64,000 bases of DNA from Planctomycetia bacterium (GTDB taxonomy: Bacteria; Planctomycetota; GCA-002687715). How positions within the stretch are numbered: the first letter of the stretch is position 1; each line of letters begins with the position of its first letter. Both the position numbers and the translations under genes were made by a program. Shown here in pieces: positions 1 to 64,000 of the stretch. Under the pieces are notes generated by a model. It saw nothing but the letters and a program-made list of their open reading frames with translations, did not search any database and was not told the DNA's origin. The stretch is taken from NCBI GenBank assembly GCA_005790545.1, contig SXUL01000122.1, forward strand, positions 7,249-71,248. Direction: 5' to 3'.

Positions 1-241
1 GTTCACATCCGCTCAGGACGGCGACATCGTGCGCAGTTTCCGGATGACCGTGCAGGTCTTGCGTGATCTGGCGCTGGCACTCCGCGATGATGCGGGCCTT
101 GCCGAACGCCTGAAGAAGGCGCTCGATCTTGTGAACCGGGACGAGGTGGACGCGGAAGCGCTGCTCTTGCTCAGCGCGGGGCGCGCTCCGGCTCGAACGG
201 AGGCACCTCCGCATCGAGACAGAGCCCGAGGATCGCGCTGA
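1..241 (+). CDS. 3' end of an ORF running in from upstream of the window (hypothetical protein)
   Basis: Open frame from nt 2 to a TGA at 239-241; helical, charged translation. It overlaps the convergent minus-strand gene end, so it is uncertain. Confidence 0.25.
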   Translation, partial: FTSAQDGDIVRSFRMTVQVLRDLALALRDDAGLAERLKKALDLVNRDEVDAEALLLLSAGRAPARTEAPPHRDRARGSR

Positions 242-995
242 GCCCGAGGCCGGGTTCCTTCAGATCCTTGCTGAGCTTGGCGATGCTGGCTGGCACGAGT
301 TGCCCCGCAACGCGCTGCCACTTGATCTCCCATGCGTACTGGCGCGCTGCATCCCGGGCGTTGGCAGGAATCTCGATGTGCTGAAGAGCCTGCAGGGCAA
401 ACAGCTCCCCGGCGAGTTCGTACTGCGGATGCTGCACCAGACGCGCACCATCCAGCATGGTGCGCTCGATCTTCCACGGCACTCCGCGACGATCCAGAAA
501 CAACGCCGCATGACGCAGGTGCTTTTTCACCGCGGGCTCGAGGATGAGCTGGATTTCCTCCCGGCCATTCACTCGCGATTTCTCCACACGCCCGCGACAA
601 TGCGCCCAAGTGTCCACGAGTGAGCGCCCGCGCACGAAGGCTGCCAGGCCGCGCGCTGCCTCGAGGTGGTGCGCCCGCGCCTCAGCACGGAGGTTTTCAG
701 GCGCATCCGGCGCGTGCTCAAGCACTGCGCTCGCATCATCAAGGAACTCGATGCGGTCGCCGCAGCCTTCGCGCCACGAGTAACGCACGCGGAATCCCGC
801 CTCGCCGTCCTTGCCGTCGGGAGCCTTGACCCGCGGCCGCAATTCGAAGCGGAAGGCCGAAGCCTTGAGTGGCGCTGCGATCCGCGCATCCACGGCGGCA
901 AGAATGCTCAGTGCCTCACCTTCGAGAGCCTGAGGAGCGGACTGCGTCTGGCCTGGCAACGCCAGTGCGAGAAGGAGAAGAACAACGCAGCGCAT
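171..995 (-). CDS. hypothetical secreted protein
   Basis: The 303-aa ORF is trimmed to the internal Met that opens a typical signal peptide (MRCVVLLLLALALPGQTQS). Non-repetitive composition; no motif recognised. Confidence 0.5.
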   Translation of the reverse strand: MRCVVLLLLALALPGQTQSAPQALEGEALSILAAVDARIAAPLKASAFRFELRPRVKAPDGKDGEAGFRVRYSWREGCGDRIEFLDDASAVLEHAPDAPENLRAEARAHHLEAARGLAAFVRGRSLVDTWAHCRGRVEKSRVNGREEIQLILEPAVKKHLRHAALFLDRRGVPWKIERTMLDGARLVQHPQYELAGELFALQALQHIEIPANARDAARQYAWEIKWQRVAGQLVPASIAKLSKDLKEPGLGLSAILGLCLDAEVPPFEPERAPR

Positions 996-999
996 CGGC

Positions 1000-2556
1000 T
1001 CAGAGTTGAGGTGCAAGTGACGTAATGATGATGCCGCTGCGGGCAGGGGCCGCGAACGACTGCTGCGTGGTGTGGTTGGCAAAGCCCGGGCGACTGACCG
1101 TCATCCAGGCATCTCCCGAGGGAAGCCCCTCGAGTTGCCACCGACCATCGGCGTCGGTCCAAGTGAGAATCGGCGCTCCGGCATGCAGCGGGAACGTGAA
1201 CTTCACCAAGGCGCCCTCAAGGGGCTGGGCGGATGCGTCCAACACACGACCTGCGGCTGCAACAGCCGGCTCAAGTTCGATCTGCACCACCGGCTTGGCG
1301 ACACTGATGCCACTCACCTGTGCAACGGCCATGCCGGGGGCCGATGCAACCACGCGATAGGTCACACCGACCACGAGGCCGGGCACCGTGAAGGCCCCGG
1401 AGCCGGACATATTCGTTGGTGGTGTGGGCGTGCCGTCTTCAGCAACAAGCGACACTTGCGCGTAAGCCGCGACCGATGGTGAGGGCCCGGTGACGCTGCC
1501 CGCGAGGGTCCAAGTCGGGTGCAGCACCACGTCCACATCGCTTCGCGCCGCGTTCTCGGAAAGGCGCACTTCCGCGACGCCACACCCGAGCTGGTGCTCC
1601 GCATTCAGGCGATAGCGCTCGCCCGGGATGAGTGCGTGTCCCTCGAATTGGCCGTCGGCATTGGTCAGGTACCGGCCGCACGCGACACCCTGTCCCAGAG
1701 CCGTCAGTTCCACTTCGGCGCCGGCTACCGCAACTCCTGAGGTGGTGCGCACAACTCCGACGAGTGTGGCGCCGCGCACCAGAGTCACGTCGCGCTCTTC
1801 AGAGCGACCCTCTGCAATGCCGGTCACGCGAATCGTGCGTGCCTCGAAATCAGGGTGAGTCACTTCCAACCAAGCGGCCCCCGCTCCGACCTCGGCGAAC
1901 ATCCAGCGCCCATCGCTGCCACTGTTGGCGTTACGAGCTTCCGCGCCCTGGATCAGCCTGAGACGCGCACCGGGAATGGGGCGCTGCAGGGAATCGGCGA
2001 CGCAGCCCTCAAGCACAGCCGTGCGACGCAGTGTGGTGGAGAGGCGTCCGCCGGCGCGAGCCCTCAGCGTCTCGTTGCCGAAGCCGGCAGCCGAGATGAG
2101 GATCTCGTAGATGAAGTGCGGTGCCGAAGCAAAGCTGTACTCGCCACGCCCATCCGTCTCGGTGGCGAGAGTGGAACTCGTCGGCAGCAGCGATTGCCCC
2201 TGCCCGTCCAACATGTTCGAACGCACGATGACGCGCACAAGCGCCTTGGTGACCGGCTCGCCCGCCGCGTTCGTCACCTGTCCTGTGATGTCACATTCCT
2301 GCTCAAGCTCAGCGGTGGATGTGCCAGAGCGCGGCATGGATTCATCGCGGCGCTGTGCGGCAGCCTCGGCCACTTGCCCTTTGGCGCATGCGTCGTTCTG
2401 CTCAGCAGTACCCGCCGTTCGTGCGCCTTCCGTCGCGGCGCTGGTTCCACCCTCGTCTGCGAACAGAAGCCAAGCCGCCGCCGTGAGAATCACGACGGGA
2501 ATCATGACGAGGGGGATGCGTTCGGGAACTTTGATCACTGCAGGTGTGACAGACAA
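1000..2556 (-). CDS. membrane-anchored protein with repeated carboxypeptidase-regulatory-like (Ig-like) beta-sandwich domains
   Basis: N-terminal TM helix (IPLVMIPVVILTAAAWLLF). Several repeats of the pattern GxVxxxxGxPVxxAxVxL...TDxxGxYxF typical of CarboxypepD_reg-like domains. Confidence 0.55.
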   Translation of the reverse strand: MSVTPAVIKVPERIPLVMIPVVILTAAAWLLFADEGGTSAATEGARTAGTAEQNDACAKGQVAEAAAQRRDESMPRSGTSTAELEQECDITGQVTNAAGEPVTKALVRVIVRSNMLDGQGQSLLPTSSTLATETDGRGEYSFASAPHFIYEILISAAGFGNETLRARAGGRLSTTLRRTAVLEGCVADSLQRPIPGARLRLIQGAEARNANSGSDGRWMFAEVGAGAAWLEVTHPDFEARTIRVTGIAEGRSEERDVTLVRGATLVGVVRTTSGVAVAGAEVELTALGQGVACGRYLTNADGQFEGHALIPGERYRLNAEHQLGCGVAEVRLSENAARSDVDVVLHPTWTLAGSVTGPSPSVAAYAQVSLVAEDGTPTPPTNMSGSGAFTVPGLVVGVTYRVVASAPGMAVAQVSGISVAKPVVQIELEPAVAAAGRVLDASAQPLEGALVKFTFPLHAGAPILTWTDADGRWQLEGLPSGDAWMTVSRPGFANHTTQQSFAAPARSGIIITSLAPQL

Positions 2557-2696
2557 TCAACGCTGCGCAGCAACGGAATGAGTTCCCGCCGCAACGCAAC
2601 GTGAGTCTAATCCAAGCGCACCGAAATGCGCAACCCTCGGGGCGGGCGAATCACGCTGGCGCCGCTTGCTGTCGCGCGATCAGACGCAACCCCGCG

Positions 2697-3179
2697 TCAG
2701 AACGGGACTTCGTCGTCGTAGCCCGCCGCCCCACCACCCTGGTTGCCAGGGCCGGAATCCTCCGCCGCATGGCTGGTGGACTCCTCACGGTGCTCAGCTC
2801 TGGGCCGGGGCGCAAAGCCTCCGGAATCGCCTCCACGCTCCGCGCGCGCGCCGCAGAACTCGAAACCCTCCACGACCACGTCCAGCTTGCTGCGCTTGCC
2901 GCTGCCGTCCTTCGCCTCCCAAGTCTGGAAGTCGAGGCGCCCCTCGACGAAGATCGGGCTGCCCTTCTTGAAGTACTTGTTGATGTTCTCTCCGGTCCGA
3001 CCCCATGCCTTGCAGGTCACGTAGGTCACCGTTTCCTTTTTCTCCTTCGTCTGCTGGTCGTACCAGACGCGATTGATGGCCATCCCGAACTCGCACACCG
3101 GGGTTCCGTTCGGCAAGAACTTCAACTCCGGGTCCCGTGTCAGATTGCCCATCAACATCACTTTGTTCACGTTGCCCAT
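2697..3179 (-). CDS. ssb: single-stranded DNA-binding protein
   Basis: MGNVNKVMLMGNLTRDPELKFLPNGTPVCEFGMAINR... OB-fold, Gly-rich tail and acidic C-terminus DDEVPF. GGGGAG RBS upstream of the ATG at 3177-3179. Confidence 0.9.
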   Translation of the reverse strand: MGNVNKVMLMGNLTRDPELKFLPNGTPVCEFGMAINRVWYDQQTKEKKETVTYVTCKAWGRTGENINKYFKKGSPIFVEGRLDFQTWEAKDGSGKRSKLDVVVEGFEFCGARAERGGDSGGFAPRPRAEHREESTSHAAEDSGPGNQGGGAAGYDDEVPF

Positions 3180-3358
3180 GCTGCTCTCCCCTTGGAGGTC
3201 CACACTCCTGCACCCGGAGAACCAAAAGTCGCCCGGCGTGACAGAAAACAATTCATCACCATGGGGCCCCCCGCCGAAAGGTACGGCTGGAGTCTCCCGG
3301 TGGCGGGAATCATACGGACCCCCACCCCCAGCCGGTAGACGCCCGGAGAAACCCAGCC

Positions 3359-3706
3359 ATGAGCTACCAGGATCGCCGCCGTGAGCCTCGTGTCGACACT
3401 GCGATCGATGCGAGTCTGGAGGGCGCAGAAGAAGTGGCCTGCCGCATCGCCAATCTGTCGCGGAGCGGCGCCATGGCCATCAGCAATGTGCCCGTCCCCG
3501 AGATGGCCCAGTTGCAGGTTCGCCTCAGTGTCCCCGGAGAAGGCAACACTCCGGCCTCCACTCTCGTGCTTGAAGCAGCGGTGGTGCGTTGTGAAACACG
3601 TGCTGACGGTCGCTACGACCTCGGTCTGTATTTCACCAACCACACTCCGGCCTCGCGCGTGGCACTCGAGACCATCGTCAGGACCTGGACCCTCTCACCC
3701 GCCTGA
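3359..3706 (+). CDS. PilZ domain protein (c-di-GMP binding)
   Basis: RREPRV...ANLSRSGAMA matches the PilZ RxxxR / DxSxxG signature; 115 aa. Confidence 0.65.
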   Translation: MSYQDRRREPRVDTAIDASLEGAEEVACRIANLSRSGAMAISNVPVPEMAQLQVRLSVPGEGNTPASTLVLEAAVVRCETRADGRYDLGLYFTNHTPASRVALETIVRTWTLSPA

Positions 3707-4582
3707 CGCGGCATTCCGCGACAAGACGAGCACACGGGGAATCCCCGCAAGATCGTTGACGCAGCGCGTTGTGAACCCGGTGCCAAGTTCCTTCGCGCGC
3801 TGCAAGCCCACCCCATCCAAAGCGGGCAGTTCCATGAGCGCGTGCCCCCTTGGCTTCAACGCGGTGACGAGATGCGCCGCAAGCCGCGCATGAAAGCGGA
3901 GGGGATCCTCACCGCTCATGAGGGCAAGCTCGGGCTCCCAGTCGCGCACCTCGCGTTGCAAGGATGCCCTTTCCCCTTCGGTGATGTAGGGCGGATTGCT
4001 GAGAACCAGGTCGAATCCACCCGCTCCCGCGAGAAACGCGAACATGTCCTGATTCACGCAGTGGATACCCGCACCAAGTCGCTCGGCATTCCCCGCAGCC
4101 ACCGCAAGTGCGTCCGCTGAGATGTCCACTGCGGTCACCTCGAGGTCTGGCCGCGCCAGCGCGAGAGAAATGGCGATGCAACCAGTGCCCGTGCCGAGAT
4201 CAACCACCTGCGGCCTCAGACCGTCAGCGCGAGCGGGCAGCAGGCTCAGCGCTTCATCCACGAGATGCTCCGTCTCCGGGCGCGGAATGAGTGTGGCGCG
4301 CGTGACCTTGAAACAGTGGCCGTGGAACTCCTGTTCGCCGAGGATGTAGGCCACAGGCTCACCCCGACCGCGTCGCTGGATGGCCTCGCGCGCACGGTCG
4401 AGCACAACTCCGTCCACGGGCATGTCGTGCACGAGCCAGAGCCCGAGGCGCGACTTCTGCAGCGCTGCGGCGACCAGCAATTCCGCATCAAGGCGTGCCT
4501 CCTCGACTCCGCGGCCTTCAAGCCAGCGAGCCGAACTCACAACGAGCTCTTTCACCGTGCGCGGCGGGATCGCGCTACCCAT
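3695..4582 (-). CDS. prmC: release factor glutamine methyltransferase (HemK/PrmC)
   Basis: SAM-binding motif VVDLGTGTGCIAISLA and catalytic NPPY motif (LVLSNPPYI). Immediately downstream of prfA. Confidence 0.85.
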   Translation of the reverse strand: MGSAIPPRTVKELVVSSARWLEGRGVEEARLDAELLVAAALQKSRLGLWLVHDMPVDGVVLDRAREAIQRRGRGEPVAYILGEQEFHGHCFKVTRATLIPRPETEHLVDEALSLLPARADGLRPQVVDLGTGTGCIAISLALARPDLEVTAVDISADALAVAAGNAERLGAGIHCVNQDMFAFLAGAGGFDLVLSNPPYITEGERASLQREVRDWEPELALMSGEDPLRFHARLAAHLVTALKPRGHALMELPALDGVGLQRAKELGTGFTTRCVNDLAGIPRVLVLSRNAASGG

Positions 4583-4584
4583 GC

Positions 4585-5682
4585 TCAGGTGTTTCCAGCG
4601 GCGAGCCGCTTCAGGCGTTCCGCCGTCTCACTGGCTGAAAGTGCGGCAAAGATGTCTTCCAGATGCCCATCCATGATGGCCGGCAATGCGTGAAAACTCG
4701 CGCCAATGCGGTGATCCGTCACCCGGTCCTGCGGGACGTTGTAGGTGCGGATCCGTTCCGAACGATCCCCGCTCCCGATGAGGACCTTGCGTGCCGTCGC
4801 GCGGGCCGCGTGCAGGCGCTGCTCTTCCTGATCGAGAAGCCTGGCACGCAGGATCTTCAGAGCTCGCTCGCGATTGCGACTCTGAGACTTCTCGTCCTGA
4901 CAGGACACGCTCAGCCCTGTGGGAATGTGGGTGACGCGGATGGCCGTGCTCGTCTTGTTCACGTTTTGTCCGCCGGGCCCGGAAGCTCTGAAGGCCTCGA
5001 TGCGGAGGTCGCCATCAGACACCACGATCGCGGCGTCATCCGCCTCCGGCAACACGGCCACCGTGGCAGCACTGGTGTGCAGGCGCCCTTGCGCTTCCGT
5101 CGCAGGCACGCGCTGAACGCGATGGCCTCCGCTCTCGAAGCGCAACAGTTTCCAGGCCCCCTTCCCGCCGACGGAAAGCACGGCCTCGCGCACGCCACCC
5201 ATGGCGCGACCGGATTCGTCGAGAAGTTCCACCGCAAGACCGCGACGCTCGCAGAAACGCGTGTACATGCGCACGAGTTCAGCGGCGAAAAGCGCGGCTT
5301 CCTCGCCCCCGGTGCCGGCACGCACTTCGAGAATCACGCCTTCCGGACACGCATCCTCTTCGTCGAGGAAGCGCGCCACGAGCTCGGTTTCAAGCTGCGG
5401 CAGCAGTCCCTCAGCACGAACACGCGTTTCGGAAGCCAGCGCGGCGAATGCCGCGTCTGCAGCGAGCACGTCGGCGTCATGGATTTCCTGCTGCAGCCGA
5501 CGACGCTCGAGCACCAGCGCAACCACCGGGGCGATGCGCCCGCGCTCTTTCATGAGCGCGGCGAGTTCGTGAGGGGCAATCGGATCCGCGAGGCGCGCCT
5601 CGAGTGCCGCCATGCGCTCCACCAGCGCATCGAGCCGCGGAAGGATCAGCGTGACGGGGCGGGCCCCGTCAGCAGCCGTCAC
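4585..5682 (-). CDS. prfA: peptide chain release factor 1
   Basis: GGQ motif ([19 protein letters not shown]) and RF1 domain order. Probable GTG start overlapping the rpmE stop. Confidence 0.9.
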
Positions 5683-5903
5683 GCCTTGCTCTTCTCAGCT
5701 CCCTCGCTGATCTTGTAGCGCTTCATGAAGCGCTCGACGCGACCGGCAGAGTCCACGAACTTCTGCTTGCCGGTGTAGAAAGGATGGCAAGCCGAGCAGA
5801 TTTCCACGCCGATGTGCGGAATGGTGGCGTGGGTCTTGAATGCGTTGCCGCAGCCACACGTGACCGAGCATTCGATGTACTTGGGATGGATGGCGTCCTG
5901 CAT
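5679..5903 (-). CDS. rpmE: 50S ribosomal protein L31
   Basis: [27 protein letters not shown]...[28 protein letters not shown]; 74 aa with the Zn-ribbon Cys pattern. The ORF-finder ORF was trimmed to this Met. Confidence 0.9.
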
Positions 5904-6018
5904 GTCAACTCTCCTGACCGGGCCGTCCTGCCTCTTCCGGCAGGGCGCATCGCGGTCTCCATTGGCTGGTGATTCGGAAGGTGAGCTTACGCCTCGCCCA
6001 TCCGATGCAAAAGGCGCC

Positions 6019-6579
6019 CTACTTGCCGCCCTTGCCGAGGGCAGCGATGACCTCGGCGGTGATGTCCATGGCGGGATCCGCCCAGACCACCGGTCGCGAC
6101 GCAATGTCGTTCATGGTTTCCGCCCGCGTGCGCCCTCCCACCTTGGAGCTGGTGGTCATGAACACCATGTTGAGGCCGCGAGCCTTGGCCACCTCGCCCA
6201 CCTTCTCCACGCACTTCGCGTAGATGTCCTTCATGATGTCGACCATCTCGAGATTCGCGCGCGTGATGAGGGTCTTCTGGTCGAGTTCGAACGTGGCCTT
6301 GAGCTGGGAGATCTGACGCAGCTTCTCGAGATGCTCGGGCGTGCCTTCCTTGAGGAGATCGAGCTCCTCCTCGAGCTTACGCACGCTGGCGTAGGCCTCT
6401 TTCAGTTTCTCGAGGGTGGCCTTCGAATCCGCATCGACTTTTTCGACACGCCCCTTCGTTTCAGGGTGCTCGTTCAGGACGCGCAGCATGTCCACCACGC
6501 CGGCCTTCACCGCCGCTTGCGCCGCAAGCGCGCACGCAAAACATCCGAGCAGGATCAACGAGAGGGTGAAGCGGCGCAT
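6019..6579 (-). CDS. skp: OmpH/Skp family periplasmic chaperone
   Basis: Signal peptide [22 protein letters not shown] followed by a coiled-coil-rich about 160-aa body typical of Skp/OmpH. Confidence 0.7.
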
Positions 6580-6647
6580 GCAGAAGCTCCCGGAACGGGA
6601 CTTTCCGCCGCAGGACAACGCGTTCACGTTGCCGCGGCGGGAGTGGA

Positions 6648-6720
6648 TGGCCAGACCCAGACTTGAACTGGGGACCCCAGCATTTTCAGTGCTGTGCTCT
6701 ACCAACTGAGCTATCTGGCC
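6648..6720 (-). tRNA. tRNA-Phe (GAA)
   Basis: Reverse complement GGCCAGATAGCTCAGTTGGTAGAGCACAGCACTGAAAATGCTG...GGGTCTGGCCA gives a cloverleaf. Anticodon loop CTGAAAA, so GAA. No encoded CCA. Confidence 0.9.
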
Positions 6721-6756
6721 TCAGAGCGGCGCAGTCTAGCGTGGAGACTCCACGCT

Positions 6757-7728
6757 TCAACGGGTTGGAGCGCGTGCGAGGTCGTTCCGGAATGCCAGCA
6801 CATCCGCGGCGATGCGTTGCCGGAGTGCCTCGAGGCCGTCGCAGCGCATTTCGTCGCGCAGCTTCTTGATGAACTCCACTTCGAGGTCGCGGCCATAGAG
6901 ATCGCCGCTGAAATCAAGCAGGTGAACTTCCACGTGTTCGGCACGGTCACGCTCGGACCATTCTCCGGACTGGACCTCAGGGGAACCGAGAGTCGGGCGC
7001 ACGCCGATGTTCACCAGACCGAACGACTCCACGCCCTCGGCCCTCACGCGGCAACCCCACACCCCGCGCGGCGGCCGCACTTCGTGGTGAAGATCGAGAT
7101 TGGCCGTGGGAAATCCGAGCGTGCGTCCGCGCGCGTCCCCATGCACCACGGTGCCGAGAATCGCAAAGGGCCGGCCCAGCATGAGGCTCGCGTCCTCCAT
7201 GCGTCCCTCGAGCACCGCCTCGCGGATGCGCGAGCTGCTCACGGGCTGACCACCCACGCAGACATCCGACAATTCGCGCGCACTGAAACCGTGCGCAAGC
7301 CCGACTTCCTTGAGCAAAGCGAGATCACCGGTTCCTCCGCGCCCGAAACGGTTGTTGTAGCCCAGCACCACATGGGATGCCGAAAGTGCATCCGCGAACA
7401 GACGGACGGAAAAATCGCACGCCTCCATGTTGCGCACTTCTTCGTCGAAGGGCAGCACCACCGCCGCATCGAGTCCGAGAGAGCGGAAGAGCCTGAGGCG
7501 GTGTGGCAGCGAGGTGATGAGCTTCGGTGTGGAGGCACTCAGCAGCGCGCGCGGATGACGCGCGAATGTCACCACCACGGAATGCACCAGGCGTTCGCGG
7601 GCGAGACTCACCACGTGATCGAGCACGAAACGGTGCCCCACATGCACGCCGTCGAAGACCCCGAGCGTGACCACCGGGCGCACGAGCCCGGCACCGCGCG
7701 CTGCGGAGAACCCGTCGAGGATCTTCAC
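6757..7728 (-). CDS. ribF: bifunctional riboflavin kinase / FMN adenylyltransferase
   Basis: N-terminal FAD-synthetase motifs (GVFDGVHVGH) and C-terminal riboflavin kinase motifs (GFPTANL, HLLDFSGDLYG). Confidence 0.9.
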   Translation of the reverse strand: MKILDGFSAARGAGLVRPVVTLGVFDGVHVGHRFVLDHVVSLARERLVHSVVVTFARHPRALLSASTPKLITSLPHRLRLFRSLGLDAAVVLPFDEEVRNMEACDFSVRLFADALSASHVVLGYNNRFGRGGTGDLALLKEVGLAHGFSARELSDVCVGGQPVSSSRIREAVLEGRMEDASLMLGRPFAILGTVVHGDARGRTLGFPTANLDLHHEVRPPRGVWGCRVRAEGVESFGLVNIGVRPTLGSPEVQSGEWSERDRAEHVEVHLLDFSGDLYGRDLEVEFIKKLRDEMRCDGLEALRQRIAADVLAFRNDLARAPTR

Positions 7729-8240
7729 GTGTCCGTGCTGCGACGCTCGAAGCGCGCCACCAGCTCTTCCAGCTTGGCCTTGTTCGCTGCCCGGTCTGCA
7801 GGCTTCATGCGCGTGACGAAGAGCACTCCGTCAAGATGATCGATCTCGTGCTGCAGCACGCGGGCGAAGAGACCCTCGGCGCTCACCTCGAAGGGCTGGT
7901 TGTCGAGATTCATGGCGCGCACACGCACGGTCTGGTACCGCGCAACCGTCCCGAAGATCCCCGGAAACGAGAGACAGCCCTCGTTGCCATCTTCGAACCC
8001 GCCCCCCTTCTCGAGAATCTCGGGATCCACGAGAACCATGGGTTCGGTTCCCTCCTCGCCATCCCAAGCCACGAGCAACCGAGCCGCCCAGCCCACCTGG
8101 GGCGCCGCCAGTCCGATGCCATCCTCCAGATGCATGAGCGGGATCATCTCTGCGGCCTTCTTCCTTACCTCGTCCGTCACGCGCCCCACGAGCGGCGCTG
8201 GTTTCAAGAGGATGGGATCTGGATAGTGGACGACGCGCAT
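7725..8240 (-). CDS. def: peptide deformylase
   Basis: Motifs GIGLAAPQVG, EGCLSFPG and QHEIDHLDG. The 333-aa ORF was trimmed to MRVVHYPDPIL (ATG at 8238-8240). Confidence 0.9.
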   Translation of the reverse strand: MRVVHYPDPILLKPAPLVGRVTDEVRKKAAEMIPLMHLEDGIGLAAPQVGWAARLLVAWDGEEGTEPMVLVDPEILEKGGGFEDGNEGCLSFPGIFGTVARYQTVRVRAMNLDNQPFEVSAEGLFARVLQHEIDHLDGVLFVTRMKPADRAANKAKLEELVARFERRSTDT

Positions 8241-8381
8241 GGGCTTTGACCGGCTTTTTGCGGCGAAGTCTAACGCTTCCGGGCACTTCTCTCGCGTTGA
8301 TGCGGGAAGGCTGCGCTGATAACTTGCGCGACTGTTTCCCCTGTACGCCAGCGCAGCATTGCGCGGCCGGAACCGACTCAC

Positions 8382-9737
8382 GTGGTTGACGTAAGCAAGT
8401 ACATCGAACGCGCCGAAAGCGACCTCAAACGCCGCAACTGGGATGCTGCCATCACGCAGTTCGACCAGATTCTGAAAGTCAGCCCGGACTGCGCGGAGGC
8501 ACGGATTGGAGTCCGTCAGGCGAGCCTGAAGAAGCTCGAGAAGCGCTACCCCTCGGCTGTCGAACGGACCGTTCTCAATCTGCCGACAACGCTGCTCGCC
8601 GGCATAGCAGCGCTCGTACGGGCGAAAGCCTGGCACGCACAGCTCCTCGAGCAGGGCCTGCGGCGAGACCCGGCCAATGCCCGGCTCAACCACCGCTTGG
8701 GAGAGTTGTTGCACGACCTCGGGCACAGCCTCGGTGCAGCGGCCTCATTCCAACTTGCCACCGAGGCGGACAGCAACGCCATCGAATCCTGGAAGCGGCT
8801 CGGGGAGCTCCTCGCGGCGCGGAAGGATTTCGAAAAGGCCCTCGACTGCTTCGACCGCGCGCTGCGCATCAACCCGCGTGATCAGGAAGCGGGGCGCATG
8901 CAGAAGAATCTCGCTGCAGAAGGCGCCATCCGGCACGGAGGATTCGAGCAGGCGACCAGCTCGCGCGACCTCGCCAAGAGCGAGCGGCAGCTCAAGGAGT
9001 CGGAGCGCGTGCAGAAGATCGTGCGCACCGCCGACGACATCAACGCCGCCCTTGAGGATCTCGCAGCGGATCTCGCGGCCCAGCCCGGCGACACCAAGCT
9101 TCTCCTCCGGCGCGTCGTGCTCCTGCAGCAAAAACAGGATTTCGCCGCAGCCCTCACGGCGGTGGATGCGCTCCTTGCGGTGGAACCCTCGCACACGGAA
9201 GCCCTCGACCGCAGGGGCGAACTCCGTCAGCGCCAACTCGAACGCGAGCTCAAGTTGGCGGAGGAAGACGTACGTGCCGGCGAGGATGGCGCGGATGATC
9301 GCGTCCGACGCATGAAGCGCGAACTGCGCGCCTTCAGACTGGATGAAGCGAAGCGCCGCGTGGCAGCACAGCCGACCGACATGGCCGCGCGCTTCCGTCT
9401 CGGCCGCGCCCTCCTCGAGGAAGGGGCTCTCGATGAGGCCATCGAGCAGTTCCAGCAGGCTGTCCGTGACCCGAAGCTGAAAGTGGGAGCCTTGCAGATG
9501 CTCGGCCGCGCCTTCGCGGGCAAGAACATCCTCGACCTCGCCATCAAGCAGCATTCAGAAGCTGTCGGCATGATTGCCGGCATGACGGATCTCAAGAAGG
9601 AGATCCTTTACGAACTGGCAGACCTGCAACAACGCGCGGGCGACCGTGCGGCTGCGGCGGGGACCTTCAAGCAGATCTACGAGGCCGACATCAGCTACCG
9701 TGACGTCGGCCAACGCATCGCGGCCCTTGCCTCCTGA
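8382..9737 (+). CDS. tetratricopeptide-repeat protein
   Basis: Multiple TPR-like helical repeats (AxxxFxxALxxxP). Probable GTG start. Confidence 0.55.
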   Translation: MVDVSKYIERAESDLKRRNWDAAITQFDQILKVSPDCAEARIGVRQASLKKLEKRYPSAVERTVLNLPTTLLAGIAALVRAKAWHAQLLEQGLRRDPANARLNHRLGELLHDLGHSLGAAASFQLATEADSNAIESWKRLGELLAARKDFEKALDCFDRALRINPRDQEAGRMQKNLAAEGAIRHGGFEQATSSRDLAKSERQLKESERVQKIVRTADDINAALEDLAADLAAQPGDTKLLLRRVVLLQQKQDFAAALTAVDALLAVEPSHTEALDRRGELRQRQLERELKLAEEDVRAGEDGADDRVRRMKRELRAFRLDEAKRRVAAQPTDMAARFRLGRALLEEGALDEAIEQFQQAVRDPKLKVGALQMLGRAFAGKNILDLAIKQHSEAVGMIAGMTDLKKEILYELADLQQRAGDRAAAAGTFKQIYEADISYRDVGQRIAALAS

Positions 9738-9760
9738 GGCAGGCCACAGGAAAGACCCAC

Positions 9761-10024
9761 ATGGCTCACAACAAACAGGCAAAGAAGCGCATCCGTACCA
9801 ACGAAGAGGCCCGCGTCCGCAACAAGGACAAGGCCTCGGCAATGAAGACCCAGGTGAAGAAGCTGCAGACGCTCATCGACGCCAAGGACAAGGCCGGCGC
9901 CGCGAAGGAACTGCCCAGCGCCTGCGCCCAGATCGACAAGTGCGCCAAGCACCGCATCATTCACCCCAACACCGCGGCCCGGAAAAAGGCCCTCCTCGCG
10001 AAGCGTGTGAACGCCATCGCCTGA
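9761..10024 (+). CDS. rpsT: 30S ribosomal protein S20
   Basis: MAHNKQAKKRIRTNEEARVRNKDKASAMKTQVKKL...; 87 aa. AGGAAAG RBS. Confidence 0.9.
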   Translation: MAHNKQAKKRIRTNEEARVRNKDKASAMKTQVKKLQTLIDAKDKAGAAKELPSACAQIDKCAKHRIIHPNTAARKKALLAKRVNAIA

Positions 10025-10034
10025 GGGGATTGAA

Positions 10035-10063
10035 CGCCGCCCCCCCGGGCGGCGCTTTCTCTT
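10035..10063 (+). terminator. rho-independent terminator of rpsT
   Basis: CGCCGCCCCCCCGGGCGGCG hairpin followed by CTTTCTCTT. Confidence 0.5.
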
Positions 10064-10067
10064 CCGG

Positions 10068-11006
10068 ATGAGTGTCAGCCGAGGACGCCGCTCGAAGCCA
10101 GCCCCGACTGGGTCACGCCCGCATCCGGTCGTGATTGCCAGCACGCTCGGCATTCACGCACTGCTGTTCGTGGTTGCGTCCAGGACGCTTGTCGAGCAAC
10201 CCGTTCCGTGCCTGAGAGCCAGCTTGCCCATCGAGGTGCGTCTGCGCTTTGAAGAGAGTGGGGCGGTTGCAATCACCGGCGACACTGCGCTTGCGCCAGA
10301 CACAGCGGCGCACCCGATCGCTCAAGCTGACATTCCACTCATCCAGCTTCAGACACCCGCGCCGGTTCAGAGCATCGAGCCTCGCAATGTTGATGCTCCC
10401 GCCCCGCTGTCGGCAAAGCTCGAGCAGTCTCTCGAGCCACCTGCCAACGTCGTGGAGGCCAACATTGGAACAGAGACTTCCGATGTACCGCCGGAGCTCC
10501 GCGCAACGATGGACGCTTCACCTGCTGCGCAAGAGGTCGAGATTCAACGCGCGGCGGGGATCGATGCGGGAAGCACAACCGCAACAACCACCGCCTCGCC
10601 TGTCGCAAAGACAGGGGCCGGCTTCACACCCGGCAACGGAATCGTGTCTGGCTCCGCCGCTGCGTCGCAAGATGAAGCACGCGACAGGAGTGGCCTCTCG
10701 AGTGCAGCAGGTTCCGCACAAGGCAACGCCCTTGGTGGCTTTGTTCCCGCAACTCTCCGCACGGCAGTGAGGGTCCCGCGCTTCCTCGCGCGTGCGGCCG
10801 CGCGCTTCTCCTGGCGCGGTGATATTGAAGTGCTCGTGGAACTCGATGCGGCCGGCCGACCGCTGGCAGCCGCCTTGCACCGCTCCTCCGGTCATACGGA
10901 CCTCGATGAGGCGGCCCGTCGCGCCGCGCTCGGATTCACCTTCGCGCCAGCCAGCAAGGACGGCGTCGCCGTGGCGACGCGCATCCTGGTGCCCTTCCGG
11001 TTCTGA
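10068..11006 (+). CDS. TonB-family energy transducer (C-terminal TonB domain)
   Basis: N-terminal TM helix, Pro/Ala-rich spacer and a C-terminal TonB-like fold (...RGDIEVLVELDAAGRPLAAALHRSSGHTDLDEAARRA...). Convergent with the TonB-dependent receptor. Confidence 0.55.
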   Translation: MSVSRGRRSKPAPTGSRPHPVVIASTLGIHALLFVVASRTLVEQPVPCLRASLPIEVRLRFEESGAVAITGDTALAPDTAAHPIAQADIPLIQLQTPAPVQSIEPRNVDAPAPLSAKLEQSLEPPANVVEANIGTETSDVPPELRATMDASPAAQEVEIQRAAGIDAGSTTATTTASPVAKTGAGFTPGNGIVSGSAAASQDEARDRSGLSSAAGSAQGNALGGFVPATLRTAVRVPRFLARAAARFSWRGDIEVLVELDAAGRPLAAALHRSSGHTDLDEAARRAALGFTFAPASKDGVAVATRILVPFRF

Positions 11007-13148
11007 TCAGAAGCGCGTTTCCACGCCCAGCACGAGGTTGAATCCAGCCTCCTGCACTCCGGATCCGTGAACGCGATACTCCACATCGCCGACATTGGCG
11101 AGAGAGAGCCACGCATCCGTCGCAGCGCTCACCTTCCAGCGCGCGTCGAGGCCGATGATCGTGTAACCCGGACTGCCTCCCGGCGGCATGCGCTGCGTGT
11201 CCCGGATGTCAGAAGCGGAAAGCCTGTCTTGGTGGGCCACCATCTGCACTGAGGGTTGCAATGTGAAGCGGCCATCATCGATCTCCCAACGCAGCCCGAG
11301 CATGCCCTGAATGGGTGTGAGTCGCGAGGGCGCACCGAACACAGGCGCCGTCGAGTTCGAGGGATAGTCGAGCATGGACCCATCCGTGAGCGTGCAGGTT
11401 CCGAACAGGGTCCAGTCCTTGCCGAGGTCGCGGCTGAGAGCGAGATCAACGCCTTGCAGAAAACCCTCTCCAGCATTCGACTTCGTGACCACCGTATTGG
11501 CGCCGATGGTCTGTGCGGTGCGCTGCCGGATGATGAGATCCTCACCGCGCGTGTGCCAGAGTGCGAGCGAGCCCTGCCACTCCTCCTCATCCATATGCAC
11601 ACCAACTTCAATGGTGAGGAATCGTTCGGGGTCGAGGCCGGCCACGGGCACTTCCACCTCGTTCGAGCGCGCCACGTCGAAGGCGGTGAGATCGCTCAAG
11701 GTGGGCGCACGGAACGACTGGGAGACACCAGCCCATGTGTTGCATGTATCGCTGAACTCGCGGTTCACACGCACCGAAGCTACGGCCGAGGCAAACTCAT
11801 CTTCGATGCGCATGAGCGCGTTGGGAGATACGCTGGTGTCAGCCACCCGGTCAGCGGAAACCGAAGCGAGACTTGCGCGCAATCCCAGCAGCGCGGACCA
11901 ACCGCTCCCCAGCTCGATGTCGTCCTGCACGAAGAGTCCGGCGAGGTCACTCGCGGCATCATCACCCACCGGGCCCTGAATGCCGGAACTCGTGTAGACA
12001 CCGCTCGCGTTGTAGTTGTCGCGCCACGAATCCACCCTGTCGTGCCACCAATCGAGGCCGAGCACGAGGTCGCCGACGGCGCTCTCGATCGTGCCCTGCA
12101 CGACCAGCCCGAGCGTATCCACGTCGAACCCCTGCATTTCCGTGTTGCCGTTCGAACGCACGCGCCGGGACGTGACGTCGAGTGTCTGTATGGCGACGCG
12201 GAACTCGAGACTGCTGAACAGTCCACCCAAGCCAGTTCCGGCAAGGCTGAGAGCGGCGAGCTCGCGGCCGTAGTCGTTTTCCAGCATGCGATCCGTGCCC
12301 ACGGTGGTGCCGTGATATGGGACCGCAAAGAGCGTGCGGTGAGTCCGGTCGATGCCGTCAAGATCGGCCAACTGCGCGAGGAGCTTCGCGGTCCACTGAT
12401 CGCTGATAGCCCACTGGATATTGGCGTCGGCGAAGCCTGTCCGGTAACCGGTCATGGGCTGGCGTCCGCCATTGCCCTGATCAAGATCTCCGAAGTGTGC
12501 AAAGCTCGTTCCTGCGACGAATCCGACCTTCCCCGTGGAGCCTGAGACCTCTCCCCGGCCGGTGATCGAAGCTTCTGCGGTCGAATAGCGACTGACGAAG
12601 CGGAACTCCGTCGCCGTGGCCTTCCGCGGATCGCGCAAGCGCGGAATGGCATTGATGACGCCACCGACTGCGTCGGATCCGAAGAGCACCGAGCCAGGCC
12701 CCATGACCACTTCCATGCGCTCTGTCGAAAGCGCATCCACGCTGCCGCTGTATTCGTTGGGACCATTGCGCCAGACCGAGTTGTTCAGCCGCAACCCGTC
12801 CACCAGCCACAGCGTGTGATACCCCGTCTGACCGCGGATGTACGGACTCGACTGGCCGTAGCTGGTGCTTTGGAGCGACACACCGGGCAGGCCTCGCAGC
12901 GCCTCCTGGATGCTGCGTGCTCCTTCGAGTTTCACGCCGGACACCACGTGCGCCTCGTGCGGCACACCGAGGAGTTGCACCGGCTCCCGCAGCGGCGTCA
13001 CGAGGATGGTGTCGATGCGCGTCACTGCTTCGTCCACAGCCTCACCGACCGTGCGCGGCTGTGGCGCCACGGGCGGGTCCTGAGCAAACAACACAACCGG
13101 CATCGCAAGAAGCAAGGCCAGACCATGGGATGGGCGCAGTGTCAGCAT
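11007..13148 (-). CDS. TonB-dependent outer-membrane receptor
   Basis: Signal peptide; plug-domain motifs; 22-strand barrel ending in the aromatic C-terminus ...LGVETRF. Start set at MLTLRPSHGLALLLAMPVVLFAQ. Confidence 0.8.
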   Translation of the reverse strand: MLTLRPSHGLALLLAMPVVLFAQDPPVAPQPRTVGEAVDEAVTRIDTILVTPLREPVQLLGVPHEAHVVSGVKLEGARSIQEALRGLPGVSLQSTSYGQSSPYIRGQTGYHTLWLVDGLRLNNSVWRNGPNEYSGSVDALSTERMEVVMGPGSVLFGSDAVGGVINAIPRLRDPRKATATEFRFVSRYSTAEASITGRGEVSGSTGKVGFVAGTSFAHFGDLDQGNGGRQPMTGYRTGFADANIQWAISDQWTAKLLAQLADLDGIDRTHRTLFAVPYHGTTVGTDRMLENDYGRELAALSLAGTGLGGLFSSLEFRVAIQTLDVTSRRVRSNGNTEMQGFDVDTLGLVVQGTIESAVGDLVLGLDWWHDRVDSWRDNYNASGVYTSSGIQGPVGDDAASDLAGLFVQDDIELGSGWSALLGLRASLASVSADRVADTSVSPNALMRIEDEFASAVASVRVNREFSDTCNTWAGVSQSFRAPTLSDLTAFDVARSNEVEVPVAGLDPERFLTIEVGVHMDEEEWQGSLALWHTRGEDLIIRQRTAQTIGANTVVTKSNAGEGFLQGVDLALSRDLGKDWTLFGTCTLTDGSMLDYPSNSTAPVFGAPSRLTPIQGMLGLRWEIDDGRFTLQPSVQMVAHQDRLSASDIRDTQRMPPGGSPGYTIIGLDARWKVSAATDAWLSLANVGDVEYRVHGSGVQEAGFNLVLGVETRF

Positions 13149-13190
13149 GATAGTGAGACGGTAAGCGCCTCGAACTGAGCTGGGGTTCAA

Positions 13191-13994
13191 TCAGCCGCGC
13201 GAAAAGAACCCGAGTCCCTGCGTCAACCGTCCGCCAGCGTGCCCAGCCACACCCACCGCGATGGCGGCTGCAGTCAGTGCCACCAGATAGAGCTTCCGCC
13301 AGAGTGACGAGCTTCCAGCCCAGCGGAGACACAGCAGCGCCGCGAGGAGTGCTCCGAAAGTTATCCAAGCCCAGAGCTCGTGAGTTTCGAGTACTGCGTG
13401 TCTTGCGCCGGTGAACTCAAGGCTCTCCTCGCGCTGTTCTCCGAGCACGATGGCCGCCATGGCGGAGGCTGCGGCGCCGAGGAGGAGCGGCACTGCCGCT
13501 GCATGTGGACGTGGTCGCCTGCGGACCAGCGCCAGCCATTCCAACCAGCACGCGAAGAGCGTGAGAGCCACGGGGAAGTGCACCATCACGACATGAAAGC
13601 GTCCGATCCACTCGAGGAACGGAATCTGATCGGGATCGGAGGCTGTCGGCGCGGAATTCGACGCAGCCCTTGCTGCGCCCTCCACCGCCCCCGCCACCGG
13701 TGCCACGCTGGGCGCCGCAACAACAACCTGCGCCGGAGCGACGCTGACGAACTGTGGAAGGGAGGCCAGATACTTCGTCGGATCCTTGAAGAACAAGCGC
13801 TTGCACTTCTTGCAGCAGAGATTGATGAGCTTGCCCTGATACTCGATGACGACGGGCTTTTCGCCGACTGGCTCGCCCTCCATCACAGGACAAATCTCAT
13901 TTGCGCCGCGTCGCGGCGGAGCGTCGTCCTCCTGCACTGTTGCGGCGGCGAGGAGGAGAGCCCCCAACGCAAGAAGTGCAAGGAGGATGCGCAT
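13191..13994 (-). CDS. signal-peptide protein with one cysteine-rich YHS-like domain fused to a polytopic membrane domain
   Basis: CPVMEGEPV-x13-LINLCCKKCKRLFFKDPTKYL resembles the YHS metal-binding domain but has CC in place of FCS. It is followed by 4-5 TM helices. Confidence 0.55.
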   Translation of the reverse strand: MRILLALLALGALLLAAATVQEDDAPPRRGANEICPVMEGEPVGEKPVVIEYQGKLINLCCKKCKRLFFKDPTKYLASLPQFVSVAPAQVVVAAPSVAPVAGAVEGAARAASNSAPTASDPDQIPFLEWIGRFHVVMVHFPVALTLFACWLEWLALVRRRPRPHAAAVPLLLGAAASAMAAIVLGEQREESLEFTGARHAVLETHELWAWITFGALLAALLCLRWAGSSSLWRKLYLVALTAAAIAVGVAGHAGGRLTQGLGFFSRG

Positions 13995-13996
13995 GG

Positions 13997-14614
13997 TCAG
14001 CGGCCTCCGCCACTCCCGGTACCACCACCCGCAGGAGCCTGACCATCCTTCTTGGGCTGTGGCAAGTTCTTCAGGTGCTTCTCGGCCTCGAAATCATCCA
14101 CGCAGGAATCGCAGCAGAGGTCGATGAGCTGTCCTTTGAAGAGAATGAAGTACGCGGCATCCACATCCTCCTCCGGCATCACCGGGCACTTGGTGTTGCC
14201 CACGACGACCAGATCCTTGTGAATCGCCATGGTGAGGAACCGCGCAGGACTCTGCTTGAACTTCCCGATGCACTTCTTGCAGCACAGTCCGACCTTGTGG
14301 CCCTGCCAAGTGATGCTCTGATCGGGCTTCACGGCCTTGGGCATGCAGGGACAACGTTCGTTCTTGACTTCGACGACTTTGTCTGCGGGATAGGCGACCT
14401 TCTTCGCCGCAGCAATGTCCTCGTTTGCCTTCTTCCGGCATTCCTTGCTGCACACGTGAACACGCTCTCCATCGGATTCGAGGTAGAGCTTCCGGTTCAC
14501 TTCCTTGCCATCCACGGGGCACTTCGCGTTGCCGTAGAAGGGCTGGACGGCTTTGTCTTGTGCGAAAAACACGCTTGCCACAGCGCACAACACGAGCAGG
14601 AAACGCATGGACAT
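13997..14614 (-). CDS. secreted protein made of three cysteine-rich YHS-like repeats
   Basis: Signal peptide MSMRFLLVLCAVASVFFAQ, then three repeats CPVDG...VHVCSKECRKK, CPCMP...VGLCCKKCIGKF and CPVMP...LIDLCCDSCVDDF. The long ORF-finder ORF (654 aa) is an antisense extension and was trimmed. Confidence 0.6.
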   Translation of the reverse strand: MSMRFLLVLCAVASVFFAQDKAVQPFYGNAKCPVDGKEVNRKLYLESDGERVHVCSKECRKKANEDIAAAKKVAYPADKVVEVKNERCPCMPKAVKPDQSITWQGHKVGLCCKKCIGKFKQSPARFLTMAIHKDLVVVGNTKCPVMPEEDVDAAYFILFKGQLIDLCCDSCVDDFEAEKHLKNLPQPKKDGQAPAGGGTGSGGGR

Positions 14615-14686
14615 CTTCAACTCTCCCTTGGCGCACATGGTACCAGCGGCCCTTGACGGGAAGCAGCCGCCACGGATGCTCACGTC

Positions 14687-16117
14687 ATGTCCTACGCGGC
14701 GTCCACACGCAGCCTCCTCTTGGTGATGATCGCAGCGTCCGCGCTGGCCTTGGGGTTCATTCTCTTCGTTCCACCGCTCCCGCAGGATCCCGGCTACCAC
14801 GCGTTTCACGCGCAATGCGAGTGGGCAGGCATTCCGCACGCAGAACTGGTGCTGACAAACATCTTCTTTCTTTGCGCTGCCGCGCGTGGCTCGGCCGCCA
14901 TCGCCGCAGCTCGACGCCGCGGTACGGGGATCCCGGAACTCTTGCCGTGGATCACGGCCACTGTCGGAGTGTTCCTCACGGCCTTCGGTTCCGCCTGGTA
15001 CCACCTCGCGCCTTCCAACGAGACTCTCGTCTTCGATCGCCTGCCCATGACCATCGCCTTTGCAGGCCTGACAGCCGGTGCGATCAAGGAGTGCCTCGGA
15101 GTCAAGGCAGCGCTCGCGACTCTCGTCGTCATGCTGCCCCTCGGCATCGCGAGCGTGCTTGCGTGGCATGCCTCGGAGCTTCGGGGCCATGGTGATCTCC
15201 GTTTCTACGGTCTGATTCAGTTCCTGCCTCTGCTGGTGCTGCCTCTCATCTTCTGGATGACGCGGCCGCGTTGCACAGGGCTCGGCGCGTTTCTGATCGC
15301 GCTCCTCTGCTACGTCGCCGCGAAGGTGCTGGAAGGTCTCGACGCCCAACTCGGCCATGCACTGCTCTTCTCGGGGCATGGCTGGAAACACATGCTCGCT
15401 GCCGGGGCGGCGGCCACGCTGCTCACCTTTCCGGCGCGCGCGCGCGCACTGCCCGCGCTCGGTGACGCTCTGTGCGCTCGCATCGTGAAGGTGCAAAAGG
15501 AGGATCTCTTTGGTGTGGTCGCGCGCGCGGACCTCGCCGGCACGCCCGTCGCACTGCGCGATATCCGCTCCGCTCGTTGGTGGACCAAACCCATTGCCAC
15601 GCTGCTTTTCTGGAACGAAGAGGTGGCGCTCGCAGCGCTTCACGACACGGACAAGAAACACCTGCCGACGCTGGTCGGGCGCGCGCGCGGCATGCTGCTC
15701 CGCAGTTGGATCAGTGGTCTGCCGCTCATGGATGCGCCGCCTCCCACGGTGGAGGCCTTTGTGGAAGCGCGCGCGCTGCTGCGGAAGCTCCGGCGTCTCG
15801 GCGTCACTCACAACGACACGCACAAGCCTCCGAACTGGATCGTGCTCGAGGATGGATCGCTCGCCCTCATCGATTTTCAGCTCGCCCGCGTGCATGTGCG
15901 TAGAGGACCGTTCTTCCGCATGCTGGCGCGCGAGGATCTGCGCCACCTCTTGAAACAACAACAGCGCTTCCGGCCGGGCTCGCTCACTCCGCGGGGGCTC
16001 TCGTTGCTGCGGAACAAGGCACCCACAGCCCGACTCTGGCGCGCGCTGGCGAAACCGCTCTATGTGCTGGTGACTCGGAAACTCCTCAAATGGCAGGACC
16101 GCGAGGGCCGCGGCTGA
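14687..16117 (+). CDS. fusion protein: ceramidase-like 7-TM domain + Kdo/WaaP-family (lipopolysaccharide kinase-like) kinase domain
   Basis: The N-terminal 250 aa are polytopic with a WYHL...FDRLPM motif, as in the alkaline ceramidase family. The C-terminal domain has GVTHNDTHKPPNWIVLEDGSLALIDFQLA, the HxD...N...IDFxxA catalytic core of Kdo kinase/RIO-like kinases. Confidence 0.5.
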   Translation: MSYAASTRSLLLVMIAASALALGFILFVPPLPQDPGYHAFHAQCEWAGIPHAELVLTNIFFLCAAARGSAAIAAARRRGTGIPELLPWITATVGVFLTAFGSAWYHLAPSNETLVFDRLPMTIAFAGLTAGAIKECLGVKAALATLVVMLPLGIASVLAWHASELRGHGDLRFYGLIQFLPLLVLPLIFWMTRPRCTGLGAFLIALLCYVAAKVLEGLDAQLGHALLFSGHGWKHMLAAGAAATLLTFPARARALPALGDALCARIVKVQKEDLFGVVARADLAGTPVALRDIRSARWWTKPIATLLFWNEEVALAALHDTDKKHLPTLVGRARGMLLRSWISGLPLMDAPPPTVEAFVEARALLRKLRRLGVTHNDTHKPPNWIVLEDGSLALIDFQLARVHVRRGPFFRMLAREDLRHLLKQQQRFRPGSLTPRGLSLLRNKAPTARLWRALAKPLYVLVTRKLLKWQDREGRG

Positions 16118-16708
16118 TCAGAGCTGAGTGAGTTTGAGTTCGCGCAACCAGAAGAACTCGCCCTCTCCCGTGAGCGCGAGGTGGCCTCGCGGTGGAGCCG
16201 CAACTTCCGCCTCCGCGGTCACGGTGCCGTTGATGCACACCGTCAACTTCTGTCCCTGCATCCGGATCACGAGCTTGTTCCATGCACCCGTGGGTTCCAT
16301 GGCCGCAGCACGTGCGGGCATGACACCGCGGATGCTGCCCGCCGGGTCCTTGCCCGCCGCACCGGCGAGTTGGTCCGCCAGCACGACCACCGGGGCCTTT
16401 CCGAGTGTGCCATCGCCGGGAGCGCGTACGGCGATACCCGCGCTGGAGCCGGCATCGCTGCGGATATCGCAACGGAGCTCGAAATCCCCCAGTTCCTCGG
16501 CGTACGTCAGGGTGCCGGGCTCATCCCCGCAAGCGAGCACTCCCCCCTCGATCATGAAGGAACGCACACCGCCGGTGACGATCCACCCGGCGTAGCTTGT
16601 GCCGTTGAAAATCGTCGCAGCTTGAGGTGAAAGCGTGTGCTCCTCTTTCGCGGAGCATGCGCCAAGGAGGAACAGCATGGGCAAGAGCACTCGTGCGGAT
16701 GTGCGCAT
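16118..16708 (-). CDS. DUF1080 family (3-keto-disaccharide hydrolase-like) lipoprotein
   Basis: Signal/lipobox MRTSARVLLPMLFLLGACS. Family hallmarks: IFNGTSYAGW near the N-terminus and GHLALTGEGEFFWLRELKL at the C-terminus. Confidence 0.6.
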   Translation of the reverse strand: MRTSARVLLPMLFLLGACSAKEEHTLSPQAATIFNGTSYAGWIVTGGVRSFMIEGGVLACGDEPGTLTYAEELGDFELRCDIRSDAGSSAGIAVRAPGDGTLGKAPVVVLADQLAGAAGKDPAGSIRGVMPARAAAMEPTGAWNKLVIRMQGQKLTVCINGTVTAEAEVAAPPRGHLALTGEGEFFWLRELKLTQL

Positions 16709-16728
16709 GGGCCTAGTATAGGAAGCGC

Positions 16729-17174
16729 ATGCCTCCGGATGCTCCTGCACTTCGATTCACGGCCCACGCTTTCGCGGAGCTGACACCCGCCCTGCTGCAC
16801 GAGATCCTGCGCCGGCGCGCAGAGGTGTTCGTGATGGAGCAACGCTGCTTCTATCTTGATCCCGACGAACACGATCCTGAGGCGCGCCACGTCGTGGGCT
16901 GGCTCGATGACCGCATCGTGGCCGGTGCCAGACACTTCCCCTGGCAGGGCCGCCGGAAGATCGGGCGCGTGCTCACCACCAAGGACGTGCGCGGGACGGG
17001 CACAGGACGCGCGCTCATGCGGGCAGTGCTCGCGGATATCGGCCCAGTGGAAACCGTCCTTGAAGCGCAGGCCTATCTCCAGCGCTTCTACGAGTTCTTC
17101 GGCTGGAAGGCCGAGGGCGGCGTCTACGACCTCGACGACATGCCACACATCTTCATGCGCCGCCCGGCGGGCGG

Positions 17175-17178
<4 letters not shown>
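16729..17178 (+). CDS. GNAT family N-acetyltransferase
   Basis: Acetyl-CoA binding motif VRGTGTGRALM; size about 149 aa. Confidence 0.65.
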
Positions 17179-17680
<502 letters not shown>

Positions 17681-17681
<1 letters not shown>

Positions 17682-19189
17682 CAGCCACCCCTCATGGCGT
17701 TGCGACGCCCTTCGAGTTTCCACGGATCGGGGCTGGCGAGCCCTTGTGCGCCCTGCGGCCGGCCGCGGCGCGCCGTTTCGGCACTCACCGCCACCGCCAC
17801 CATGGCCGCCGCAAGCAGCACATCCTCCGGCACACCGTTCGCTTGCATGCGACCGATGAGCCCGGTGTCGTAGGTGCCCGAGGCGAATTCCTCTCCGCGT
17901 ACCACCCTTCCGAGGAAGGCGATGTTGGTGCGCAGGTCCGCGATCTTCATTTCCGCGAGCGCCTGCTTCATGCGCGTGAGTGCTTCATCACGATCGCGCC
18001 CGTGCACGATGAGCTTTGCCAACAATGAGTCGTACCAGAGCGTGATCTCGAGGCCGGCGAACAGCGCCGAATCCAGACGCACGCCCGGGCCACCCGGCAG
18101 TGCGAGCGCATCCACGCGCCCGATGCAGGGCAGGAACCCGTTGTCCGGATCTTCGGCACAGATGCGCGCTTCGATGGCGTGCCCGCGTTGCGCGAGGTCT
18201 TCCTGCCGGAACGACAGCGGCAGGCCGGCAGCCACGCGAATCTGTTCGCGCACGAGATCCACACCGCAGACAAGCTCGGTGACAGGATGTTCGACCTGCA
18301 AGCGGGTGTTCACTTCAAGGAAGTAGAACTCGCGCTGTGCATCCACGAGAAACTCGAAGGTACCCGCGCCCGTGTACCCGATGGCACGCGCCGCCTGGAC
18401 GGCTGTCGCCCCCATGCGCTCGCGCAGAGCGGGTGTCACAAAAGGACTCGGCGATTCTTCGAGCACCTTCTGGTGGCGGCGCTGCACGCTGCATTCGCGC
18501 TCGAAGAGATGAACCACGTTGCCGTGCGTGTCGCCGAAGATCTGGATCTCGATGTGGTGCGGGTTCTCGACGTAGCGCTCGATGTAGACCGTGCCATCAC
18601 CAAATGCGGTCCGGGCTTCACCCTCGGCGCGCTCGTAGGCCGGGAGCAGCTCCGCTTCCGCCCGCACGATGCGGATGCCCTTCCCACCGCCACCGGCACT
18701 GGCCTTGAGCATCAAGGGGTAGCCGACCTCGCGCGCGCTCTCGACGAGGTTCTCGCGCGTGATGCCGCTCTTCCCGGGAACCAGCGGCACGCCCGCGCGA
18801 CTCATGGTTTCCCGTGCGCGGATCTTGTCGCCCATGGCCGTGATCACTTCCGGGGACGGGCCGATGAAGGTGAGACCCGCGGCCGCAACCGCGCGCGCGA
18901 AGGCCGCGTTCTCCGACAGGAATCCGGAGCCGGGATGGATGGCGTCCGCACCGGTCGCCTTCGCGGCGATGAGAAGAAGCGACTGGTTCAAGTAGGTCTT
19001 CGAGGGCTCGTTCCCGGGCAGATGAAACGCCTCGTCCGCGTAGCGCACGTGCAGCGCGCCGCGATCGGCATCGGACCAGACCGACACGGCCGCCAGACCC
19101 ATTTCGTGGATGGCGCGAATGACGCGCACCGCGATCTCGCCGCGGTTGGCCACGAGCACTTTCTTGATGCCACCCACAGCGCCCCTCAT
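17681..19189 (-). CDS. biotin carboxylase subunit of acyl-CoA (propionyl-CoA) carboxylase
   Basis: ATP-grasp biotin carboxylase: KKVLVANRGEIAVRVIRA, GGGGKGIR and the BC C-terminal domain. Trimmed to MRGAVGGIKK (ATG 19187-19189). Confidence 0.9.
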
Positions 19190-19199
19190 CGGCAGCACC

Positions 19200-20744
19200 T
19201 CACAGCGGAATGTTCCCGTGCTTCCGCGGCGGATTCTTGTCGCGCTTGCCGGCGAGAAGGCGCAGCGCACGGATGAGGCGCGGGCGCGTCTCTTCGGGTT
19301 CGATGATGTCGTCCACGTAGCCGCGGGCCGCCGCGGCAAACGGATTGGCGAAGGTCTCGGTGTATTCGCGCACGAGGCGTTCCTCGACTTCCGCGCGCTT
19401 GTCGCCGGCCTCCTCGATCTCGCGCTTGAAGATGATCTCCACGGCTCCCTTCGGGCCCATGACCGCGATCTCGGCGCCGGGCCAGGCGAGATTCACGTCC
19501 CCGCGAATGTGTTTCGAGGAAAGCACGTCGTATGCGCCCCCATAGGCCTTGCGCGTGATCACGGTCAGCTTCGGCACCGTCGCCTCGCAGTAGGCATAGA
19601 GGAGCTTCGCACCGTGGCGAATGATGCCGCCGTGCTCCTGGGCCAGCCCGGGCATGAAACCCGGCACATCTTCGAACGTGACCAGCGGAATGTTGAAGCA
19701 ATCGCAGAAACGCACGAAGCGCGCGCCCTTCACGGAGGCATCAATGTCGAGAACTCCCGCCAGCACGGCAGGCTGGTTGCCGACGATGCCGACCACGCGG
19801 CCATCGAGATGCGCAAAGCCGGTGATGATGTTCTGTGCAAAACGCGCCTGCACTTCGAAGAAGCGACCATCGTCCACGACGCGGGTGATGACATCCCGGA
19901 TGTCATAGGGCTTGTTCGGCTGCAGCGGCACGATGGAGTTCAACTGCTCGTCGCGCCGCTCCGAAGAATCCTGCGTCGGACGGAGCGGCGGATCCTCCAT
20001 GTTGTTGAGCGGGAGGAAAGAGAGCAGCTCGCGCGTGAGCGCAATGGCTTCCGCGTCCGTGGCCGCGGCGAAGTGCGCGACTCCGGATTTCTCGGCATGC
20101 ACGGCCGTGCCGCCGAGTTGTTCGCTGGTCACCGTCTCGTGAGTCACGGTCTTCACCACGTTCGGCCCCGTGATGAACATGTAGGCGGATTTCTCCGACA
20201 TGATCACGAAGTCGGTGATGGCCGGGCTGTAGACCGCTCCGCCAGCACAAGGCCCGAGGATGCACGAGATCTGCGGCACCACGCCAGAGGCGAGCGTGTT
20301 CCTGAGGAAGATGTCGGCGTAGCCACCCAGGCTCACCACGCCTTCCTGGATGCGTGCGCCACCCGAGTCGTTCAGCCCGATCACGGGCTTGCCGACCTTC
20401 ATGGCCATGTCGAGGAGCTTGCAGATCTTCGCGGCGTGGGCTTCCGAAAGCGACCCGCCGAAGACGGTGAAGTCCTGCGAGAAGACGAAAACCTCGCGGC
20501 CATCCACACGCCCATGGCCGGTCACCACGCCGTCTCCGGGGATGAGCTTTTTCTCCATGCCGAAGTCACGGCAACGGTGCGTGACGAAGGCATCCATCTC
20601 GATGAACGACCCCGGGTCGAGCAGGAGATCGATGCGCTCGCGGGCTGTGAGCTTTCCGCGCGCATGCTGCGCGTCGATCCGGTCTTGTCCGCCGCCGAGG
20701 CGTGCAGCCTCACGCATCTGTTCCAATCGCTGGCGAGGATCCAT
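19200..20744 (-). CDS. pccB: propionyl-CoA carboxylase beta chain / acyl-CoA carboxyltransferase
   Basis: Carboxyltransferase N and C halves: [41 protein letters not shown] and GGAYDV. Trimmed to MDPRQRLEQ. Confidence 0.9.
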
Positions 20745-20760
20745 GGCGCGGGATGCTACC

Positions 20761-21165
20761 TCAGGCTTGCGGCTCGGACAGTTCGATGAGCACGCCGCCG
20801 GTCGATTTCGGATGCACGAACGCCACTTGCCGCCCCTCGGCACCCGGCCGCGGAGCGGCATCGATGAGCTTCAGCCCCGAGGCGGAAAGGCCGGCGAGCA
20901 CGCCCGCGATGCCCTCCACTTCGAGGCAGATGTGATGCAAGCCAGGCCCGCGCTTCGCAAGAAACGCCGTGATGGGTGAAGCCTCATCCAGCGGTTCCAT
21001 CAGTTCCACGCGCTGGCTGCCGAGCAGCAGCACAGCCACGCGCACGCGCTGGTCTTCGACCACCTCGAGTGCATGCAGATGAAAACCCAACGCATCTGTC
21101 CAGAGGGGCAGGACCGTGTCGAGTGATTGCACCGCGATCGCAACGTGATGAATGCCCGTGAGCAT
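20761..21165 (-). CDS. methylmalonyl-CoA epimerase (glyoxalase/VOC family)
   Basis: IHHVAIAV...[11 protein letters not shown], the metal-binding His/Glu pattern of the VOC fold. It sits between the mutase and the carboxylase genes. Confidence 0.75.
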
Positions 21166-22766
21166 CAAGGGCCTCCCGTCACATGAACTTCGTGGTGGCG
21201 CCCGAAGACGCCTTCGAGGACCGCCGTGATCTCGCCGAGGGTGACGCGCGCCTCCACGGCATCCAGCACGGGCTGAAAGAGATTCGCGCCACTCAGCGCC
21301 GCGACATGGATCGCCAGCAACGCCGCCTCCGCGCGACCCGCGTTGCGCCGCGCTCGCAAGCTGCGCATGGCCTCCGCGCGCGCACCGGCAAGTTCCGGAT
21401 CGTGCTTGAAGAGCGGCACCTTGGTCGGCGCGCCTTCCTCGTGACAGTTCACGCCCACGACCTTCTGCGCACCGCTTTCGATGGCGCGTTGATGGACATA
21501 TGCCGCGCGCTGGATCTCGCGCTGCACGTAGCCGGCTTCGATGGCCGCTGCCGCCCCACCGAGAGCGTCCATCGACGCGATGATGGCCGATGCCGCCGCT
21601 TCGAGTTTGTCGGTGAGCGCCTCGATGAACGGCGCGCCTCCCAGCGGGTCCACCGTCGCTGTGACGCCACTTTCGACCGCGAGCACCTGCTGCGTCCGGA
21701 GCGCCAGCCGCGCTGATTCCTCGCCGGGCAGCGCGAGCGCTTCGTCATAGGAATTGGTGTGCAGGCTCTGCGTGCCTCCCAGCACCGCGGCGAGCGCCTG
21801 CAAGGTCACGCGCACCGTGTTCACCATGGGCTGGCGCGCCGTCAGCGTCGAACCCGCTGTCTGGGTGTGAAAGCGCAGCATGCAGCAACGCTCGTCGGTG
21901 GCGCCGAAGCGCTCGCGCATGATGCGCGCCCAGAGCCGTCGTGCCGCCCGGAACTTCGCGACCTCTTCGAAGAGGTCATTGTGCGCGTTGAAGAAAAAAC
22001 TCATGCGCGGTGCGAAATCCTGCAGCGCGAGCCCGGCTGCGCAGGCCGCCTCGACGTACGCGATGCCATTGGCCAGGGTGAACCCGACCTCCTGCGCGGC
22101 GGTACAGCCCGCCTCGCGCATGTGGTAACCCGAAACGGAGATGGTGTTCATGCGCGGCATGCGCTCGGCTGCCGCCTGGAACACGTCTGTGACGAGGCGG
22201 AGCGACGGACGCGGCGGAAAGCGCCAGGTGCCGCGCGCGGCGTACTCCTTCAGAATGTCGTTTTGCAGCGTGCCGCCGAGCGCGTTTTCAGGCACGCCCT
22301 GTGCCCGCCCCACGGCTGCGTAGAACGCAAGCAGCACGATGGCCGTCGTGTTGATGGTCATCGAGGTCGTGACCTTGTCGAGCGGAATGCCGTCGAAGAG
22401 TTCGAGCGCGTCATCGAGGCAGGCGATGGAAACACCCACACGCCCGACCTCCGGCTGCGCAAGCGGATGATCCGGGTCGTAGCCCATCTGCGTCGGGAGG
22501 TCGAAGGCCGTACTGAGCCCCGTCTGGCCCGCCGCAAGCAGAAAGCGGAAGCGCTCGTTGGTGGCTTTCGCACCGCCGAACCCCGCGTACTGGCGCATGG
22601 TCCACGGACGCGCGCGGTACATCTCTGCATGAATGCCACGCGTGAAGGGCCAGTGCCCCGGTTCGCCCAGCGCTGCAAGATCGGGTGCGCTCGTGTAGAC
22701 GCGCTCCACGGGAATGTCCGATGTGGTGCGGAACGCGCGGCCCGGGCCCTGCTCCTTGCCGCTCAT
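21165..22766 (-). CDS. methylmalonyl-CoA mutase, catalytic (TIM-barrel) subunit without B12-binding domain
   Basis: [37 protein letters not shown] and SGYHMREAG are hallmark mutase substrate-domain motifs. There is no C-terminal cobalamin-binding DxHxxG domain. Confidence 0.88.
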
Positions 22767-24181
22767 GCGCTTTCTCCATGCCGCCGCCGCCGCCGTGACG
22801 AAGGAATACCGAGGGATTTGCGGTACTTCGTCACCGTGCGCCGTGCCACGACCACGCCGTGGTCGCGCTGCAACTTGTTCACGAGGTCATCATCGTCGAG
22901 AGGATGCTGCGCATCCTCTGCGGCCACGATTTCCTTCACCTTCAGGAGCACGGCATCCCGCGATTTCGAGTTCTCGCCGGTGGTGCTCTTGGCCGCGCCA
23001 ACGAAGAGTTCCTTCATGGCAATCAGGCCCCGATGCGACTGGATGTATTTCTCGGAACATGCGCGCGATACGGTGCTGACGTGAATCCCGAGCCCCGTCG
23101 CCAGTTCCTGCATCTTCAAGGGATGGATGTAATGCGGACCGTGATCGAAGTAGTCGCGCTGCCTTTGCACAAGAGCTGAAGCCACATCGTGCAGCGTCTG
23201 CTTCCTCCTCTGAACCGCGATGATGAAGGAGCGCGCCGCCTCGACTTTCCGTCTCACGTACTCGCGGTATTCGGGCGTGGTGTCCGGCGATTGCAGCGCG
23301 AGGCGCCACGCATTGCTGAGGCGGAGCTCCGGCAGCCAATCATCCGAGAGCTTCACCTCGTAATCGCATCCGTTCCACTCCACGAGCACATCCGGCCTGA
23401 TGTAGTGGTTGAAACCGGCGCCGATGCCGCGTGCAGGATGCAGGGTGTAGCGTTCGAGTCCGCGCGCGAGACGTTCGATTTCCGTCACGGGAAGCTTCAT
23501 CGCGTGGGCGATCTTGCCGACGAGGTTGCGGTCGAGCTGGTCCATGTGCTCGGCCACGAGGCGACGGATCTGGTCAGCGTCAGGGTCCTCGTTGCGGATC
23601 TGGAGCAACAGGCATTCAGCGCGGGTGCGCGCAGCCACACCGCGTGGTTCGAGGCTCTGCACGTAGGCGAGAACGCGCTCCCCTTCCTCCGGTGTGAAGC
23701 GGTCGGAAACGGGTTGCAGCACCTCTTCGAGGGCGCCCGTGAGGAACCCATCCTCGTTCAGATTGCCGATGATGGCCTCGGCCAGTTCGTCGAAACGCGG
23801 ATCCACGCCGAGAAGGGCGTACTGGTCCAGCAACTGTTGCTGCAACCCCGGGGCCGAGCCGGCGGTGTTGAGCATCGCCTCGAGTTTGCCGTCAGGCTCG
23901 CCGGACTGCGCGACCGGCCGCCGCCGCGTCTCGGGGTCGTCCCAGATATCGAGGCGTTCGAGCCGCTCCTCCTCCGCCGCCTCGCGCTCGCGTTCGTTCT
24001 GGTTGTCGGGCGCTTCCTCTGGCGCCTCGTCAGTACGCTCGAGAAACTCATTCACATCGAGCTCGGCCTCGATAGCCGTCTCAAGGTCCATCGACTGGAG
24101 TTGCAGGAGCTCGATGGATTGGATCATCTGCGGCGCGAGACGCAGCCCCAGTTCCATCTTTTGTTGCAGGCGCAGGTCCAT
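22763..24181 (-). CDS. rpoN: RNA polymerase sigma-54 factor
   Basis: N-terminal Gln/Leu-rich region I, core-binding region and the C-terminal RpoN box ARRTVTKYR. Confidence 0.9.
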
Positions 24182-24819
24182 CAGGAGGCCCCTTCCCCGC
24201 GCAGTGCCCGGCGTTGTTCAAGGGCCTCTTCAAGCACGGGCGCTCCGAGCCACTCGATGTGCGCCCCTTGCGGCAAACCGCGCGCGAGACGTGAAAGCGG
24301 CAACTTCTCGCGCCCCAAGGCCTCTTCGAGCAGGCTGAGAGTGAGGTCACCGCGCTTGTCGGGATTGGTGGCGAGGATCACCTCCCTCACTCCGGCGCGG
24401 CAGCGCTCAAGCAGTGCCTTCACTTCGCCCGCAAGGCTCGCACGCAACTCTTCGAGGTGGATGCGATTGCCTGCGACGCCGCGCGCGCCCAGCACGTGAT
24501 AGGTGCCCTGCCAGCGGCCCATACGCTCGAAGGCAGCCAGTTCGCGCTCGCTCTCGACCACCAGAATGAGGCCTCGGTCACGCGTGGTGTCGGCACAGAT
24601 GGCGCATGTGGACTCCAAGGAGACCGCGTTGCAGATGCGGCAGGCCTTGAGCTTCTCCTTCACCTCCTGGATGGCGCGCGCGAGGGCGAGAGCCTCGTCC
24701 TTTCCGCCTTGCAGGATGTGAAAGGCAAGCCGTTCCGCCGTCTGCTCGCCAACGCCCGGCAGTTCGCCGAGGCCTCGGATGAGCTGGAGCAGTGGATCGG
24801 GGAACACGCCCAAAGGCAC
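24181..24819 (-). CDS. recR: recombination protein RecR
   Basis: HhH motif LPGVGEQTAERLAF, C4 zinc finger CRICNAVSLESTCAIC and a Toprim domain. Confidence 0.9.
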   Translation of the reverse strand: MPLGVFPDPLLQLIRGLGELPGVGEQTAERLAFHILQGGKDEALALARAIQEVKEKLKACRICNAVSLESTCAICADTTRDRGLILVVESERELAAFERMGRWQGTYHVLGARGVAGNRIHLEELRASLAGEVKALLERCRAGVREVILATNPDKRGDLTLSLLEEALGREKLPLSRLARGLPQGAHIEWLGAPVLEEALEQRRALRGEGAS

Positions 24820-24919
24820 ACCTCACGCAGCGCTCCCGCACTTCGCGAGGATGCGCCCGGTCAGAGGATACGCCCGCCGGGGGTTCCCTGCCAACATTGG
24901 CACGCGTTTTGCTGGAGGC

Positions 24920-25237
24920 TCAGAACATCCCGCCCAGGCCGGCACCTCCGGTGACCTTGGCCATGGCGTCTTCCGAGAGCTTCTTCGACTTGGCAAGACC
25001 GTCTTTCAGCGCCACGAGCAGGAGATCTTCAAGCATGGAGGGATCGGATGGGTCGATGGCCGCGGCGGCCACGCGCACAGCGTGAGGATTCTGTGTGCCA
25101 TCGAAGGTGATGCGCACGAGACCATCTGCGGCCTTCCCCTCCACCATGCGCTCTTTCAGTTCGTTCTGGACGCGATCCATTTCGTCCTTCATCTTGCGGG
25201 CTTGAGCGAGCATCTGGCGCGGATCCATGCCTTTCAT
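24920..25237 (-). CDS. ybaB: YbaB/EbfC nucleoid-associated protein
   Basis: MKGMDPRQMLAQARKMKDEMDRVQNEL...; 105 aa. Sits in the classical dnaX-ybaB-recR arrangement. Confidence 0.85.
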   Translation of the reverse strand: MKGMDPRQMLAQARKMKDEMDRVQNELKERMVEGKAADGLVRITFDGTQNPHAVRVAAAAIDPSDPSMLEDLLLVALKDGLAKSKKLSEDAMAKVTGGAGLGGMF

Positions 25238-27096
25238 GTGCGTTCCTCTGCTGGGTTCTGGTTGGAGACGTTGACGACGGTGCCATTGAAGGTGGCGGTG
25301 AGTTTCATGACGCCGGGATGGCGTTCCGGCGCGACAGAAGGTGTGTTCTCGCTTCCGGCTTCCGGCGCCGGCGCCGCGACGCACTCCACACGCAAAGCCG
25401 CACCGAACACACTCAGGAGGGACTGCTCGAGTTGGCGTCGGCGCTCGGGTTCGCCGAGCGTCTTCAAGGCGTGCGCGGTCTGGATGCGGAGCTTCAGGAC
25501 ACCACCCTGCACGGCCAGCGGTTCCGAATTGACCAGGAAGCCGCCAAGCATCCGGTTCTGCTGCCCGAGCAAGGTCATGAACTTCGGCCAGCCGAGAACG
25601 AGCTTCGGGAGATCGAGGCTCTCGACAGACACTGTGGGCGCGACGACAGGTGCAGTCACGGTCGGGGCTGAGCCCGCCGACGCAGCCGGCACTGCCCGCG
25701 CTGGTGAAGGCGCGTGTGACGGAGCCGACTGAAAGGACGGACGCGCAGGAGGCGGAGGCGCCACGATCGACTCGGCACGCGACGGCGCCGCAACCGGCGC
25801 GGCGCGCTGCGCGAGCGGCGCTGCAGGCTGAGAATCCTTCCGCAACGTGGCCGGCGGCTGCCAGCGAGGTGGAGCTTCAGCCGCTCCCTGCGCAGGCGAT
25901 ACGCCACCCCCCGCCGCGAGCAGACTCTTCAACTCCTCCGCACTCACCAGCTCACGCGAAAGGATCATCTTCAGCAGAGCCAGCTCCAGTTGCACGCGCG
26001 GGAAACCAGCGAGCTTCATTTCGCGCCGGGCGTTCAAGAGCAGACGCATCCCGAGCAGCACCTGCTGCAAGGGCAGTGTCTCCAGAAAACGGTTCGCGAG
26101 TTCTGTCGACGGCCCGGCCTCGACGCGGGATTGGTCGCGCGCCATGGCGACCATGGCGGCACGCAAGAGTTCCACGAGATCATCAAGAAGGACTTCTGCA
26201 TCCCGGCCGCGCTCGAAGGCCAGATCGAGACCGTCCAGCAGCGCGCGCTTGTCGCGCTTGCACAGCGCCTCCACGATGGGCGCGGCGAGATCCCGTCCGG
26301 AAAGACCGAGGTTCGTGCGCACACCTTCGAGAGTGATGACACCCCCACCGCCCGCGATGCACTGGTCGAGCAGCGAGAGCGCATCTCGGAGTCCGCCTTC
26401 GGAGCGGTGGGCGATCACGGCAAGCGCTTCTTCCTCGACGCTGATGCCCTCGCGCGCGGCGATGTCCTTCAGGCGCTGGACAATGGCGGCTCCTGGAATG
26501 CGCCGGAAATCGAAGCGCTGGCAACGGGAGGTGATGGTCTCAGGCACCGCGGCTGATTCCGTGGTCGCAAAAATGAACTTCACATGGCGCGGCGGTTCCT
26601 CGAGGGTCTTCAAGAGCGCGTTGAAGGCCTGGATCGTGAGCATGTGCACTTCGTCGAGGATGTAGACCTTGAAGCGCGCGCGCGCCGGCGCGTAGGCCGC
26701 GTTGTCCCGGATCTGCCGGATCTCGTCGATACCACGATTGCTGGCACCGTCGATTTCGAGCACGTCCATGTCATCGCCGCGGGCGATGGCCTTGCAAATA
26801 TCGCACTCGGCACAGGGTTCGCCGCCCTTGGATTCCGGGCACTGCAGCGCCTTGGCGAGGATGCGCGCGGTGCTGGTCTTGCCCGTGCCGCGACTGCCGG
26901 AAAAGAGAAACGCGTTGGCCACGCGGTCCTGAGTCAGCGCGTTCTTGAGAGTCTCGGAAACGACGTCCTGACCCACCAGATCCGCGAAGCGTCGCGGCCG
27001 ATACTTGAGTGCCAGAGGTTCGTGACTCACCGCATGCCGCTCCCTGCAGAGGCCATGGCGGAGGCCGTGAACCACCGCCCGATCATGCGGAACCAC
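25234..27096 (-). CDS. dnaX: DNA polymerase III subunits gamma/tau
   Basis: LALKYRPRRFADLVGQD, Walker A GSRGTGKTSTARILAKAL, Zn-module CPESKGGEPCAECDIC and a tau-like Pro/Ala-rich C-terminus. The true start may be the GTG near 27030. Confidence 0.85.
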   Translation of the reverse strand: MVPHDRAVVHGLRHGLCRERHAVSHEPLALKYRPRRFADLVGQDVVSETLKNALTQDRVANAFLFSGSRGTGKTSTARILAKALQCPESKGGEPCAECDICKAIARGDDMDVLEIDGASNRGIDEIRQIRDNAAYAPARARFKVYILDEVHMLTIQAFNALLKTLEEPPRHVKFIFATTESAAVPETITSRCQRFDFRRIPGAAIVQRLKDIAAREGISVEEEALAVIAHRSEGGLRDALSLLDQCIAGGGGVITLEGVRTNLGLSGRDLAAPIVEALCKRDKRALLDGLDLAFERGRDAEVLLDDLVELLRAAMVAMARDQSRVEAGPSTELANRFLETLPLQQVLLGMRLLLNARREMKLAGFPRVQLELALLKMILSRELVSAEELKSLLAAGGGVSPAQGAAEAPPRWQPPATLRKDSQPAAPLAQRAAPVAAPSRAESIVAPPPPARPSFQSAPSHAPSPARAVPAASAGSAPTVTAPVVAPTVSVESLDLPKLVLGWPKFMTLLGQQNRMLGGFLVNSEPLAVQGGVLKLRIQTAHALKTLGEPERRRQLEQSLLSVFGAALRVECVAAPAPEAGSENTPSVAPERHPGVMKLTATFNGTVVNVSNQNPAEERT

Positions 27097-27300
27097 GACA
27101 CACGAACTGATCCGCGGGAGGCTGCTCCATTCCTGGTCTGACCTGGTTGGCGGCTGCCCGTTGCATGGGACACGACCGGGCGGAGGTTCAGGACCTCCAC
27201 CATGCCCTTGGGGTCTCGAGTCTATGCGCGAGAGCGACTTCGCACAAAGTCTGAGTGCGCGTTGAGATCCCGCGCGCGAACCTTAGAATCGCGCCCTCCC

Positions 27301-27387
<87 letters not shown>

Positions 27388-27426
27388 TTCATGGCGCGGT
27401 TGTTCGACCCCGCGCCCGGTTCGTCA

Positions 27427-27513
27427 GGAGAGGTGTCCGAGTGGCTTAAGGAGCACGCTTGGACAGCGTGTTTACGGGAAACCGTAACGAGGGTTCGAAT
27501 CCCTCCCTCTCCG
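27427..27513 (+). tRNA. tRNA-Ser (GGA)
   Basis: GGAGAGGTGTCCGAGTGGCTTAAGGAGCACGCTTGGACAGCGTG...; anticodon loop TTGGACA; long variable arm. Confidence 0.85.
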
Positions 27514-27551
27514 TTCGCGCGCGCGTCACGACGCACGCGCCGTTCTTGAAG

Positions 27552-28094
27552 ATGGTGACGGCAGAAGACATGGATTGCGTGCAGGGTGGGGCGGCAACGC
27601 CTCCACCCCGCGCGCAAACACCTCTCGGCCGCGTCCACGAGCTTGAGTTCACCCTCGCGTGGGTCGCACTCAGTCCGGATGACAAGAGTCCGGCCTCGCT
27701 CGCATGCGGCGCCCTCACGAACTACTGCGCCGGCCGTCTCTTGGAGATCCTCGACGTCCGACCGGAGGCCTTCAGCGCTCACGGGCTCGCGACTCTCCAT
27801 GCCGCAGGCCTGAACCGCTGGTGTGGCGGATGCGCTCAACCGCTGGACGTTCTTGAAGCGCGCGTCGAATTGCTGCGCGATCTTGGACGCTGGCTGGAAG
27901 CGGACTGCCAAGGGCTGTTCGCCAACGCCATCACCGCCTCCAAGGGCAGACTCGGGGGCAGCAGCGGCCTGCTCGCCCGGCTCGCGCGCACCAAGGCCTA
28001 CGCCAATGTGCGGGGCGACCGCGTGCGAAGGCTCTTCGATGCCCTCGAGAGCATGCAGGTCTTCAAGGCCGTCGACCCCGACGCCCTCGGCTGA
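27552..28094 (+). CDS. hypothetical protein
   Basis: ATG at 27552 follows the second tRNA-Ser; the ORF-finder extension back into the tRNAs is rejected. No family recognised. Confidence 0.4.
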   Translation: MVTAEDMDCVQGGAATPPPRAQTPLGRVHELEFTLAWVALSPDDKSPASLACGALTNYCAGRLLEILDVRPEAFSAHGLATLHAAGLNRWCGGCAQPLDVLEARVELLRDLGRWLEADCQGLFANAITASKGRLGGSSGLLARLARTKAYANVRGDRVRRLFDALESMQVFKAVDPDALG

Positions 28095-28595
28095 TCACTC
28101 CCCCGGAGAGGTCGCTGGTGGCTCGCCCGCGAGTGCCGCACGCCGCTTCCGGAAGAACTCGCTGAGCACGTGCGCACATTCCTCCCCCAGCACACCGACC
28201 ACCGGTGTGACCCGGTGGTTCAAACGCTCGTGATTGCTGATGTCGAGCACCGAACCGCAGGCGCCGGCCTTCGGGTCCTTCGCTCCGTAGACCAGTCGCG
28301 GGATGCGCGCGAGCACGATGGCACCGGCACACATGGCGCAGGGTTCCAGCGTCACATAGAGCGTGCACTCGAGGAGGCGCCAGCTCGCGAGCTCCCCTGC
28401 CGCCGCGGTGATGGCGATCATTTCCGCGTGTGCGGTCGGGTCGTGCAGGGTCTCGCGCTGGTTGTGCCCGCGGCCGATGATGCGGCCCTTGTGCACGATG
28501 ATCGCTCCGACGGGAACTTCGCCTTCCGCCCCGGCGGCCTCGGCCTCGCGAAGCGCCTTCCTCATCCACACCTCGTCTTCGTCGGGGAGTTTCAT
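28095..28595 (-). CDS. tadA: tRNA-specific adenosine deaminase
   Basis: CDA-fold zinc motifs HAEMIAI and PCAMCAGAI. Confidence 0.85.
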
Positions 28596-31500
28596 GCGCC
28601 AAGCCTGCCGTCGGCTGACATGCGCACATCCAGTTGCGGGAACGGGATGGCGATCTTCTCCTCCTGGAAGCGCGTCAGCACGGCTTCGCGGACTTCGGCC
28701 ACCTGCCTGTCACGTGCGCCCGGGGCCGTCACCCAGAACCAGATGAGCAACATCACTGCGCTGTCTGCCGTGTCGTCGATGAGCACATCCGCCGGCGGCC
28801 GTTGCCGCACGAAGCTCTTCGTCGCCAGCACGGCGCGCACCAGGTTTGCAGCCCGCGCGAGGTCGGTGCCGTAGGCAACTCCGATGCGCACCGCGAGCCG
28901 CAAGGCCTCGCCGCGCACCACGCGCCCGCTGATGAGCCCGCTCTGCAACTGGCTGTTGGGAATGACCACGCTGGAGTTGTCCGCCATGCGCACCGTGGTG
29001 GCGCGCAAGGTGATGTTCTCCACCATGCCGTGGCTGCCCTCCACATTCAGTTCATCGCCGACTTTGAGCGGCCGCTCCACCAGCATCATGATGCCGGCGG
29101 CGGAACTGCGCACGAAGTCCTGCAGACCGAAGCCGATTCCGACGGACAACGCCGTGAGTGCCCAGGCGATCTGGCTTCCTTCCACCTGCAACTGCTTGAG
29201 CACGATGACGAACAAGACGCCTGTGAGCCCGTAGGTGGCCAGCGTCGCCGTCGCGAATTGGGCGCCCGGCTCCATCTGCGTGCGTGGCAGCACGACGAAG
29301 CGCAGCATGCGTGCTGCGTGGCGGATGAGGATGATGCCGATGGCGAGTGTGAGCACGCTCGCCGCAATGTCGGCACTCAAGGTGAAGGCGCGCGCTTCCA
29401 GCACCGCCGGAGCCACGGCCTCTTCCACCGTCCCCGACAGCACGACGAAGATGATGAGCGCCGCAGGCCCGAAAACCGCCGTCCGCACGAGGAGCCGCCT
29501 CAAGAGCCCCGTTGCGCGTCGCGCATTCGCGGCCACGAACGCTGCGTCATCCTCGCATTCATCCCGGCGCACGGTGCGGAATTCGAGCTTCCCCAGCATG
29601 TTGCCGAAGAGCAAGGCGTAGATGAGTCCTGCCGCCACGGCGAGCCCCCCGGCTTCGAGCCAGGCCGTTTGCATCCTGCGTGCGGCGGCTTCATAGCGCA
29701 GCGCATGCAACAGAAAGAGCGCCATCAACGAACACGTGAGCAACGGCCAGAGGATCGCGAGCACGCCACGCAGCGTTGCGGCGCGCGCCGAATTCCCGCG
29801 CACCCAATCGGCCAAGAGACCGGGGCGCAGCGCTTGCGCAAGCAGCAGCGCGAGGATGCCGAGACTGGTGGCGAGCCACCAGAGTTCGAGGAATCCGGCG
29901 TTCTGCTCCGCGTAGCCCGTGCGTTCGAGCAGCAACCCGATGGGCACTGTGGCCAGCGAGAACCAGATCAGCCGCCCGCACGTGCGATGCAATGCGAGAG
30001 CAACGGGAGTGCTCACCTGCAGGGCGCGCCCCTCCGTGCTGGCAGGGTCGAAGAGGAGTTGTCGCGCCGCATGCAGTGCCTGCCATGCAAAAGGCGTGAG
30101 AAAGATCACTGCGAGCGGCCCCTCCAGCGGATTCCCGCCGCCCACGCCCCGCACGGCCGCGTATCCGACAGCGAGGATGAGCGAGAGATGCGTGCGCCGC
30201 AGCCAGGCCGCAAGCAGCCGCCACATGCGCCCGCTCGTCCCGTGCTGATGCGCTTCCATCCACGAAAACGTCTCCGGCAGACGACGCCGGAACATGAGTG
30301 ATGCAAGGACGAACACCGCCATCACGCCCGCCATGAGAATGGTGCCGCGGAGATTGGCAGGGTCACTCGCGACAGTCCACCAACCCGCGAGCTCGCGGCC
30401 GATCGCGCCCGGCAGTTGCGCTGGCAGGTCCGGAAGATCGCCCCACGCGCGCAGCATGCAATCCCACCCAGCCTCGCTGCGTGAGCGCATCCACAAGGCG
30501 CGCGGCCCCAGTTCGCGCTCGGCATTTTCGATGCGTACGAGTTGCTGATGCGCCGCTGCGCGCGAGCTCTCGAGTGCGCTCAGGAGTGCATCCCGGGCAC
30601 CGTCGAGGGCAGCGCTTGCGGGCGCGTTGCGGCCGAGCGGCGCCTCCATGCGCGGCTCCATGCGAATGGATTTCAAACGCTCCGCACGCGCCTCTTCCAA
30701 AGCGCGCAGCGTGTTCCCATCGGACAGGAGCAGCGCGCGCAGGCGGCGCATGGCCTCCGCCTCGGCTGGCAACGCCCCGACGTCTCCCTTGCGGGCCGCA
30801 TCAATGCGCTGCAGCACCTCGTCGGTGCGGAGCGCCACCAGAATCCGTTCCCCATCCGCAGCATCCGCGCTCTGGACCGCCTCCAGTTCCAGTTCGAACT
30901 GCAGCGTTCGCCGGCGCTGCACCAAACGACGGTGTTGCAGCCACCCCTCGCTCCCGACCGTTGCACCAACGAGCTTCAGAGCCTCGGCCGCAAGTGCCTG
31001 ATCTTCCACCTCGGCCGCCGCGCCCCGTTCCTCCTCGAGGACCTTGAGCCTCGCCTGCAACGCATCGCGCCGCGTGGAAGCTTCATCCTGCTGGAGCTGG
31101 ACCACCTCCATTTCGAGACCGCGCACTTCGAGCGCATCACCCTCCATGCCGACGGCGGCGAGTTCAAAGCGGCGCAATTCGAGCCGCGCCAGAAACTCGC
31201 GCTCCCTTGGCATCCACAGCTCTGCGCCGGACTGTCCGGAAGCCTCCGCCGCACTGCTGTCGCGCACGAGCGCTTCGAGCCCGGCCTCGGCCACCGCCCG
31301 ACTCTGTTCGAGACTTTGGAGCTCCTGCACGCGCGTGGCCATCCCGCGAGAAAGTGCCGTCACCCGCTCGCGAAAGAGCTTCTCGTCTTCGCCTGCGGCG
31401 CTGATGAGGGTGCGCACCGCCAGCGCTTCGCTGCCGGCCTCGCTGCGGCGCACGGAAAGAGCTTCGGAGGGCAAGCCTGTGAAGGCAGTGACTGCGGCTG

Positions 31501-31936
31501 CGCGCGCCGCCACGACACGCGCCCTCTCCCCGTCGAGGGTGAGCTTCTGGCGTCGCAATGCGTCGCGTGTCTCTGTGAGCCGATGCGTGAAACCACCGCG
31601 CTTGCTCCCCAGCGCCGAGGACTCCTGCAGCATGCGCTCGATGTCGAGCAGCGCATCCTTCTCTCGCCCGAGGACGAGCGCCAGTGCCTGGAGCGCTGCG
31701 CGTTCACCACTCTCGCCTTCAGCAAGAAAGTTGACGCGCCGGAGGGATGCGGTGGTGGCGCTGAGCGCGTGACGCACCGCAGCCGCGTCAGCCAACGCCA
31801 GCGGGCGGCGCGCCACGGGCACCTCAAGCCAGCCTTCGTCCGTGGAGGACGGCGCGTCTTGTGCCGACAGGCCAGCAAGGCACGCACCCAAGGCCATGAG
31901 AAGCAGGCTTCCAGCGCGCGTCCAATGGCTTCTCAT
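28592..31936 (-). CDS. MscK/KefA-like mechanosensitive channel with long periplasmic coiled-coil domain
   Basis: Signal peptide [26 protein letters not shown] and an about 550-aa coiled-coil region. Multiple TM helices are followed by an MscS-family pore/beta domain ([33 protein letters not shown]...VVIPNSQL). Confidence 0.8.
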
Positions 31937-32280
31937 CGTGCAGCGCCTCCCGAGCACGATGGTAGCATCGCTCGCTTGCAGCGCGCCGAACTCATCATCA
32001 TCCTCGCCATCGCCATCATCGGTGGGCTCGCTCTGTGGATGGAGTCCCTTTCTCCGGACGCGGTGCGCATCATCGCCATCGTGCTCTGCACGATTCTGCT
32101 CGCGGGTTTCATCCTCGGTTACGTGCTGCGCGCCCGTCGGCGTGCCACGGAAGAAGGGGTGCAGCCGCGGGACCCGAACCGCCCGCATTCTTGAGGCCCT
32201 CCGTGGGCTCGTGAATCCGGTCGCGCACACCCTGTGAGGCCCGCGAATGGGCCGTTATCCTGCCGCCACCGGGGTGGCGC

Positions 32281-33392
<1,112 letters not shown>

Positions 33393-33396
<4 letters not shown>

Positions 33397-34364
33397 CCGA
33401 AGCCATCTGGATCTTCCTCGCCCTTGTGGCGGGGCTGCTTGCTCTCGACCTCGGGGTTTTTCACCGCAAGGCCCACGCCGTGGGCATGCTCGAAGCCCTC
33501 GGCTGGACGGTCTTCTGGATCGTCTGCGCGCTGCTCTTCAATGTGGCCGTCTGGGCCGCCTACGAGCACCGCTGGTTCGGTCTCGCCCCAGCACCGGAGG
33601 TGCTCCACCATCCGAAGGATGCGCTGGATGCCGCGTTGCTCTTCCTGACCGGCTACGGGTTCGAGAAGGCTCTTTCCCTCGACAACATCTTCGTCATCGC
33701 CGTCTTGTTGCGCTGGTTCCGCATTCCATCACAACACCAGCATCGGCTGCTCTTCTGGGGCATCATCGGCGCCATCATCCTCCGCGGTGCCTTCATCTAC
33801 GCGGGCACGGCTCTGGTCGAACGTTTCGCCTGGACCTTCATCGTCATGGGTGCACTGCTGGTCATCAGCGGTGTCCGCCTCTGGTTCGATGGCGACGACG
33901 AGAAGGACCCCGAACAGAGCTTTGTCTACAAGCGCATCCTGCGGCGTCTGCCGGTGGCGGAAGGTGATCACGGGCCGCGCTTCCTCGTGCGCATCAACGG
34001 CAAGCTCATGGCCACGCGCATGCTGCTCGCGCTGCTGATGATCGAGACGAGCGACGTGATCTTCGCGGTGGATTCCATCCCGGTGATCTTCGGCATCACC
34101 ATGGACCCCTTCATCATCCTCACCAGCAACATCTTCGCGATCCTCGGACTGCGTTCGCTCTTCTTCGTGCTGGAACAGGCGCTGGTGAAGTTCACCTACC
34201 TCAAGAAGGCCGTCACGCTCATTCTCGTGTTCATCGGCCTGAAGATGGTGCTGCACGACTGGATCAAGATCGACACGGCCGTTTCGCTCACTGTCCTCGG
34301 CCTGGCCGTGGCAGGTGGCGTGGTCGTCTCGCTCATGAAGCGTCCGGCGACTCCTCAAGGCTGA
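33393..34364 (+). CDS. TerC family integral membrane protein
   Basis: 7-TM protein with the TerC-type paired acidic motifs (LSLDNIFVIAVL ... ETSDVIFAVDSIPVIFG). Confidence 0.75.
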
Positions 34365-35283
34365 GACGCGTGGCCCGCAGCCGCAGAGGTTGCAGAAGAT
34401 CTGCGCGGCATGGGCCTGTTGCCTGCGCCGCATTCTCGTGAGCCACGGCCGGATCACTCGCGAGGTCCACCAGCAATTGGAGCAGCTCGGGCAGATCATC
34501 GAACACGGGTTCGAGGCGTTCGAGCAGCGCGCCGGCCGCTCCGGTCGCTGAGTGTTCGTCTGCGTCGCAGGCCGCCAGCCAGGCTTGCAACCCCGGTTCA
34601 CGCAGGAAGGCACTGCGCGCCGCATCCAGCGCACGCTCGCCCTCGCCTTCACTTGCGTACGCGAGGGCGGCGAGCAGCTCGCTGGCCGCAGACGGCTCAA
34701 GCTCCTTCAGCAACGCGAGCGCAGCGCGCGCCTTGCCGCCGCGGAATTCACATTCGGCGAGCAGCAACGGCCACTCGGCATCACCCGGGGCCAGCGCGTG
34801 CAGCGCACGCAGGGGGTCCGACGCCGCAGCGGGGTCATCGAGCAGCAGCGAAACCTGCGCCTCGAGCGCCAACGCTTCCACCAGAAACTCCTGCGCATCC
34901 CCACTCGCAGCCCGTTGCCAACGCAGGACGGCCCGCCGTGCAGCCTCGCGAGCCTCCTCGTACTCCTCACGCTCGAGATGGATGCCTGCCAGCAGCAAGA
35001 AACCCTCTCCGCGCGAAAGGTCGCCGCGCACGACTTCCCCAGCCATGGCCAGGGCCTCGTCGAGCTTGCCCGCGCGCTGCAACGCGTCCGCGAGCAGCGC
35101 CATCTCGCCGAGTTCTTCGGCGCTGCAACGCATGGGGCTCGACGGCTCCCCCGCCTCCCGTCGCCCGAGAGGCGCTGAGCCCTGACGTGGAGCATGGGGA
35201 TGAGCGCCCGGGCGAAGGTGCTCGCCTCCGCCCGCGGGCTGCGGCTTGCCGCCCTGTGCTCTCTTGCGATCTGGCGAATTCAT
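34333..35283 (-). CDS. TPR-like helical repeat protein
   Basis: Ala/Leu/Glu-rich helical repeats. Start set at MNSPDRK, which overlaps the mutY stop (ATGA). Weak call. Confidence 0.4.
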   Translation of the reverse strand: MNSPDRKRAQGGKPQPAGGGEHLRPGAHPHAPRQGSAPLGRREAGEPSSPMRCSAEELGEMALLADALQRAGKLDEALAMAGEVVRGDLSRGEGFLLLAGIHLEREEYEEAREAARRAVLRWQRAASGDAQEFLVEALALEAQVSLLLDDPAAASDPLRALHALAPGDAEWPLLLAECEFRGGKARAALALLKELEPSAASELLAALAYASEGEGERALDAARSAFLREPGLQAWLAACDADEHSATGAAGALLERLEPVFDDLPELLQLLVDLASDPAVAHENAAQATGPCRADLLQPLRLRATRLSLEESPDAS

Positions 35284-36316
35284 GAGCTGCCTCCGGCAAG
35301 CAGCAGCTTGCGTGTCTCCGTGGTCAGGGTGCCTGGAAGTTCGTCCTTCCGCAGCCAGCGTGCTCTGCACATGCGTCCGCGCACGGGCGTATCGAGCAGT
35401 GTGCACCTCAGTTGATGCGTCGTGACGCTGTGCCGTGCGACGGCACTGCGCTTGAACTCACCCGCCAGTCGGAATCCGAGTGGACGCAGCAAGCGCGCCA
35501 CGAGGGCCGCATCGATGACGGTGTCACGCGCGCACCAGGCGCCTGGCAGTTCCCACTGGCCCGGCAGGAGGTCCGCATCCAGAGGTCGTTGCACGAAGAG
35601 CGTCTTCCCGGCACGCTGAATGCGGAGCCGCACAGCTTCGATCTGCCGCACCGGCGCGCGCCGCTTCCGCGTTGTGGTCTCGGCCACGCGCTGCGTGGCA
35701 TGGGCGGCACAATCCGGTCGCAATGGGCAGGCAGGGCAGGCGGGATCCTTCGGCGTGCACACCAGCGCGCCGAGTTCCATGAGGCCCTCGGAAAAATCGC
35801 GCCCGCGAGGCGGCGACGAAGCACGCAGTACTGCGCGCGCCTTCTTCAGCACGGGCGCGGTGTTCCACGCCCCCTCCTCGCCCATGAAGCGCTGGAGCAC
35901 GCGTCCCACGTTGGCATCGATCACGGCCGCGGGTTCATCGAAGGCGAAGGCGCGAATGGCTGCCGCGGTGTAGGGCCCGATCCCCGGCAATCCGAGAAGA
36001 TCGTCTTCTGCGCGCGGGACGGGGCGCTTGCCAAGTGCGAGAGCGCCCGCACGGAGATTCCTCACGCGGCGGTAGTAGCCGAGCCCCGCCCAAGCAAGAG
36101 TGGCCTCGGATTCCGTCGCTGCCGCGAGAGCCGCTGGTGTCGGGAAGAGACGCATGAACTTCTCGAAGCGCTCCGCCACCACAGCCACCGTGGTCTGCTG
36201 CAACATGGTTTCTGACACCCACACGCGCCACGGAGTGCGACGCTTCCGCCAAGGCAAATCGCGACGCTGCTCCTGGAACCACGCGAGCAGCGCAGGCGCG
36301 GGGATCCGTTTCACTT
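35280..36316 (-). CDS. mutY: A/G-specific adenine DNA glycosylase MutY
   Basis: HhH-GPD core (WRVWVSETMLQQTTVAVV, GLGYYRRVRNL, LPGIGPYTAAAI), [4Fe-4S] Cys cluster CTPKDPACPACPLRPDC and a C-terminal NUDIX-like domain. GTG start chosen at 36314-36316. Confidence 0.75.
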
Positions 36317-36742
36317 CGACGATCCGGCGTTGCCGGTCGGCGGCGCCGGGTGGAAGGCGCCCGTCTCCTGATCCTGAAAGCCCGCGATCGCGATGCCGCG
36401 GACTGGAAGCTCCGAGCCCTCGGCGATGAAGGCTCGCGACGCGAGCAAGAGACTGCCGCGCTTCAACACCCGCCGCGAGGGCAGGGGCGGGATCTCGCCT
36501 TCGAGCTTGCCATCCGTCTCGAACCAACCGCCGCGGAAGAACCCGCGCACCAATGGAGGCTTCGGTGCCGCCGCTTGATCCGCCGTGTGCACACTGAGCG
36601 CAGGAAACTCGATCCAGCCTGCGACGCGCATGGCATCCGGCTTTTCCTGCTCCAGATTCACCTCATTGCGTCCGGGCTCGCCGGAATCGAAGAGGCCACA
36701 ACCGGCGCAAAACATGACGAGGAGAAACAGTGCGCAGCGCAT
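36311..36742 (-). CDS. hypothetical signal-peptide / lipoprotein-like protein
   Basis: MRCALFLLVMFCAGCGLF signal sequence. Overlaps the mutY start (GTGA). Confidence 0.4.
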   Translation of the reverse strand: MRCALFLLVMFCAGCGLFDSGEPGRNEVNLEQEKPDAMRVAGWIEFPALSVHTADQAAAPKPPLVRGFFRGGWFETDGKLEGEIPPLPSRRVLKRGSLLLASRAFIAEGSELPVRGIAIAGFQDQETGAFHPAPPTGNAGSSK

Positions 36743-36783
36743 GGCGGGCATCATGCAACCAAAGCCCCCCGGCTCCAAGGGTC

Positions 36784-37197
36784 TCAGAGCAGAGCGGGCC
36801 GGCCCGTTGAAGTGGTCTGGCGCTGGATCTCGCGCATGACACGCCGCGGGAACAGGCCTGTGTCGATGGGCGTGGCGAGGCCTTCATCCTCCTCCACAAC
36901 CCCGAGCTGGCGGACCGCCTCGAAGGCAGCGCGTTGCCGCGTGCTGCCCACCGAGAGGACCGGAATCTGGCGCAGTTGCTCGGAGCGCTTCATGCCTTCC
37001 ACGAGCAGACGGCCTTCGCTGAGCGGCAGATCGAGGTCGAGGATGACGAGATTGGGCAAGCCCAGCGACATGTCTTCGAGGGCGGCGAGAGCGCTCTGCG
37101 CATGGCGCGTCGCGATGCCGTTGGCTTCCAGGAGGTCGCCCATGAGAGCGAGGTGGAACGGGCTTGCAGCGATGATGAGGACGTTGGTTTCGCGCAC
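36784..37197 (-). CDS. single-domain response regulator (CheY-like receiver)
   Basis: Receiver-fold pattern with the phospho-acceptor Asp in LVILDLDLP and conserved T/K positions. No output domain. The N-terminal acidic pair is atypical. Confidence 0.6.
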   Translation of the reverse strand: MRETNVLIIAASPFHLALMGDLLEANGIATRHAQSALAALEDMSLGLPNLVILDLDLPLSEGRLLVEGMKRSEQLRQIPVLSVGSTRQRAAFEAVRQLGVVEEDEGLATPIDTGLFPRRVMREIQRQTTSTGRPALL

Positions 37198-37298
37198 GGC
37201 AACCCTTCTGGAGCATTCGCTCCCGCGGGCTAGGCGCCTTCGAGACTACAGCGGATTCTGCCGGAGCGCCACCAGAAAACACGAAAAAGCAGCGTGTT

Positions 37299-38372
37299 TC
37301 ACAGGGTGTGAATGGGCCGTGCATGGCTTCCACGTTCAGCGCAGGCGGTTGCGAGAGCGCCACTCGATCCCGGTTCGTGGAGCACGAGGATGTGGCCGCC
37401 GAACCCTCCCCCTGCGTAGGTCGCGGCCAGCACGCCGGGCACCGCGCGCAGCCACTGAATGGCCCGAACCGTTTCGGGCACTCCCACTTCGAAGAGGTGC
37501 GTCAAGCTGTCTCCGCTCGCGTTGATGAGGGCCGCAAGAGTCGCACGGTCCCCCTCCGCGGCAGCGGACACAAACAGCCGCACCCGCCGCACTTCCGCGA
37601 AATAGTGCTCAGCGCGTTTCACCGCTTCCGGTGACATCGCGCCACGCTGTTTCCTGAGTGCCGGGAGGCTCGCCGACCCGAGCAGACCGTCCGCAGCCCC
37701 GAGGGCCCTGGCAGCAGCGGCGCACTCCTCGACGCGCAAGGCGTAGGGCGTTGCACCGAGGGTGCGCGGCGCCCCCACATCCACGAGGGCCCAGGAGTGA
37801 GCCGGAAAACTGCGGGCAAAGCGGTGCTTGCGCACGCTTCCTGTCTGACAGTCGATGACGACCATCTGCGCGGGACCGCCTTCGAGAATCACCGCAGGGT
37901 CGAGCAACCCCACGGGCGCGCCGGTCACTTCGCGCTCATTCTCGCGGACGACTTCCATGAGCTCGCGGTTGGGAAGATCCACCGCGTTGGCGGCCAGAAA
38001 TGCTCGCGCAACCGCAATCTGAACCGCCGCACTCGTGGCGATACCCCCGCTCGGGAGATCACTCCGGAGCGCCCCTTCGATCGCGCATGGCAACGCAACC
38101 CGGGCCGCGAGACGCGCCCTGAGGCCTGTCATGAGGCGCTGCCACAGCGGTGCCTCGGATGACAGCTCCTCGCAGCTTGCCGTTCCTTCGAAACCCGCGC
38201 TGGTGATTGCCGAAGCAGCAGCGCTGTTTGTCGTGCCCTGGAAGTGCACCCCTTCCGCGAGAGCGAGGCCGACGGTCAGACCGCCTTGATGATCGGTGTG
38301 CGCACCCACCGGGCTGATGCGACAGGGAGCGAAGGTTCTGATGGCACGACGCTGCGACATGACGGAAGTCAT
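37299..38372 (-). CDS. GHMP-family sugar kinase (galactokinase-like)
   Basis: RISPVGAHTDHQGG resembles the galactokinase signature (RxNLIGEHTDY), and PSGGIATSAA is a GHMP ATP-binding motif. Adjacent to xylAB. Confidence 0.6.
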   Translation of the reverse strand: MTSVMSQRRAIRTFAPCRISPVGAHTDHQGGLTVGLALAEGVHFQGTTNSAAASAITSAGFEGTASCEELSSEAPLWQRLMTGLRARLAARVALPCAIEGALRSDLPSGGIATSAAVQIAVARAFLAANAVDLPNRELMEVVRENEREVTGAPVGLLDPAVILEGGPAQMVVIDCQTGSVRKHRFARSFPAHSWALVDVGAPRTLGATPYALRVEECAAAARALGAADGLLGSASLPALRKQRGAMSPEAVKRAEHYFAEVRRVRLFVSAAAEGDRATLAALINASGDSLTHLFEVGVPETVRAIQWLRAVPGVLAATYAGGGFGGHILVLHEPGSSGALATACAERGSHARPIHTL

Positions 38373-38453
38373 GCTCTATGGGTTGCGCGCCGACACAAGC
38401 GCGAAACGGAAGGCCATCTCGTTGGTTGAATGCCTGCCAGAAGGGAACCCGAC

Positions 38454-39962
38454 ATGCACCGCACCTTCACCCTCGTGCTCGCCAGTTGCTTCGCGCTCCT
38501 CAGCCTCTCGAACACCCTCTTTGCCCAGGCCGTCGTCTTCGATGCGGCTGCTGCGCGGCATCTCCTCGCCCGCACCACCTTCGGCCCGAGCGCCGCCGAA
38601 GTCGAGGCTGCCGTGGCCGCCGGATTGAACGCCAGCGTGGACAAGCTTCTGGCCGGTGCCACTGCACGCAAGCCGCGGAGCTTCGAAGTGAAGCCCATTC
38701 GCGTCGAGCGCGCCGCGCTGCGCGGGCTCTCCGAAGAAGAACGCCAGAAGAAGCAGAACGAAAACCGCCGCGAGGACCTGCAGCAGCTCCGCAGCTTCAC
38801 GGCCTGGTGGATGGAAGTCATGGTGGGTGGCGACGCGCCGCTGCGCGAGAAACTCGTCCTCTTCTGGCACGGTCACTTCACAAGCTCCATGCGCGACGTG
38901 CGCGATTCCAAGCGCATGATCGACCAGAATGAACTGCTCCGCGAGGAATGCGCTGGCTCGTTCCGCCGCATGCTGAAGGCCATCACCGTGGATGCCGCCA
39001 TGCTCGAGTATCTCGACAACGACGAGAACCGAGCCGGCAAGCCCAACGAGAACTACGCCCGCGAGGTCATGGAGCTGTTCACCCTCGGCGTCGGGAACTA
39101 CACAGAGAAAGACATCGCGGAGGCAGCGCGTGCCTTGACCGGCTGGCGCGTGCGTGGTGATGAGGTGTATCTCGACCGACGCCAGCAGGACCGCGGTGAA
39201 AAGACGGTGCTGGGCGTGACCGCACGCATCGACACCGATGAACTCCTGGAGATCCTGCTCGCTCGCCCCGAGGCCACCCGCTGGGTGGCCGCCCGCCTCG
39301 TGCGTTTCTTCGCCGGAGAGAACGCCGCCCCCGAGCTTGCCGCCAGCGTGGCTGCCGCGCTGCGCGAGAATGACTGGCAACTCGCGCCTGCTCTGCGCGT
39401 GCTCTTCACCCATCCGGGGTTCTATGCCAGGGAACTGCGTGGTCAGCGCGTTCTTTCGCCAGTGGAACTCGTGGCCTCTCTCACGCACCGAACCGGTGAT
39501 GTGGTCCCGCCGTTCCTGTTGGTGGCCGCCGCGTCGCGCATGGGTCAGACGCTCTTTGACCCGCCCGACGTACGCGGTTGGGGCGGCGGCGCCGACTGGA
39601 TCAATTCCGCCTCGCTCCTTGAGCGGCAGAACTGGTGCGGCCATCTCGTGGGCGGTGTGAATCCCCGCGACCTCAAAGGCGGGGGCGACGATCGCGCACT
39701 CCGTGAACTCGCACGCAGCGGCAACTGGACGCCAAAGAAGCCTCTGCTCACGCAAGAAGAACAGGCAGGGATCACCACGGAACGCGCCCTCGTGGACCAC
39801 CTCTGCCGACGCTTCCTCGAAGTTCAACCTCTGGAAGCGGTGCGTGCCACTCTCGCGGAACGCGTGAAGGCCGAGTTCGTCGGCGGGCGCTGCCCCGCTG
39901 ACAAGGTCGTGCGTGGCTTGCTGAAGCTCGTCTTGTCACTGCCTGAAGCCCAGATTCATTGA
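38454..39962 (+). CDS. DUF1800 family protein
   Basis: Signal peptide MHRTFTLVLASCFALLSL. Family motifs LFWHGHFTSS and NENYAREVMELFTLG. Paired with DUF1501 downstream. Confidence 0.75.
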   Translation: MHRTFTLVLASCFALLSLSNTLFAQAVVFDAAAARHLLARTTFGPSAAEVEAAVAAGLNASVDKLLAGATARKPRSFEVKPIRVERAALRGLSEEERQKKQNENRREDLQQLRSFTAWWMEVMVGGDAPLREKLVLFWHGHFTSSMRDVRDSKRMIDQNELLREECAGSFRRMLKAITVDAAMLEYLDNDENRAGKPNENYAREVMELFTLGVGNYTEKDIAEAARALTGWRVRGDEVYLDRRQQDRGEKTVLGVTARIDTDELLEILLARPEATRWVAARLVRFFAGENAAPELAASVAAALRENDWQLAPALRVLFTHPGFYARELRGQRVLSPVELVASLTHRTGDVVPPFLLVAAASRMGQTLFDPPDVRGWGGGADWINSASLLERQNWCGHLVGGVNPRDLKGGGDDRALRELARSGNWTPKKPLLTQEEQAGITTERALVDHLCRRFLEVQPLEAVRATLAERVKAEFVGGRCPADKVVRGLLKLVLSLPEAQIH

Positions 39963-39973
39963 GGAGAACCAAC

Positions 39974-41173
39974 ATGCTGCGCAGACACTTCCTCGGCACC
40001 ACGGCACTCGGTGCCGCGCTTCTCGGCCTTGGCCGCATCCCTGAAGGCCTGCTCGTCTCCCGTGCACAACGGAGCGGCGTCGAGCGCGCCCTCGTGGTGG
40101 TGCAACTCTCCGGCGGCAACGACGGTCTCAACACCGTCGTGCCCTTCGCGGACGACCTCTATCACGCCGCGCGGCCACGTCTCGGCAGCAAGCAAGCCGA
40201 CACACTCGCCCTCAATGAACATCTCGGTTTCCACAAGGCGCTGAAGAGTTTCCCCGCGCTGCACGCGAGCGGACAGCTCGCCACCATCCTCGGCATCGGC
40301 TACGCGAACCCGGTGCGTTCCCACTTCAGCAGCATGGACATCTGGCATGCCGCGGATGCACGCGGAAAACTCGCGGGCTCTGGCTGGCTCGGACGCCTCG
40401 CCGAAACCGGCTTCCCCGACGCGAAGGAACCGGAACTCATCGTGCATGTCGGCAATCGCGTGCCCTTCGCGCTGTCGAACAAGAAACATGCACCCGTTGC
40501 CTTCGCAGCGCCTGCAGGCTTCCGCTGGCGCGGCGGCAAGGAAGACCTCGCGGCCCTCGAGAAGGCGAGTGCCTCCGAGTGCATGGAGGACGCACCGACT
40601 TCCGTCGGGCATGTGCGCGGGACATTCCGCGATGCCGTCAAGGCCTCACGCAATGTCGAGAATGCTGTGCGCGAGTTCAAACCCGCAACGCCCTTCCCCG
40701 AGAACGGGCTCTCCGCCCATCTGCAGAGCGTGGCCGCCATGCTCACGGCGGGCTTCCCCACGCGCATCTACAGCCTTGAACTCGGAGGCTTCGACACCCA
40801 CAACCAGCAGCTCACGCGTCAGGCGCGCTGCCTCGATGAACTCGATGCCCTCGGTGCCTTCCAGGCGGAACTGAAGGCACGCAAGCTCGACGACAAGGTG
40901 CTCGTGCTCGTCTACTCCGAGTTCGGACGCCGCGTCGCGGAGAACGGATCGCAAGGCACCGACCACGGCGCAGCGGGTGTCGCTTTCCTCCTTGGCAGCA
41001 AGGTGAAGGGTGGCCTGCATGGAAGCATGCCCAGCCTGAAGGACCTCGAACGCGGGGACCTCCGTTTCACCACGGATTTCCGCACGCTGTACGCACCCAT
41101 CATCGCGCAGTGGTTCGGCATGCAAGCCGCACCCATCATCGGCGAGGTTGCAGAACCGCTCGCCGTGCTCTGA
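39974..41173 (+). CDS. DUF1501 family protein (Tat signal)
   Basis: Twin-arginine leader MLRRHFLGTTALGAALLGLG and a sulfatase-like fold motif GTDHGAAGVAFLLG. Confidence 0.8.
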   Translation: MLRRHFLGTTALGAALLGLGRIPEGLLVSRAQRSGVERALVVVQLSGGNDGLNTVVPFADDLYHAARPRLGSKQADTLALNEHLGFHKALKSFPALHASGQLATILGIGYANPVRSHFSSMDIWHAADARGKLAGSGWLGRLAETGFPDAKEPELIVHVGNRVPFALSNKKHAPVAFAAPAGFRWRGGKEDLAALEKASASECMEDAPTSVGHVRGTFRDAVKASRNVENAVREFKPATPFPENGLSAHLQSVAAMLTAGFPTRIYSLELGGFDTHNQQLTRQARCLDELDALGAFQAELKARKLDDKVLVLVYSEFGRRVAENGSQGTDHGAAGVAFLLGSKVKGGLHGSMPSLKDLERGDLRFTTDFRTLYAPIIAQWFGMQAAPIIGEVAEPLAVL

Positions 41174-41233
41174 GCTTCTGCGCCGACTCTGCCCGTGCGT
41201 CGACAGGGATCCGCGTGAGAGACCCGCCGCATT

Positions 41234-42728
41234 TCATGACGCGGCGTCGACGCCGAAGTGCTCGCGCACTGAAACGGTGAAGCGCGCGCGCTGCTCATCC
41301 CAGAAGGGAGCAGCACCGGCGTCCGGTTCATCCACGACGGCATGCAATGCGATGCAGCGCCGCGCCAGCTCCGCGATGGGTGTCTTCCCGCCCCCCGCCG
41401 CAAAGGCCGCCTGCACTGCCGCACCAAGAGCCGCGCTTTCTGCTTCCACAGGCCTCACGACAGGCACGCCCGTGGCATCCGCCAGCAATTGCCGCCAGAG
41501 AGGGAAGCGCGCACCACCACCCACGAGACGCAGTTCATTCACAGGCACGCCCAAAGCCTGCAGTCGGCGAATGCCGAGGCTCAGATTGCAAGTGATGCCC
41601 TCAAGCACGGCGCGAAAGATGAGGGGTCGCGTGGCGTTGTCCGGGCGGAGGCCGTCGAAGCGCGCAGTCGCTCGCGGCAGGTCCGGCACCCGCTCACCAC
41701 TGAAGAACGGCAAGCAGAGAATGCCGCCCGCGCCGCGCGGTGCCGTGGCTGCTTCGCCGCAGCACTGCTCGGTGCTTGCACCAAGCGTCGCGGCCATCTG
41801 ATCGAGAGCGCCCGCCGCGTTCATCACGCAGAGCAATGGCAGCCACGCACCGGTGCTGTCGCAGAACGGCGCGACGAGACCTGCCGGATCAATCACCGCA
41901 GCGCTCGCGCGTGACATGACTGTCGCAGAAGTGCCGAGGCTCGCCACCACTGGTCCATCCGCCGCCGCACCTGCACCGATTGCGCTCAGCATGTTGTCGC
42001 CGCCGCCCACGGACACAGGAGTGCCTTCGGGCAAGCCTGTTGCGAGCGCCGCTGCGCGCGTGAGCCATCCACCCACGGCCTCCGCTGGCAACAACTCCGG
42101 CAACAGGCCCATGAGCCGCTCGTGAATGGCGGCGCAACTCGCAGCATCGAAGCGTCGCGCCCGGACATCGAAGAAGCCTGTGCCGCTCGCATCACCGCAC
42201 TCCATCCACATGCGACCAGTGAGTTTCCAGTTCACGTAATCATGCGGCAGGAGCACATGCGCAAGACGCGCAGCATTCTCGGGCTCATGCCGCAAGAGCC
42301 AGAGAATCTTCGAGGCGGTGAAACCGGCCGGGATGCGCCGCCCGAGACGCTGCGAGAGATCGTCCGCTTCAGCAGCCGTGCTCGTATCGCACCAGAGTTT
42401 TGCAGGGCGAATGACTGCGCCGCGGGCATCAAGCGGCACGAATCCATGTTGTTGTCCCGAGACGCCGATGCCACCGATGCCACGGCGGAGCGCAAGTGGA
42501 TGCGCTGCGAGTTCGCGCGTGACGGCGCACACAGCATCCCACCACATGGCGGGAGGCTGCTCCATGACACCGGGCCCGAGGCCTTCGATCAGCGTGTGCG
42601 GGGCCTTGGCCCGTGCCAGCACGCGCGTTGCAGCCTCGCCCTCCCCCAGCACATCCACGAGCAGGGCTTTCGTGCTCTGCGTGCCCGTGTCGATGCCGAG
42701 AAAAAGCGGCTTTGTCAACCGCGCGCTC
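41234..42728 (-). CDS. xylB: FGGY-family carbohydrate kinase, probable xylulokinase
   Basis: [19 protein letters not shown]-terminal actin-fold motif and FGGY C-terminal domain. Probable TTG start at 42726-42728 with GGGAG 8 nt upstream. Confidence 0.7.
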
Positions 42729-43893
42729 CCAGCAGGTACTCGATCATGATCTGGTCGAGACGTTCGTAGCGCAGCCCGCGCGTGGCGAGGGCATCGGGGT
42801 CGATGACGCGGGCGCGCAGCGCGCGTGCTGCGCCTGCCACGTCCCGGCCGACCCAAAGCTCATCGCTGTCGCCACGGTGGGCCGCCGCGATGATGTCGCG
42901 GACTTCGGCGTCGGCATCGAAGGCCTGCGCGCGCGCTTTGAGGATCAGATAGGTGCGCATGCAGCCACGCGCGAAATCCCACACACCCTGCATGTCTTCC
43001 GTTCTGTAGGCATGGGCATCAAAGTGCCGCGGACCGGTGTAGGGCGCGTTCCCCGCCGTGCCCTCCAGCAGACGCACCAGCAGAAACGCGCCACGCAGGT
43101 CCTCGCTGCCGAAGCGGAGATCCTGATCGTAGCGGCCGATCTTCTGGGCATTCAGATCGATGTGGAAGAGCTTGCCTGCTTCCATGGCCTGCGCGACGCC
43201 GTGCACCATCGAGAGCCCGGCCATGGTCTCGTGCGCCACTTCGGGATTCACACCCACCAGCTCCGAGTGAGCGAGGGTGCTGATGAAATGCAGCATGTGC
43301 CCCGTGGTCGCGAGATAGATATCGCCGCGAGGTTCGTTGGGTTTCGCCTCCAGAGCGAAGCGCAACTTGTAGCCACGCTCCATGACGTACTCGCAGAGGC
43401 AATCGAGTGCGCGCCGGTTTCTGCGCACCGCTTCCATGGGATCGCGACAGGCATCAGTCTCCGCACCCTCGCGCCCGCCCCAGAAGACGAAGGTGCTGCT
43501 CCCGAGTTCGTGCGCGAGATCGAGCGCATCCATGCACTTCCGCACCGCGAAGGCGCGCACGTCCGCATCGTTGGCGGTGAAGGCGCCGTCCTTGAAGACA
43601 GGATGCGAGAAGAGATTGCAGGTGGTCATGGGCACCACCAGCCCGTGACGCGCCAGCGCATCCTTGAAGCGCCCGACGATCCGGTCACGCTCGGTCGCGC
43701 TGCTTCCGAAGGGAATCAGGTCGTTGTCGTGGAGGTTCACGCCCCACGCGCCCACTTCCGCAAGGCCCGCCACGAGATCCACCGGGTCCGTGGTGGGACG
43801 CACCGGCCCCCCGAAGGGATCGCGGCCCGGATTGCCGACCGTCCAGAGACCGAATGTGAACTTGTCCGCGGGGCGGGGCGTGAAGTGATCCAT
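42715..43893 (-). CDS. xylA: xylose isomerase
   Basis: [20 protein letters not shown] and FHDND-like catalytic motifs ([19 protein letters not shown]). Class-I length, 392 aa. Confidence 0.9.
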
Positions 43894-44000
43894 GCGCGAC
43901 TCCAGCGCCGAGCCTATCCGAAGCACCGCCAAAGACGCGGCAACCGCCGAGCTCAAGCGTGTGCTGCGCGCCCGGCCAAGTGCGCGCAGGCACCAGTGGC

Positions 44001-44768
44001 TCAGTCGAGAGCGAAGAAACGACGCGCGTTGGCGGTGGTCTGCTCCGCCACGGCGGCGGGCGTCATCCCGCGCACCTCTGCAAGTTTCGCCGCCGTGTGC
44101 ACGACAAAGGCCGGTTCGTTGCGTTTGCCGCGGAACGGCGCCGGTGCGAGCCAGGGCGCATCCGTTTCGATGAGCAGCCGCTCAAGGGGCACCAACCGCG
44201 CCGCAGCACGGACGTTGTCGGCCTTCGGATAGGTGACGATGCCGCTGATGCTCACGTAGAAACCCCAGGCAACGAAGGGTTCGAGGTCTTCCGGATTGCC
44301 TCCGAAGCAGTGCAGCACCGCTCGCAGGCCGCGCGCGATGAAGGGTTCGAGCACCGCTGCCGTTCCCGCGTAGGCCTCACGAATGTGCAGAACCAACGGC
44401 TTCCCGCGCCGCAGGGCCAACTCCGCATGCCAGCGGAGCGACGCTTCCTGCGCTTCGCGCGGACTGGTGTCGCGATAGAAATCGAGGCCCGTTTCACCAA
44501 TGGCGACAACCTTCGGATGCAGCGACAACTCCTCGATGACCCGGAACTCCTCCGCGCCGGCCTGCGCGCAATCGTTGGGGTGCAACCCGACGGCTGCAAA
44601 CAAACCGGGGCGCCCTTCCACGAACTCAATCACGCCGCGCGAGGTCGGCGCGTCGATCCCGACCACGAGCCCGAAGGGCACGCCAGCCTCAATGGCCCGC
44701 GCCCAAGCTTCCGCGCCCTCTGGCGCCAGCTCCCCCAGCGTGAGATGACAGTGCGTGTCGAAGTGCAT
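44001..44768 (-). CDS. tatD: TatD-family metal-dependent hydrolase
   Basis: MHFDTHCHL start with HxH. Also [18 protein letters not shown] and IETDAPWL motifs. Confidence 0.85.
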
Positions 44769-44854
44769 CCGTTGCGATTCTCGCCCCGCCAAAAGCGCAA
44801 AGATCCGGCCTCCACGAGGGATGCCGGACCTTCCGTCTGGAGAGCGTCAGCTCA

Positions 44855-45172
44855 TCACTTCTTGTCGAAGCTGGTGAGGCCGTAGCCCTTGCCCTTCAGG
44901 GCCTTCTCCACGTCCTCTTTGGTGAGGCTTCCGGACTTCATGGTGATCGTGGCCTTCTTCTCTTTGAAGTTCACTTCCACCTTGTCGACGTTGCTGAGCG
45001 CGCCCAAGGTCGCACGGACCTTGGTGGCACAGCTACCCGCTCAAGTCATGCCGGAAACGCCGACCACGTAAACCGGCGGATCATCAACGGTCGGCACCGT
45101 GACACCGGCCGCCGTGAGGGTCGATCCCATAAGGACCGCCATCAGGGCGAGCGAGAGGATTGCGAATCTCAT
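44855..45172 (-). CDS. periplasmic heavy-metal-associated (MerP/CopZ-like) domain protein with in-frame TGA at the first metal-binding Cys position (candidate selenoprotein)
   Basis: Signal peptide MRFAILSLALMAVLMGSTLTAAG. The first HMA strand VYVVGVSGMT is followed by TGA (45041-45043), then AGSCATKVRATLGALSNVDKVEVNFKEKKATITMKSGSLTKEDVEKALKGKGYGLTSFDKK in the same frame, giving a complete ferredoxin-like HMA fold. GGAGAA RBS upstream. The TGA lies where the GMTCxxC cysteine normally sits. A perfect hairpin follows 16 nt downstream. Confidence 0.55.
45004..45024 (-). promoter_or_regulatory. SECIS-like hairpin downstream of in-frame UGA
   Basis: Minus-strand RNA CCAAGGUC-CGUGC-GACCUUGG: perfect 8-bp stem with a GU-containing apical loop. 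It starts 16 nt after the UGA, the usual bacterial SECIS position. Confidence 0.4.
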
Positions 45173-45275
45173 GGAGTTCTCCTGCCCAGTGGGCGCCCCG
45201 TTATACCATCCAAGCCACCAAAGGCTTCGTGGAGCACCGGCAGATTCGGCCAAGTACCGTGCGCATTCACACCCC

Positions 45276-46313
45276 ATGACCACCCCCCAGAAGTCACGTT
45301 CCAAGCGAGGTTTGGCCACGCTCAGCGAGGCCGAACTCCTTGCAAGCCGCCTCTCGGACCTTGATCTCGACCTCGACGCCTCGGATTTGGGGCCACTGCG
45401 GGACCAGTTGCACAGGGATCTCGCAGCCCGCGGACTCAGCTTCCGTCCACGCTGCTACTTGAGTACGGAATGGTTCGTGGAGCAGGGAGAAACGGCCATC
45501 GCCATGCCCTTCTGGCTCGCCCACCCGCGGCTCGTGCGCCTCGAACGTCGCATGGTCATCGACGTGGAGGGCGGAACCGCCGATGCCGCCATGCGCATTC
45601 TTCGCCACGAAGCTGGCCACGCTGCGGACTACGCGTACGGGTTGGTGCGCGCGAAAGGCCGCGGCGAACTGTTCGGCCGCAGCAGCACGCCCTACCCGGA
45701 CCACTACACGCCGCGCCCGCACAGCCACTCCTTCGTACGTCACCTCGACAACTGGTATGCGCAGAGCCATCCGGATGAGGATTTCGCCGAGACCTTCGCC
45801 GTGCTGCTCACACCCGCTGATTGGCGCACGCGTTATCGCACCTGGAAGGGTGCGCTCAAGAAGCTCGAATGGATGGACGCGCTGTTCCAACGCCTCACGA
45901 AGAAGGAGCCCGTGTTGAGGGAGAGTTTCACTCACTCCATCGAGACGGACACCCGCACGCTGGCAGAGTTCTATGCGGCGCGCTTGCAAGAGTTGGCTGA
46001 AGAGAACTCGCCCGAATACGTGGATGGCGATCTGCGCCGCATCTTCGCGGCCCGCGCGCGACATCCCGGCGCGGAAGCCGCCGCAGACTTCATCCGCCGC
46101 CATCGCTCGAAACTCCGCGAGACCATCGCCCACTGGTCCGGTCTCAAGAAGTACAATGTCGACCGCATGCTCTCCGCCATGATCGCGACCTCGCGCGAAC
46201 TGGAATTGGTGCGCACGGTGGCCGAGGAATCGGCCCTCATGGAACTCGGCGCCGCCGGCGTCGCGCTTTCCAAGAACTACCTCTTCGCCGGGCGCTTCAG
46301 CATGTCTTCCTGA
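45276..46313 (+). CDS. putative zinc-binding metallopeptidase (HExxH), ATP-grasp-associated family
   Basis: HEAGH motif (ILRHEAGHAADYAYG). The ORF was trimmed to MTTPQKSRSKRG (ATG 45276). Immediately followed by an ATP-grasp gene. Confidence 0.55.
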   Translation: MTTPQKSRSKRGLATLSEAELLASRLSDLDLDLDASDLGPLRDQLHRDLAARGLSFRPRCYLSTEWFVEQGETAIAMPFWLAHPRLVRLERRMVIDVEGGTADAAMRILRHEAGHAADYAYGLVRAKGRGELFGRSSTPYPDHYTPRPHSHSFVRHLDNWYAQSHPDEDFAETFAVLLTPADWRTRYRTWKGALKKLEWMDALFQRLTKKEPVLRESFTHSIETDTRTLAEFYAARLQELAEENSPEYVDGDLRRIFAARARHPGAEAAADFIRRHRSKLRETIAHWSGLKKYNVDRMLSAMIATSRELELVRTVAEESALMELGAAGVALSKNYLFAGRFSMSS

Positions 46314-47377
46314 TGACCGACGCCAAACGAGTTCTCATCACGAGCTTCGTCTCCCGCCGCGAGGATCTCGCGGTGGATCTCGGCGCCGCGCTGAAGACTC
46401 CCGAATGGCAGAGCGAAGGCGATATTGCAAAGGCACTGCGCCGCCTCGGGCACACGACCGAGATGTGCCTGCTCTACGACGACGTGGAACCCCTCGCGCG
46501 CATGGTGCGTGAGTGGAAACCCGACATCGTCTTCAATCTCGTGGATGAGTTCCGCGGCCAGAGCGTGAACGACTGGAAGATCGCGGGGTTCCTCGAAATC
46601 CTCGGCGTGCCCTACACAGGCTGCGGACCGCGCGGACTCTTGCTCTCGAAGGACAAGGTGCTCACGAAGCAGGTCCTCCGCCACCACAGGATTCGCGTGC
46701 CGGATGCGTTCCTCGCAGAACCCGGCAATGTGGTGAAGAAGCCTGCACGTCTCGCCTGGCCGCTCATCGTGAAGACGCTCACGGAAGAAGGCTCGCGCGG
46801 CATCTCGAAGGCTTCCATCGTGCGCACTGATGAAGAACTCGCGGAGCGCGCGAGTTTCATCCACCGCACCTTCAATCAGCCGGCCCTCGTGGAGGAGTTC
46901 ATCGAGGGCCGCGAGCTCTATTCCTCCGTACTCGGCAACGCGCGGCTGCGCGTCTTCCCGCTGCGCGAGATCACCTTTGGCACGGAACAGAGTGATGCCC
47001 CCAACATCGCGAGCTTCAGCGCCAAGTGGGACGAGGAGTACCGGAAGCGCTGGGGCATCAAGAACGATTTCGCGAAGGACGTGCCCCCGGAGTTGGAACG
47101 GAAGCTCGTGCGCCTCGCGCGCCGCACCGCACGCGCCTTGAACATCGACGGCTACGCGCGCTTCGACTGGCGCCTCACCGCAGCGGGACAGCCAGTGTTG
47201 CTGGAAGCGAACCCGAACCCCTTCCTCGCAAAGAAGGAGGACTTCGCTCTCAGTGCCGAGGCGGGAGGGCTTTCCTTCGTGCGCCTTTGCTCGCGCATCC
47301 TCCGCCTCGGTTTCGAGCGTTCCGGAACGACGCCTGTCAAAGCGTCTGCTGGAACCACGCCCGCGACTTCCGCATGA
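46313..47377 (+). CDS. ATP-grasp enzyme, D-alanine--D-alanine ligase-like family
   Basis: Ddl-like N-domain. ATP-grasp motifs (KPARLAWPLIVKTLTEEGSRGIS, ALVEEFIEGRELYSSVLGN, LLEANPNP). Confidence 0.7.
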   Translation: MTDAKRVLITSFVSRREDLAVDLGAALKTPEWQSEGDIAKALRRLGHTTEMCLLYDDVEPLARMVREWKPDIVFNLVDEFRGQSVNDWKIAGFLEILGVPYTGCGPRGLLLSKDKVLTKQVLRHHRIRVPDAFLAEPGNVVKKPARLAWPLIVKTLTEEGSRGISKASIVRTDEELAERASFIHRTFNQPALVEEFIEGRELYSSVLGNARLRVFPLREITFGTEQSDAPNIASFSAKWDEEYRKRWGIKNDFAKDVPPELERKLVRLARRTARALNIDGYARFDWRLTAAGQPVLLEANPNPFLAKKEDFALSAEAGGLSFVRLCSRILRLGFERSGTTPVKASAGTTPATSA

Positions 47378-49565
47378 AGTGCAGGGCGGATGGGCCGCGG
47401 AGCCCGTGGAGTTCGCCCGGATAGAGCATGGTGTCCACGTCCACGCCACGCTCGATGCAGGCCTTCACGAAGGTGAGCGACTGCTGCCAGACCACCGTGT
47501 CATCGGAGGTGCCGTGCACCACCATGAGCCGGCCTTTCAAGCCCGCCACGTGCGTGCGTGTGTTGCTGGTCGCATAACCCTCCGCATTCTCCGCTGGCGT
47601 GTCCATGTAGCGCTCGCCGTAGCCAGTTTCATAGAAAGCCCAGTCTGTGACCGGCGCGCCCGCGAGCGCGGATTTGTAGTGTTCCCCGGCGCGGCACGCG
47701 AGGGTCAGTGTCATGAACCCGCCGTAGCTCCAGCCTGTCACGCCCACCCGCTTGGCATCCGCACCCGTGCCATGCAGCACGCTTTGCAACACGACCAATT
47801 GGTCTTCCATTTCCGGAGTGCCGAGTTTTCTGTGCACGGCCTGCTGCCAGTCGATGCCACGGTTGGGTGTGCCGCGCCCATCCGCGAAGAACACCACGTG
47901 CCCTTCGCTGGCCATGGCCGTGAGCCAGAGATTCCAGCGTCCGCCACCGCAAAGCCACTGATCCGTCACGAGCTGGTTGTGCGGCCCGCCATAAACGTAG
48001 TGGATCACCGGAGCACCTTCGGCGCGCGCTTTCATGCCGGGCGGCAGCATCATCCAGCCGTGCAACGCGCGACCATCCGGAGTCTTCACCGTGAAGAGGG
48101 AATCCGTGCCGTGCTCGAAGGATGCCAGCGGATCCGGCGCGGTGTGCAGGCGCTTCACATCCTCCTTGCCGCCGAGATTCACGAGGTCCACAGCCTTCGG
48201 CAACTCAAGATTGGTGTGCGTGTCGAGCAGCCAGTTGTCATCGGCGGAGACTTCAGCCGTGTGATGCCCACGACCAGTGGTGAGCTGACGCTGCGTGCCT
48301 TCGAGCGTGCCGTGGAAGAGATGCTTCTCCAGGGGATTCACTCCTGTGGCAATGAAGCGAAATCCCTTGCCATCCGCATCGAAGCCGGTGAAGTCGCTGA
48401 GGTCGAAATCCCCGCGCGTGAGCTGCGCGAGTTCCTTGCCGCCCGCATCGAAGAGATGCACATGCCGGAATCCTGAGCGCACCGAGATCCAGAGAAAGCG
48501 CCCTTCCCCGTTCGGGACGAAGTACGGAGGCGCTTCAGGTTCGGTCCACTCAGCATCGTCCTCGGTCAGCACCACGCCCCGCAGCTTGCCGGTGTCCGCA
48601 CTCCATGCGCGCAACTCCGTGTGATTCTGCGCGCGGTTCACATGCGCGATCCAGAGCTCCGACGCATCCGGTGTGAAGGCGATGTTGGTGTGCCACTCAT
48701 CCGCCGCGGGATCGGTTTCGAGCCAGACTGTCTTCGCAGCCGCGAGATCGTGCACACCAACGCTCACCACGCTGCTCTTCCGACCTGCCATGGGATAACG
48801 ACCGGGAACAAGCTCCGCCGGAACCGGCGTGAGGTTCACGTACGGGTAGGCATCGACCGGAGTGAAGTCCTCGCGATAGAAGGCCACCTTCTTCCCGTCC
48901 GCGGAAAACCAGAGCCCGTCCTTGATGCCGAACTCCACGCGATGCACCGAGATGCCATGGGTGAGGTCTGCGTTGCCGCCTTCAGTCACTGCGCGCCCTT
49001 CCTCGCCGCGCTTCATGACCCAGACATTGAAGTCCTTCACGAAGGCTGCGGCAGAAAGATCGGCGTTGTAGATGGCATTGCTCGAACCATCAGGCAGCCG
49101 GAACAGTTGGTCCACCGCGAGACCCTTGGCGGGCTCCGCCGCGGTCGCCCCGCGCGGCGGATGCACGCGGAAGAGCGCAACCCCGGCATCGAGGAGCAGC
49201 GACGTGCCGGATTCCTCCCAGCGCAGCCCCGCGAGCATGGCGGGCGATCCGCGGAGCCCGAAGGTCGAGAGGGCCTCCGCCACTTCCTTGCCACTCAGGA
49301 CCCGCTGCGGGCTCGCTTCACCGGGTGCTGCACGAACGAGTTCGAAATCGCCCTCCGCCTGCCGCACAAACGAGAACGCGATTTTCTTGCCGCACCACTG
49401 CAAGCCCATCAGCCCTTGAGGATTGAAGGCGGCGGGGGTCTTCAGCCAACGTTCGAGGGTGAAGCGCTCGCGCGTTGCTGCATGAGTCTTCGCAACCGTT
49501 TCCTGGGCGGGGACAAGAACAGCGGCGAGGCCGAGAAGGCCTGCGATGACGGGAAGAATGCGCAT
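47337..49565 (-). CDS. S9 family serine peptidase (dipeptidyl-peptidase IV-like)
   Basis: Signal peptide, beta-propeller region and a C-terminal alpha/beta hydrolase domain with nucleophile motif GWSYGGFMT and catalytic Asp/His. Confidence 0.85.
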   Translation of the reverse strand: MRILPVIAGLLGLAAVLVPAQETVAKTHAATRERFTLERWLKTPAAFNPQGLMGLQWCGKKIAFSFVRQAEGDFELVRAAPGEASPQRVLSGKEVAEALSTFGLRGSPAMLAGLRWEESGTSLLLDAGVALFRVHPPRGATAAEPAKGLAVDQLFRLPDGSSNAIYNADLSAAAFVKDFNVWVMKRGEEGRAVTEGGNADLTHGISVHRVEFGIKDGLWFSADGKKVAFYREDFTPVDAYPYVNLTPVPAELVPGRYPMAGRKSSVVSVGVHDLAAAKTVWLETDPAADEWHTNIAFTPDASELWIAHVNRAQNHTELRAWSADTGKLRGVVLTEDDAEWTEPEAPPYFVPNGEGRFLWISVRSGFRHVHLFDAGGKELAQLTRGDFDLSDFTGFDADGKGFRFIATGVNPLEKHLFHGTLEGTQRQLTTGRGHHTAEVSADDNWLLDTHTNLELPKAVDLVNLGGKEDVKRLHTAPDPLASFEHGTDSLFTVKTPDGRALHGWMMLPPGMKARAEGAPVIHYVYGGPHNQLVTDQWLCGGGRWNLWLTAMASEGHVVFFADGRGTPNRGIDWQQAVHRKLGTPEMEDQLVVLQSVLHGTGADAKRVGVTGWSYGGFMTLTLACRAGEHYKSALAGAPVTDWAFYETGYGERYMDTPAENAEGYATSNTRTHVAGLKGRLMVVHGTSDDTVVWQQSLTFVKACIERGVDVDTMLYPGELHGLRGPSALHFMRKSRAWFQQTL

Positions 49566-49646
49566 GAAGTGGCTCCGTGGGTGCGCGCGGATTCTCCGCT
49601 AGGATTGGCTCCCCGGAAAGTCCCGGGGACAGCAATGGAGCCACCT

Positions 49647-50114
49647 ATGGCAATGATCGCGGCAGGCGCCAAGGCGCCAGAGTTCAAGTTGGACAGTCAC
49701 ATCGGCACGTCCGTCAGTCTGTCCGATTTCGCCGGCAAGAAGAACGTGATGCTCGTCTTCTATCCGCTGGCGTTCACCCCCACTTGAAGCGTCGAAATTC
49801 CCGGACTCGAAAAGCTGAAAGGCGATTTCGAGGCCGCGAACACCCAGGTCCTGGGTGTCAGCATCGACAGCAAGTTCGCCAACAAGGCGTGGGCTGATTC
49901 CATGGGTGGAATCACCTACCCGCTCCTCTCGGACTTCAATCCGAAGGGCGCCATGGCCGCTGCCTACGGCATCTACCTCGAGGCTCGCGGCATCACCGAC
50001 CGCGCCACCGTGCTCATCGGCAAGGATGGCAGCGTGAAGTGGTCCGAGTCCGTCGGCGTGCCGGGCAAGCGCGAGGCAAAGGATCTCCTCGCGCGCGCCC
50101 AAGACTGCCGCTGA
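49647..50114 (+). CDS. AhpC/Prx-family peroxiredoxin with in-frame TGA at the peroxidatic Cys position (candidate Sec-peroxiredoxin)
   Basis: MAMIAAGAKAPEFKLDSHIGTSVSLSDFAGKKNVMLVFYPLAFTPT-TGA(49785-49787)-SVEIPGLEKL...GGITYPLLSDFNPKG...LIGKDGSVKW. Aligns with AhpC FYPLDFTFVCPTEL, with U replacing the catalytic C. GGAG RBS 6 nt before the ATG at 49647. An alternative ATG lies at 49635. Confidence 0.7.
49803..49835 (+). promoter_or_regulatory. SECIS-like hairpin downstream of in-frame UGA
   Basis: GGACUCGAAA-AGCUGAAAGGCGA-UUUCGAGGCC: about 10-bp stem with one mismatch. Begins 15 nt after the UGA. Confidence 0.35.
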
Positions 50115-51035
50115 TCACTCGTTCACGATCACCGCGGGCGCCGGCAAGCACAAGCTTCCGGCGTCCGCGTTCATTTCCACTTCCGCACCCATGGGGAGAG
50201 TGAACTGCGCGCCCTCGTGGCCGAAGCGTGCGCCGGTCATGACCGGGATGCCGAGATCTCCGCAGCGTTCCGACACGATCTCCTCGTAGCTGAATTGCGG
50301 CCGCAGTGATTCGGGCGCCGTGCCGAAACTCCCCGCCACGATGCCCGCCACGCGCTGCAAGCGGCCGCTCAGCCGGAGTTGCGTGAGCATGTTGTCCACG
50401 CGGTAGGGCGCTTCCGAGACATCTTCGAGTGCGAGAATCGCTCCGTCGAATGAAGGCTCGAAGGGTGTGCCCAGCAGACGCACCAACACCGTGAGATTGC
50501 CACCCACGAGTGGCCCGCTCGCGCTGCCGCCGTGCACGCATCGACTGCGCTCGCCAGCGAGACTCAGGGCGCGCCGGTCGCGGCCCATGATGAGTTCGAA
50601 CAGCGCGTGCTCTTCGTCGCCCTCGCGACACTCTACAACGATGGGGCCGTGGAAGCTCACCAGCCCCGCATGGCGCTGAATCGCTGCATGCAGTGCTGTC
50701 GCATCGGAGTAACCGATGAAGGGCTTCGGATGCTCTGTGAGCGCAGCGAAGTCGAGCAACGGGAGCAGGCGGAGTGCGCCTGCACCGCCGCGAAGACACC
50801 AGATGGCACCGAGGTCCGGATCTGCGAAAGCGGCGTTGAGGTCCGCGGCGCGTGCTTCATCCCGACCGGCGAGGTGGCCGTGAGCCTCGCGCGCATGCGG
50901 CGAGAGCTCAGGACGGAATCCGAGCGCTGCGATGCGAGCGAGCGCTGCGTCCACCCGCTCCGGCGGATGGACTGGCGACGAAGGCGCGACCAGCGCGATG
51001 CGCGCTCCAGGTCGAAGAGCAGGCGGCCTCAGCAT
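50115..51035 (-). CDS. ldcA: LD-carboxypeptidase (S66 peptidase, LdcA-like)
   Basis: ARIALVAPSSPV N-terminus, nucleophile motif GYSDATAL, C-terminal His region. Trimmed to MLRPPALRPGARIALV. Confidence 0.8.
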   Translation of the reverse strand: MLRPPALRPGARIALVAPSSPVHPPERVDAALARIAALGFRPELSPHAREAHGHLAGRDEARAADLNAAFADPDLGAIWCLRGGAGALRLLPLLDFAALTEHPKPFIGYSDATALHAAIQRHAGLVSFHGPIVVECREGDEEHALFELIMGRDRRALSLAGERSRCVHGGSASGPLVGGNLTVLVRLLGTPFEPSFDGAILALEDVSEAPYRVDNMLTQLRLSGRLQRVAGIVAGSFGTAPESLRPQFSYEEIVSERCGDLGIPVMTGARFGHEGAQFTLPMGAEVEMNADAGSLCLPAPAVIVNE

Positions 51036-51066
51036 GGGGATCGAGCGGGCGAAAGCCCGCACCCCC

Positions 51067-51156
51067 TCAGCAGAACTTCTGCTTGCGACGGGCCTTGTGG
51101 TTGCGCGGGCGGCGGCCGTGGTTGGCCTTGTTGATCTTGCGGCTGTTGGCTGGCAT
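51067..51156 (-). CDS. small highly basic 29-aa peptide (possible ribosome-associated bS22/THX-like protein)
   Basis: MPANSRKINKANHGRRPRNHKARRKQKFC. GGGAG RBS 6 nt upstream of the ATG. The identity is speculative. Confidence 0.3.
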   Translation of the reverse strand: MPANSRKINKANHGRRPRNHKARRKQKFC

Positions 51157-51427
51157 GGCGTGGACTCCCGGCCGCGAGTCACGGCCAATGTGAGGACCAT
51201 GTTGCGCAAGATTCGGCCCGCCTTCAAGCGCACCGGCCCGGCCAAAGTGCGCCGAAGCTTGCTCTGCTCGGACGAGCCTCCGGCCTCTCATCCTCGCTTC
51301 AAGACCCTCGGCGCCACGCGGGCCGGAGCATTCGTGGGCCGAGCCGCCATCAAATGCAGACAGGACGCGAACCCCTACGAGGTACGCATCCCGCCGGCGG
51401 CGATGTTGAACGAGAGAGTGGAGCTTC

Positions 51428-51450
51428 CTGCCGGGGCGAATCCCCGGCAG
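51428..51450 (-). terminator. hairpin downstream of tRNA-Arg(TCG), putative terminator
   Basis: Minus-strand CUGCCGGGG-AUUCG-CCCCGGCAG: perfect 9-bp stem followed by a CU-rich tract. Confidence 0.3.
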
Positions 51451-51498
51451 ACACATCTTCGGATCACGCTGCATGCACTTGAGGGCATTGATCCCGCA

Positions 51499-51572
51499 CA
51501 CGCCCGGAGGGGCTCGAACCCCCAACCTGCGGAGCCGAAGTCCGCTGCTCTATCCGATTGAGCTACGGGCGC
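51499..51572 (-). tRNA. tRNA-Arg (TCG)
   Basis: Reverse complement GCGCCCGTAGCTCAATCGGATAGAGCAGCGGACTTCGGCTCCGC...GGTTCGAGCCCC...CGGGCGTG. Anticodon loop CTTCGGC. Confidence 0.85.
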
Positions 51573-51721
51573 ACTGAGTGCAGTGTACGGCGGTCTTGTC
51601 GCCAATCACGCGCCCTGACGCAACATTCCCCCTTGCTCACCGTTGTAGGCTTCGATCCCGAACCTTGCCGAGGTCCGTTCCATCGCTCCCGCGGCCCACA
51701 AGCCGCCAGAGGTTCCCTCCC

Positions 51722-53446
51722 ATGCTCAAGCAGTTCTCCACGCTTCTCGCCATTCTCGCCCTCGCTGCTTTCGTGCACGGCCAGACGCCAGTTCTCACAG
51801 GGCTCACGCCGCCCTCCATGCTCGCTGGCGCCGGTGCCACAACGCTCACGCTGCACGGCACCGGTTTCATGGCCATGAGCACGGTGCGCATCGGAGCGCG
51901 CTCGCTCACTCCGTCGAGTCTGACATCCACACAAATCCAGGTCCTTGTGCCAGCGACGGATCTTCTCAACGCGCGAGTGCACCTCGTGCGCGTGGAGAGC
52001 AACGGCGGTGCGGTCAGCGCGGCAGTGCCCTTGCCGGTCCTCGGCGAATCCCTCGGCTCTGGTTCGTGGCATTCCCTCGCCATCGACTGCAATTCTGCGC
52101 TGTACACGTGGGGTTCCAACTTCAGCGGACAACTCGGGCTCGGGACCAACATCAATGTCGGCGTGCCCACGCGCGTCACAGGCTTCAGTGCACTCGCCGC
52201 TGAAGCTGGTCTTGGTCACACTCTCGTCGTTGCAACAGACACAACTCTTCGCAGCACCGGCCTCAACGCTTCAGGGCAACTTGGCCTCGGCAATCTCACC
52301 AGTCGCACCAGCTTCGCTGCAGTGCCAGTGGTGACGGGCGCCATTGGTGTCGCCACCGGCGCTGCGCACAGCCTCGCGCTCCTCGTTGACGGCACCGTGC
52401 TCGCATGCGGGGAGAACGCCAACGGCCAACTCGGTCTCGGCGACACCACGGATCGCACCAGCTTCACGCTCATCCCGGGACTCACGGAGGTGGTGGCCAT
52501 TGCCGCAGGCGAGAATCACTCGTTGGCGCTGCTGCGCACGGGCGCCGTGCGTTCGTGGGGCCTGAACAACGTGGGCCAACTCGGACTCGGTGACCTGGCC
52601 TCGCGTTCGTCGCCCACCGCCACCACGACGCTCACCAACGTGGTCGCGCTTGCAGCCGGTGGCTGGCACTCGCTAGCCCTCAAGGCCGACGGCAGCGTCG
52701 CCGCGTGGGGCGCGAATGTGAGCGGGCAACTCGGCCTTGCGGACACCACGGACCGCAGTTCACCAACGGCCCTCGCCCTCACGAATGTCAGCGCCATTGG
52801 CGCTGGCGAATACCACTCCCTCGTGCTTCAAGCGGGCGCCGTGTGGACGACCGGCGACAACACCAGTGGGCAACTCGCCCTCGGCGACTACACCAACCGC
52901 AGCACGTTCACCCTCGCGAGCGCGCCGGGCGCACGTATGCCTGTCGGCGCCAGCGCCCACACAGCCATGATCGGCCCCTTCGGCATTCCGTGGTCGGCTG
53001 GCAACAACACCTACGGACAACTGGGCGACGGCACCTTCCTCGTGAATCCGCTGCTTGTGCCAGCACTGTGGCTGGATCTCACCCCTGTCGTCCTCGGACT
53101 CTCGGCCACTCTCCCCAGCACCTTCACCGCCGCGGTGAACGGCGCCCTCGAACACGCGGGCCACACCTACCTCAACGCCTTCAGTGCTGACCCCTTGAAC
53201 GCCAGCGCGCCCTACCAAGGGCCTTGGTTCGGGTTGTTCGTCACCCATGACGATCTCCTGTTCCAGATCGCCATTGGAGCACCGCCCTTCGTCGGCAACC
53301 TCGACGCTCTGGGCAACACCAGCGCGTCGATCACGCTGCCTCTCGCGAGCCTCGCTGGTCTGCAGCTCTTCGCGAACTCCACCACCTGGGACCTCAACCT
53401 CGGCATTTACACCGGCTATAGCGCCATCGCGGCCTACACCTTCTGA
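51722..53446 (+). CDS. secreted RCC1-repeat (beta-propeller) protein with N-terminal IPT/TIG-like domain
   Basis: Signal peptide MLKQFSTLLAILALAAFVHGQ and seven repeats of the RCC1 signature (HSLAL...G.V..WG.N..GQLGLGD). Confidence 0.75.
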   Translation: MLKQFSTLLAILALAAFVHGQTPVLTGLTPPSMLAGAGATTLTLHGTGFMAMSTVRIGARSLTPSSLTSTQIQVLVPATDLLNARVHLVRVESNGGAVSAAVPLPVLGESLGSGSWHSLAIDCNSALYTWGSNFSGQLGLGTNINVGVPTRVTGFSALAAEAGLGHTLVVATDTTLRSTGLNASGQLGLGNLTSRTSFAAVPVVTGAIGVATGAAHSLALLVDGTVLACGENANGQLGLGDTTDRTSFTLIPGLTEVVAIAAGENHSLALLRTGAVRSWGLNNVGQLGLGDLASRSSPTATTTLTNVVALAAGGWHSLALKADGSVAAWGANVSGQLGLADTTDRSSPTALALTNVSAIGAGEYHSLVLQAGAVWTTGDNTSGQLALGDYTNRSTFTLASAPGARMPVGASAHTAMIGPFGIPWSAGNNTYGQLGDGTFLVNPLLVPALWLDLTPVVLGLSATLPSTFTAAVNGALEHAGHTYLNAFSADPLNASAPYQGPWFGLFVTHDDLLFQIAIGAPPFVGNLDALGNTSASITLPLASLAGLQLFANSTTWDLNLGIYTGYSAIAAYTF

Positions 53447-53517
53447 CCACGGCTTGTGCTGTTTCTTCGGCGCGCGCAGCCCCTGCTCTCTCCAGTTCCG
53501 CTGCACGCGCTTGAGAC

Positions 53518-53847
53518 TCACCAGCCTGCCTCCTCGTGCTCGACCACGATGCCCTTCAGCCGCGCGTTCTCCTTCTGGAGCTCGCGCTGGCGCTTCGCAG
53601 CTGCCACCTTCACACCGGCATGCTTCCGATTCCACCGGTGAATCGTCTGCCAGCTCACCTCAAGGCGCTGCAAGACCGCAGCCAACGATTCACCGCGAGC
53701 ACGGGACAGTTCCACTTCGCGGAGCTTCTTGATGACCTCTTCGGTTCCATGACGATTGCGCTCCTGCACAAGAGACTCCTCGCCCTCGAAGGGGCTGAAC
53801 TCTCTCGCAACGCATGGACCGGTTTGCGTCCGGCACCGCGCGCGCAC
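53518..53847 (-). mobile_element. IS3-family transposase OrfA-like HTH gene remnant (no OrfB)
   Basis: EEVIKKLREVELSRARGESLAAVLQRLEVSWQTIHRWNRKHAG...AKRQRELQKENARLK matches the HTH_Tnp_1 plus leucine-zipper layout of IS3/IS911 OrfA. No downstream transposase catalytic ORF, so it is a fragment. Confidence 0.5.
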
Positions 53848-53887
53848 ACCTTCGCGGCGCCGAGCGCGCCGCGAAGGGTGTGAAGGA

Positions 53888-54676
53888 TCAACGCGCTGTC
53901 GCCTTGATAATCAGTCCTTGATTCGGCTTGTGCTCGAAGAGGAAGAGAACGGCCACGCGGTCCAGCGCTCCGAGCAGCACGGGTGATTCGAAGCGCGCGC
54001 TGCGCGCGGTGCATTCGCTCTCGATCCCCGAGTGCGGCAGCAGCGAGAACTCATCCAGCACCGTCGCGGAAAGCAGGGTGTTCGCCTCGCCACCGAAGTC
54101 GAGATCGAACGCGAGCGACTGAAAGACATCGGCGGGGTTCACGTTCGCGCTTTCCACCCAGAAGATGACACCGCTGTCGCCCTGCATCGGCAACCTCGTC
54201 ACGGCGACGGGCGCATTGCGCGTGAACACAATGCCCGGAGCGATGTCCACCTCGGGTGACCAGGCGGGCGAAGTGGAGAGCACAATGGACAAGCGGACAT
54301 TGGCGCTGCTGACAGCGCCGCCGGTGTGCACCTCGATGTTGATCACATCGCCCGGCTGCAATGCGTCGATAGAGACCCTCTGTTCACCGACAAGGCCCGC
54401 GCAGGTGTGGTCGGACTTCCCCACCTTGATCTTCGTGAGGCGCGGCGGGGTTCCAGAATCCCCCGGAATGCAGCCGAGGTGAATGGTGAGGTCGGTTGCC
54501 ACCATGCCGGTGTCGTTGGCGATGAAGCCGGTGGCCGCAGGCCCGGCACACACCGGAAGCGCGGAAGACGGCATGTCGAGAGCGGCTGCGCCTCCGGTGA
54601 CGTGGATCGTGCCCAGGATCGTGGGCTGGGCGGCAAGAAAAACCGTGGACAACGCGAGAGCAAGGACGATGCGCAT
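53888..54676 (-). CDS. hypothetical secreted protein
   Basis: Signal peptide MRIVLALALSTVFLAAQP and a beta-rich, Cys-containing body. No family recognised. Confidence 0.5.
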   Translation of the reverse strand: MRIVLALALSTVFLAAQPTILGTIHVTGGAAALDMPSSALPVCAGPAATGFIANDTGMVATDLTIHLGCIPGDSGTPPRLTKIKVGKSDHTCAGLVGEQRVSIDALQPGDVINIEVHTGGAVSSANVRLSIVLSTSPAWSPEVDIAPGIVFTRNAPVAVTRLPMQGDSGVIFWVESANVNPADVFQSLAFDLDFGGEANTLLSATVLDEFSLLPHSGIESECTARSARFESPVLLGALDRVAVLFLFEHKPNQGLIIKATAR

Positions 54677-54920
54677 CGGAGAGGTCCCTCCAAAGGGTCA
54701 CCTCGGCCCTGAGTGCCACGTGAGACAGGCTGTTCACAGCGCCAAAGAAAGCGCGCTGCTGCGTCCCGCGACGAGCGACAGCAGTTCCCTGAGAAACCGG
54801 GCGTGACAGAGGTCGCGGAGCGACGATGTACGGCCGAAGGGCGAAGGCTCGACCGAAGGGAGCGCTCCTCGGCACGTCCGGACGGGTGCGGCACGCAAAA
54901 GGCCAGGAAACACAGCGAGG

Positions 54921-54941
54921 CCGCCAGAAGATCTGGCGGCC
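54921..54941 (-). terminator. hairpin immediately 3' of tRNA-Arg(ACG), putative terminator
   Basis: GCCGCCAGAAGATCTGGCGGC: perfect 8-bp palindromic stem. Starts 11 nt after the tRNA 3' end. Confidence 0.4.
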
Positions 54942-54951
54942 CCGTGGTCAA

Positions 54952-55025
54952 CGCACCCAGGAGGACTTGAACCTCCAACCTTCTGATCCGTAGGCAGATG
55001 CTCTCTCCAATTGGGCTATGGGTGC
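54952..55025 (-). tRNA. tRNA-Arg (ACG)
   Basis: Reverse complement GCACCCATAGCCCAATTGGAGAGAGCATCTGCCTACGGATCAGAAGGTTGGAGGTTCAAGTCCTCCTGGGTGCG. The architecture parallels E. coli tRNA-Arg(ACG). Anticodon loop CTACGGA. One C.T mismatch closes the anticodon stem. Confidence 0.8.
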
Positions 55026-55139
55026 AGAGCGCGGCGATTCTACGGAGCGGGAGGCCCGCTTCAAGCTCTGAGCGTGCACAGGGACCCTCCCCGCGGCCGC
55101 CCGCGACGGGCCGAAGTCCTTGCGGCGGCGACGCCGAGC

Positions 55140-56438
55140 TCAGCGCGCGTAGAGCGGGAAGGCCCGGCAGATTTCCGCGACTTCGCTGCGCACACTGGCA
55201 CTGGTGTCCGCGCAAGCGGGCTTCAGAAGGACGCGGTCCATGAGACGCGCGATGCGGCGGAATTCCCCCGTGCCGAGGCCGCGGGTGGTCATGGCCGGGC
55301 TGCCGACGCGGATGCCCCCCGTCACCAAGGCCGGATTCGGGTCGAAGGGCACCATGTTCTTGTTCACGGTGATCTCGGCGCGACTGAGCGCCTCCTCCGC
55401 CGCCTTGCCGGTGACGCCCCGACTCGCGAGGTCAATGAGCATGAGATGGTTGTCCGTGCCACCCGAAACGATGCGGTAGCCGAGAGAACTGAACTCCTCC
55501 GCCATGGCCGCCGCGTTCGCAATCACGCGTGCGCAGTAGTCGCGGAAAGCGGGCTGCAAAGCTTCACCGAAAGCGACGGCCTTGGCCGCGATGATGTGCA
55601 TCAAGGGGCCGCCTTGAACACCCGGGAACACCGCGCTGTCGAGAAGCTCCGATATCATCTTCAAGCGCCCGCTCTTGGGCGCGCGCTTGCCGAAAGGATT
55701 CTCATAGTCCTGCTTCAAGAGCACCATGCCGCCGCGCGTCCCACGCAACGTCTTGTGCGTGGTCGTCGTGACGACGTGGCAGTGCGGCAGCGGATCGCGC
55801 AGGAGCTTTGAGGCGATCAACCCCGCGGTGTGCGCCATGTCCATCCAGAGGAAGGCGCCAACTTCATCCGCGATGCTGCGGAAAGCTGCGTAGTCGAAAT
55901 CGCGTGAGTAGGCCGAGGCACCGATGCTGATGAGCTTCGGACGCACAGCAAGTGCCTTCGAGCGCACCTTGTCCATGTCGATGCGGCCTTCGAGCGGCCC
56001 ATCCTTCTCCACCCCGTAGAACTGGGCCTTGTAGAGGATGCCGGAGAAATTCACGGGCGAGCCGTGCGTGAGGTGCCCGCCATGCGCGAGATCGAGTCCG
56101 AGCAAAGTGTCGCCGGGTTGGAGGTATGCGAGGTAGACCGCCATGTTGGCGCTCGCGCCGGAGTGCGGCTGCACATTCACCCACGCGCAATCGAAGAGCG
56201 CCTTCGCCCGTGTGCGCGCGAGTTCCTCCGCGCTGTCCACATGCACACAGCCGCCGTAGTAGCGCTTGCCCGGCAGGCCCTCGGCGTACTTGTTGGTGAG
56301 CAGGCTGCCTGCGGCTTCCATCACCGCCCGTGAGACGAAGTTCTCGGAAGCGATGAGTTCGAGACCATGCTCCTGACGCGCAGCCTCGCGCTCGACACAG
56401 GCGGCAATCTCAGGGTCCTGACGCGCAAGCTCGCTCAT
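55140..56438 (-). CDS. glyA: serine hydroxymethyltransferase
   Basis: [10 protein letters not shown], the PLP-lysine motif ([12 protein letters not shown]) and the GxQGGP region. Confidence 0.92.
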
Positions 56439-56495
56439 CGGGGAATTCCTCCGGACGGGCGACGATAGCCCGCGGCCCGTCCGGCGGAAGGAGCG

Positions 56496-57995
56496 TCACT
56501 TGGCTGGTGCTGGCGCAGCCGAACCATCCGGGAGCGGCGCCGGGTTCTTCTGTTCCGGAAGTTCGCCCCAGATGCCCCACGGCTTCCAGTTCTTCGGCGG
56601 TTGACGCCGGTCGGTCTGGATGTGCGCGTAGAGCGGCGTCACGCTTTCGTCGTAGGCCACACGCCCATTCACGAAAGCCCTCTCCACGAAGGTGCGGTAA
56701 TCCAGCGGTTCGCGATCAAGGATGAGGATGTCCGCATCCTTCCCCTTGTCGAGGCTGCCGATGCGGTCCGCAACGCGGAGCATCTCCGCAGGTGTCAGCG
56801 TGATGGAACGCAGGGCCTCTTCATTGGAAACTCCACCGCGCACGGCGAAGGCCGCTTCAAGATTCAGCCCGAGAAGATCGCGTCCGCCGAACAGCGAAGT
56901 GGTGATGCCCGTGTTGAGGGTCATGGTGCTCCACGGAACACCGGTCTTCTGCATGATGGACGCCGACTCGATGCGCCAGCCATGCGGTGCATCGACGTTG
57001 GGGTCCGTGTAGGGGCGCGTGGCGGATCCGCCCTTGCCGCGCGGAAGCAGGATCACGCCTGCTGCGGAGCGCGAGACATCCGCCGCCATGGCCCAGGCCT
57101 CCTGCGCCGTGTGCAGGATGACGGGCACACCGAATTCCTGTGCGAGCTCGAGGCCGAACTCCATGTCACGGCGATTGTCGGCGTAATAGAAGACCGGCAC
57201 GTCACCATTCATCGCATCTGCGAGAGCGCTGACGTTGTCGTCCGTCTTCGGCTCGGTGAGATCCTTCTTCCCCGCCGCGAGATCCTTCAGCCAGGTCTTC
57301 ACGGCAGCGCGATGCTTCTTCGCCTTTTCGAACACGTCGCGCTGTTCGAGGCGTGCGCTGCCACCCTGCCCGCCCGGTGCGTTCATGTAGAAGGCTGCGG
57401 GTTCCCGCAGCGTGAAGCCCTCGATGGTGCCCGCCGTGAGTTTCCCGACCACTCCCCCAACCTGGCCCGTATGCGAACCGATGAATGCGCTACCCACACT
57501 GCCGAAGAGCCCGCCGAACATGCTGTCCGCCATACCGCCGCTCTCATGCGCCGTGGTGACACCGTTCGCGAGAGCGAGCTGCATGAAGTCAGCAAAGGGA
57601 TCGAAGCGGTGCTCCGCCTTCTCCTTGTTCGTGGAGTTGCGGAGCCCCAATGCGCCCTTGGCCGCGATGGCCACGAAACCGGGCGCCACATGCTTGCCTC
57701 GGCCATCGATGATTTCCGCGCCTTCGGGAATCGTCACATCGGTTCCCACAGCGTGAATGAGCTTGTCCTTGATGAGCAGCGTGCCGCCAGTGATGACGCC
57801 ATGAGACACGGTGTGCAACGTGGCGTCCTTGATGGCGACCCAGCGCGGGCCCGCCTTCTTCTCCGCCACGGGTTGCTCGGCGGCCGGTCTGGTGGCCGCA
57901 GCGGCGGGCGCCTTCGCGCCTTCCTTCGGAGCCTCACCCTGTGCCGAGAGCATGGATGCCACAACGAGGCCGCTCATGAAGATCCGGGCGCGCAT
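56496..57995 (-). CDS. amidohydrolase-superfamily protein, signal peptide, degenerate metal site
   Basis: Signal peptide MRARIFMSGLVVASMLSAQG. N-terminal beta-sandwich (IIDGRGKHVAPGFVAI) lacks the HxH dyad. C-terminal motif GSLDKGKDADILILD...FVNGRVAY. Confidence 0.7.
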   Translation of the reverse strand: MRARIFMSGLVVASMLSAQGEAPKEGAKAPAAAATRPAAEQPVAEKKAGPRWVAIKDATLHTVSHGVITGGTLLIKDKLIHAVGTDVTIPEGAEIIDGRGKHVAPGFVAIAAKGALGLRNSTNKEKAEHRFDPFADFMQLALANGVTTAHESGGMADSMFGGLFGSVGSAFIGSHTGQVGGVVGKLTAGTIEGFTLREPAAFYMNAPGGQGGSARLEQRDVFEKAKKHRAAVKTWLKDLAAGKKDLTEPKTDDNVSALADAMNGDVPVFYYADNRRDMEFGLELAQEFGVPVILHTAQEAWAMAADVSRSAAGVILLPRGKGGSATRPYTDPNVDAPHGWRIESASIMQKTGVPWSTMTLNTGITTSLFGGRDLLGLNLEAAFAVRGGVSNEEALRSITLTPAEMLRVADRIGSLDKGKDADILILDREPLDYRTFVERAFVNGRVAYDESVTPLYAHIQTDRRQPPKNWKPWGIWGELPEQKNPAPLPDGSAAPAPAK

Positions 57996-59425
57996 CAGCG
58001 GTCCTCCTTCGTTGCATCGTGAATGACTGCGCCATCCACCACTACCGCGATGAGTTTCGTGGTCGGAGCCAGAGGCTCGCCGTCATAGAGGACGAAATCC
58101 GCATCGCGGCCTTGTTCGAGGGAACCGGTGCGCTGACCGAGTCCGAGCACTTCCGCCGGCGTGAGTGTGGCGGCACGCAGCGCGTCGTCGGGATGCAGCC
58201 CGTGCCGCACGAGTTGCAGCAGTTCACCGCGGAAGCGCTCGAGACCTTCCAATTCGCGGGCTTCCGGCATGAAGGCCACAGGGACGCCCGCATCAAGCAG
58301 GATCGCCGCCGTGGAACGCAAGGTCGCGATGAAGGGGACGTTGCTCATCTGCGGAGGCATGAGCACTGTGACCCCGGCTTTCTTCAGGCCAGCGACCACA
58401 CGCCATGCATCCGGGCCGCCACGAAATGCCGCACCGGTAAACGCCACCGCGGGGCGGAAGCTCGCATCCGCCGCGAGCAAGGCCTCGGTGTGCAGAAACG
58501 CAGCGGCACCCGAGATGAAAAGCACACCCGGGAGCTTCGCTTCGAGAGCGTCCACGAGCGGCTGCAATTTCGGGTCCTTCTGTGGTTCCTTCGGCGGCTC
58601 CGGCTTTTTCTCCTCGGCCTTCTTCTCACCTTCGGGTTTCTTTTCCTCGGGCTTTGCTTCGCCTTCCTTCGGCGCGTCCGCAGGCTTCGCTTCGGCTGGC
58701 TTGGCTTCCGCCGACTTCGGCTCTGCTGGTTTCGCCTCGGCGGGCTTGCCGCCCTTCTTGAATGCTTCCAGGTCGGTGATGTACTTGCGCGCCTTCTCGA
58801 TGGACTTCAGGAAGAAGTCCCGTGTGGCCGTGCCGGGCTCGAAGGCCATGGCAAGCGCAGCCTTGTCATCGCGGATCAGGCTCCCGATTTCGGGCAGGCC
58901 CGCCACAGGCTTCACCGGCTTCGCAATCGTCACCATGCCAGAAACGCCGCCGCCGGTCGGCATGAGCGCGACCGTCGTGAAACCCGAACGCGCGAACTTC
59001 TTCACGTCCGCTTCCTGCGGGTCGAGCTTGCCACGCACGGTTTCATCACCCTTGGCGGCGGAGCCGCTCAGATCGAAGCGCTCTCCGGCACCGAAGAACA
59101 ATGCAGCGGGGTGCACGAAGCCTGGTGCAACGGTGAGCGAGCGGCGCTCCTCGTGGGTTGCATGCGTCGGCACTTCGAGCACGCCTTCCTTCCCCACGGC
59201 GGTGATCTTCCCGTTGCTCACGAGAATCACGGCGGCATCGATGACGCCGCCGGTGATCGTGTGAGCGCGCTTGACGTGCCACGCGACCACCGGTGCCTTC
59301 GCCGCGGCATCGTCGCCAGCAGCCGGCTCGGGTGTCTCTTGCGCGAATACAAGAGTCGCGAGAATGAGCGTGAGCGCGAGCGCGCGCAACGAATCAGAAA
59401 CGCTGTCCATCACGGGCCGCGTCAT
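57995..59425 (-). CDS. amidohydrolase-superfamily protein, signal peptide, degenerate metal site, KPAE-rich linker
   Basis: VAPGFVHPAALF in place of HxH. C-terminal motif GSLEQGRDADFVLYD. Internal low-complexity KPAEAKPAEPKSAEAKPAEAKPA segment. Confidence 0.65.
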   Translation of the reverse strand: MTRPVMDSVSDSLRALALTLILATLVFAQETPEPAAGDDAAAKAPVVAWHVKRAHTITGGVIDAAVILVSNGKITAVGKEGVLEVPTHATHEERRSLTVAPGFVHPAALFFGAGERFDLSGSAAKGDETVRGKLDPQEADVKKFARSGFTTVALMPTGGGVSGMVTIAKPVKPVAGLPEIGSLIRDDKAALAMAFEPGTATRDFFLKSIEKARKYITDLEAFKKGGKPAEAKPAEPKSAEAKPAEAKPADAPKEGEAKPEEKKPEGEKKAEEKKPEPPKEPQKDPKLQPLVDALEAKLPGVLFISGAAAFLHTEALLAADASFRPAVAFTGAAFRGGPDAWRVVAGLKKAGVTVLMPPQMSNVPFIATLRSTAAILLDAGVPVAFMPEARELEGLERFRGELLQLVRHGLHPDDALRAATLTPAEVLGLGQRTGSLEQGRDADFVLYDGEPLAPTTKLIAVVVDGAVIHDATKEDR

Positions 59426-60638
59426 AGGCCACCTTTCCGTTCACGAAGGTCATGAGCACGCGCGAGCGCGGGTCAAAGGGATCGCCGGTCCAGATGGCCA
59501 GATCTGCATCCTTGCCGGTTTCAAGGGAACCGAGCCGCTTCTCCAGACAGAGAAAGCGCGCTGCGTTGATGGTGAGGCCCTTCAGAGCCACACCCTCGGG
59601 CAGTCCATGCCGGATGGCCATGGCCGCCTGGTAGGGAAGCTCTTCCTGCGGCACCACAGGTGAGTCGGTGTTCACACCGATGTGGTCGTCACTGACGCCC
59701 ATCCAGTACCAGCTCGCCGCGAGGCCGAAGAAGCGCCCGTCATTCGGGCTGAGCCAGAAGATGCGCGGTCCGCACGCAGCGCTCACGTTGTTGTCGATGG
59801 CGAGCTGCGCATTGATGAAGCCGTCGAATTCGCCGTGGTCGATGACCACCTTCAGCTTCAGGTCGCGGGCGAGCATGCGCAGGGTGCTCTGCACCACCTG
59901 GAAAATCTGTGTGTGCACGGCCACCGGGTATTCGCCGCGATAGAGACCACGGAGGTACTCGTAGCGCGGGTCCTTCGCGGGCTGGGTCTTCGTCTTCCCC
60001 TCCTCGAAGGCACACCAGGCCTCGTGGTAGGCGCGGCCTTCCACAAGCACGTTCCTGATCATCCAGTTCATGCCGATGCGCCCGGCACCGAGGTCGCCAT
60101 TGCCGCGTTCCGGGTTGCCTGCCTGCGCAATCTTGAGGGCTCCCGGGAAGCGCACGAGCACTTCCTTCGGCGTCTCACCGAAGGTCTTCACAATGGCGCC
60201 GAAGCCGCCCATGTTCGTGCCCGAACCGGGAATGGACAGCACCGTGGTGACGCCACCGGCGCGTGCGATGCGCATTTCCGGGGAATCCAGCTCGATGTTG
60301 TCGAGCACGCGGAGTTCCGGATTCACCTGGTACACGATGTCGTGCAGGTCGCTGCACGCCGTGTGATTGTGCAACTCGATGAAGCCCGGGATGACACGCT
60401 GCCCGGTGGTGTCGACAACGCGGTAGCCCGCAGGCACGGGCAGTTCACCCAGCGCTCCGACCTGCTCGATCTTGCCGTCGCGCATCAACACGACGCCCCG
60501 CTCGATGGACGGACCAGCCATGGTGTACACGCGCCCGCCGGTGAGCGCGAAGCACCCTGGCTCCAGAGGCGCCACCGGCCCTTCCTGAGCAGCCAGCACG
60601 AGCGTCAGAACGAGAATCACGCCGAGGGTGCGCATCAC
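59394..60638 (-). CDS. amidohydrolase (metal-dependent), signal peptide, intact HxH motif
   Basis: Signal peptide MMRTLGVILVLTLVLAAQ. Catalytic motif VIPGFIELHNH. C-terminal motif GSLETGKDADLAIWTGDPFD...FVNGKVAY. Confidence 0.75.
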   Translation of the reverse strand: MMRTLGVILVLTLVLAAQEGPVAPLEPGCFALTGGRVYTMAGPSIERGVVLMRDGKIEQVGALGELPVPAGYRVVDTTGQRVIPGFIELHNHTACSDLHDIVYQVNPELRVLDNIELDSPEMRIARAGGVTTVLSIPGSGTNMGGFGAIVKTFGETPKEVLVRFPGALKIAQAGNPERGNGDLGAGRIGMNWMIRNVLVEGRAYHEAWCAFEEGKTKTQPAKDPRYEYLRGLYRGEYPVAVHTQIFQVVQSTLRMLARDLKLKVVIDHGEFDGFINAQLAIDNNVSAACGPRIFWLSPNDGRFFGLAASWYWMGVSDDHIGVNTDSPVVPQEELPYQAAMAIRHGLPEGVALKGLTINAARFLCLEKRLGSLETGKDADLAIWTGDPFDPRSRVLMTFVNGKVAYDAARDGQRF

Positions 60639-63469
60639 TCTTTCTCCTTCAGAGGCACGAGCCTGCCCTTCGAGACCACATGCAGAATGCGCGTGGCCGG
60701 CGCGAAGGGTTCGCCATCGAGAATCACGAGATCGCCGTCGCGTCCCATCTGGATGCCGCCGATCTTCTGTTGGTGATTGAGGACCAGCGCCGGCCAGCGC
60801 GTGAGCATGCGCAGCGCGTCGTCGCTGTTCAGGCCTTGTTGCACCGCATGACTCGCGATGTCCATGAGACGCGCACTGTCCCGGTGCGCCAGCAGCACAG
60901 GCACTCCTGCACGCGCCGCCTCAAGGACGGGCGACCAATCACGCCCCTCGCGCTTCAAGACCGGCGCGGACACGGACGCATAGGCCACACCGAGTTCCTT
61001 CATCAGCGGCAGAAGTTCCGGAAGCAGGCGTGATTCCATGAAGGCCACGCGCACGTCGAATTCGTCGCGCAGCATGCTGAGCAACGCCCGCGCGAGGCGC
61101 TCGTTGTCCGCACTGAGGAAGATGGGCGCTTCGCCATCGAGGACGCCCTTCCAGGCTTCCATGGCTTCGTTCTTCGCCGGAGCCTTGGGGCGCCCCTTTG
61201 GCTCGTCGCTCTTCGCGGTCTCCGCAGGCTTCGCGGCCTCACCATTCTTGGCGGAGCCGTTCTTGGCTGAGCCATCCTTCGCCGCCTCGGCGCTCTTCCC
61301 GTCTGCGGGCTTCACTTCGGCCGGCTTCGGCGCCTCGCGTTCGCGGCGCAGCAGGAATGTTCCAGCAACCTTGCCCTCGAGGGTGGCAGTGCCTGACCAT
61401 TCGTGACGTGTGAGCGCTCCGCGGGCGACGAAGCTCTTCCCTGCCACGGTGCCTTCCGCCACGAGCTCGCCGCCATCGAAGCGTGCCGTCCCCTCGAAGG
61501 GATCGCGACCCGCTGCTTCCACCTTCACTTTGAAACCGTCCTTGTCCGGAGTGAAGCGCGCGATGCAACGGATGTGTCCCTCGGCAACGACCTCCGGCGC
61601 CCACACATCGCCGCGCCACGCATCACCGAGGATGGTGCGGGCTTCGGGCGCCTTCGAGCGTGTCACCTGATGCGACACCTCTGCTGCCTTGGGCGGGTTC
61701 TTCTCGTCGAATGCCGCGAGGTCCTTCTTCCACTTCTCGAAGCTCTCGAAGTACTTCTTCGCGCCGTCGAGGATCTTTCTGAGGCCGTCGACTTCCTGTT
61801 CGCTGTGGCGACGACCGGTGAAATCTGAAAACACGCCCGCGATCTTCGCACTCACCGCCTCGGAGGCTGCGGAGCCGCACTTGACCAATGAGAGCGCGCC
61901 CGAGACATTGCGGCCACCACCGGGCATCAGCACCAATGAGGTCACCCCGCCCGCGGCGGCTGATTCCACGTCGTCCTGCTCCGCATCGAAGAAGCTGGAC
62001 GGTGGTTGTTCAAGGCCGAGTGCTCCAAGACTTGCGTCCGTCACCGCCTCACCATCCGCCTCGCGAAGATTGCGCACGCCGGTCTGCGCACCGGCGTTGA
62101 TGAAACCGGGCACCACCACCGCTTCGGGAAGATCGAGAATGCGCGCGCCGGGCGGGATGGTGATGCCTCGCCCGACACCGGCGATCTTCCCCTTCACGAT
62201 GAGCACGGTGGCGTCTTCAAGCACGGTGCCATCGCCGGGCAGCACACGCCCAGCGCGCACGGCCACGGGAGAATCCGAGCCCGCGGAGCGATCCCGCATC
62301 ACGCGACCATGAGCGACCACCACGATGGGCCGCGTGCCCGCAGCCAGTGGATCGCGGTCGAACAGCAGGAGATCAGCACTGGCGCCTTCGCGCACAAGGC
62401 CGGCCTCCGCGCCGATGATCTCCGCAGCACCGCGCGTGATGGCACGCAGCACACGCTCCTTCGCAAAGCCGGCGTTCTCGTGACGACCAGCGAGCCAGAG
62501 CAGCTCGCCCTCGGCATTCAGCGGAGCGATGGCGACGCGCACACCTGCGGCCGCGAGGCGCGCTGCGGCATCCGCCGCAGGGTCCATTTCACCAAATCGC
62601 GATTTCCCGGCGTCAACGGAGGGCTGCTCCAGAATGAGCGCTGCACCGGCGCTCCCCAGTTCCTTCGCGAGCTGCCAAGCCTCGGCGCCGCCCTCAATCA
62701 CCGGCGCGTGCCCTGCCTCGCGTGCGAGTTCGATGGCCAGCGTGATTTCCTCCACGCTGTCCGCGCGAAACCGCAGCCCGCGTTTCTTCGCGAGGACATC
62801 CGCGAACACCGCCACGGCGCCGCGCTCGTCCTCGTCAAGTTCCGCCGCCTCCGCGGCCGCCGCATTGCGCGCGAATTCAAGCAGCTCACGGAAGGCCATG
62901 GCCGCACCGCCGCGCGTACGCGGCAACTGGCGCTTGATGCCAGGGCGATCCTCCGGACCCGGTGGCACTGCCGGGACATAGATGTGCGGCGGATTGAATG
63001 CCGCCGGCGAAAGGACGACATGCACCGCCGGAAGAGCGGGCTGCACTCCGCCGCCAGCGTCCGCAGCAGCGAGCGAAATCACGCCCCCGCTGCCGGGGAC
63101 GAAGCGGCCACGGCCGGGTGATGCCCAGAACGTGGTGATGCCGGCGTCGAGCAGTGCTTGAGGCGCATAGGCATCGTGCGCATCCGTCGCGAGCACCTGC
63201 GGCCAGACGCTCCGTTCCGAGGGGCCGACCCGCACAGCATCCGCGAGCACGAGGCCGGGAATGAGAAACGCACCGTCGACCGCGAACACCTTCGCACCCG
63301 CCGCTTGCAATGTCGCATCGCCGATGGTGGCGACCTTGCCTTCGCGCACGAGGACCGAGCGTCCCGCGCTCAGGGTTTCTCCGTCGAAGAGCGTCACGTT
63401 GCGGAAGAGCAGCGGCTCCTGCGCGAGAACAACGGCGAGGAGGGCCGGAACAAGAAGCAGGCAGCGCAT
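60635..63469 (-). CDS. tandem double amidohydrolase-like protein (two degenerate domains joined by Ala/Lys-rich linker), signal peptide
   Basis: Signal peptide MRCLLLVPALLAVVLAQ. Two amidohydrolase-like halves (FLIPGLVLADAV and VVVPGFINAGAQ in place of HxH) are separated by AEVKPADGKSAEAAKDGSAKNGSAKNGEAAKPAETAK. Confidence 0.65.
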   Translation of the reverse strand: MRCLLLVPALLAVVLAQEPLLFRNVTLFDGETLSAGRSVLVREGKVATIGDATLQAAGAKVFAVDGAFLIPGLVLADAVRVGPSERSVWPQVLATDAHDAYAPQALLDAGITTFWASPGRGRFVPGSGGVISLAAADAGGGVQPALPAVHVVLSPAAFNPPHIYVPAVPPGPEDRPGIKRQLPRTRGGAAMAFRELLEFARNAAAAEAAELDEDERGAVAVFADVLAKKRGLRFRADSVEEITLAIELAREAGHAPVIEGGAEAWQLAKELGSAGAALILEQPSVDAGKSRFGEMDPAADAAARLAAAGVRVAIAPLNAEGELLWLAGRHENAGFAKERVLRAITRGAAEIIGAEAGLVREGASADLLLFDRDPLAAGTRPIVVVAHGRVMRDRSAGSDSPVAVRAGRVLPGDGTVLEDATVLIVKGKIAGVGRGITIPPGARILDLPEAVVVPGFINAGAQTGVRNLREADGEAVTDASLGALGLEQPPSSFFDAEQDDVESAAAGGVTSLVLMPGGGRNVSGALSLVKCGSAASEAVSAKIAGVFSDFTGRRHSEQEVDGLRKILDGAKKYFESFEKWKKDLAAFDEKNPPKAAEVSHQVTRSKAPEARTILGDAWRGDVWAPEVVAEGHIRCIARFTPDKDGFKVKVEAAGRDPFEGTARFDGGELVAEGTVAGKSFVARGALTRHEWSGTATLEGKVAGTFLLRREREAPKPAEVKPADGKSAEAAKDGSAKNGSAKNGEAAKPAETAKSDEPKGRPKAPAKNEAMEAWKGVLDGEAPIFLSADNERLARALLSMLRDEFDVRVAFMESRLLPELLPLMKELGVAYASVSAPVLKREGRDWSPVLEAARAGVPVLLAHRDSARLMDIASHAVQQGLNSDDALRMLTRWPALVLNHQQKIGGIQMGRDGDLVILDGEPFAPATRILHVVSKGRLVPLKEKE

Positions 63470-64000
63470 CAGCGGCCCGCTCCGAAGATCTCGGAGAGGC
63501 GCGGATCCTTCGCGCGCTCGTAGACAACGCGCCCGCCGATGATGCCCGTCTCCACCCAGGCGAGGCCCGAAAGCGGATCGTCGGTGAGCACGAGCACGTC
63601 ACCATCGCGGCCTTTGTCGAGAGCACCTTTCCGCGCACCAAGACCGATGGCCTCGGCCGCGTTGGTCGTCACGGCGGCCAGCGCTTCTTCGCGCGAGAGC
63701 CCGCAGCGCACGAGACTCGCGGCCTGGTACCACATGTAACGGCGCGCCAGCGAGCCGGGCGCGGTGGTCACGGCAAAGCGCACGCCGGCTTCCTTCAGAA
63801 GTTGCGGCAGGTTGCGCACCACTTCCTTGCCTGTTTCGGGATCGTCCTCGCGCGGCTGGAACTCGCCTGCGAGAATCACCGGCAGCTTCCGGCCCTTCAG
63901 ACGCGCAAACGCGCGCCAGGTGTCGTTGCCGAGGACCAGCCGCACGTCGAGCTTGTAGTCCGCTTCGAGGCGCAGCGCCTGCTCCACGTCCGCAGCGGTG
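63469..64000 (-). CDS. amidohydrolase-superfamily protein, 5' end beyond the window
   Basis: C-terminal amidohydrolase motifs (GALDKGRDGDVLVLTDDPL...IIGGRVVYE). The reading frame is open to the window edge. Confidence 0.6.
   Translation of the reverse strand, partial: TAADVEQALRLEADYKLDVRLVLGNDTWRAFARLKGRKLPVILAGEFQPREDDPETGKEVVRNLPQLLKEAGVRFAVTTAPGSLARRYMWYQAASLVRCGLSREEALAAVTTNAAEAIGLGARKGALDKGRDGDVLVLTDDPLSGLAWVETGIIGGRVVYERAKDPRLSEIFGAGR

What the first reader, a model, noticed from the sequence alone, without database searches (positions are those of the whole stretch)
10068..14614. Putative metal-uptake operon: two proteins built from cysteine-rich YHS-like repeats upstream of a TonB-dependent receptor, with a convergent TonB gene
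Genes at 13997-14614 (three repeats, secreted) and 13191-13994 (one repeat plus a polytopic membrane domain) carry four copies of the pattern CP[VC]x(10-16)[LV]x[LV]CCxxCxxxF, one of which (VHVCSKECRKK) is more divergent. It looks like the YHS domain (DPVCGM...FCSxxC...F, a copper/metal site), but the FCS is replaced by a Cys-Cys doublet. They are followed at a 0-nt spacing by a TonB-dependent receptor, and a TonB C-terminal-domain protein sits convergently next door. This suggests a periplasmic metal-shuttle (copper, possibly another thiophilic metal) import pathway using an unusual YHS variant.
Basis: partly seen in the sequence, partly recalled or inferred. Interest (0 to 1): 0.6.

Follow-up and report, generated by a model that had tools for sequence, protein, structure and literature searches.

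The report
Cysteine-rich YHS copper module beside TonB receptor
A planctomycete operon pairs an outer-membrane TonB-dependent importer with two periplasm-facing proteins built from an unusual four-cysteine form of the YHS metal-binding domain. Relatives of these proteins sit next to copper pumps, so this is probably an undescribed copper-handling route, but it is untested.

Summary
Window 13997-14614(-) encodes a secreted 205-aa protein with three Cys-rich repeats. Window 13191-13994(-) encodes one such repeat, a linker and a 4-helix DUF2231 membrane domain. A TonB-dependent receptor follows at 11007-13190(-), and a convergent TonB gene lies at 10068-11006(+).

The repeats belong to the YHS/TRASH superfamily. 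The Ser of 'FCS' is replaced by Cys in 110 of 115 family repeats, and the usual first ligand (Asp/Cys) is Asn or Gln in 66 of 115.

Copper is supported only indirectly. More distant homologues (42% identity or less) sit directly after CusA/CusB-type efflux pumps (15 loci). Some lie next to CopA-type P1B ATPases (4 loci). In one locus the whole two-gene module follows a Cus-type pump.

The receptor linkage is confined to one planctomycete lineage. It is kept down to 47% identity, but 79 other homologues of the receptor have no YHS gene nearby. The receptor lacks the OprC copper motif and fails both the copper-receptor and heme-receptor models.

Best reading, about 45% likely: a periplasmic Cu(I) relay, ancestrally tied to efflux, re-attached to an importer for copper acquisition. 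I rate it a new variant of a known kind, of moderate interest. No metal binding, regulation or transport direction has been shown.

The parts
13997..14614 (-). yhs3: secreted 205-aa protein with a signal peptide (MSMRFLLVLCAVASVFFA|QDK), three YHS/TRASH-type repeats and a Gly-rich tail
   Evidence: Translation. Pfam YHS 30.1 bits and TRASH_HVO_1752_C 25.8 bits. The AlphaFold2 model has pLDDT 83.8 and shows three beta-hairpin plus helix units. All Cys are invariant in 9 homologues.
14438..14521 (-). Repeat 1 (C32-P ... C55-S-K-E-C59), the only repeat with CS instead of CC
14270..14353 (-). Repeat 2 (C88-P-C-M ... C111-C112-K-K-C115)
14102..14188 (-). Repeat 3 (C143-P-V-M ... C167-C168-D-S-C171)
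13191..13994 (-). yhs-DUF2231: 267-aa protein with a signal peptide, one YHS repeat, an Ala/Pro/Val-rich linker of about 50 aa, and a 4-TM DUF2231 bundle
   Evidence: Pfam DUF2231 32.4 bits (cut-off 26.4) and YHS 22 bits. In the AlphaFold2 model the TM bundle has pLDDT of about 90. Alignment A2.
13803..13892 (-). Repeat 4 (N32-x-x-C35-P-V-M-E-G-E ... C60-C61-K-K-C64) in the membrane protein
13194..13613 (-). DUF2231 membrane domain with invariant His134, His139 (HxxxxHFP) and His205. These, plus H252, are predicted to lie at the periplasmic ends of TM1, TM3 and TM4.
   Evidence: The Arg-rich loops at 158-166 and 226-229 are taken as cytoplasmic under the positive-inside rule; this topology is an inference.
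11007..13190 (-). TonB-dependent receptor (Plug plus 22-strand-type barrel). The probable true start is ATG 13148. It has a TonB-box-like DTILVTP.
   Evidence: Pfam Plug 69.9 bits and barrel 106.2 bits. NCBIfam best match TonB-hemin 152.7 bits, below the 316.85 cut-off; TonB-copper 67.9 bits, below 472. P0019 start. Sequence.
10068..11006 (+). TonB-family protein, convergent with the receptor, with abutting stop codons
   Evidence: TonB_C 43.9 bits. TIGR01352 40.8 bits. Sequence TGA|TCA.
14615..14686 (.). Divergent 72-nt intergenic region. It holds the conserved motif GTCAAGGGSSGCTGRTAY (about 14637-14657, minus strand), including an extended -10-like TGnTAYnAT, followed by an RBS.
   Evidence: Alignment of 5 orthologous regions. 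No known metalloregulator box was found.

Best explanation
This is a copper-acquisition operon. Its importer is a planctomycete-specific TonB-dependent receptor. Its periplasmic side is a Cys-rich YHS relay that relatives use with copper exporters.

Proposed mechanism:
1. The receptor, energised by the adjacent TonB, brings copper across the outer membrane, either as an ion or as a small complex.
2. The soluble three-site YHS protein captures Cu(I) on its Cys sites. Each site has one Cys in N/Q-x-x-C-P plus C-C-x-x-C; repeat 1 of the window protein has C-S-x-x-C.
3. That protein hands the metal to the tethered YHS domain of the inner-membrane DUF2231 protein.
4. The periplasm-facing His cluster of DUF2231 then accepts the metal, for transfer into the cell or to membrane cuproenzymes.

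Shown: gene content and order, domain membership, secretion signals, conservation of the metal-ligand candidates, and the association of homologues with Cus/CopA-type copper gear.

Inferred: copper as the metal, the order of hand-offs, the import direction and the role of DUF2231.
For: - Domain identity. 33 of 58 single repeats individually hit Pfam YHS (best E 4.8e-10) and 23 hit TRASH. A repeat profile aligns 'yfCCkkC' onto 'FCSDGC' of the phenol hydroxylase YHS region (E 1.2e-3).
- Copper link. Triple-YHS homologues L017 and L018 (41-42% identity) lie between a CusA-like RND pump and a CopA-type ATPase. The pump scores 792 bits on TIGR00914, and 655 bits against E. coli CusA versus 406 against ZneA. 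The ATPase scores 583-593 bits on TIGR01511 (cut-off 397).
- 15 loci have the RND pump within 5 kb. In 11 of them it ends 132 nt or less upstream on the same strand, and CusB-like adaptors carrying HMBD domains are also present.
- YHS-DUF2231 homologues P0017 and P0018 are each convergent with a CopA-type ATPase.
- In L021 the gene order is RND pump, 4xYHS, YHS-DUF2231.
- The L020 homologue also carries an HMBD-like motif and His-rich tails.
- Receptor linkage. It is present in every locus of the window's clade and in L008-L010. There the YHS3 homologue is 47% identical, the receptor orthologue scores 417 bits, the upstream gene differs and there is no DUF2231 gene.
- Operon-like packing: a 2-nt gap, then 0-42 nt.
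- Experimental precedent for Cu binding by a YHS domain: PMC4626032.
- Precedent for TonB-dependent copper uptake (NosA/OprC, MbnT): PMC7558416.
Against: - No experiment has been done on this family.
- The receptor has no conserved Cys/Met cluster comparable to OprC's CxxxM-HxM.
- It scores better on the heme-receptor model than on the copper-receptor model, and reaches neither cut-off.
- Of 80 further receptor homologues examined, 79 have no YHS neighbour. They sit instead with TonB and a sigma-54 two-component system.
- The family's usual partners are exporters.
- About 20 of 38 genomic YHS loci have no metal gene nearby.
- Within the close clade the whole neighbourhood is syntenic, so adjacency there is weak evidence.
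- No copper-regulator box was found upstream.
- Four-Cys sites can equally hold structural Zn. L24e binds Cd through four Cys (PMC4626032).
Confidence: 0.45

Rival explanations
1. Copper defence rather than acquisition. The YHS pair buffers or sequesters periplasmic Cu(I), as its relatives do beside Cus/CopA exporters. The receptor imports something else, such as a heme-like or metallophore substrate. Co-expression only protects the periplasm during uptake, or the two are simply co-regulated.
For: The ancestral and commonest context of the family is efflux gear. The receptor's best family match is the heme/hemoglobin-receptor group and the closest solved structure is PhuR. The receptor lacks copper-ligand motifs.
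Against: No exporter lies in the 64-kb window. The tight operon with an importer is kept at 47% identity even after loss of the DUF2231 gene. The heme-receptor model cut-off is not reached, and there is no His between the FRAP and NPNL-like motifs (sequence).
Confidence: 0.2
2. Same architecture, but the cargo is another thiophilic metal (Zn, Cd, Ag, Co/Ni or Hg). One example would be zinc piracy like ZnuD, with Cys4 sites that suit Zn(II).
For: Cys4 TRASH sites bind Cd/Zn in L24e (PMC4626032). The P1B ATPases next to homologues also pass the Cd/Zn subfamily cut-off, scoring 393-428 bits on TIGR01512 against a cut-off of 313.5. CusA/CzcA belong to one family model.
Against: The neighbouring ATPases score markedly higher on the Cu model and on CopA (529-593 bits). 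The RND pump scores higher on CusA than on ZneA (655 versus 406 bits). The adaptor's best match is CusB. The ZnuD model scores only 33.6 bits against a cut-off of 950.
Confidence: 0.15
3. A redox module. DUF2231 is a His-ligated electron-transfer membrane domain, possibly holding heme b. The Cys4 YHS units are redox or metal centres. Together they reduce the receptor's cargo in the periplasm, such as Cu(II) or a ferric chelate. This would resemble the inner-membrane reductases encoded next to some TonB-dependent receptors, such as the FoxB/PepSY-TM type (recalled from my own knowledge, not tested here).
For: Among 109 near DUF2231 relatives with extra domains, 34 carry PSCyt1 and 17 carry Cytochrome_CBB3 (both c-type cytochromes), 29 carry YHS and 1 carries HMBD. 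Three invariant His lie in the outer-leaflet half of the bundle.
Against: Foldseek against the PDB gave no significant match and no FoxB-type hit. All the His lie on one side of the membrane, which is enough for at most one heme. The soluble 3xYHS protein also occurs without DUF2231, next to pumps.
Confidence: 0.12
4. No functional link. The YHS genes and the receptor are neighbours through inherited synteny in one lineage only.
For: The entire 15-kb neighbourhood is conserved in the close clade, from biotin carboxylase to ribF. There is no linkage outside that lineage.
Against: The genes share a strand with minimal gaps and a single conserved upstream promoter-like region. Adjacency persists in L008-L010, where the upstream neighbour differs.
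Confidence: 0.08

Closest known systems
YHS / TRASH metal-binding domains (Pfam PF04945, PF24273, PF08394; Ettema et al. 2003, cited in PMC4626032)
   Same: About 45-50 aa, a beta-hairpin plus helix unit, with a Cys ... C-x3-C ligand pattern and significant HMM matches. Links to copper ATPases and metal trafficking.
   Different: Exported rather than cytosolic, and in tandem arrays of 1 to 4 units. The Ser of 'FCS' is Cys in 110 of 115 repeats. The first ligand position (Asp/Cys) is Asn or Gln in 66 of 115 repeats. The window proteins fall just below the Pfam YHS cut-off.
OprC / NosA TonB-dependent copper receptors
   Same: TonB-dependent outer-membrane importers implicated in copper supply (PMC7558416). 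The architecture is the same: Plug plus barrel.
   Different: TIGR01778 scores 67.9 bits against a cut-off of 472. There is no conserved CxxxM-HxM-type Cys/Met/His cluster. OprC is not known to be encoded with YHS proteins.
CusF / SilF periplasmic Cu(I)/Ag(I) chaperones of CusCFBA
   Same: Small secreted metal-binding proteins encoded inside or next to CusBA-type operons. The distant YHS homologues occupy the same genomic niche.
   Different: Unrelated fold and ligands. CusF is an OB fold using Met/His/Trp; here the units are Cys-based treble-clef-like. In the window the partner is an importer, not CusBA.
CopC-CopD / YcnJ (periplasmic copper-binding domain plus inner-membrane His-rich permease, proposed copper import)
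   Same: A periplasmic metal-binding domain fused or paired with a polytopic membrane domain, implicated in copper uptake (PMC7558416).
   Different: No sequence relationship. DUF2231 has 4 TM helices, whereas the review describes PcoD/CopD as having 8. YHS is not a cupredoxin-like CopC.
MbnT-MbnE methanobactin uptake
   Same: A TonB-dependent receptor plus a periplasmic binding protein for copper acquisition (PMC7558416).
   Different: No chalkophore biosynthesis genes are present. The periplasmic partner is a Cys-rich metal binder, not an OppA-like peptide binder.

Membership tests
YHS domain (PF04945) / TRASH superfamily | Significant match to the family HMM at or above the curated cut-off | tested here: inconclusive
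   The window proteins score 30.1 and 22.0 bits against a cut-off of 30.3. Homologues pass: P0007 34.1, P0018 32.9 and P0009 30.5 bits on YHS, and P0009 48 bits on TRASH_HVO_1752_C against a cut-off of 27. 33 of 58 isolated repeats hit YHS at E <= 0.01.
YHS domain (PF04945) / TRASH superfamily | Ligand pattern Cys ... Cys-x3-Cys | tested here: met
   C7, C30 and C34 are invariant in the 58-repeat alignment. All are invariant in A1 and A2.
YHS domain (PF04945) / TRASH superfamily | First ligand Asp or Cys three residues before the first Cys (D-P-V-C), and the 'FCS' Ser | tested here: not met
   Position -3 is Q (36), N (30), L (27) or A (16) of 115 repeats. The Ser position is Cys in 110 of 115. 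The definition of the ligand set comes from PMC4626032.
YHS domain (PF04945) / TRASH superfamily | Actual metal binding | not testable with these tools
   Needs purified protein.
TonB-dependent receptor | Plug domain, beta-barrel and TonB box | tested here: met
   Plug 69.9 bits and barrel 106.2 bits. DTILVTP follows the signal peptide.
TonB-dependent copper receptor (OprC/NosA, TIGR01778) | Equivalog HMM cut-off and the CxxxM-HxM copper site | tested here: not met
   67.9 bits against a cut-off of 472.45. No conserved Cys or Met in the YHS-linked clade. OprC is absent from the PDB sequence hits.
TonB-dependent heme/hemoglobin receptor (TIGR01785) | Subfamily HMM cut-off, and a conserved His between the FRAP and NPNL boxes | tested here: not met
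   152.7 bits against a cut-off of 316.85. The segment FRAPTLSDLTAFDVARSNEVEVPVAGLDPE has no His. The requirement for that His is from my own knowledge.
DUF2231 (PF09990) | HMM cut-off and the HxxxxHFP motif | tested here: met
   32.4 bits against a cut-off of 26.4. H134, H139, F140, P141 and H205 are invariant.
TonB (TonB_C, TIGR01352) | C-terminal TonB domain plus an N-terminal TM anchor | tested here: met
   43.9 and 40.8 bits, both above cut-off. Hydrophobic segment HPVVIASTLGIHALLFVVA.
CusF-type chaperone | Sequence or fold membership | tested here: not met
   No CusF-family Pfam or NCBIfam hit. The similarity is one of genomic position only.

The most novel reading that the evidence does not exclude
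The CC-type YHS repeat proteins are a previously unrecognised family of periplasmic Cu(I) chaperones. They serve both exporters (CusBA, CopA) and, in this lineage, a TonB-dependent importer. DUF2231, a widespread domain of unknown function, is their inner-membrane copper acceptor or transporter. That would give a complete new outer-membrane-to-inner-membrane copper uptake route in Planctomycetota.
Probability: 0.3. Interest if true: 0.7.

Novelty: new variant of a known kind. Interest (0 to 1): 0.5.

Why it matters
How copper crosses the periplasm and inner membrane after TonB-dependent uptake is poorly understood. The 2020 review PMC7558416 lists only CcoA-type and putative YcnJ/CopD routes, and it does not mention YHS or TRASH at all.

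If this reading is right, it would:
- Assign a role to exported YHS domains, which have so far been discussed mainly as cytosolic modules.
- Suggest a function for DUF2231, which has at least 1010 representative clusters.
- Show one metal-relay module re-used between efflux and influx systems.
- Flag a family that gene callers sometimes miss in high-GC MAGs.

Tried and rejected
- Known operator consensus sequences (Fur, CueR, CsoR, Zur, CopY, sigma-54) were not found in 14560-14760.
- I looked for clade-specific Cys, Met or His in the receptor. Only a few His (232, 546, 653) are clade-specific, and there is no Cys/Met site.
- I compared the sigma-54 two-component systems beside receptor homologues with those beside copA/YHS-DUF2231 loci. 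The similarity is only generic for the family, at 35-42%.
- The RND pump beside the 49%-identical receptor homologue (L133) is AcrB-type, not Cus, so it is uninformative.
- L134 has a 45%-identical receptor in the syntenic position, but the contig is cut 197 nt upstream, so linkage there is undecidable.
- Literature searches found no paper that combines YHS domains with TonB-dependent receptors or Cus systems in a functional sense, and nothing useful on DUF2231.


Full report
**What is there**

The window is 63-69% G+C. On the minus strand, three genes run head to tail:
- 13997-14614 encodes a 205-aa protein.
- 13191-13994 encodes a 267-aa protein.
- 11007-13190 encodes a 727-aa ORF. Its probable true start is ATG 13148, which is where the 100%-identical public protein P0019 begins.

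On the plus strand, 10068-11006 encodes a 312-aa protein whose stop codon abuts that of the 727-aa gene.

Pfam and NCBIfam assign the following:
- The 205-aa protein scores 30.1 bits on YHS (cut-off 30.3) and 25.8 bits on TRASH.
- The 267-aa protein scores 32.4 bits on DUF2231 (cut-off 26.4) and 22 bits on YHS.
- The 727-aa protein has Plug plus TonB_dep_Rec_b-barrel.
- The plus-strand protein has TonB_C.

Both YHS proteins start with typical signal peptides, and a Shine-Dalgarno-like GGGAGAG precedes the first gene. A regex scan of all six-frame ORFs in the window finds them, plus only two hits in spurious antisense ORFs.

**The repeat is a real YHS/TRASH variant**

Homologues are rare. Each of the two proteins has 9 homologues among 5.8 billion sequences in the word-indexed search. 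Every motif Cys is invariant down to 25-32% identity.

A pattern scan of GTDB species genomes recovered 38 loci. Most are Planctomycetota and Phycisphaerae, with a few from Acidobacteriota, Zixibacteria and Thermodesulfobacteriota.

Across 115 distinct repeats from these loci:
- The residue after the second Cys is Cys in 110 and Ser in 5.
- The residue three positions before the first Cys is Gln, Asn, Leu or Ala. In canonical YHS/TRASH this position is Asp or Cys and is counted as the first metal ligand (PMC4626032).

Scanned one by one, 33 of 58 repeats hit Pfam YHS (best E 4.8e-10), 23 hit TRASH_HVO_1752_C and 14 hit Arc_trans_TRASH. A profile of the repeats aligns 'yfCCkkC' onto 'FCSDGC' of the YHS region of phenol hydroxylase (E 1.2e-3).

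So the variant is S->C within a retained C-x3-C pair, together with loss of the usual first ligand. My inference is that the extra Cys takes over as the fourth ligand.

Repeat 1 of the window protein (VHVCSKEC) is the exception. It is a reversion specific to this clade, since distant relatives carry CC there.

The AlphaFold2 model of the 205-aa protein is confident (pLDDT 83.8) and shows three hairpin-plus-helix units. Foldseek against the PDB gave only weak hits to YHS regions, L24e and zinc fingers, none significant.

**The membrane protein**

The model has a well-predicted four-helix bundle (pLDDT about 90). Arg-rich loops at residues 158-166 and 226-229 fit a topology in which the N-terminal YHS domain is periplasmic. 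In that topology His134, His139 (HxxxxHFP), His205 and His252 all lie toward the periplasmic ends of the helices. This topology is an inference.

A full HMMER scan with the DUF2231 part found 1010 representative clusters at E <= 1e-3. Three His are invariant in 109 of them. Among those 109, the extra domains are c-type cytochromes (34 PSCyt1, 17 Cytochrome_CBB3), YHS (29) and HMBD (1).

DUF2231 therefore looks like a membrane platform that works with an exchangeable periplasmic metal or redox domain. What it does remains unknown. No fold match was significant, and nothing useful exists in the searchable literature.

**Context of relatives: the main new evidence**

Receptor linkage:
- Close relatives (57-100% receptor identity; L001-L007, L015, L016, L053, L135) keep the order yhs3, yhs-DUF2231, receptor, convergent tonB. 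They also keep the whole surrounding neighbourhood, so this adjacency alone is weak evidence.
- L008-L010 are more telling. There the YHS3 homologue is 47% identical and is followed directly by an orthologous receptor (417 bits). The upstream gene is different and there is no DUF2231 gene.

Beyond that lineage the partners change:
- L017 and L018 (41-42% identity) sit between an RND pump and a P1B ATPase. The pump passes the CusA/CzcA model at 792 bits, and scores 655 bits against E. coli CusA versus 406 against ZneA. The ATPase passes the copper subfamily model at 583-593 bits (cut-off 397), with CopA as its best equivalog.
- 15 loci have this RND pump within 5 kb. In 11 it ends 132 nt or less upstream on the same strand. 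CusB-like adaptors carrying HMBD domains accompany it.
- Distant YHS-DUF2231 homologues P0017 and P0018 are each convergent with a CopA-type ATPase.
- In L021 the order is RND pump, 4xYHS, YHS-DUF2231. The two-gene module of the window therefore also exists behind a Cus-type pump.
- One homologue (L020) carries an HMBD-like CPM...CPKCGM motif and His-rich tails.

About 20 loci, mostly a P0009-like subgroup, have no recognisable metal gene nearby.

**The receptor**

It belongs to a large family, mostly planctomycete. At least 169 homologues share 35-49% identity, and JGI labels them as hemoglobin/transferrin/lactoferrin receptors.
- Its best NCBIfam match is the heme/hemoglobin receptor subfamily, at 152.7 bits against a cut-off of 316.85. 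The copper-receptor equivalog scores 67.9 bits against a cut-off of 472.
- The closest solved chains are PhuR, Cir and BtuB, all weak matches.
- No Cys or Met is conserved in the YHS-linked clade, so there is nothing like OprC's CxxxM-HxM site (motif from PMC7558416).
- Of 80 metagenomic loci retrieved with a receptor alignment, only the one from the window's clade has YHS genes. The others typically have an adjacent TonB (22 loci) and a sigma-54 two-component system upstream (about 21 loci).

The substrate of this receptor family is therefore unknown. The YHS linkage is a lineage-specific addition.

**Regulation**

The 72-nt divergent intergenic region contains the motif GTCAAGGGSSGCTGRTAY, conserved across orthologues, with an extended -10-like TGnTAYnAT. 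No Fur, CueR, CsoR, Zur, CopY or sigma-54 consensus was found. The sigma-70-type scan found nothing there. Planctomycete promoters are not covered by that scan.

**Interpretation**

The most economical reading has three parts:
1. CC-type YHS proteins are periplasmic binders of a thiophilic metal. Copper is favoured by the Cus/CopA context and by the one biochemical study of a YHS domain (PMC4626032).
2. They normally accompany exporters.
3. In one planctomycete lineage they have been placed in an operon with a TonB-dependent importer.

Because TonB-dependent receptors import, I favour copper acquisition through a four-site relay ending at the DUF2231 His cluster, with confidence of about 0.45.

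The rivals are:
- Copper defence, with an unrelated receptor cargo (0.20).
- Another thiophilic metal (0.15).
- A redox or reductase role for YHS-DUF2231, suggested by the cytochrome c fusions (0.12).
- Mere synteny (0.08).

None of these is excluded. Metal binding, regulation and transport direction are all untested.

**Comparison and novelty**

The domains (YHS/TRASH, TonB-dependent receptor, TonB, DUF2231) are known, and TonB-dependent copper uptake is known (NosA/OprC, MbnT; PMC7558416). Four things are not described in the literature I could search:
- The exported tandem CC-type YHS family.
- Its systematic placement beside Cus/CopA systems.
- Its pairing with DUF2231.
- Its attachment to a receptor.

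I class this as a new variant of a known kind, with moderate interest (0.5).

Noticed in passing
window 14687-16117 (+): The divergent neighbour is a fusion. The N-terminal half is 7-TM and ceramidase-like (PF05875, 23 bits, below cut-off). The C-terminal half is Ser/Thr- or RIO-type kinase-like (NF006620, 179.7 bits, below cut-off). It is conserved next to the YHS operon in all close loci.
   Followed up: partly
window 11004-11009: The stop codons of the convergent tonB and receptor genes abut with no intergenic base (TGA|TCA). The same zero spacing is seen in L001, L002, L003, L005 and L006, so the transcripts must overlap or end inside the opposing gene.
   Followed up: partly
L135 339-920 (-), equivalent to window 13901-14656 (+): One public gene call annotates the long antisense ORF instead of the YHS3 gene. 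In high-GC MAGs this family is probably under-annotated.
   Followed up: no
DUF2231 relatives P0140-P0287 (alignment A5): DUF2231 is often fused to planctomycete cytochrome c (34 PSCyt1, 17 Cytochrome_CBB3 of 109), to YHS (29) or to HMBD (1). Some are N-terminal parts of PSCyt2/PSD1 giants of over 900 aa. Three His are invariant.
   Followed up: partly
L017 4404-7356; L018 3376-10895: These loci form a compact copper-resistance cluster: a CusA-like RND pump, a secreted 3xYHS protein, then a CopA-type ATPase with an N-terminal HMBD. The YHS protein occupies the niche that CusF has in E. coli.
   Followed up: partly
L020 7692-8663: This YHS-repeat protein has an additional C-terminal HMBD-like motif (YICPM...CPKCGM) and His-rich N- and C-terminal tails.
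   Followed up: no
L133 2577-3185; L014 1544-1924: A TPMT/TehB-like methyltransferase lies directly downstream of a 49%-identical receptor homologue, and another lies downstream of a distant YHS-repeat protein. This may hint at a link to chalcogen or metalloid handling. It remains unexplained.
   Followed up: no
L054-L132 (receptor homologues): The wider receptor family is usually preceded by a sigma-54-dependent two-component system (HAMP/HisKA kinase plus an NtrC-type regulator) and flanked by its own TonB. Its substrate is unknown.
   Followed up: partly
window 14637-14657 (-): The motif GTCAAGGGSSGCTGRTAY upstream of yhs3 is conserved across orthologues at 57-100% receptor identity. It may be a promoter or an operator.
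   Followed up: partly
window 10035-10054 (+): A strong GC-rich hairpin with a T-rich tail lies right after rpsT (9761-10024) and 14 nt before the tonB start. tonB therefore probably has its own promoter or depends on read-through.
   Followed up: no

What the first reader, a model, noticed from the sequence alone, without database searches (positions are those of the whole stretch)
49647..50114. Peroxiredoxin (AhpC/Prx family) with TGA replacing the peroxidatic cysteine: candidate Sec-peroxiredoxin
The translation aligns along its full length to AhpC/Prx: FYPLAFTPT-TGA-SVEIPGLEKL against FYPLDFTFVCPTEL. The only break is a TGA (49785-49787) exactly at the catalytic Cp position. A stem-loop begins 15 nt downstream. 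Sec-containing peroxiredoxins are a recognised selenoprotein family, so this is most likely genuine. It also independently shows that the organism decodes UGA as Sec, which strengthens the HMA call 4.6 kb away.
Basis: partly seen in the sequence, partly recalled or inferred. Interest (0 to 1): 0.7.

Follow-up and report, generated by a model that had tools for sequence, protein, structure and literature searches.

The report
Selenocysteine peroxiredoxin with two-hairpin signal
This is most likely a real gene for a small peroxide-destroying enzyme (peroxiredoxin) whose catalytic cysteine is replaced by selenocysteine encoded by an in-frame TGA; this is a known kind of selenoprotein, here from a branch that databases routinely split into two fragments and that carries an unusual pair of RNA hairpins after the TGA.

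Summary
Window 49647-50114 (+) is a 155-codon AhpC/TSA peroxiredoxin gene with one in-frame TGA (49785-49787) at the peroxidatic position of the PxxxTxxC motif.

The selenocysteine (Sec) reading is strongly supported:
- All 55 distinct closest orthologs recovered (46-91% identity) carry TGA at this codon. Cys (TGC/TGT) appears only in relatives that tblastn places at 53% identity or below.
- Both sides of the TGA are under purifying selection (omega 0.04 upstream, 0.08 downstream).
- The window has no start codon between the TGA and codon 86.
- TGA is the ordinary stop codon of this genome.
- Two RNA hairpins follow the TGA only in the TGA forms.

A second gene 4.6 kb away (HMA domain, GMT-U-AGS-C) shows the same signature with a textbook bacterial SECIS. 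The Sec machinery (selA/B/C/D) is not in the window, so it could not be tested.

Sec peroxiredoxins with a TxxU motif are a known selenoprotein family, so this is a new member. It is AhpE-like, not PrxU.

The less ordinary part is the signal. The proximal hairpin often lacks the consensus loop G. A second, covarying hairpin with a GUN loop sits about 60 nt downstream. That second hairpin is nearly mutually exclusive with a canonical proximal SECIS in sister sequences.

The parts
49647..50114 (+). Coding sequence of the selenocysteine peroxiredoxin: 155 codons plus the terminal TGA at 50112-50114. Alternative in-frame ATGs lie at 49635 and 49653.
   Evidence: Translation. Pfam AhpC-TSA 1.3e-34 and Redoxin 7.9e-27. 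Orthologs L016-L020 begin MAI/MALIAAG, which matches a start at 49647.
49785..49787 (+). In-frame TGA, codon 47: the predicted selenocysteine at the peroxidatic position.
   Evidence: TGA in 55 of 55 distinct closest orthologs and TGC/TGT in 24 of 24 more distant homologs. The column aligns with the Cys of the Cys forms and with the peroxidatic Cys of M. tuberculosis AhpE.
49764..49787 (+). Active-site motif P40-L-A-F-T44-P-T-U47 (PxxxTxxU).
   Evidence: Sequence. The motif is named as the hallmark of Sec peroxiredoxins in PMC13188914 and as TXXU in PMC1088965.
50001..50003 (+). Codon for Arg119, the conserved catalytic arginine of peroxiredoxins (TDRAT).
   Evidence: Invariant column in alignment A1. 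Aligned with the Arg of AhpE in 'giaNRgt'.
49799..49839 (+). Hairpin H1, the proximal SECIS-like stem-loop. The main stem is 49806-49812 (CUCGAAA) paired with 49826-49832 (UUUCGAG). The apical loop is GAAA at 49817-49820, 29 nt after the UGA.
   Evidence: MFE -16.8 kcal/mol, z -2.1 for the 44-nt segment. Over 55 TGA forms the mean MFE is -18.5 (z -2.3), against -8.5 (z 0.0) for the 25 non-TGA sequences, which are 24 Cys forms plus the GGA variant L001. The Mann-Whitney test, run on the 24 Cys forms alone, gives p = 7e-12. The pairing register varies between subclades, so RNAalifold finds no consensus.
49840..49858 (+). Hairpin H2: ACACCCAG - GUC - CUGGGUGU, an 8-bp stem with a 3-nt GUN loop. 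It directly abuts H1, and its loop starts 60 nt after the UGA.
   Evidence: 91.7% of cells are paired over 53 sequences. Compensatory changes occur at columns 57:73 (CG 32, UA 11) and 63:67 (GC 31, AU 11). For the same QVLG peptide, TGA forms use ACC (36/42) and GGT (37/42), while Cys forms use GGC (15/19) and never GGT; pairs formed are 7.8 against 5.0 of 8. H2 is nearly mutually exclusive with a canonical proximal GGA-loop hairpin.
49637..49640 (+). GGAG, a possible ribosome-binding site 6 nt upstream of ATG 49647.
   Evidence: Read directly from the sequence. This is inference only.

Best explanation
The gene encodes a small (155 aa) AhpE-like, 1-Cys-type peroxiredoxin whose peroxidatic residue is selenocysteine, inserted co-translationally at UGA 49785-49787.

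Shown here:
- The UGA sits at the catalytic position of an otherwise intact peroxiredoxin.
- It is conserved as UGA in every close ortholog recovered, and more distant relatives have Cys there.
- Both flanks evolve as coding sequence in one frame.
- RNA structure immediately downstream is specific to the UGA forms.

Inferred: while the ribosome holds UGA in the A site, SelB carrying Sec-tRNA(Sec) is recruited by the downstream structure. That structure is H1 at the mRNA entrance plus the abutting hairpin H2, whose GUN loop resembles the GGUC loop of E. coli fdhF. Sec is then inserted instead of termination.

Inferred chemistry: the selenolate of U47, activated by T44 and R119, attacks H2O2 or an organic hydroperoxide and becomes a selenenic acid. 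A thiol then resolves it. No resolving Cys is conserved across the family. In sister clades the enzyme is fused to a CGFS glutaredoxin-like domain, and in one ortholog locus (L096) a stand-alone CGFS glutaredoxin gene follows it directly. The most likely reductant is therefore a glutaredoxin/low-molecular-weight-thiol system, possibly with help from the C-terminal Cys154.
For: Observation and family:
- Single in-frame TGA in a full-length AhpC-TSA domain.
- PxxxTxxU motif and invariant Arg.
- Best solved relative is M. tuberculosis AhpE, E 7.6e-27 over residues 1-141.

Conservation of the TGA:
- 55 of 55 distinct closest orthologs have TGA; Cys codons appear only in more distant homologs.
- Database proteins of this clade are either truncated just after the TGA or translated with W at that position. 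P0003, one of the W forms, was checked at the DNA level and has TGA there.

Both halves are translated:
- dN/dS against L002 is 0.04 upstream (11 synonymous, 2 non-synonymous changes) and 0.08 downstream.
- No start codon lies between the TGA and ATG 49902.

TGA is the normal stop in this genome. Full-length Pfam matches (methylmalonyl-CoA mutase, carboxyl transferase, CorA) end at TGA-terminated ORFs.

RNA structure:
- H1 and H2 are more stable in TGA forms than in Cys forms (Mann-Whitney p = 7e-12 and 5e-9).
- H2 covaries, and its pairing is held by codon choice only in the TGA forms.

Second selenoprotein-like gene in the window: HMA with GMT-U-AGS-C and an 8-bp hairpin with loop CGUGC, 24 nt after its UGA. 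It is conserved in L002.

Reductant:
- C-terminal Grx/GST_N domain in the roughly 250-aa orthologs.
- Adjacent CGFS glutaredoxin gene in L096.

Literature: Prx with TxxU (pfam00578) is an established prokaryotic selenoprotein family (PMC1088965, PMC2398784, PMC13188914, PMC5029168).
Against: - No selA, selB, selD or tRNA-Sec was found in the 64 kb window. No tRNA-Sec was found in 60 related loci. The called genes around four ortholog loci list no sel-gene Pfam families. The decoding machinery of this organism is therefore unverified.
- H1 of the window does not strictly satisfy the published bacterial SECIS model. Its upper stem has only 3 contiguous pairs before a bulge.
- Taken alone, the 66-nt fold is unremarkable (z -0.8).
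- One close ortholog (L001, a Planctomycetota MAG) has GGA (Gly) at this codon, so the position can be lost.
- There is no experimental evidence of Sec incorporation, activity or reductant. No glutaredoxin homolog lies in the window.
Confidence: 0.9

Rival explanations
1. The gene is a pseudogene: an AhpC/Prx gene inactivated by a nonsense mutation at the catalytic codon.
For: A single TGA interrupts the frame. One ortholog has a different non-Cys codon, GGA, at the same site. Annotation pipelines treat the gene as fragments.
Against: The same TGA is present in 55 of 55 distinct orthologs down to 46% protein identity, and none has a further stop or a frameshift. Both halves show strong purifying selection (omega 0.04 and 0.08). 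RNA hairpins are maintained by codon choice only in the TGA forms.
Confidence: 0.02
2. There are two separate products: translation ends at the TGA, giving a 46-aa peptide, and an independent downstream gene encodes the C-terminal part, as gene callers annotate it.
For: Gene callers predict 44-50 aa plus 99-108 aa ORFs in orthologs, where a GTG or ATG happens to follow the TGA.
Against: In the window the codons after the TGA are AGC GTC GAA, and the first in-frame start is ATG 49902, 39 codons downstream. Yet residues 48-85 (SVEIPGLEKL...VLGVSIDSKF) are conserved. Neither fragment alone contains a complete peroxiredoxin fold or active site: T44 and U47 are upstream and R119 is downstream. The frame is always continuous across the TGA.
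Confidence: 0.02
3. The UGA is decoded, but not as selenocysteine. Possibilities are an alternative genetic code (UGA = Trp or Gly), near-cognate read-through, or Cys insertion.
For: Some databases translate orthologs with W at this position (P0003-P0007). The Sec machinery was not found in the sequence available.
Against: TGA terminates the well-matched genes of this window, so the code is standard. A Trp or Gly at the peroxidatic position would kill the enzyme. The position aligns with Cys in homologs, which is the standard Cys/Sec signature. UGA-specific downstream hairpins are what Sec recoding requires. A second gene in the window has UGA at a metal-binding Cys with a canonical SECIS.
Confidence: 0.05

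Closest known systems
Sec-containing peroxiredoxin family (Prx, TxxU motif, pfam00578) of Zhang, Gladyshev and colleagues. The prototype is PrxU of Eubacterium acidaminophilum (Sohling et al. 2001, cited in PMC13188914).
   Same: An AhpC/TSA domain, with Sec replacing the peroxidatic Cys in PxxxTxxU, and a SECIS-like structure directly after the UGA inside the coding region. It is one of the more abundant selenoprotein families in marine metagenomes: 43 genes in the Sargasso Sea, 253 in GOS, and 91 genes in 78 sequenced bacteria.
   Different: It is not the PrxU equivalog (81 bits against a cut-off of 270). PrxU's model is 233 positions long; this protein is a 155-aa AhpE-like enzyme. No NCBIfam model reaches its cut-off, and public records hold it as fragments.
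AhpE (Rv2238c) of Mycobacterium tuberculosis, a 1-Cys peroxiredoxin (PDB 1xvw, 1xxu, 4x0x, 5id2).
   Same: Best-scoring solved relative (E 7.6e-27, aligned over residues 1-141). The two proteins have the same length class, and the FxPLAFTxxC, PLLSDF and Arg motifs line up. Some Cys homologs are labelled 'mycoredoxin-dependent peroxiredoxin' by their source.
   Different: AhpE has Cys where this protein has Sec. From memory, AhpE is recycled by mycoredoxin-1/mycothiol. Here the fused or neighbouring partner is a CGFS glutaredoxin-like domain.
Peroxiredoxin-glutaredoxin hybrid enzymes (for example Haemophilus influenzae PGdx; recalled from memory, not checked here).
   Same: Sister orthologs of about 250 aa carry a C-terminal Grx/GST_N domain after the Prx domain. 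This implies glutaredoxin-type recycling.
   Different: The window protein is the stand-alone form. From memory, the known hybrids are Prx5-type Cys enzymes, not AhpE-like Sec enzymes.
E. coli fdhF SECIS and the consensus bacterial SECIS model (loop of 3-9 nt with G in its first two positions, 4-16 bp stem, 16-37 nt after the UGA, MFE at most -7.5; PMC13188914).
   Same: H1 lies at the right distance (loop 29 nt after the UGA), has a G-first loop and has MFE -16.8. H2 has an 8-bp stem and a GUN loop in the context CAG-GUC-CUG, which resembles the GCA-GGUC-UGC apex of fdhF. The fdhF sequence was verified in 5419 of 5426 E. coli genomes.
   Different: H1 of most family members lacks the loop G, and 32 of 55 fail the strict model. 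H2 meets every criterion except spacing: 60 nt instead of 16-37. No Rfam family matches.

Membership tests
Peroxiredoxin superfamily (AhpC/TSA, PF00578) | Domain match above Pfam's gathering score | tested here: met
   119.3 bits against a cut-off of 26, covering profile positions 2-123 of 124.
Peroxiredoxin superfamily (AhpC/TSA, PF00578) | PxxxTxxC(U) active-site motif plus the conserved catalytic Arg | tested here: met
   P40, T44 and U47 are present. R119 is invariant in A1 and aligned with the Arg of AhpE.
Sec-containing Prx selenoprotein family (TxxU) | In-frame UGA aligned with the peroxidatic Cys of Cys-containing homologs | tested here: met
Sec-containing Prx selenoprotein family (TxxU) | UGA conserved among orthologs, with coding conservation on both sides | tested here: met
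   55 of 55 orthologs carry TGA. Omega is 0.04 upstream and 0.08 downstream.
Sec-containing Prx selenoprotein family (TxxU) | Bacterial SECIS that fits the consensus model: loop 3-9 nt with G in its first two positions, stem 4-16 bp, spacing 16-37 nt, MFE at most -7.5 | tested here: inconclusive
   Window H1 has loop GAAA, spacing 29 and MFE -16.8, but only 3 contiguous upper-stem pairs before a bulge, so it fails the strict version. H2 passes every criterion except spacing, which is 60 nt. The structure is nevertheless specific to the UGA forms.
Sec-containing Prx selenoprotein family (TxxU) | Host genome encodes selA, selB, selC (tRNA-Sec) and selD | not testable with these tools
   None of these lie in the window. 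No tRNA-Sec was found in 60 related loci.
Sec-containing Prx selenoprotein family (TxxU) | Selenium actually incorporated (75Se labelling or mass spectrometry) | not testable with these tools
   This requires an experiment.
PrxU (NCBIfam NF040737, equivalog) | Score at or above the curated cut-off of 270 bits | tested here: not met
   81.2 bits.
AhpE subfamily of peroxiredoxins | Closest sequence similarity is to AhpE rather than to the Prx1/AhpC, BCP/PrxQ, Tpx, Prx5 or Prx6 types | tested here: met
   The top seven PDB sequences are AhpE (six M. tuberculosis Rv2238c/MT2298 entries plus 4xih, deposited only as 'AhpC/TSA family protein'), at 93-97 bits. The next hit, a Prx1-type enzyme, scores 78 bits.
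AhpE subfamily of peroxiredoxins | 1-Cys type: no conserved resolving Cys | tested here: inconclusive
   No Cys column is conserved across all TGA forms. A C-terminal Cys (LLAEC) is present in 38 of 58 TGA forms. The window has instead Cys154, three residues later.
Prx-like UxxC selenoproteins (Prx-like 1-3) and Prx-SUH (CxxU) | UxxC or CxxU redox motif | tested here: not met
   The motif here is TxxU followed by SVEI, with no Cys within 3 residues. Prx-SUH NF045827 scores 25 bits against a cut-off of 298.

The most novel reading that the evidence does not exclude
The Sec-insertion signal of this peroxiredoxin clade may be a distinct, bipartite class of bacterial SECIS. In this reading the element that carries the SelB-type G-U apical loop is hairpin H2, whose loop starts 60 nt after the UGA. 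The intervening hairpin H1, which is variable in sequence and often lacks the loop G, acts as a folded spacer that brings H2 to the ribosome's mRNA entrance.

Supporting observations:
- H2 covaries.
- H2 is maintained by codon choice only in the UGA forms.
- H2 decays in nearly all sister sequences that have acquired a canonical proximal GGA-loop hairpin 19-20 nt after the UGA. The 2x2 table is [[3,42],[9,1]], Fisher p = 3e-7, not corrected for phylogeny.

The evidence equally allows H2 to be only a stabiliser or insulator of H1.
Probability: 0.3. Interest if true: 0.6.

Novelty: new member of a known kind. Interest (0 to 1): 0.35.

Why it matters
The practical consequence is annotation. This AhpE-like Sec peroxiredoxin clade is widespread in soil, sediment and marine metagenomes and in MAGs labelled Planctomycetota, Pseudomonadota and Deltaproteobacteria. 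Public databases hold it as 44-50 aa and 99-108 aa fragments, or with W at the active site. No NCBIfam model captures it.

For this genome, two UGA-at-Cys genes 4.6 kb apart make selenocysteine use very likely.

Mechanistically, the family offers a natural comparison between a canonical proximal SECIS and a two-hairpin arrangement within one protein family. That comparison could be used to test how far from the UGA a bacterial SelB-binding loop can sit.

The fused or adjacent CGFS glutaredoxin gives a testable hypothesis for the reductant of a 1-Sec peroxiredoxin.

Tried and rejected
- The genome-contig scan with the single protein returned only 8 distant Cys homologs (27-47% identity) and not the source genome.
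- RNAalifold on the ungapped 53-sequence alignment gave no consensus structure. The H1 pairing register shifts by 1-6 nt between subclades. I relied instead on per-sequence MFE and z-scores, the Sec-versus-Cys contrast, and explicit pair counts.
- Rfam returned nothing at gathering thresholds apart from tRNAs and SRP RNA. A permissive scan of 49700-49950 gave one noise hit.
- No tRNA-Sec was found in the window or in 60 loci. Twenty large ORFs of the window scanned with Pfam gave no SelA, SelB or SelD.
- An exact look-up of the window's SHMT protein, meant to identify the source assembly, found it not on record.
No 3D model was made.
- The promoter and terminator scan of 49450-50250 found nothing.
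- A window-wide scan for other TGA-interrupted coding frames gave only the Prx and HMA sites with a redox-type context. The other hits look like antisense-frame noise.
- tblastn of the partner glutaredoxin against the window found no homolog.
- Rejected readings: pseudogene, split genes and alternative genetic code. See the rival explanations.
Full report
**1. The observation**

Window 49647-50114 (+) translates as a 155-codon frame with one internal stop: MAMIAAGAKAPEFKLDSHIGTSVSLSDFAGKKNVMLVFYPLAFTPT*SVEIPGLEKLKGDFEAANTQVLGVSIDSKF...LLARAQDCR*. The internal stop is TGA at 49785-49787 (codon 47).

With C substituted for the stop, Pfam gives AhpC-TSA (E 1.3e-34, 119 bits against a cut-off of 26, profile 2-123 of 124) and Redoxin (E 7.9e-27). 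The TGA is the last residue of P40-x3-T44-x2-U47, the peroxidatic position of the universal peroxiredoxin motif. The catalytic Arg (R119) is present and invariant among relatives.

**2. A recoded codon, a lesion or a gene boundary?**

A protein search showed that the closest database entries fall into two groups. Some are 99-109 aa and start just after the TGA. Others are full-length with W or G at that column. DNA of P0003, one of the W forms, shows TGA at that column.

A metagenome scan with an alignment returned 80 loci. Reading the codon in each gave this picture:
- All 55 distinct sequences closest to the window have TGA (46-91% identity by tblastn). This includes four near-identical syntenic contigs, L002-L005.
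- TGC or TGT appears in 24 more distant relatives, which tblastn places at 44-50% identity. One Cys locus outside the 24 that were counted, L093, is also at 50%.
- None of the TGA forms has a second stop or a frameshift.

Against the 90%-identical ortholog L002, codons 1-46 differ by 11 synonymous and 2 non-synonymous changes (omega 0.04). Codons 48-155 differ by 35 and 13 (omega 0.08). Five more distant orthologs give omega 0.09-0.43 on both sides.

In the window, the codons after the TGA are AGC GTC GAA. The first in-frame start codon is ATG 49902, 39 codons downstream. Yet residues 48-85 are among the best conserved.

TGA is also the normal terminator in this 65% G+C genome. ORFs with end-to-end Pfam matches (methylmalonyl-CoA mutase, carboxyl transferase, CorA) stop at TGA.

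Pseudogene, split-gene and alternative-code readings are therefore rejected.

**3. RNA downstream of the UGA**

Two hairpins recur in the TGA forms.

*H1* (window 49799-49839) has a 7-bp main stem, CUCGAAA/UUUCGAG, and a GAAA apical loop 29 nt after the UGA.
- Its sequence and pairing register differ between subclades. RNAalifold on the codon-registered alignment therefore finds no consensus, and only 59% of cells pair in the window's register.
- Every subclade nevertheless has a stable hairpin there. Mean MFE of the 44-nt segment is -18.5 kcal/mol (mean z -2.3) in 55 TGA forms. It is -8.5 (z 0.0) in the 25 non-TGA sequences, which are 24 Cys forms plus the GGA variant L001. The Mann-Whitney test on the 24 Cys forms alone gives p = 7e-12.

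*H2* (49840-49858, ACACCCAG-GUC-CUGGGUGU) abuts H1.
- It is paired in 91.7% of cells over 53 sequences. Compensatory changes occur at two positions: 57:73 (CG 32, UA 11) and 63:67 (GC 31, AU 11). Slid-register controls drop to 29-46% paired.
- H2 lies in codons for (D/N)TQVLGV. Cys-form homologs that encode the same QVLG peptide do not form it (5.0 against 7.8 of 8 pairs). They use GCG/ACG and GGC where the TGA forms use ACC (36/42) and GGT (37/42). H2 is thus an RNA-level constraint tied to the UGA.

**4. Fit to the published bacterial SECIS model**

The model requires a 3-9 nt loop with G in its first two positions, a 4-16 bp upper stem, 16-37 nt between the UGA and the loop, and MFE at most -7.5 (PMC13188914).
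- Applied strictly, only 22 of 55 TGA forms have a passing hairpin.
- The window's H1 has the G-first loop, the spacing and the energy, but only 3 contiguous upper pairs.
- H2 passes every criterion except spacing, which is 60 nt.

Its apex, CAG-GUC-CUG, resembles the GCA-GGUC-UGC apex of E. coli fdhF. I checked my recalled fdhF sequence and it matched at 100% in 5419 of 5426 E. coli genomes.

Eleven sequences, mostly among the Grx-fusion forms, instead carry a short canonical hairpin with a UGGAU or GGA loop 19-20 nt after the UGA, and in them H2 has decayed to 3-6 pairs.

An automatic classification, which called 10 sequences as having that proximal hairpin, gives these counts:

| | H2 absent | H2 present |
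|---|---|---|
| No proximal GGA-loop hairpin | 3 | 42 |
| Proximal GGA-loop hairpin | 9 | 1 |

Fisher p = 3e-7, not corrected for shared ancestry.

This suggests, but does not prove, that H2 takes part in Sec decoding where the proximal hairpin is non-canonical. No Rfam family covers the region.

**5. Does the organism use Sec?**

The window holds no tRNA-Sec, and none of 20 large ORFs is SelA, SelB or SelD. Sixty related loci have no tRNA-Sec. The machinery is therefore untested.

It encodes a signal-peptide-bearing HMA-domain protein (Pfam HMA 1.2e-12) with TGA 45041-45043 at the first Cys of GMTCxxC, reading VVGVSGMT-U-AGSC. An 8-bp hairpin follows, CCAAGGUC-CGUGC-GACCUUGG, 24 nt after the UGA. 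It meets all consensus SECIS criteria. The same TGA is present in ortholog L002.

A window-wide scan for other interrupted coding frames found only these two sites with a redox or metal-binding context.

**6. What kind of peroxiredoxin, and how it probably works**

- NCBIfam's PrxU model scores 81 bits against a cut-off of 270, and no other model passes.
- The best solved relatives are the AhpE entries, led by M. tuberculosis Rv2238c (E 7.6e-27, residues 1-141). These are 1-Cys enzymes. Prx1-type proteins come next at about 78 bits.
- No resolving Cys is conserved. A C-terminal Cys (LLAEC) occurs in 38 of 58 TGA forms and in 0 of 24 Cys forms. The window has Cys154 three residues further on, and its nearest sister group (L016-L020) has none.
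- About half of the TGA forms are roughly 250 aa long. Three of them were scanned with Pfam, and each carries a C-terminal glutaredoxin/GST_N domain after the Prx domain. The longer forms as a group share the active-site motif CGFS or a close variant.
- In L096 (a 280 kb contig) a stand-alone 79-aa CGFS glutaredoxin gene starts 11 nt after the Sec-Prx gene.

By fusion and neighbourhood logic, the likely cycle is as follows. The U47 selenolate, activated by T44 and R119, reduces the peroxide and becomes a selenenic acid. This is resolved to a selenenylsulfide by a glutaredoxin-type thiol or a low-molecular-weight thiol, and is then reduced. These chemical steps are inference from peroxiredoxin enzymology, and none was tested. 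The window itself has no glutaredoxin homolog.

**7. Comparison with what is known, and novelty**

Sec peroxiredoxins with a TxxU motif are an established prokaryotic selenoprotein family:
- 43 genes in the Sargasso Sea (PMC1088965);
- 253 in GOS (PMC2398784);
- 91 genes in 78 sequenced bacteria (PMC5029168);
- listed with PF00578/TxxU and the 2001 Eubacterium acidaminophilum enzyme in a 2026 review (PMC13188914).

The finding is therefore a new member of a known kind.

Four things are less ordinary:
(a) the AhpE-like lineage, for which a full-text search on 'AhpE', 'selenocysteine' and 'peroxiredoxin' listed no paper whose title or abstract points to a Sec form;
(b) systematic mis-annotation as fragments, for example MCP4196554.1 (44 aa), MFT5200419.1 (99 aa) and MBM4261086.1 (107 aa);
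(c) the covarying second hairpin and its inverse relation to a canonical SECIS;
(d) the Sec-Prx-Grx fusions.

**8. Verdict**

- Confidence that this is a genuine Sec-encoding peroxiredoxin gene: about 0.9.
- Interest is modest at 0.35, because the family is known.
- The most novel reading not excluded is a bipartite, distal-loop class of bacterial SECIS: probability about 0.3, interest if true about 0.6.

Noticed in passing
window 44855-45172 (-); TGA at 45041-45043; hairpin at 45004-45024: A second candidate selenoprotein: a signal-peptide-bearing HMA-domain protein (CopZ/MerP-like, Pfam HMA 1.2e-12) with UGA at the first Cys of GMTCxxC, reading GMT-U-AGS-C. It is followed by an 8-bp hairpin with loop CGUGC, 24 nt after the UGA, which meets the consensus bacterial SECIS model. 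The same TGA is present in ortholog L002. No NCBIfam model reaches its cut-off; the UxxU metal-binding selenoprotein model NF041115 scores 37 bits against a cut-off of 95.
   Followed up: partly
L001 10133-10135 (GCA_041398665.1, Planctomycetota MAG, contig JAWKUH010000009.1): The closest full-length database homolog (P0001, 68% identity) has GGA (Gly) instead of TGA at the catalytic codon, yet keeps both hairpins intact (H1 -22.7 kcal/mol, H2 8 of 8 pairs). This could be a very recent inactivating change, a population variant or an assembly error.
   Followed up: partly
L035, L037, L040, L042, L044, L046-L058, L061-L064, L066, L068 (orthologs of about 250 aa); L096 10335-10574: About half of the TGA forms are longer than the window's protein. 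Three of them (L047, L042, L068), scanned with Pfam, have a C-terminal glutaredoxin/GST_N domain. The longer forms as a group share the motif CGFS, CMFS or CRFC at the matching position. In L096 a separate 79-aa CGFS glutaredoxin gene starts 11 nt after the Sec-Prx gene, and another 167-aa AhpC/TSA gene lies just upstream.
   Followed up: partly
Database proteins P0002, P0026, P0029, P0040, P0058, P0090 and P0121-P0129, among others: Public gene calls split this family into N-terminal fragments of 44-50 aa and C-terminal fragments of 99-109 aa, or translate the TGA as W. The records come from MAGs labelled Planctomycetota, Pseudomonadota and Deltaproteobacteria.
   Followed up: partly
L067, L071, L074 (FYPAAFTPV-U-TAQMPSYE): A second, small group of TGA forms clusters next to 1-Cys Cys forms (L069, L077, L083, L084; FYPLAFSPVCSAQIPSYQ) rather than with the main Sec clade. 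It still has both H1 and H2, with a compensatory G:C at columns 58:72 in L071. This could be an independent Cys/Sec switch or an old Sec lineage.
   Followed up: no
window 49788-49790 and the equivalent codon in 55 orthologs: The base after the UGA is always A. Ser following Sec is encoded only by AGC or AGT (48 of 48), never by TCN. In the Cys forms, 3 of 8 Ser codons at this position are TCG. This may be a context constraint on UGA recoding.
   Followed up: no
window 49635, 49647, 49653: Three in-frame ATGs could start the gene (MEPPMAMIAAG...). Orthologs L016-L020 start at the equivalent of 49647, and GGAG at 49637-49640 fits that start. The gene caller used the equivalent of 49635 in L002.
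   Followed up: partly
window 49792-49799 with 49824-49831: On the 78-nt fold, the 3' arm of H1 can pair instead with UCGAAAUU, which lies only 5-12 nt after the UGA. That alternative helix would be inside the ribosome when the UGA is in the A site.
   Followed up: no
window 38430-41173 (+): An adjacent DUF1800/DUF1501 gene pair. From memory, this pair is typical of Planctomycetota and Verrucomicrobiota, which fits the taxon labels of the nearest named homologs.
   Followed up: no

Follow-up and report, generated by a model that had tools for sequence, protein, structure and literature searches.

A planctomycete operon of nine amidohydrolase modules with a single full predicted catalytic site: a candidate exported hetero-oligomer

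The window, that is, the whole 64,000-nucleotide stretch analyzed, ends in five minus-strand genes, which were found as co-directional ORFs where the first-pass annotation had placed them (Table 1). These genes are the distal end of an eight-gene operon, H-G-F-E-D-C-B-A, containing nine amidohydrolase modules of the type seen in Protein Data Bank entry 3OOQ; the count of nine in eight genes comes from D, in which two modules are fused. The array had been described as one of five genes and is in fact larger, with the remaining three and a half genes lying beyond the window edge. The complete operon was found on the near-identical contig SYGL01000042.1 (99.87% identity to the window across the shared stretch), and extension upstream, as proposed in the first-pass annotation, reached the operon start and recovered H, G, F, and the rest of E.

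Table 1. Positions of the array genes, their modules, and associated elements in the window
Feature	Position	Strand	Remarks
Stable stem-loop, gene A–glyA gap (57 nt)	56446..56489	-	-38 kcal/mol, z -2.6
Gene A, 499 aa, last operon gene	56496..57995	-	Predicted exported pseudo-amidohydrolase; VAIAAKG replaces HxH
Gene B, 476 aa	57995..59425	-	Predicted exported pseudo-amidohydrolase; VHPAALF replaces HxH
Low-complexity K/P/A/E-rich linker in B, ~residues 225-290	58556..58753	-	Inserted after the family-specific helix
Gene C, 413-414 aa, sole subunit with a full predicted catalytic site	59394..60638	-	
Gene D, 944 aa, modules Dn + Dc	60635..63469	-	
Dn, N-terminal module of D, ~residues 1-398, including the signal peptide	62276..63469	-	VLADAV replaces HxH
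Dc, C-terminal module of D, ~residues 399-944	60635..62275	-	INAGAQ replaces HxH
Dc insert, eight-stranded antiparallel beta domain, residues 617-710	61340..61621	-	AF2 model
Dc K/P/A/E-rich segment, residues 712-755, predicted disordered	61205..61336	-	pLDDT <50
Gene E, 405 aa, of which the C-terminal 176 are in the window	63469..64000, runs past the window edge	-	Predicted pseudo-amidohydrolase

The seven junctions measure, in operon order, -1, +3, -4, -1, -1, -32, and -1 nt, the third being +2 if E is taken from its annotated start at 8784. Of the 4 to 32 nt overlaps reported previously, the 32 nt between C and B stands, whereas E/D, D/C (with C read from its ATG), and B/A overlap by a single nucleotide, in each case as TGATG, and all three lie within TGATGCGC. 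Gene C encodes 414 residues from a GTG or 413 from the ATG at 60635. This layout of co-directional, overlapping or abutting genes is that of a single operon with predicted translational coupling. Within the window part of the operon, promoter- and terminator-like sites showed no excess over the shuffled expectation. The stem-loop between gene A and glyA has no T tract; it may mark the operon end or be an mRNA-stabilizing hairpin. On the upstream side, an ECF sigma gene is present in seven loci from two sub-clades and is the only neighbor that recurs across two sub-clades. Expression is probably under the control of a divergent ECF sigma/anti-sigma pair.

All eight products start with M-R/K, followed by a hydrophobic 10-mer (Kyte–Doolittle mean 2.1-3.3) and a putative cleavage site, A|Q, and a crude hydrophobicity test for N-termini was passed by 129 of 165 array proteins. 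From these N-termini, we infer that the array products are probably exported via Sec. An LLAC string in the signal peptide of G suggested a lipoprotein, an assignment that was dropped because the string is not kept in the L002 orthologue.

That the window proteins belong to the amidohydrolase superfamily, as claimed in the first-pass annotation, was borne out by Pfam: all five score above the gathering cut-offs of Amidohydro_1 (PF01979) and Amidohydro_3 (PF07969), with 38-56 bits against 25 and 29.7. F and G likewise pass the amidohydrolase cut-offs. H scores below them (20.6 bits) but is homologous to the other array proteins by BLAST and HMM. The window paralogs align with one another over their full length at about 25-30% identity; A and B do so with C or each other, and the portion of E inside the window matches the C-terminal regions of its paralogs. 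The alignment of C with 3OOQ spans the full protein (E 5e-44), with every ligand motif in register, and an AF2 model of D (pLDDT 76.8) has 3OOQ as its best match (TM 0.79, normalized to the target), followed by other amidohydrolases. On the basis of this model and of the C alignment, the array members are predicted to combine a (beta/alpha)8 barrel with a composite beta-sandwich. The pTM of the D model is 0.48, too low to fix how Dn packs against Dc. The beta insert of Dc, which has no Pfam match, gave pLDDT 80 and pTM 0.71 when modeled alone and weakly resembles FABP/calycin barrels (TM ~0.5, E ~2e-3).

An internal tandem duplication had been proposed for D; its halves have no BLAST similarity to each other (E<=1), and the protein is, judged by its sequence, a conserved fusion of two divergent paralog lineages. 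The C-terminal signature GSL[DE]xG[KR]DAD, said to be common to all five window proteins, occurs in its strict form in A, B, and C and is absent from D, which reads GLVREGASAD and GGIQMGRDGD, and from E, which reads GALDKGRDGD. Long low-complexity K/P/A/E segments are present in B, Dc, A, and H, with that of A following the signal peptide. Among orthologues, linkers of this kind were found in 6 of 17 B and 7 of 19 Dc sequences and in none of the C, E, F, G, and Dn sequences.

As the first-pass annotation stated, the HxH motif is intact in only one of the five window proteins (PGFIELHNH in C) and degenerate in the others. C keeps six binuclear metal ligands (H89, H91, K168, H241, H267, and D324), and this H/H/K/H/H/D set is present without exception in 40 of 40 C-type proteins, whereas none of the other modules of the window array has it complete. 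A binuclear (subtype I) site, with HxH on strand 1, a carbamylated Lys on strand 4, His on strands 5 and 6, and Asp on strand 8, is thus found in C alone. The other modules have at most two of the six ligands each, the alignment of strands 5-8 being uncertain in the most divergent ones. No alternative conserved His/Asp/Glu cluster (e.g., of the NagA type, with His on strands 5 and 6) was found in A, B, Dn, Dc, E, F, G, or H, and each pseudo-group has at most one His conserved across orthologues. The pseudo-groups do retain conserved polar residues of their own; E has 18 of them and F 13, for instance. E is the best-conserved pseudo-subunit, with the signature HTSEGMDRxNE. We conclude that C is the only module predicted to be catalytically competent and that the eight others are, by the same residue-level reading, conserved and selected pseudo-enzymes.

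Selection was assessed against a relative with 90% identity. The pseudo-subunit genes are under strong purifying selection, with dN/dS values of 0.096 (H), 0.099 (G), 0.056 (F), 0.047 (E), 0.070 (D), 0.059 (B), and 0.039 (A). The value for C, 0.018, is the lowest of the array; for comparison, glyA has 0.032 and a flanking methyltransferase 0.116. Every genome examined has the array genes intact.

The 24 related loci that were read share the order [H][G][F][E][D][C x1-4][B][A], down to about 25-35% identity, and because the array recurs in many genomes, a chance layout is ruled out. Each paralog forms its own orthologous lineage at a fixed array position across genomes (A orthologues, for instance, occupy the final position in other loci), this position-by-position orthology persists in loci whose flanking genes differ, and the paralog lineages predate the divergence of the arrays. 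A check of neighborhood conservation had been proposed across Planctomycetes, Verrucomicrobia, and Gemmatimonadetes; conservation holds for Planctomycetota, and no named array came from the other two. A scan of species genomes supplied 17 of the loci, every one bearing in its title the name Planctomycetota or that of one of its genera or orders. Orthologues of gene E fall into at least 220 protein clusters, from metagenomes, and every named one is from Planctomycetota. Arrays have 9-12 modules, with C in one to four copies, and certain related arrays retain HxH in G or Dc. This variation is a poor fit to one fixed stoichiometry, such as a decamer, and a model in which the modules occupy the ten places of a 3OOQ-like decamer was set aside on their counts.

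Fusions between modules are common. Protein P0011 is an H-G-F fusion that keeps the array order, with E and D coming next in that sequence, and P0029 is a B-A fusion. As “Rosetta stone” evidence, such fusions of neighbors carry less weight than those of unlinked genes, because neighbors that overlap by one nucleotide can fuse easily. Two- and three-module proteins are abundant, most of those >700 aa having a single HxH module, and the stand-alone, predicted exported three-module proteins of cultured Planctomycetes contain exactly one HxH in 119 of 119 examined. Assigning the modules of the Gemmatales/Isosphaerales three-module proteins to array subunits gave ambiguous HMM scores, and no orthology is claimed.

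The closest solved relative, 3OOQ, is a structural-genomics entry from Thermotoga maritima MSB8. It shares the HxH, K, H, H, and D ligands with C, as well as the family-specific helix and loop that follow the K strand. Unlike the array, it is a single module that forms a homo-oligomer (10 chains in the entry, dihedral assembly) with no pseudo-enzyme partners, and it lacks an extra N-terminal segment where C has its signal peptide. The next-best sequence and structure matches are COG1228/MEROPS M38-type enzymes, several of them secreted or periplasmic, including the Arg/Lys carboxypeptidase Cc2672 (3MTW), the prolidases Sgx9260b/c (3FEQ, 3N2C, and 3MKV), the ochratoxin amidohydrolase ADH3 (8IHQ), and aminoacylases. 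The exported enzymes of this type have in common with the array the fold and the binuclear-metal amide chemistry, acting on peptides and N-acyl-amino-acids; they align with it in sequence at the termini only and are homo-oligomers of active subunits without arrays of dead paralogs.

Curated families assigned no substrate. The NCBIfam matches, to Xaa-Pro dipeptidase, HutI, PhnM, and NagA, are all sub-threshold, the best scores being 60 bits against a cut-off of 500 for NF051886 (Caulobacter-type Xaa-Pro dipeptidase) and 46 bits against 298 for TIGR01224 (imidazolonepropionase HutI). The neighbors, a DeoC aldolase and RpiB in the multi-C clade and glyA in the clade of the window, reflect synteny among relatives and were discarded as clues to function.

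The coupled genes, their conserved order, the fusions of adjacent subunits elsewhere, and the dihedral homo-oligomer as closest solved relative indirectly suggest a heteromeric complex. The reading we favor, with a confidence only somewhat better than even, is that the array encodes a hetero-oligomeric amidohydrolase that is exported, has a single catalytic subunit, and descends from a homo-oligomer. The modules would assemble outside the cytoplasm, and within the assembly, C would hydrolyze an amide (C-N) bond in a small molecule, for example, a peptide or N-acyl-amino-acid. The dead paralogs would fill the remaining structural positions, provide substrate-binding or gating surfaces, and supply the flexible K/P/A/E tethers and the beta-barrel insert; a His-rich loop of F could possibly handle metal.

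The main competitor, which we consider unlikely but well worth weighing, is that the genes encode co-regulated, independent exported proteins that form no stable complex. C would then be a free periplasmic hydrolase, and the pseudo-enzymes would have separate roles, either in binding or scavenging related substrates or as non-canonical enzymes. The conserved polar residues of the pseudo-groups could line binding pockets, the numbers of C copies and of active modules differ between arrays, the pTM of the fused D is low, and the characterized exported COG1228 enzymes are homo-oligomers, as the numerous identical chains in entries like 3FEQ and 8IHQ indicate. Independence sits less well with the fact that gene order and every paralog are strictly conserved over deep divergence, with the repeated covalent fusion of an active module to inactive ones, with the tight translational coupling, or with the lack of a candidate alternative catalytic center in any pseudo-group. 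We give a small chance to a third reading, in which the array is mainly an envelope scaffold or lattice made from a co-opted fold, with the linkers as spacers or tethers and the active site secondary, serving, for example, maturation or remodeling. Eight of the nine modules are non-catalytic, the low-complexity segments are long, and ECF sigma/anti-sigma regulation, as apparent here, is typical of envelope functions; yet C is the most strongly constrained gene and has an invariant active site, and its amplification to two to four copies in many arrays indicates catalysis as the core function. Nor did an anchoring motif, a lipobox, or a cell-wall-binding domain turn up.

Loss of catalytic residues is also what decaying duplicates of a single amidohydrolase gene would show, the pseudo-enzymes being redundant and on their way out. 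This explanation, to which we assign almost no probability, is refuted by the orthology of the paralogs at fixed positions, in lineages older than the divergence of the arrays, and by the dN/dS values, and all genes are intact in the genomes examined. The same lineages and dN/dS values, together with the ligand pattern, uphold the first-pass view that one active enzyme plus several predicted exported pseudo-enzyme paralogs is more than redundancy.

A stricter form of the hetero-oligomer reading is tentative, and we regard it as possible but doubtful: the nine modules would constitute one defined exported hetero-oligomer, with each paralog at a fixed position, that arose from a 3OOQ-like dihedral homo-oligomer by a route akin to that of the eukaryotic proteasome and CCT. 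Intermediates of this route would then survive in living Planctomycetota as the single module, the two- and three-module fusions, a two-gene pair, and the 8-11-gene arrays.

Eukaryotes offer well-known examples of pseudo-enzymes and of heteromers assembled from paralogs. Clear many-subunit cases are rare in bacteria, and we are aware of none in the amidohydrolase superfamily or among exported enzymes. What stands out here is the scale, with eight dead modules maintained beside one live module under strong selection. Annotation of all genes as “amidohydrolase family protein” inflates the hydrolytic capacity at the locus about ninefold. If the complex exists, it would offer a natural series for the transition from homomer to obligate heteromer and would point to an extracytoplasmic amide-hydrolyzing activity in widespread uncultured freshwater and soil bacteria. 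The defined hetero-oligomer, if real, would be a bacterial, extracytoplasmic model for the emergence of obligate heteromers in which dead subunits predominate, and perhaps also a new kind of gated or processive amide-hydrolyzing machine. Simpler forms occur in cultured Planctomycetes (e.g., Telmatocola sphagniphila and Tundrisphaera), which makes the idea testable at the bench.

The literature searched gave no account of a tandem exported amidohydrolase/pseudo-enzyme array like the present one, in agreement with the earlier remark that no characterized system has this layout. The beta subunits of the 20S proteasome, ClpP1/ClpP2, and CCT are heteromers that arose from homo-oligomers by paralog duplication and loss of active sites; published work deals with ClpP heteromers and with how heteromeric paralogs evolve. 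The evolutionary logic is the same, with fixed positions and some subunits catalytic, whereas the folds are unrelated and assembly of the array is hypothetical. Nearer in fold, CRMP/DPYSL proteins form hetero-tetramers of inactive dihydropyrimidinase paralogs, and PyrC' is an inactive DHOase-like subunit of Pseudomonas ATCase. Like the array modules, these are amidohydrolase folds without metal ligands, with structural or regulatory roles in oligomers; unlike them, they are cytosolic, belong to other branches of the superfamily, and comprise one or few paralogs, with no eight-gene operon around a single active partner. DPYSL structures appeared among the weak matches of the search against solved structures.

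The array in the window is part of an operon of eight genes that encode nine exported-looking, paralogous amidohydrolase-like modules with one intact metal centre. Five minus-strand ORFs, A to E, are arranged head to tail from 56496 to the window edge, as the first-pass annotation had described (see table). That annotation gave overlaps of 4–32 nt; the C/B overlap is indeed 32 nt, whereas three junctions have the one-nucleotide stop/start overlap TGATGCGC. The full operon was located by an exact-protein look-up of D, which led to NCBI contig SYGL01000042.1 (GCA_005799575.1, here L001), with 13 mismatches to the window in 10,158 nt. The count of five genes holds for the window, and the whole array on L001 comprises H, G, F, E, D, C, B, and A (421, 360, 466, 405, 944, 413, 476, and 499 aa, respectively), with junction distances from H to A of -1, +3, -4, -1, -1, -32, and -1 nt. 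Promoter-like and terminator-like sites within the window's part of the array showed no excess over shuffled sequence. The hairpin downstream of gene A has no T tract and is directly followed by the glyA ribosome-binding site.

Coordinates of the array genes and associated features (window positions unless a locus is named)
Feature	Location	Strand	Description
Gene A	56496-57995	-	499 aa ORF
Gene B	57995-59425	-	476 aa ORF
Gene C	59394-60638	-	GTG start, 414 aa; ATG start at 60635, 413 aa
Gene D	60635-63469	-	944 aa ORF
Gene E	63469 to past window edge	-	ORF incomplete in window
Stable GC-rich hairpin	56446-56489	-	-38 kcal/mol, z -2.6; in 57-nt gap, gene A to glyA
262-aa protein	53888-54676	-	signal-peptide-like start, no Pfam match
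622-aa protein	51578-53446	+	IPT/TIG domain, then RCC1 repeats
ECF sigma factor and putative zinc-finger anti-sigma factor	L001 3532-4844	-	upstream of operon, divergent
His-rich loop DDGHAHQGHSHGAG	L001 7381-8781 (gene F)		residues ~288-305; outside window
Radical SAM cluster	L001 1-3566		upstream of sigma factor
Minimal two-gene form	L004 10001-14118		on 4.4-Mb metagenome contig
Three-module protein	L025 8001-12080		signal-peptide-bearing; Telmatocola sphagniphila
Three-module protein	L026 8001-12482		signal-peptide-bearing; Tundrisphaera sp. TA3
H-G-F fusion (P0011)	L027 4759-8790		1343 aa

All five proteins encoded by A to E clear the Pfam cut-offs for both Amidohydro_1 and Amidohydro_3, the matches lying chiefly in the C-terminal 60–100 residues. 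BLAST comparisons among the paralogs showed homology from end to end at approximately 25–30% identity and resolved gene D into two paralog-like units (Dn and Dc). The signature GSL[DE]xG[KR]DAD, previously ascribed to all five, has its strict form in A, B, and C but not in D and E; it presumably sits in the composite β-sandwich rather than in the active site. The N-termini of all eight products combine an M-R/K start with a hydrophobic stretch and an A|Q site, an extension that is absent from PDB entry 3OOQ, a Thermotoga maritima amidohydrolase and the closest solved relative. Because of these features, the array products are likely to be exported, going by visual inspection and a crude hydrophobicity score.

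C aligns with 3OOQ over its full length (E 5e-44), and the aligned motifs hold H89/H91, K168, H241, H267, and D324, the residues that together coordinate a binuclear metal centre. To survey these ligands, we built an HMM from C-type proteins and aligned to it all modules of about 19 arrays. All six are invariant in C-type proteins (40 of 40), and each of the other modules of the window's array has at most two. The earlier claim of a single intact site among A to E is thereby borne out. HxH can be lost without loss of activity, E. coli NagA being a known exception; since its loss alone is no proof of inactivity, alternative conserved His/Asp/Glu clusters were also sought in the pseudo-groups. 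None was found, and no pseudo-group has more than one conserved His. Based on these alignments, C is the sole module able to be an enzyme, and the others are predicted to be inactive. HxH is kept in G or Dc of some arrays, which suggests that active sites were lost stepwise.

Conservation of the cluster in related genomes was apparent around homologues of D, with the same layout in L002 at 52% identity and the same array at 32% identity in L003, where the flanking genes differ. The version in L006 has eleven genes; best-hit analysis matched L001 H-G-F-E-D-C-B-A position by position to its genes 1-2-3-4-5-(6,7,8,9)-10-11, the catalytic subunit being present fourfold (genes 6–9). When one genome per species was scanned with an alignment of E orthologues, 17 loci were recovered; each record title names Planctomycetota or one of its genera or orders, and every complete locus reads [H][G][F][E][D double][C x1-4][B][A]. 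A profile search with E gave at least 220 clusters at E≤1e-40, and all named ones were Planctomycetes or Planctomycetota.

Fusions of array modules recur. With A as the query, exhaustive phmmer searching returned 8655 matches at E≤1e-3 (238 at E≤1e-30), including many two-module (~820–940 aa) and three-module (~1250–1550 aa) proteins; matches longer than 700 aa mostly have a single HxH module. Group HMMs identified P0029 (882 aa) as a fusion of the neighbouring genes B and A, and P0011 as an H-G-F fusion that has E, then D, as the next genes on the contig. A separate and common class consists of predicted exported three-module proteins arranged inactive/active/inactive, with exactly one HxH in each of the 119 examined. 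Stand-alone genes of this class occur in the cultured Planctomycetes Telmatocola sphagniphila and Tundrisphaera sp. TA3, which offer a tractable model. The minimal form in L004 pairs a 935-aa protein (inactive N-terminal and active C-terminal module) with a 437-aa inactive protein; an M20 peptidase gene adjoins it. Together, the single-HxH fusions, the three-module proteins, and the L004 pair point to one live module, bound covalently or genetically to predicted dead paralogs, as the stable design of this branch, of which the window's array is the most expanded form.

The AF2 model of D, based on 14 aligned sequences, has a mean pLDDT of 76.8 and a low pTM (0.48). It divides into two amidohydrolase-like halves and also contains a 34-residue helix (557–590), an eight-stranded β insert (617–710), and a disordered K/P/A/E segment (712–755), and its closest PDB match is 3OOQ (TM 0.79, normalized to the target). 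Modelled by itself, the β insert reached pLDDT 80 and pTM 0.71; no Pfam match for it was found, and it weakly resembles FABP/calycin barrels. Linkers rich in K/P/A/E are a recurrent feature of the Dc and B orthologues; a few orthologues of A and H have them too, and no C protein does. The His-rich loop of F is shared by F orthologues of the window's clade; L007, L008, and L009 also have it in F. It might bind or deliver metal. The 3OOQ entry contains ten chains and is classed as a dihedral assembly in a benchmark paper, so the ancestor was plausibly a large homo-oligomer.

Purifying selection acts on all modules. Values of dN/dS, computed against L024 (a relative with ~90% protein identity), were 0.096 (H), 0.099 (G), 0.056 (F), 0.047 (E), 0.070 (D), 0.018 (C), 0.059 (B), and 0.039 (A), with glyA (0.032) and the flanking methyltransferase (0.116) for comparison. 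The idea that the pseudo-enzymes are decaying duplicates is refuted by these values (0.018–0.099 over the array genes and 0.039–0.099 for the pseudo-subunit genes). The reading that we favor, at slightly better than even confidence, is a putative hetero-oligomer assembled from the modules outside the cytoplasm, in which C alone is catalytic. C would cleave an amide bond, as do its nearest characterized relatives, the COG1228 carboxypeptidases, prolidases, and aminoacylases; the pseudo-subunits would contribute to the architecture, offer surfaces for binding or gating, and serve as tethers, and an ECF sigma/anti-sigma pair would control expression.

The main rival, that the array proteins are co-regulated and act separately, is a serious contender that we nevertheless hold to be unlikely. 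Fusions argue for association of the subunits, if modestly, because adjacent genes fuse easily, and no single stoichiometry fits arrays that vary from 9 to 12 modules. A mainly structural role in the envelope seems improbable. That the modules occupy fixed positions in a hetero-oligomer whose evolutionary intermediates survive is a tentative, rather doubtful extension of the hetero-oligomer reading. Full-text literature searches turned up nothing about the array, about amidohydrolase modules in tandem, or about what 3OOQ does, in agreement with the first-pass statement that no characterized system has this layout. Both the fold and its chemistry are already known, as is the idea of pseudo-enzyme partners; the conserved array of predicted exported modules, eight dead and one live, was not known before.

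A homologue of the sigma factor lies upstream of the array in seven loci from two sub-clades, and it is this linkage that suggests ECF control. The 266-aa protein encoded beside the sigma gene on L001 contains a hydrophobic segment as well as an HxxxCxxC motif and is probably its anti-sigma factor. The adjoining cluster contains genes for a B12-binding radical SAM protein, a radical SAM/SPASM protein, a further radical SAM protein, a hexapeptide-repeat transferase, and a methyltransferase, and is syntenic in L002, L007, L009, and L024. On the other side of the array, the 622-aa protein is unrelated to it, and the 262-aa protein has relatives with 40–46% identity downstream of glyA in L002, L007, and L008.
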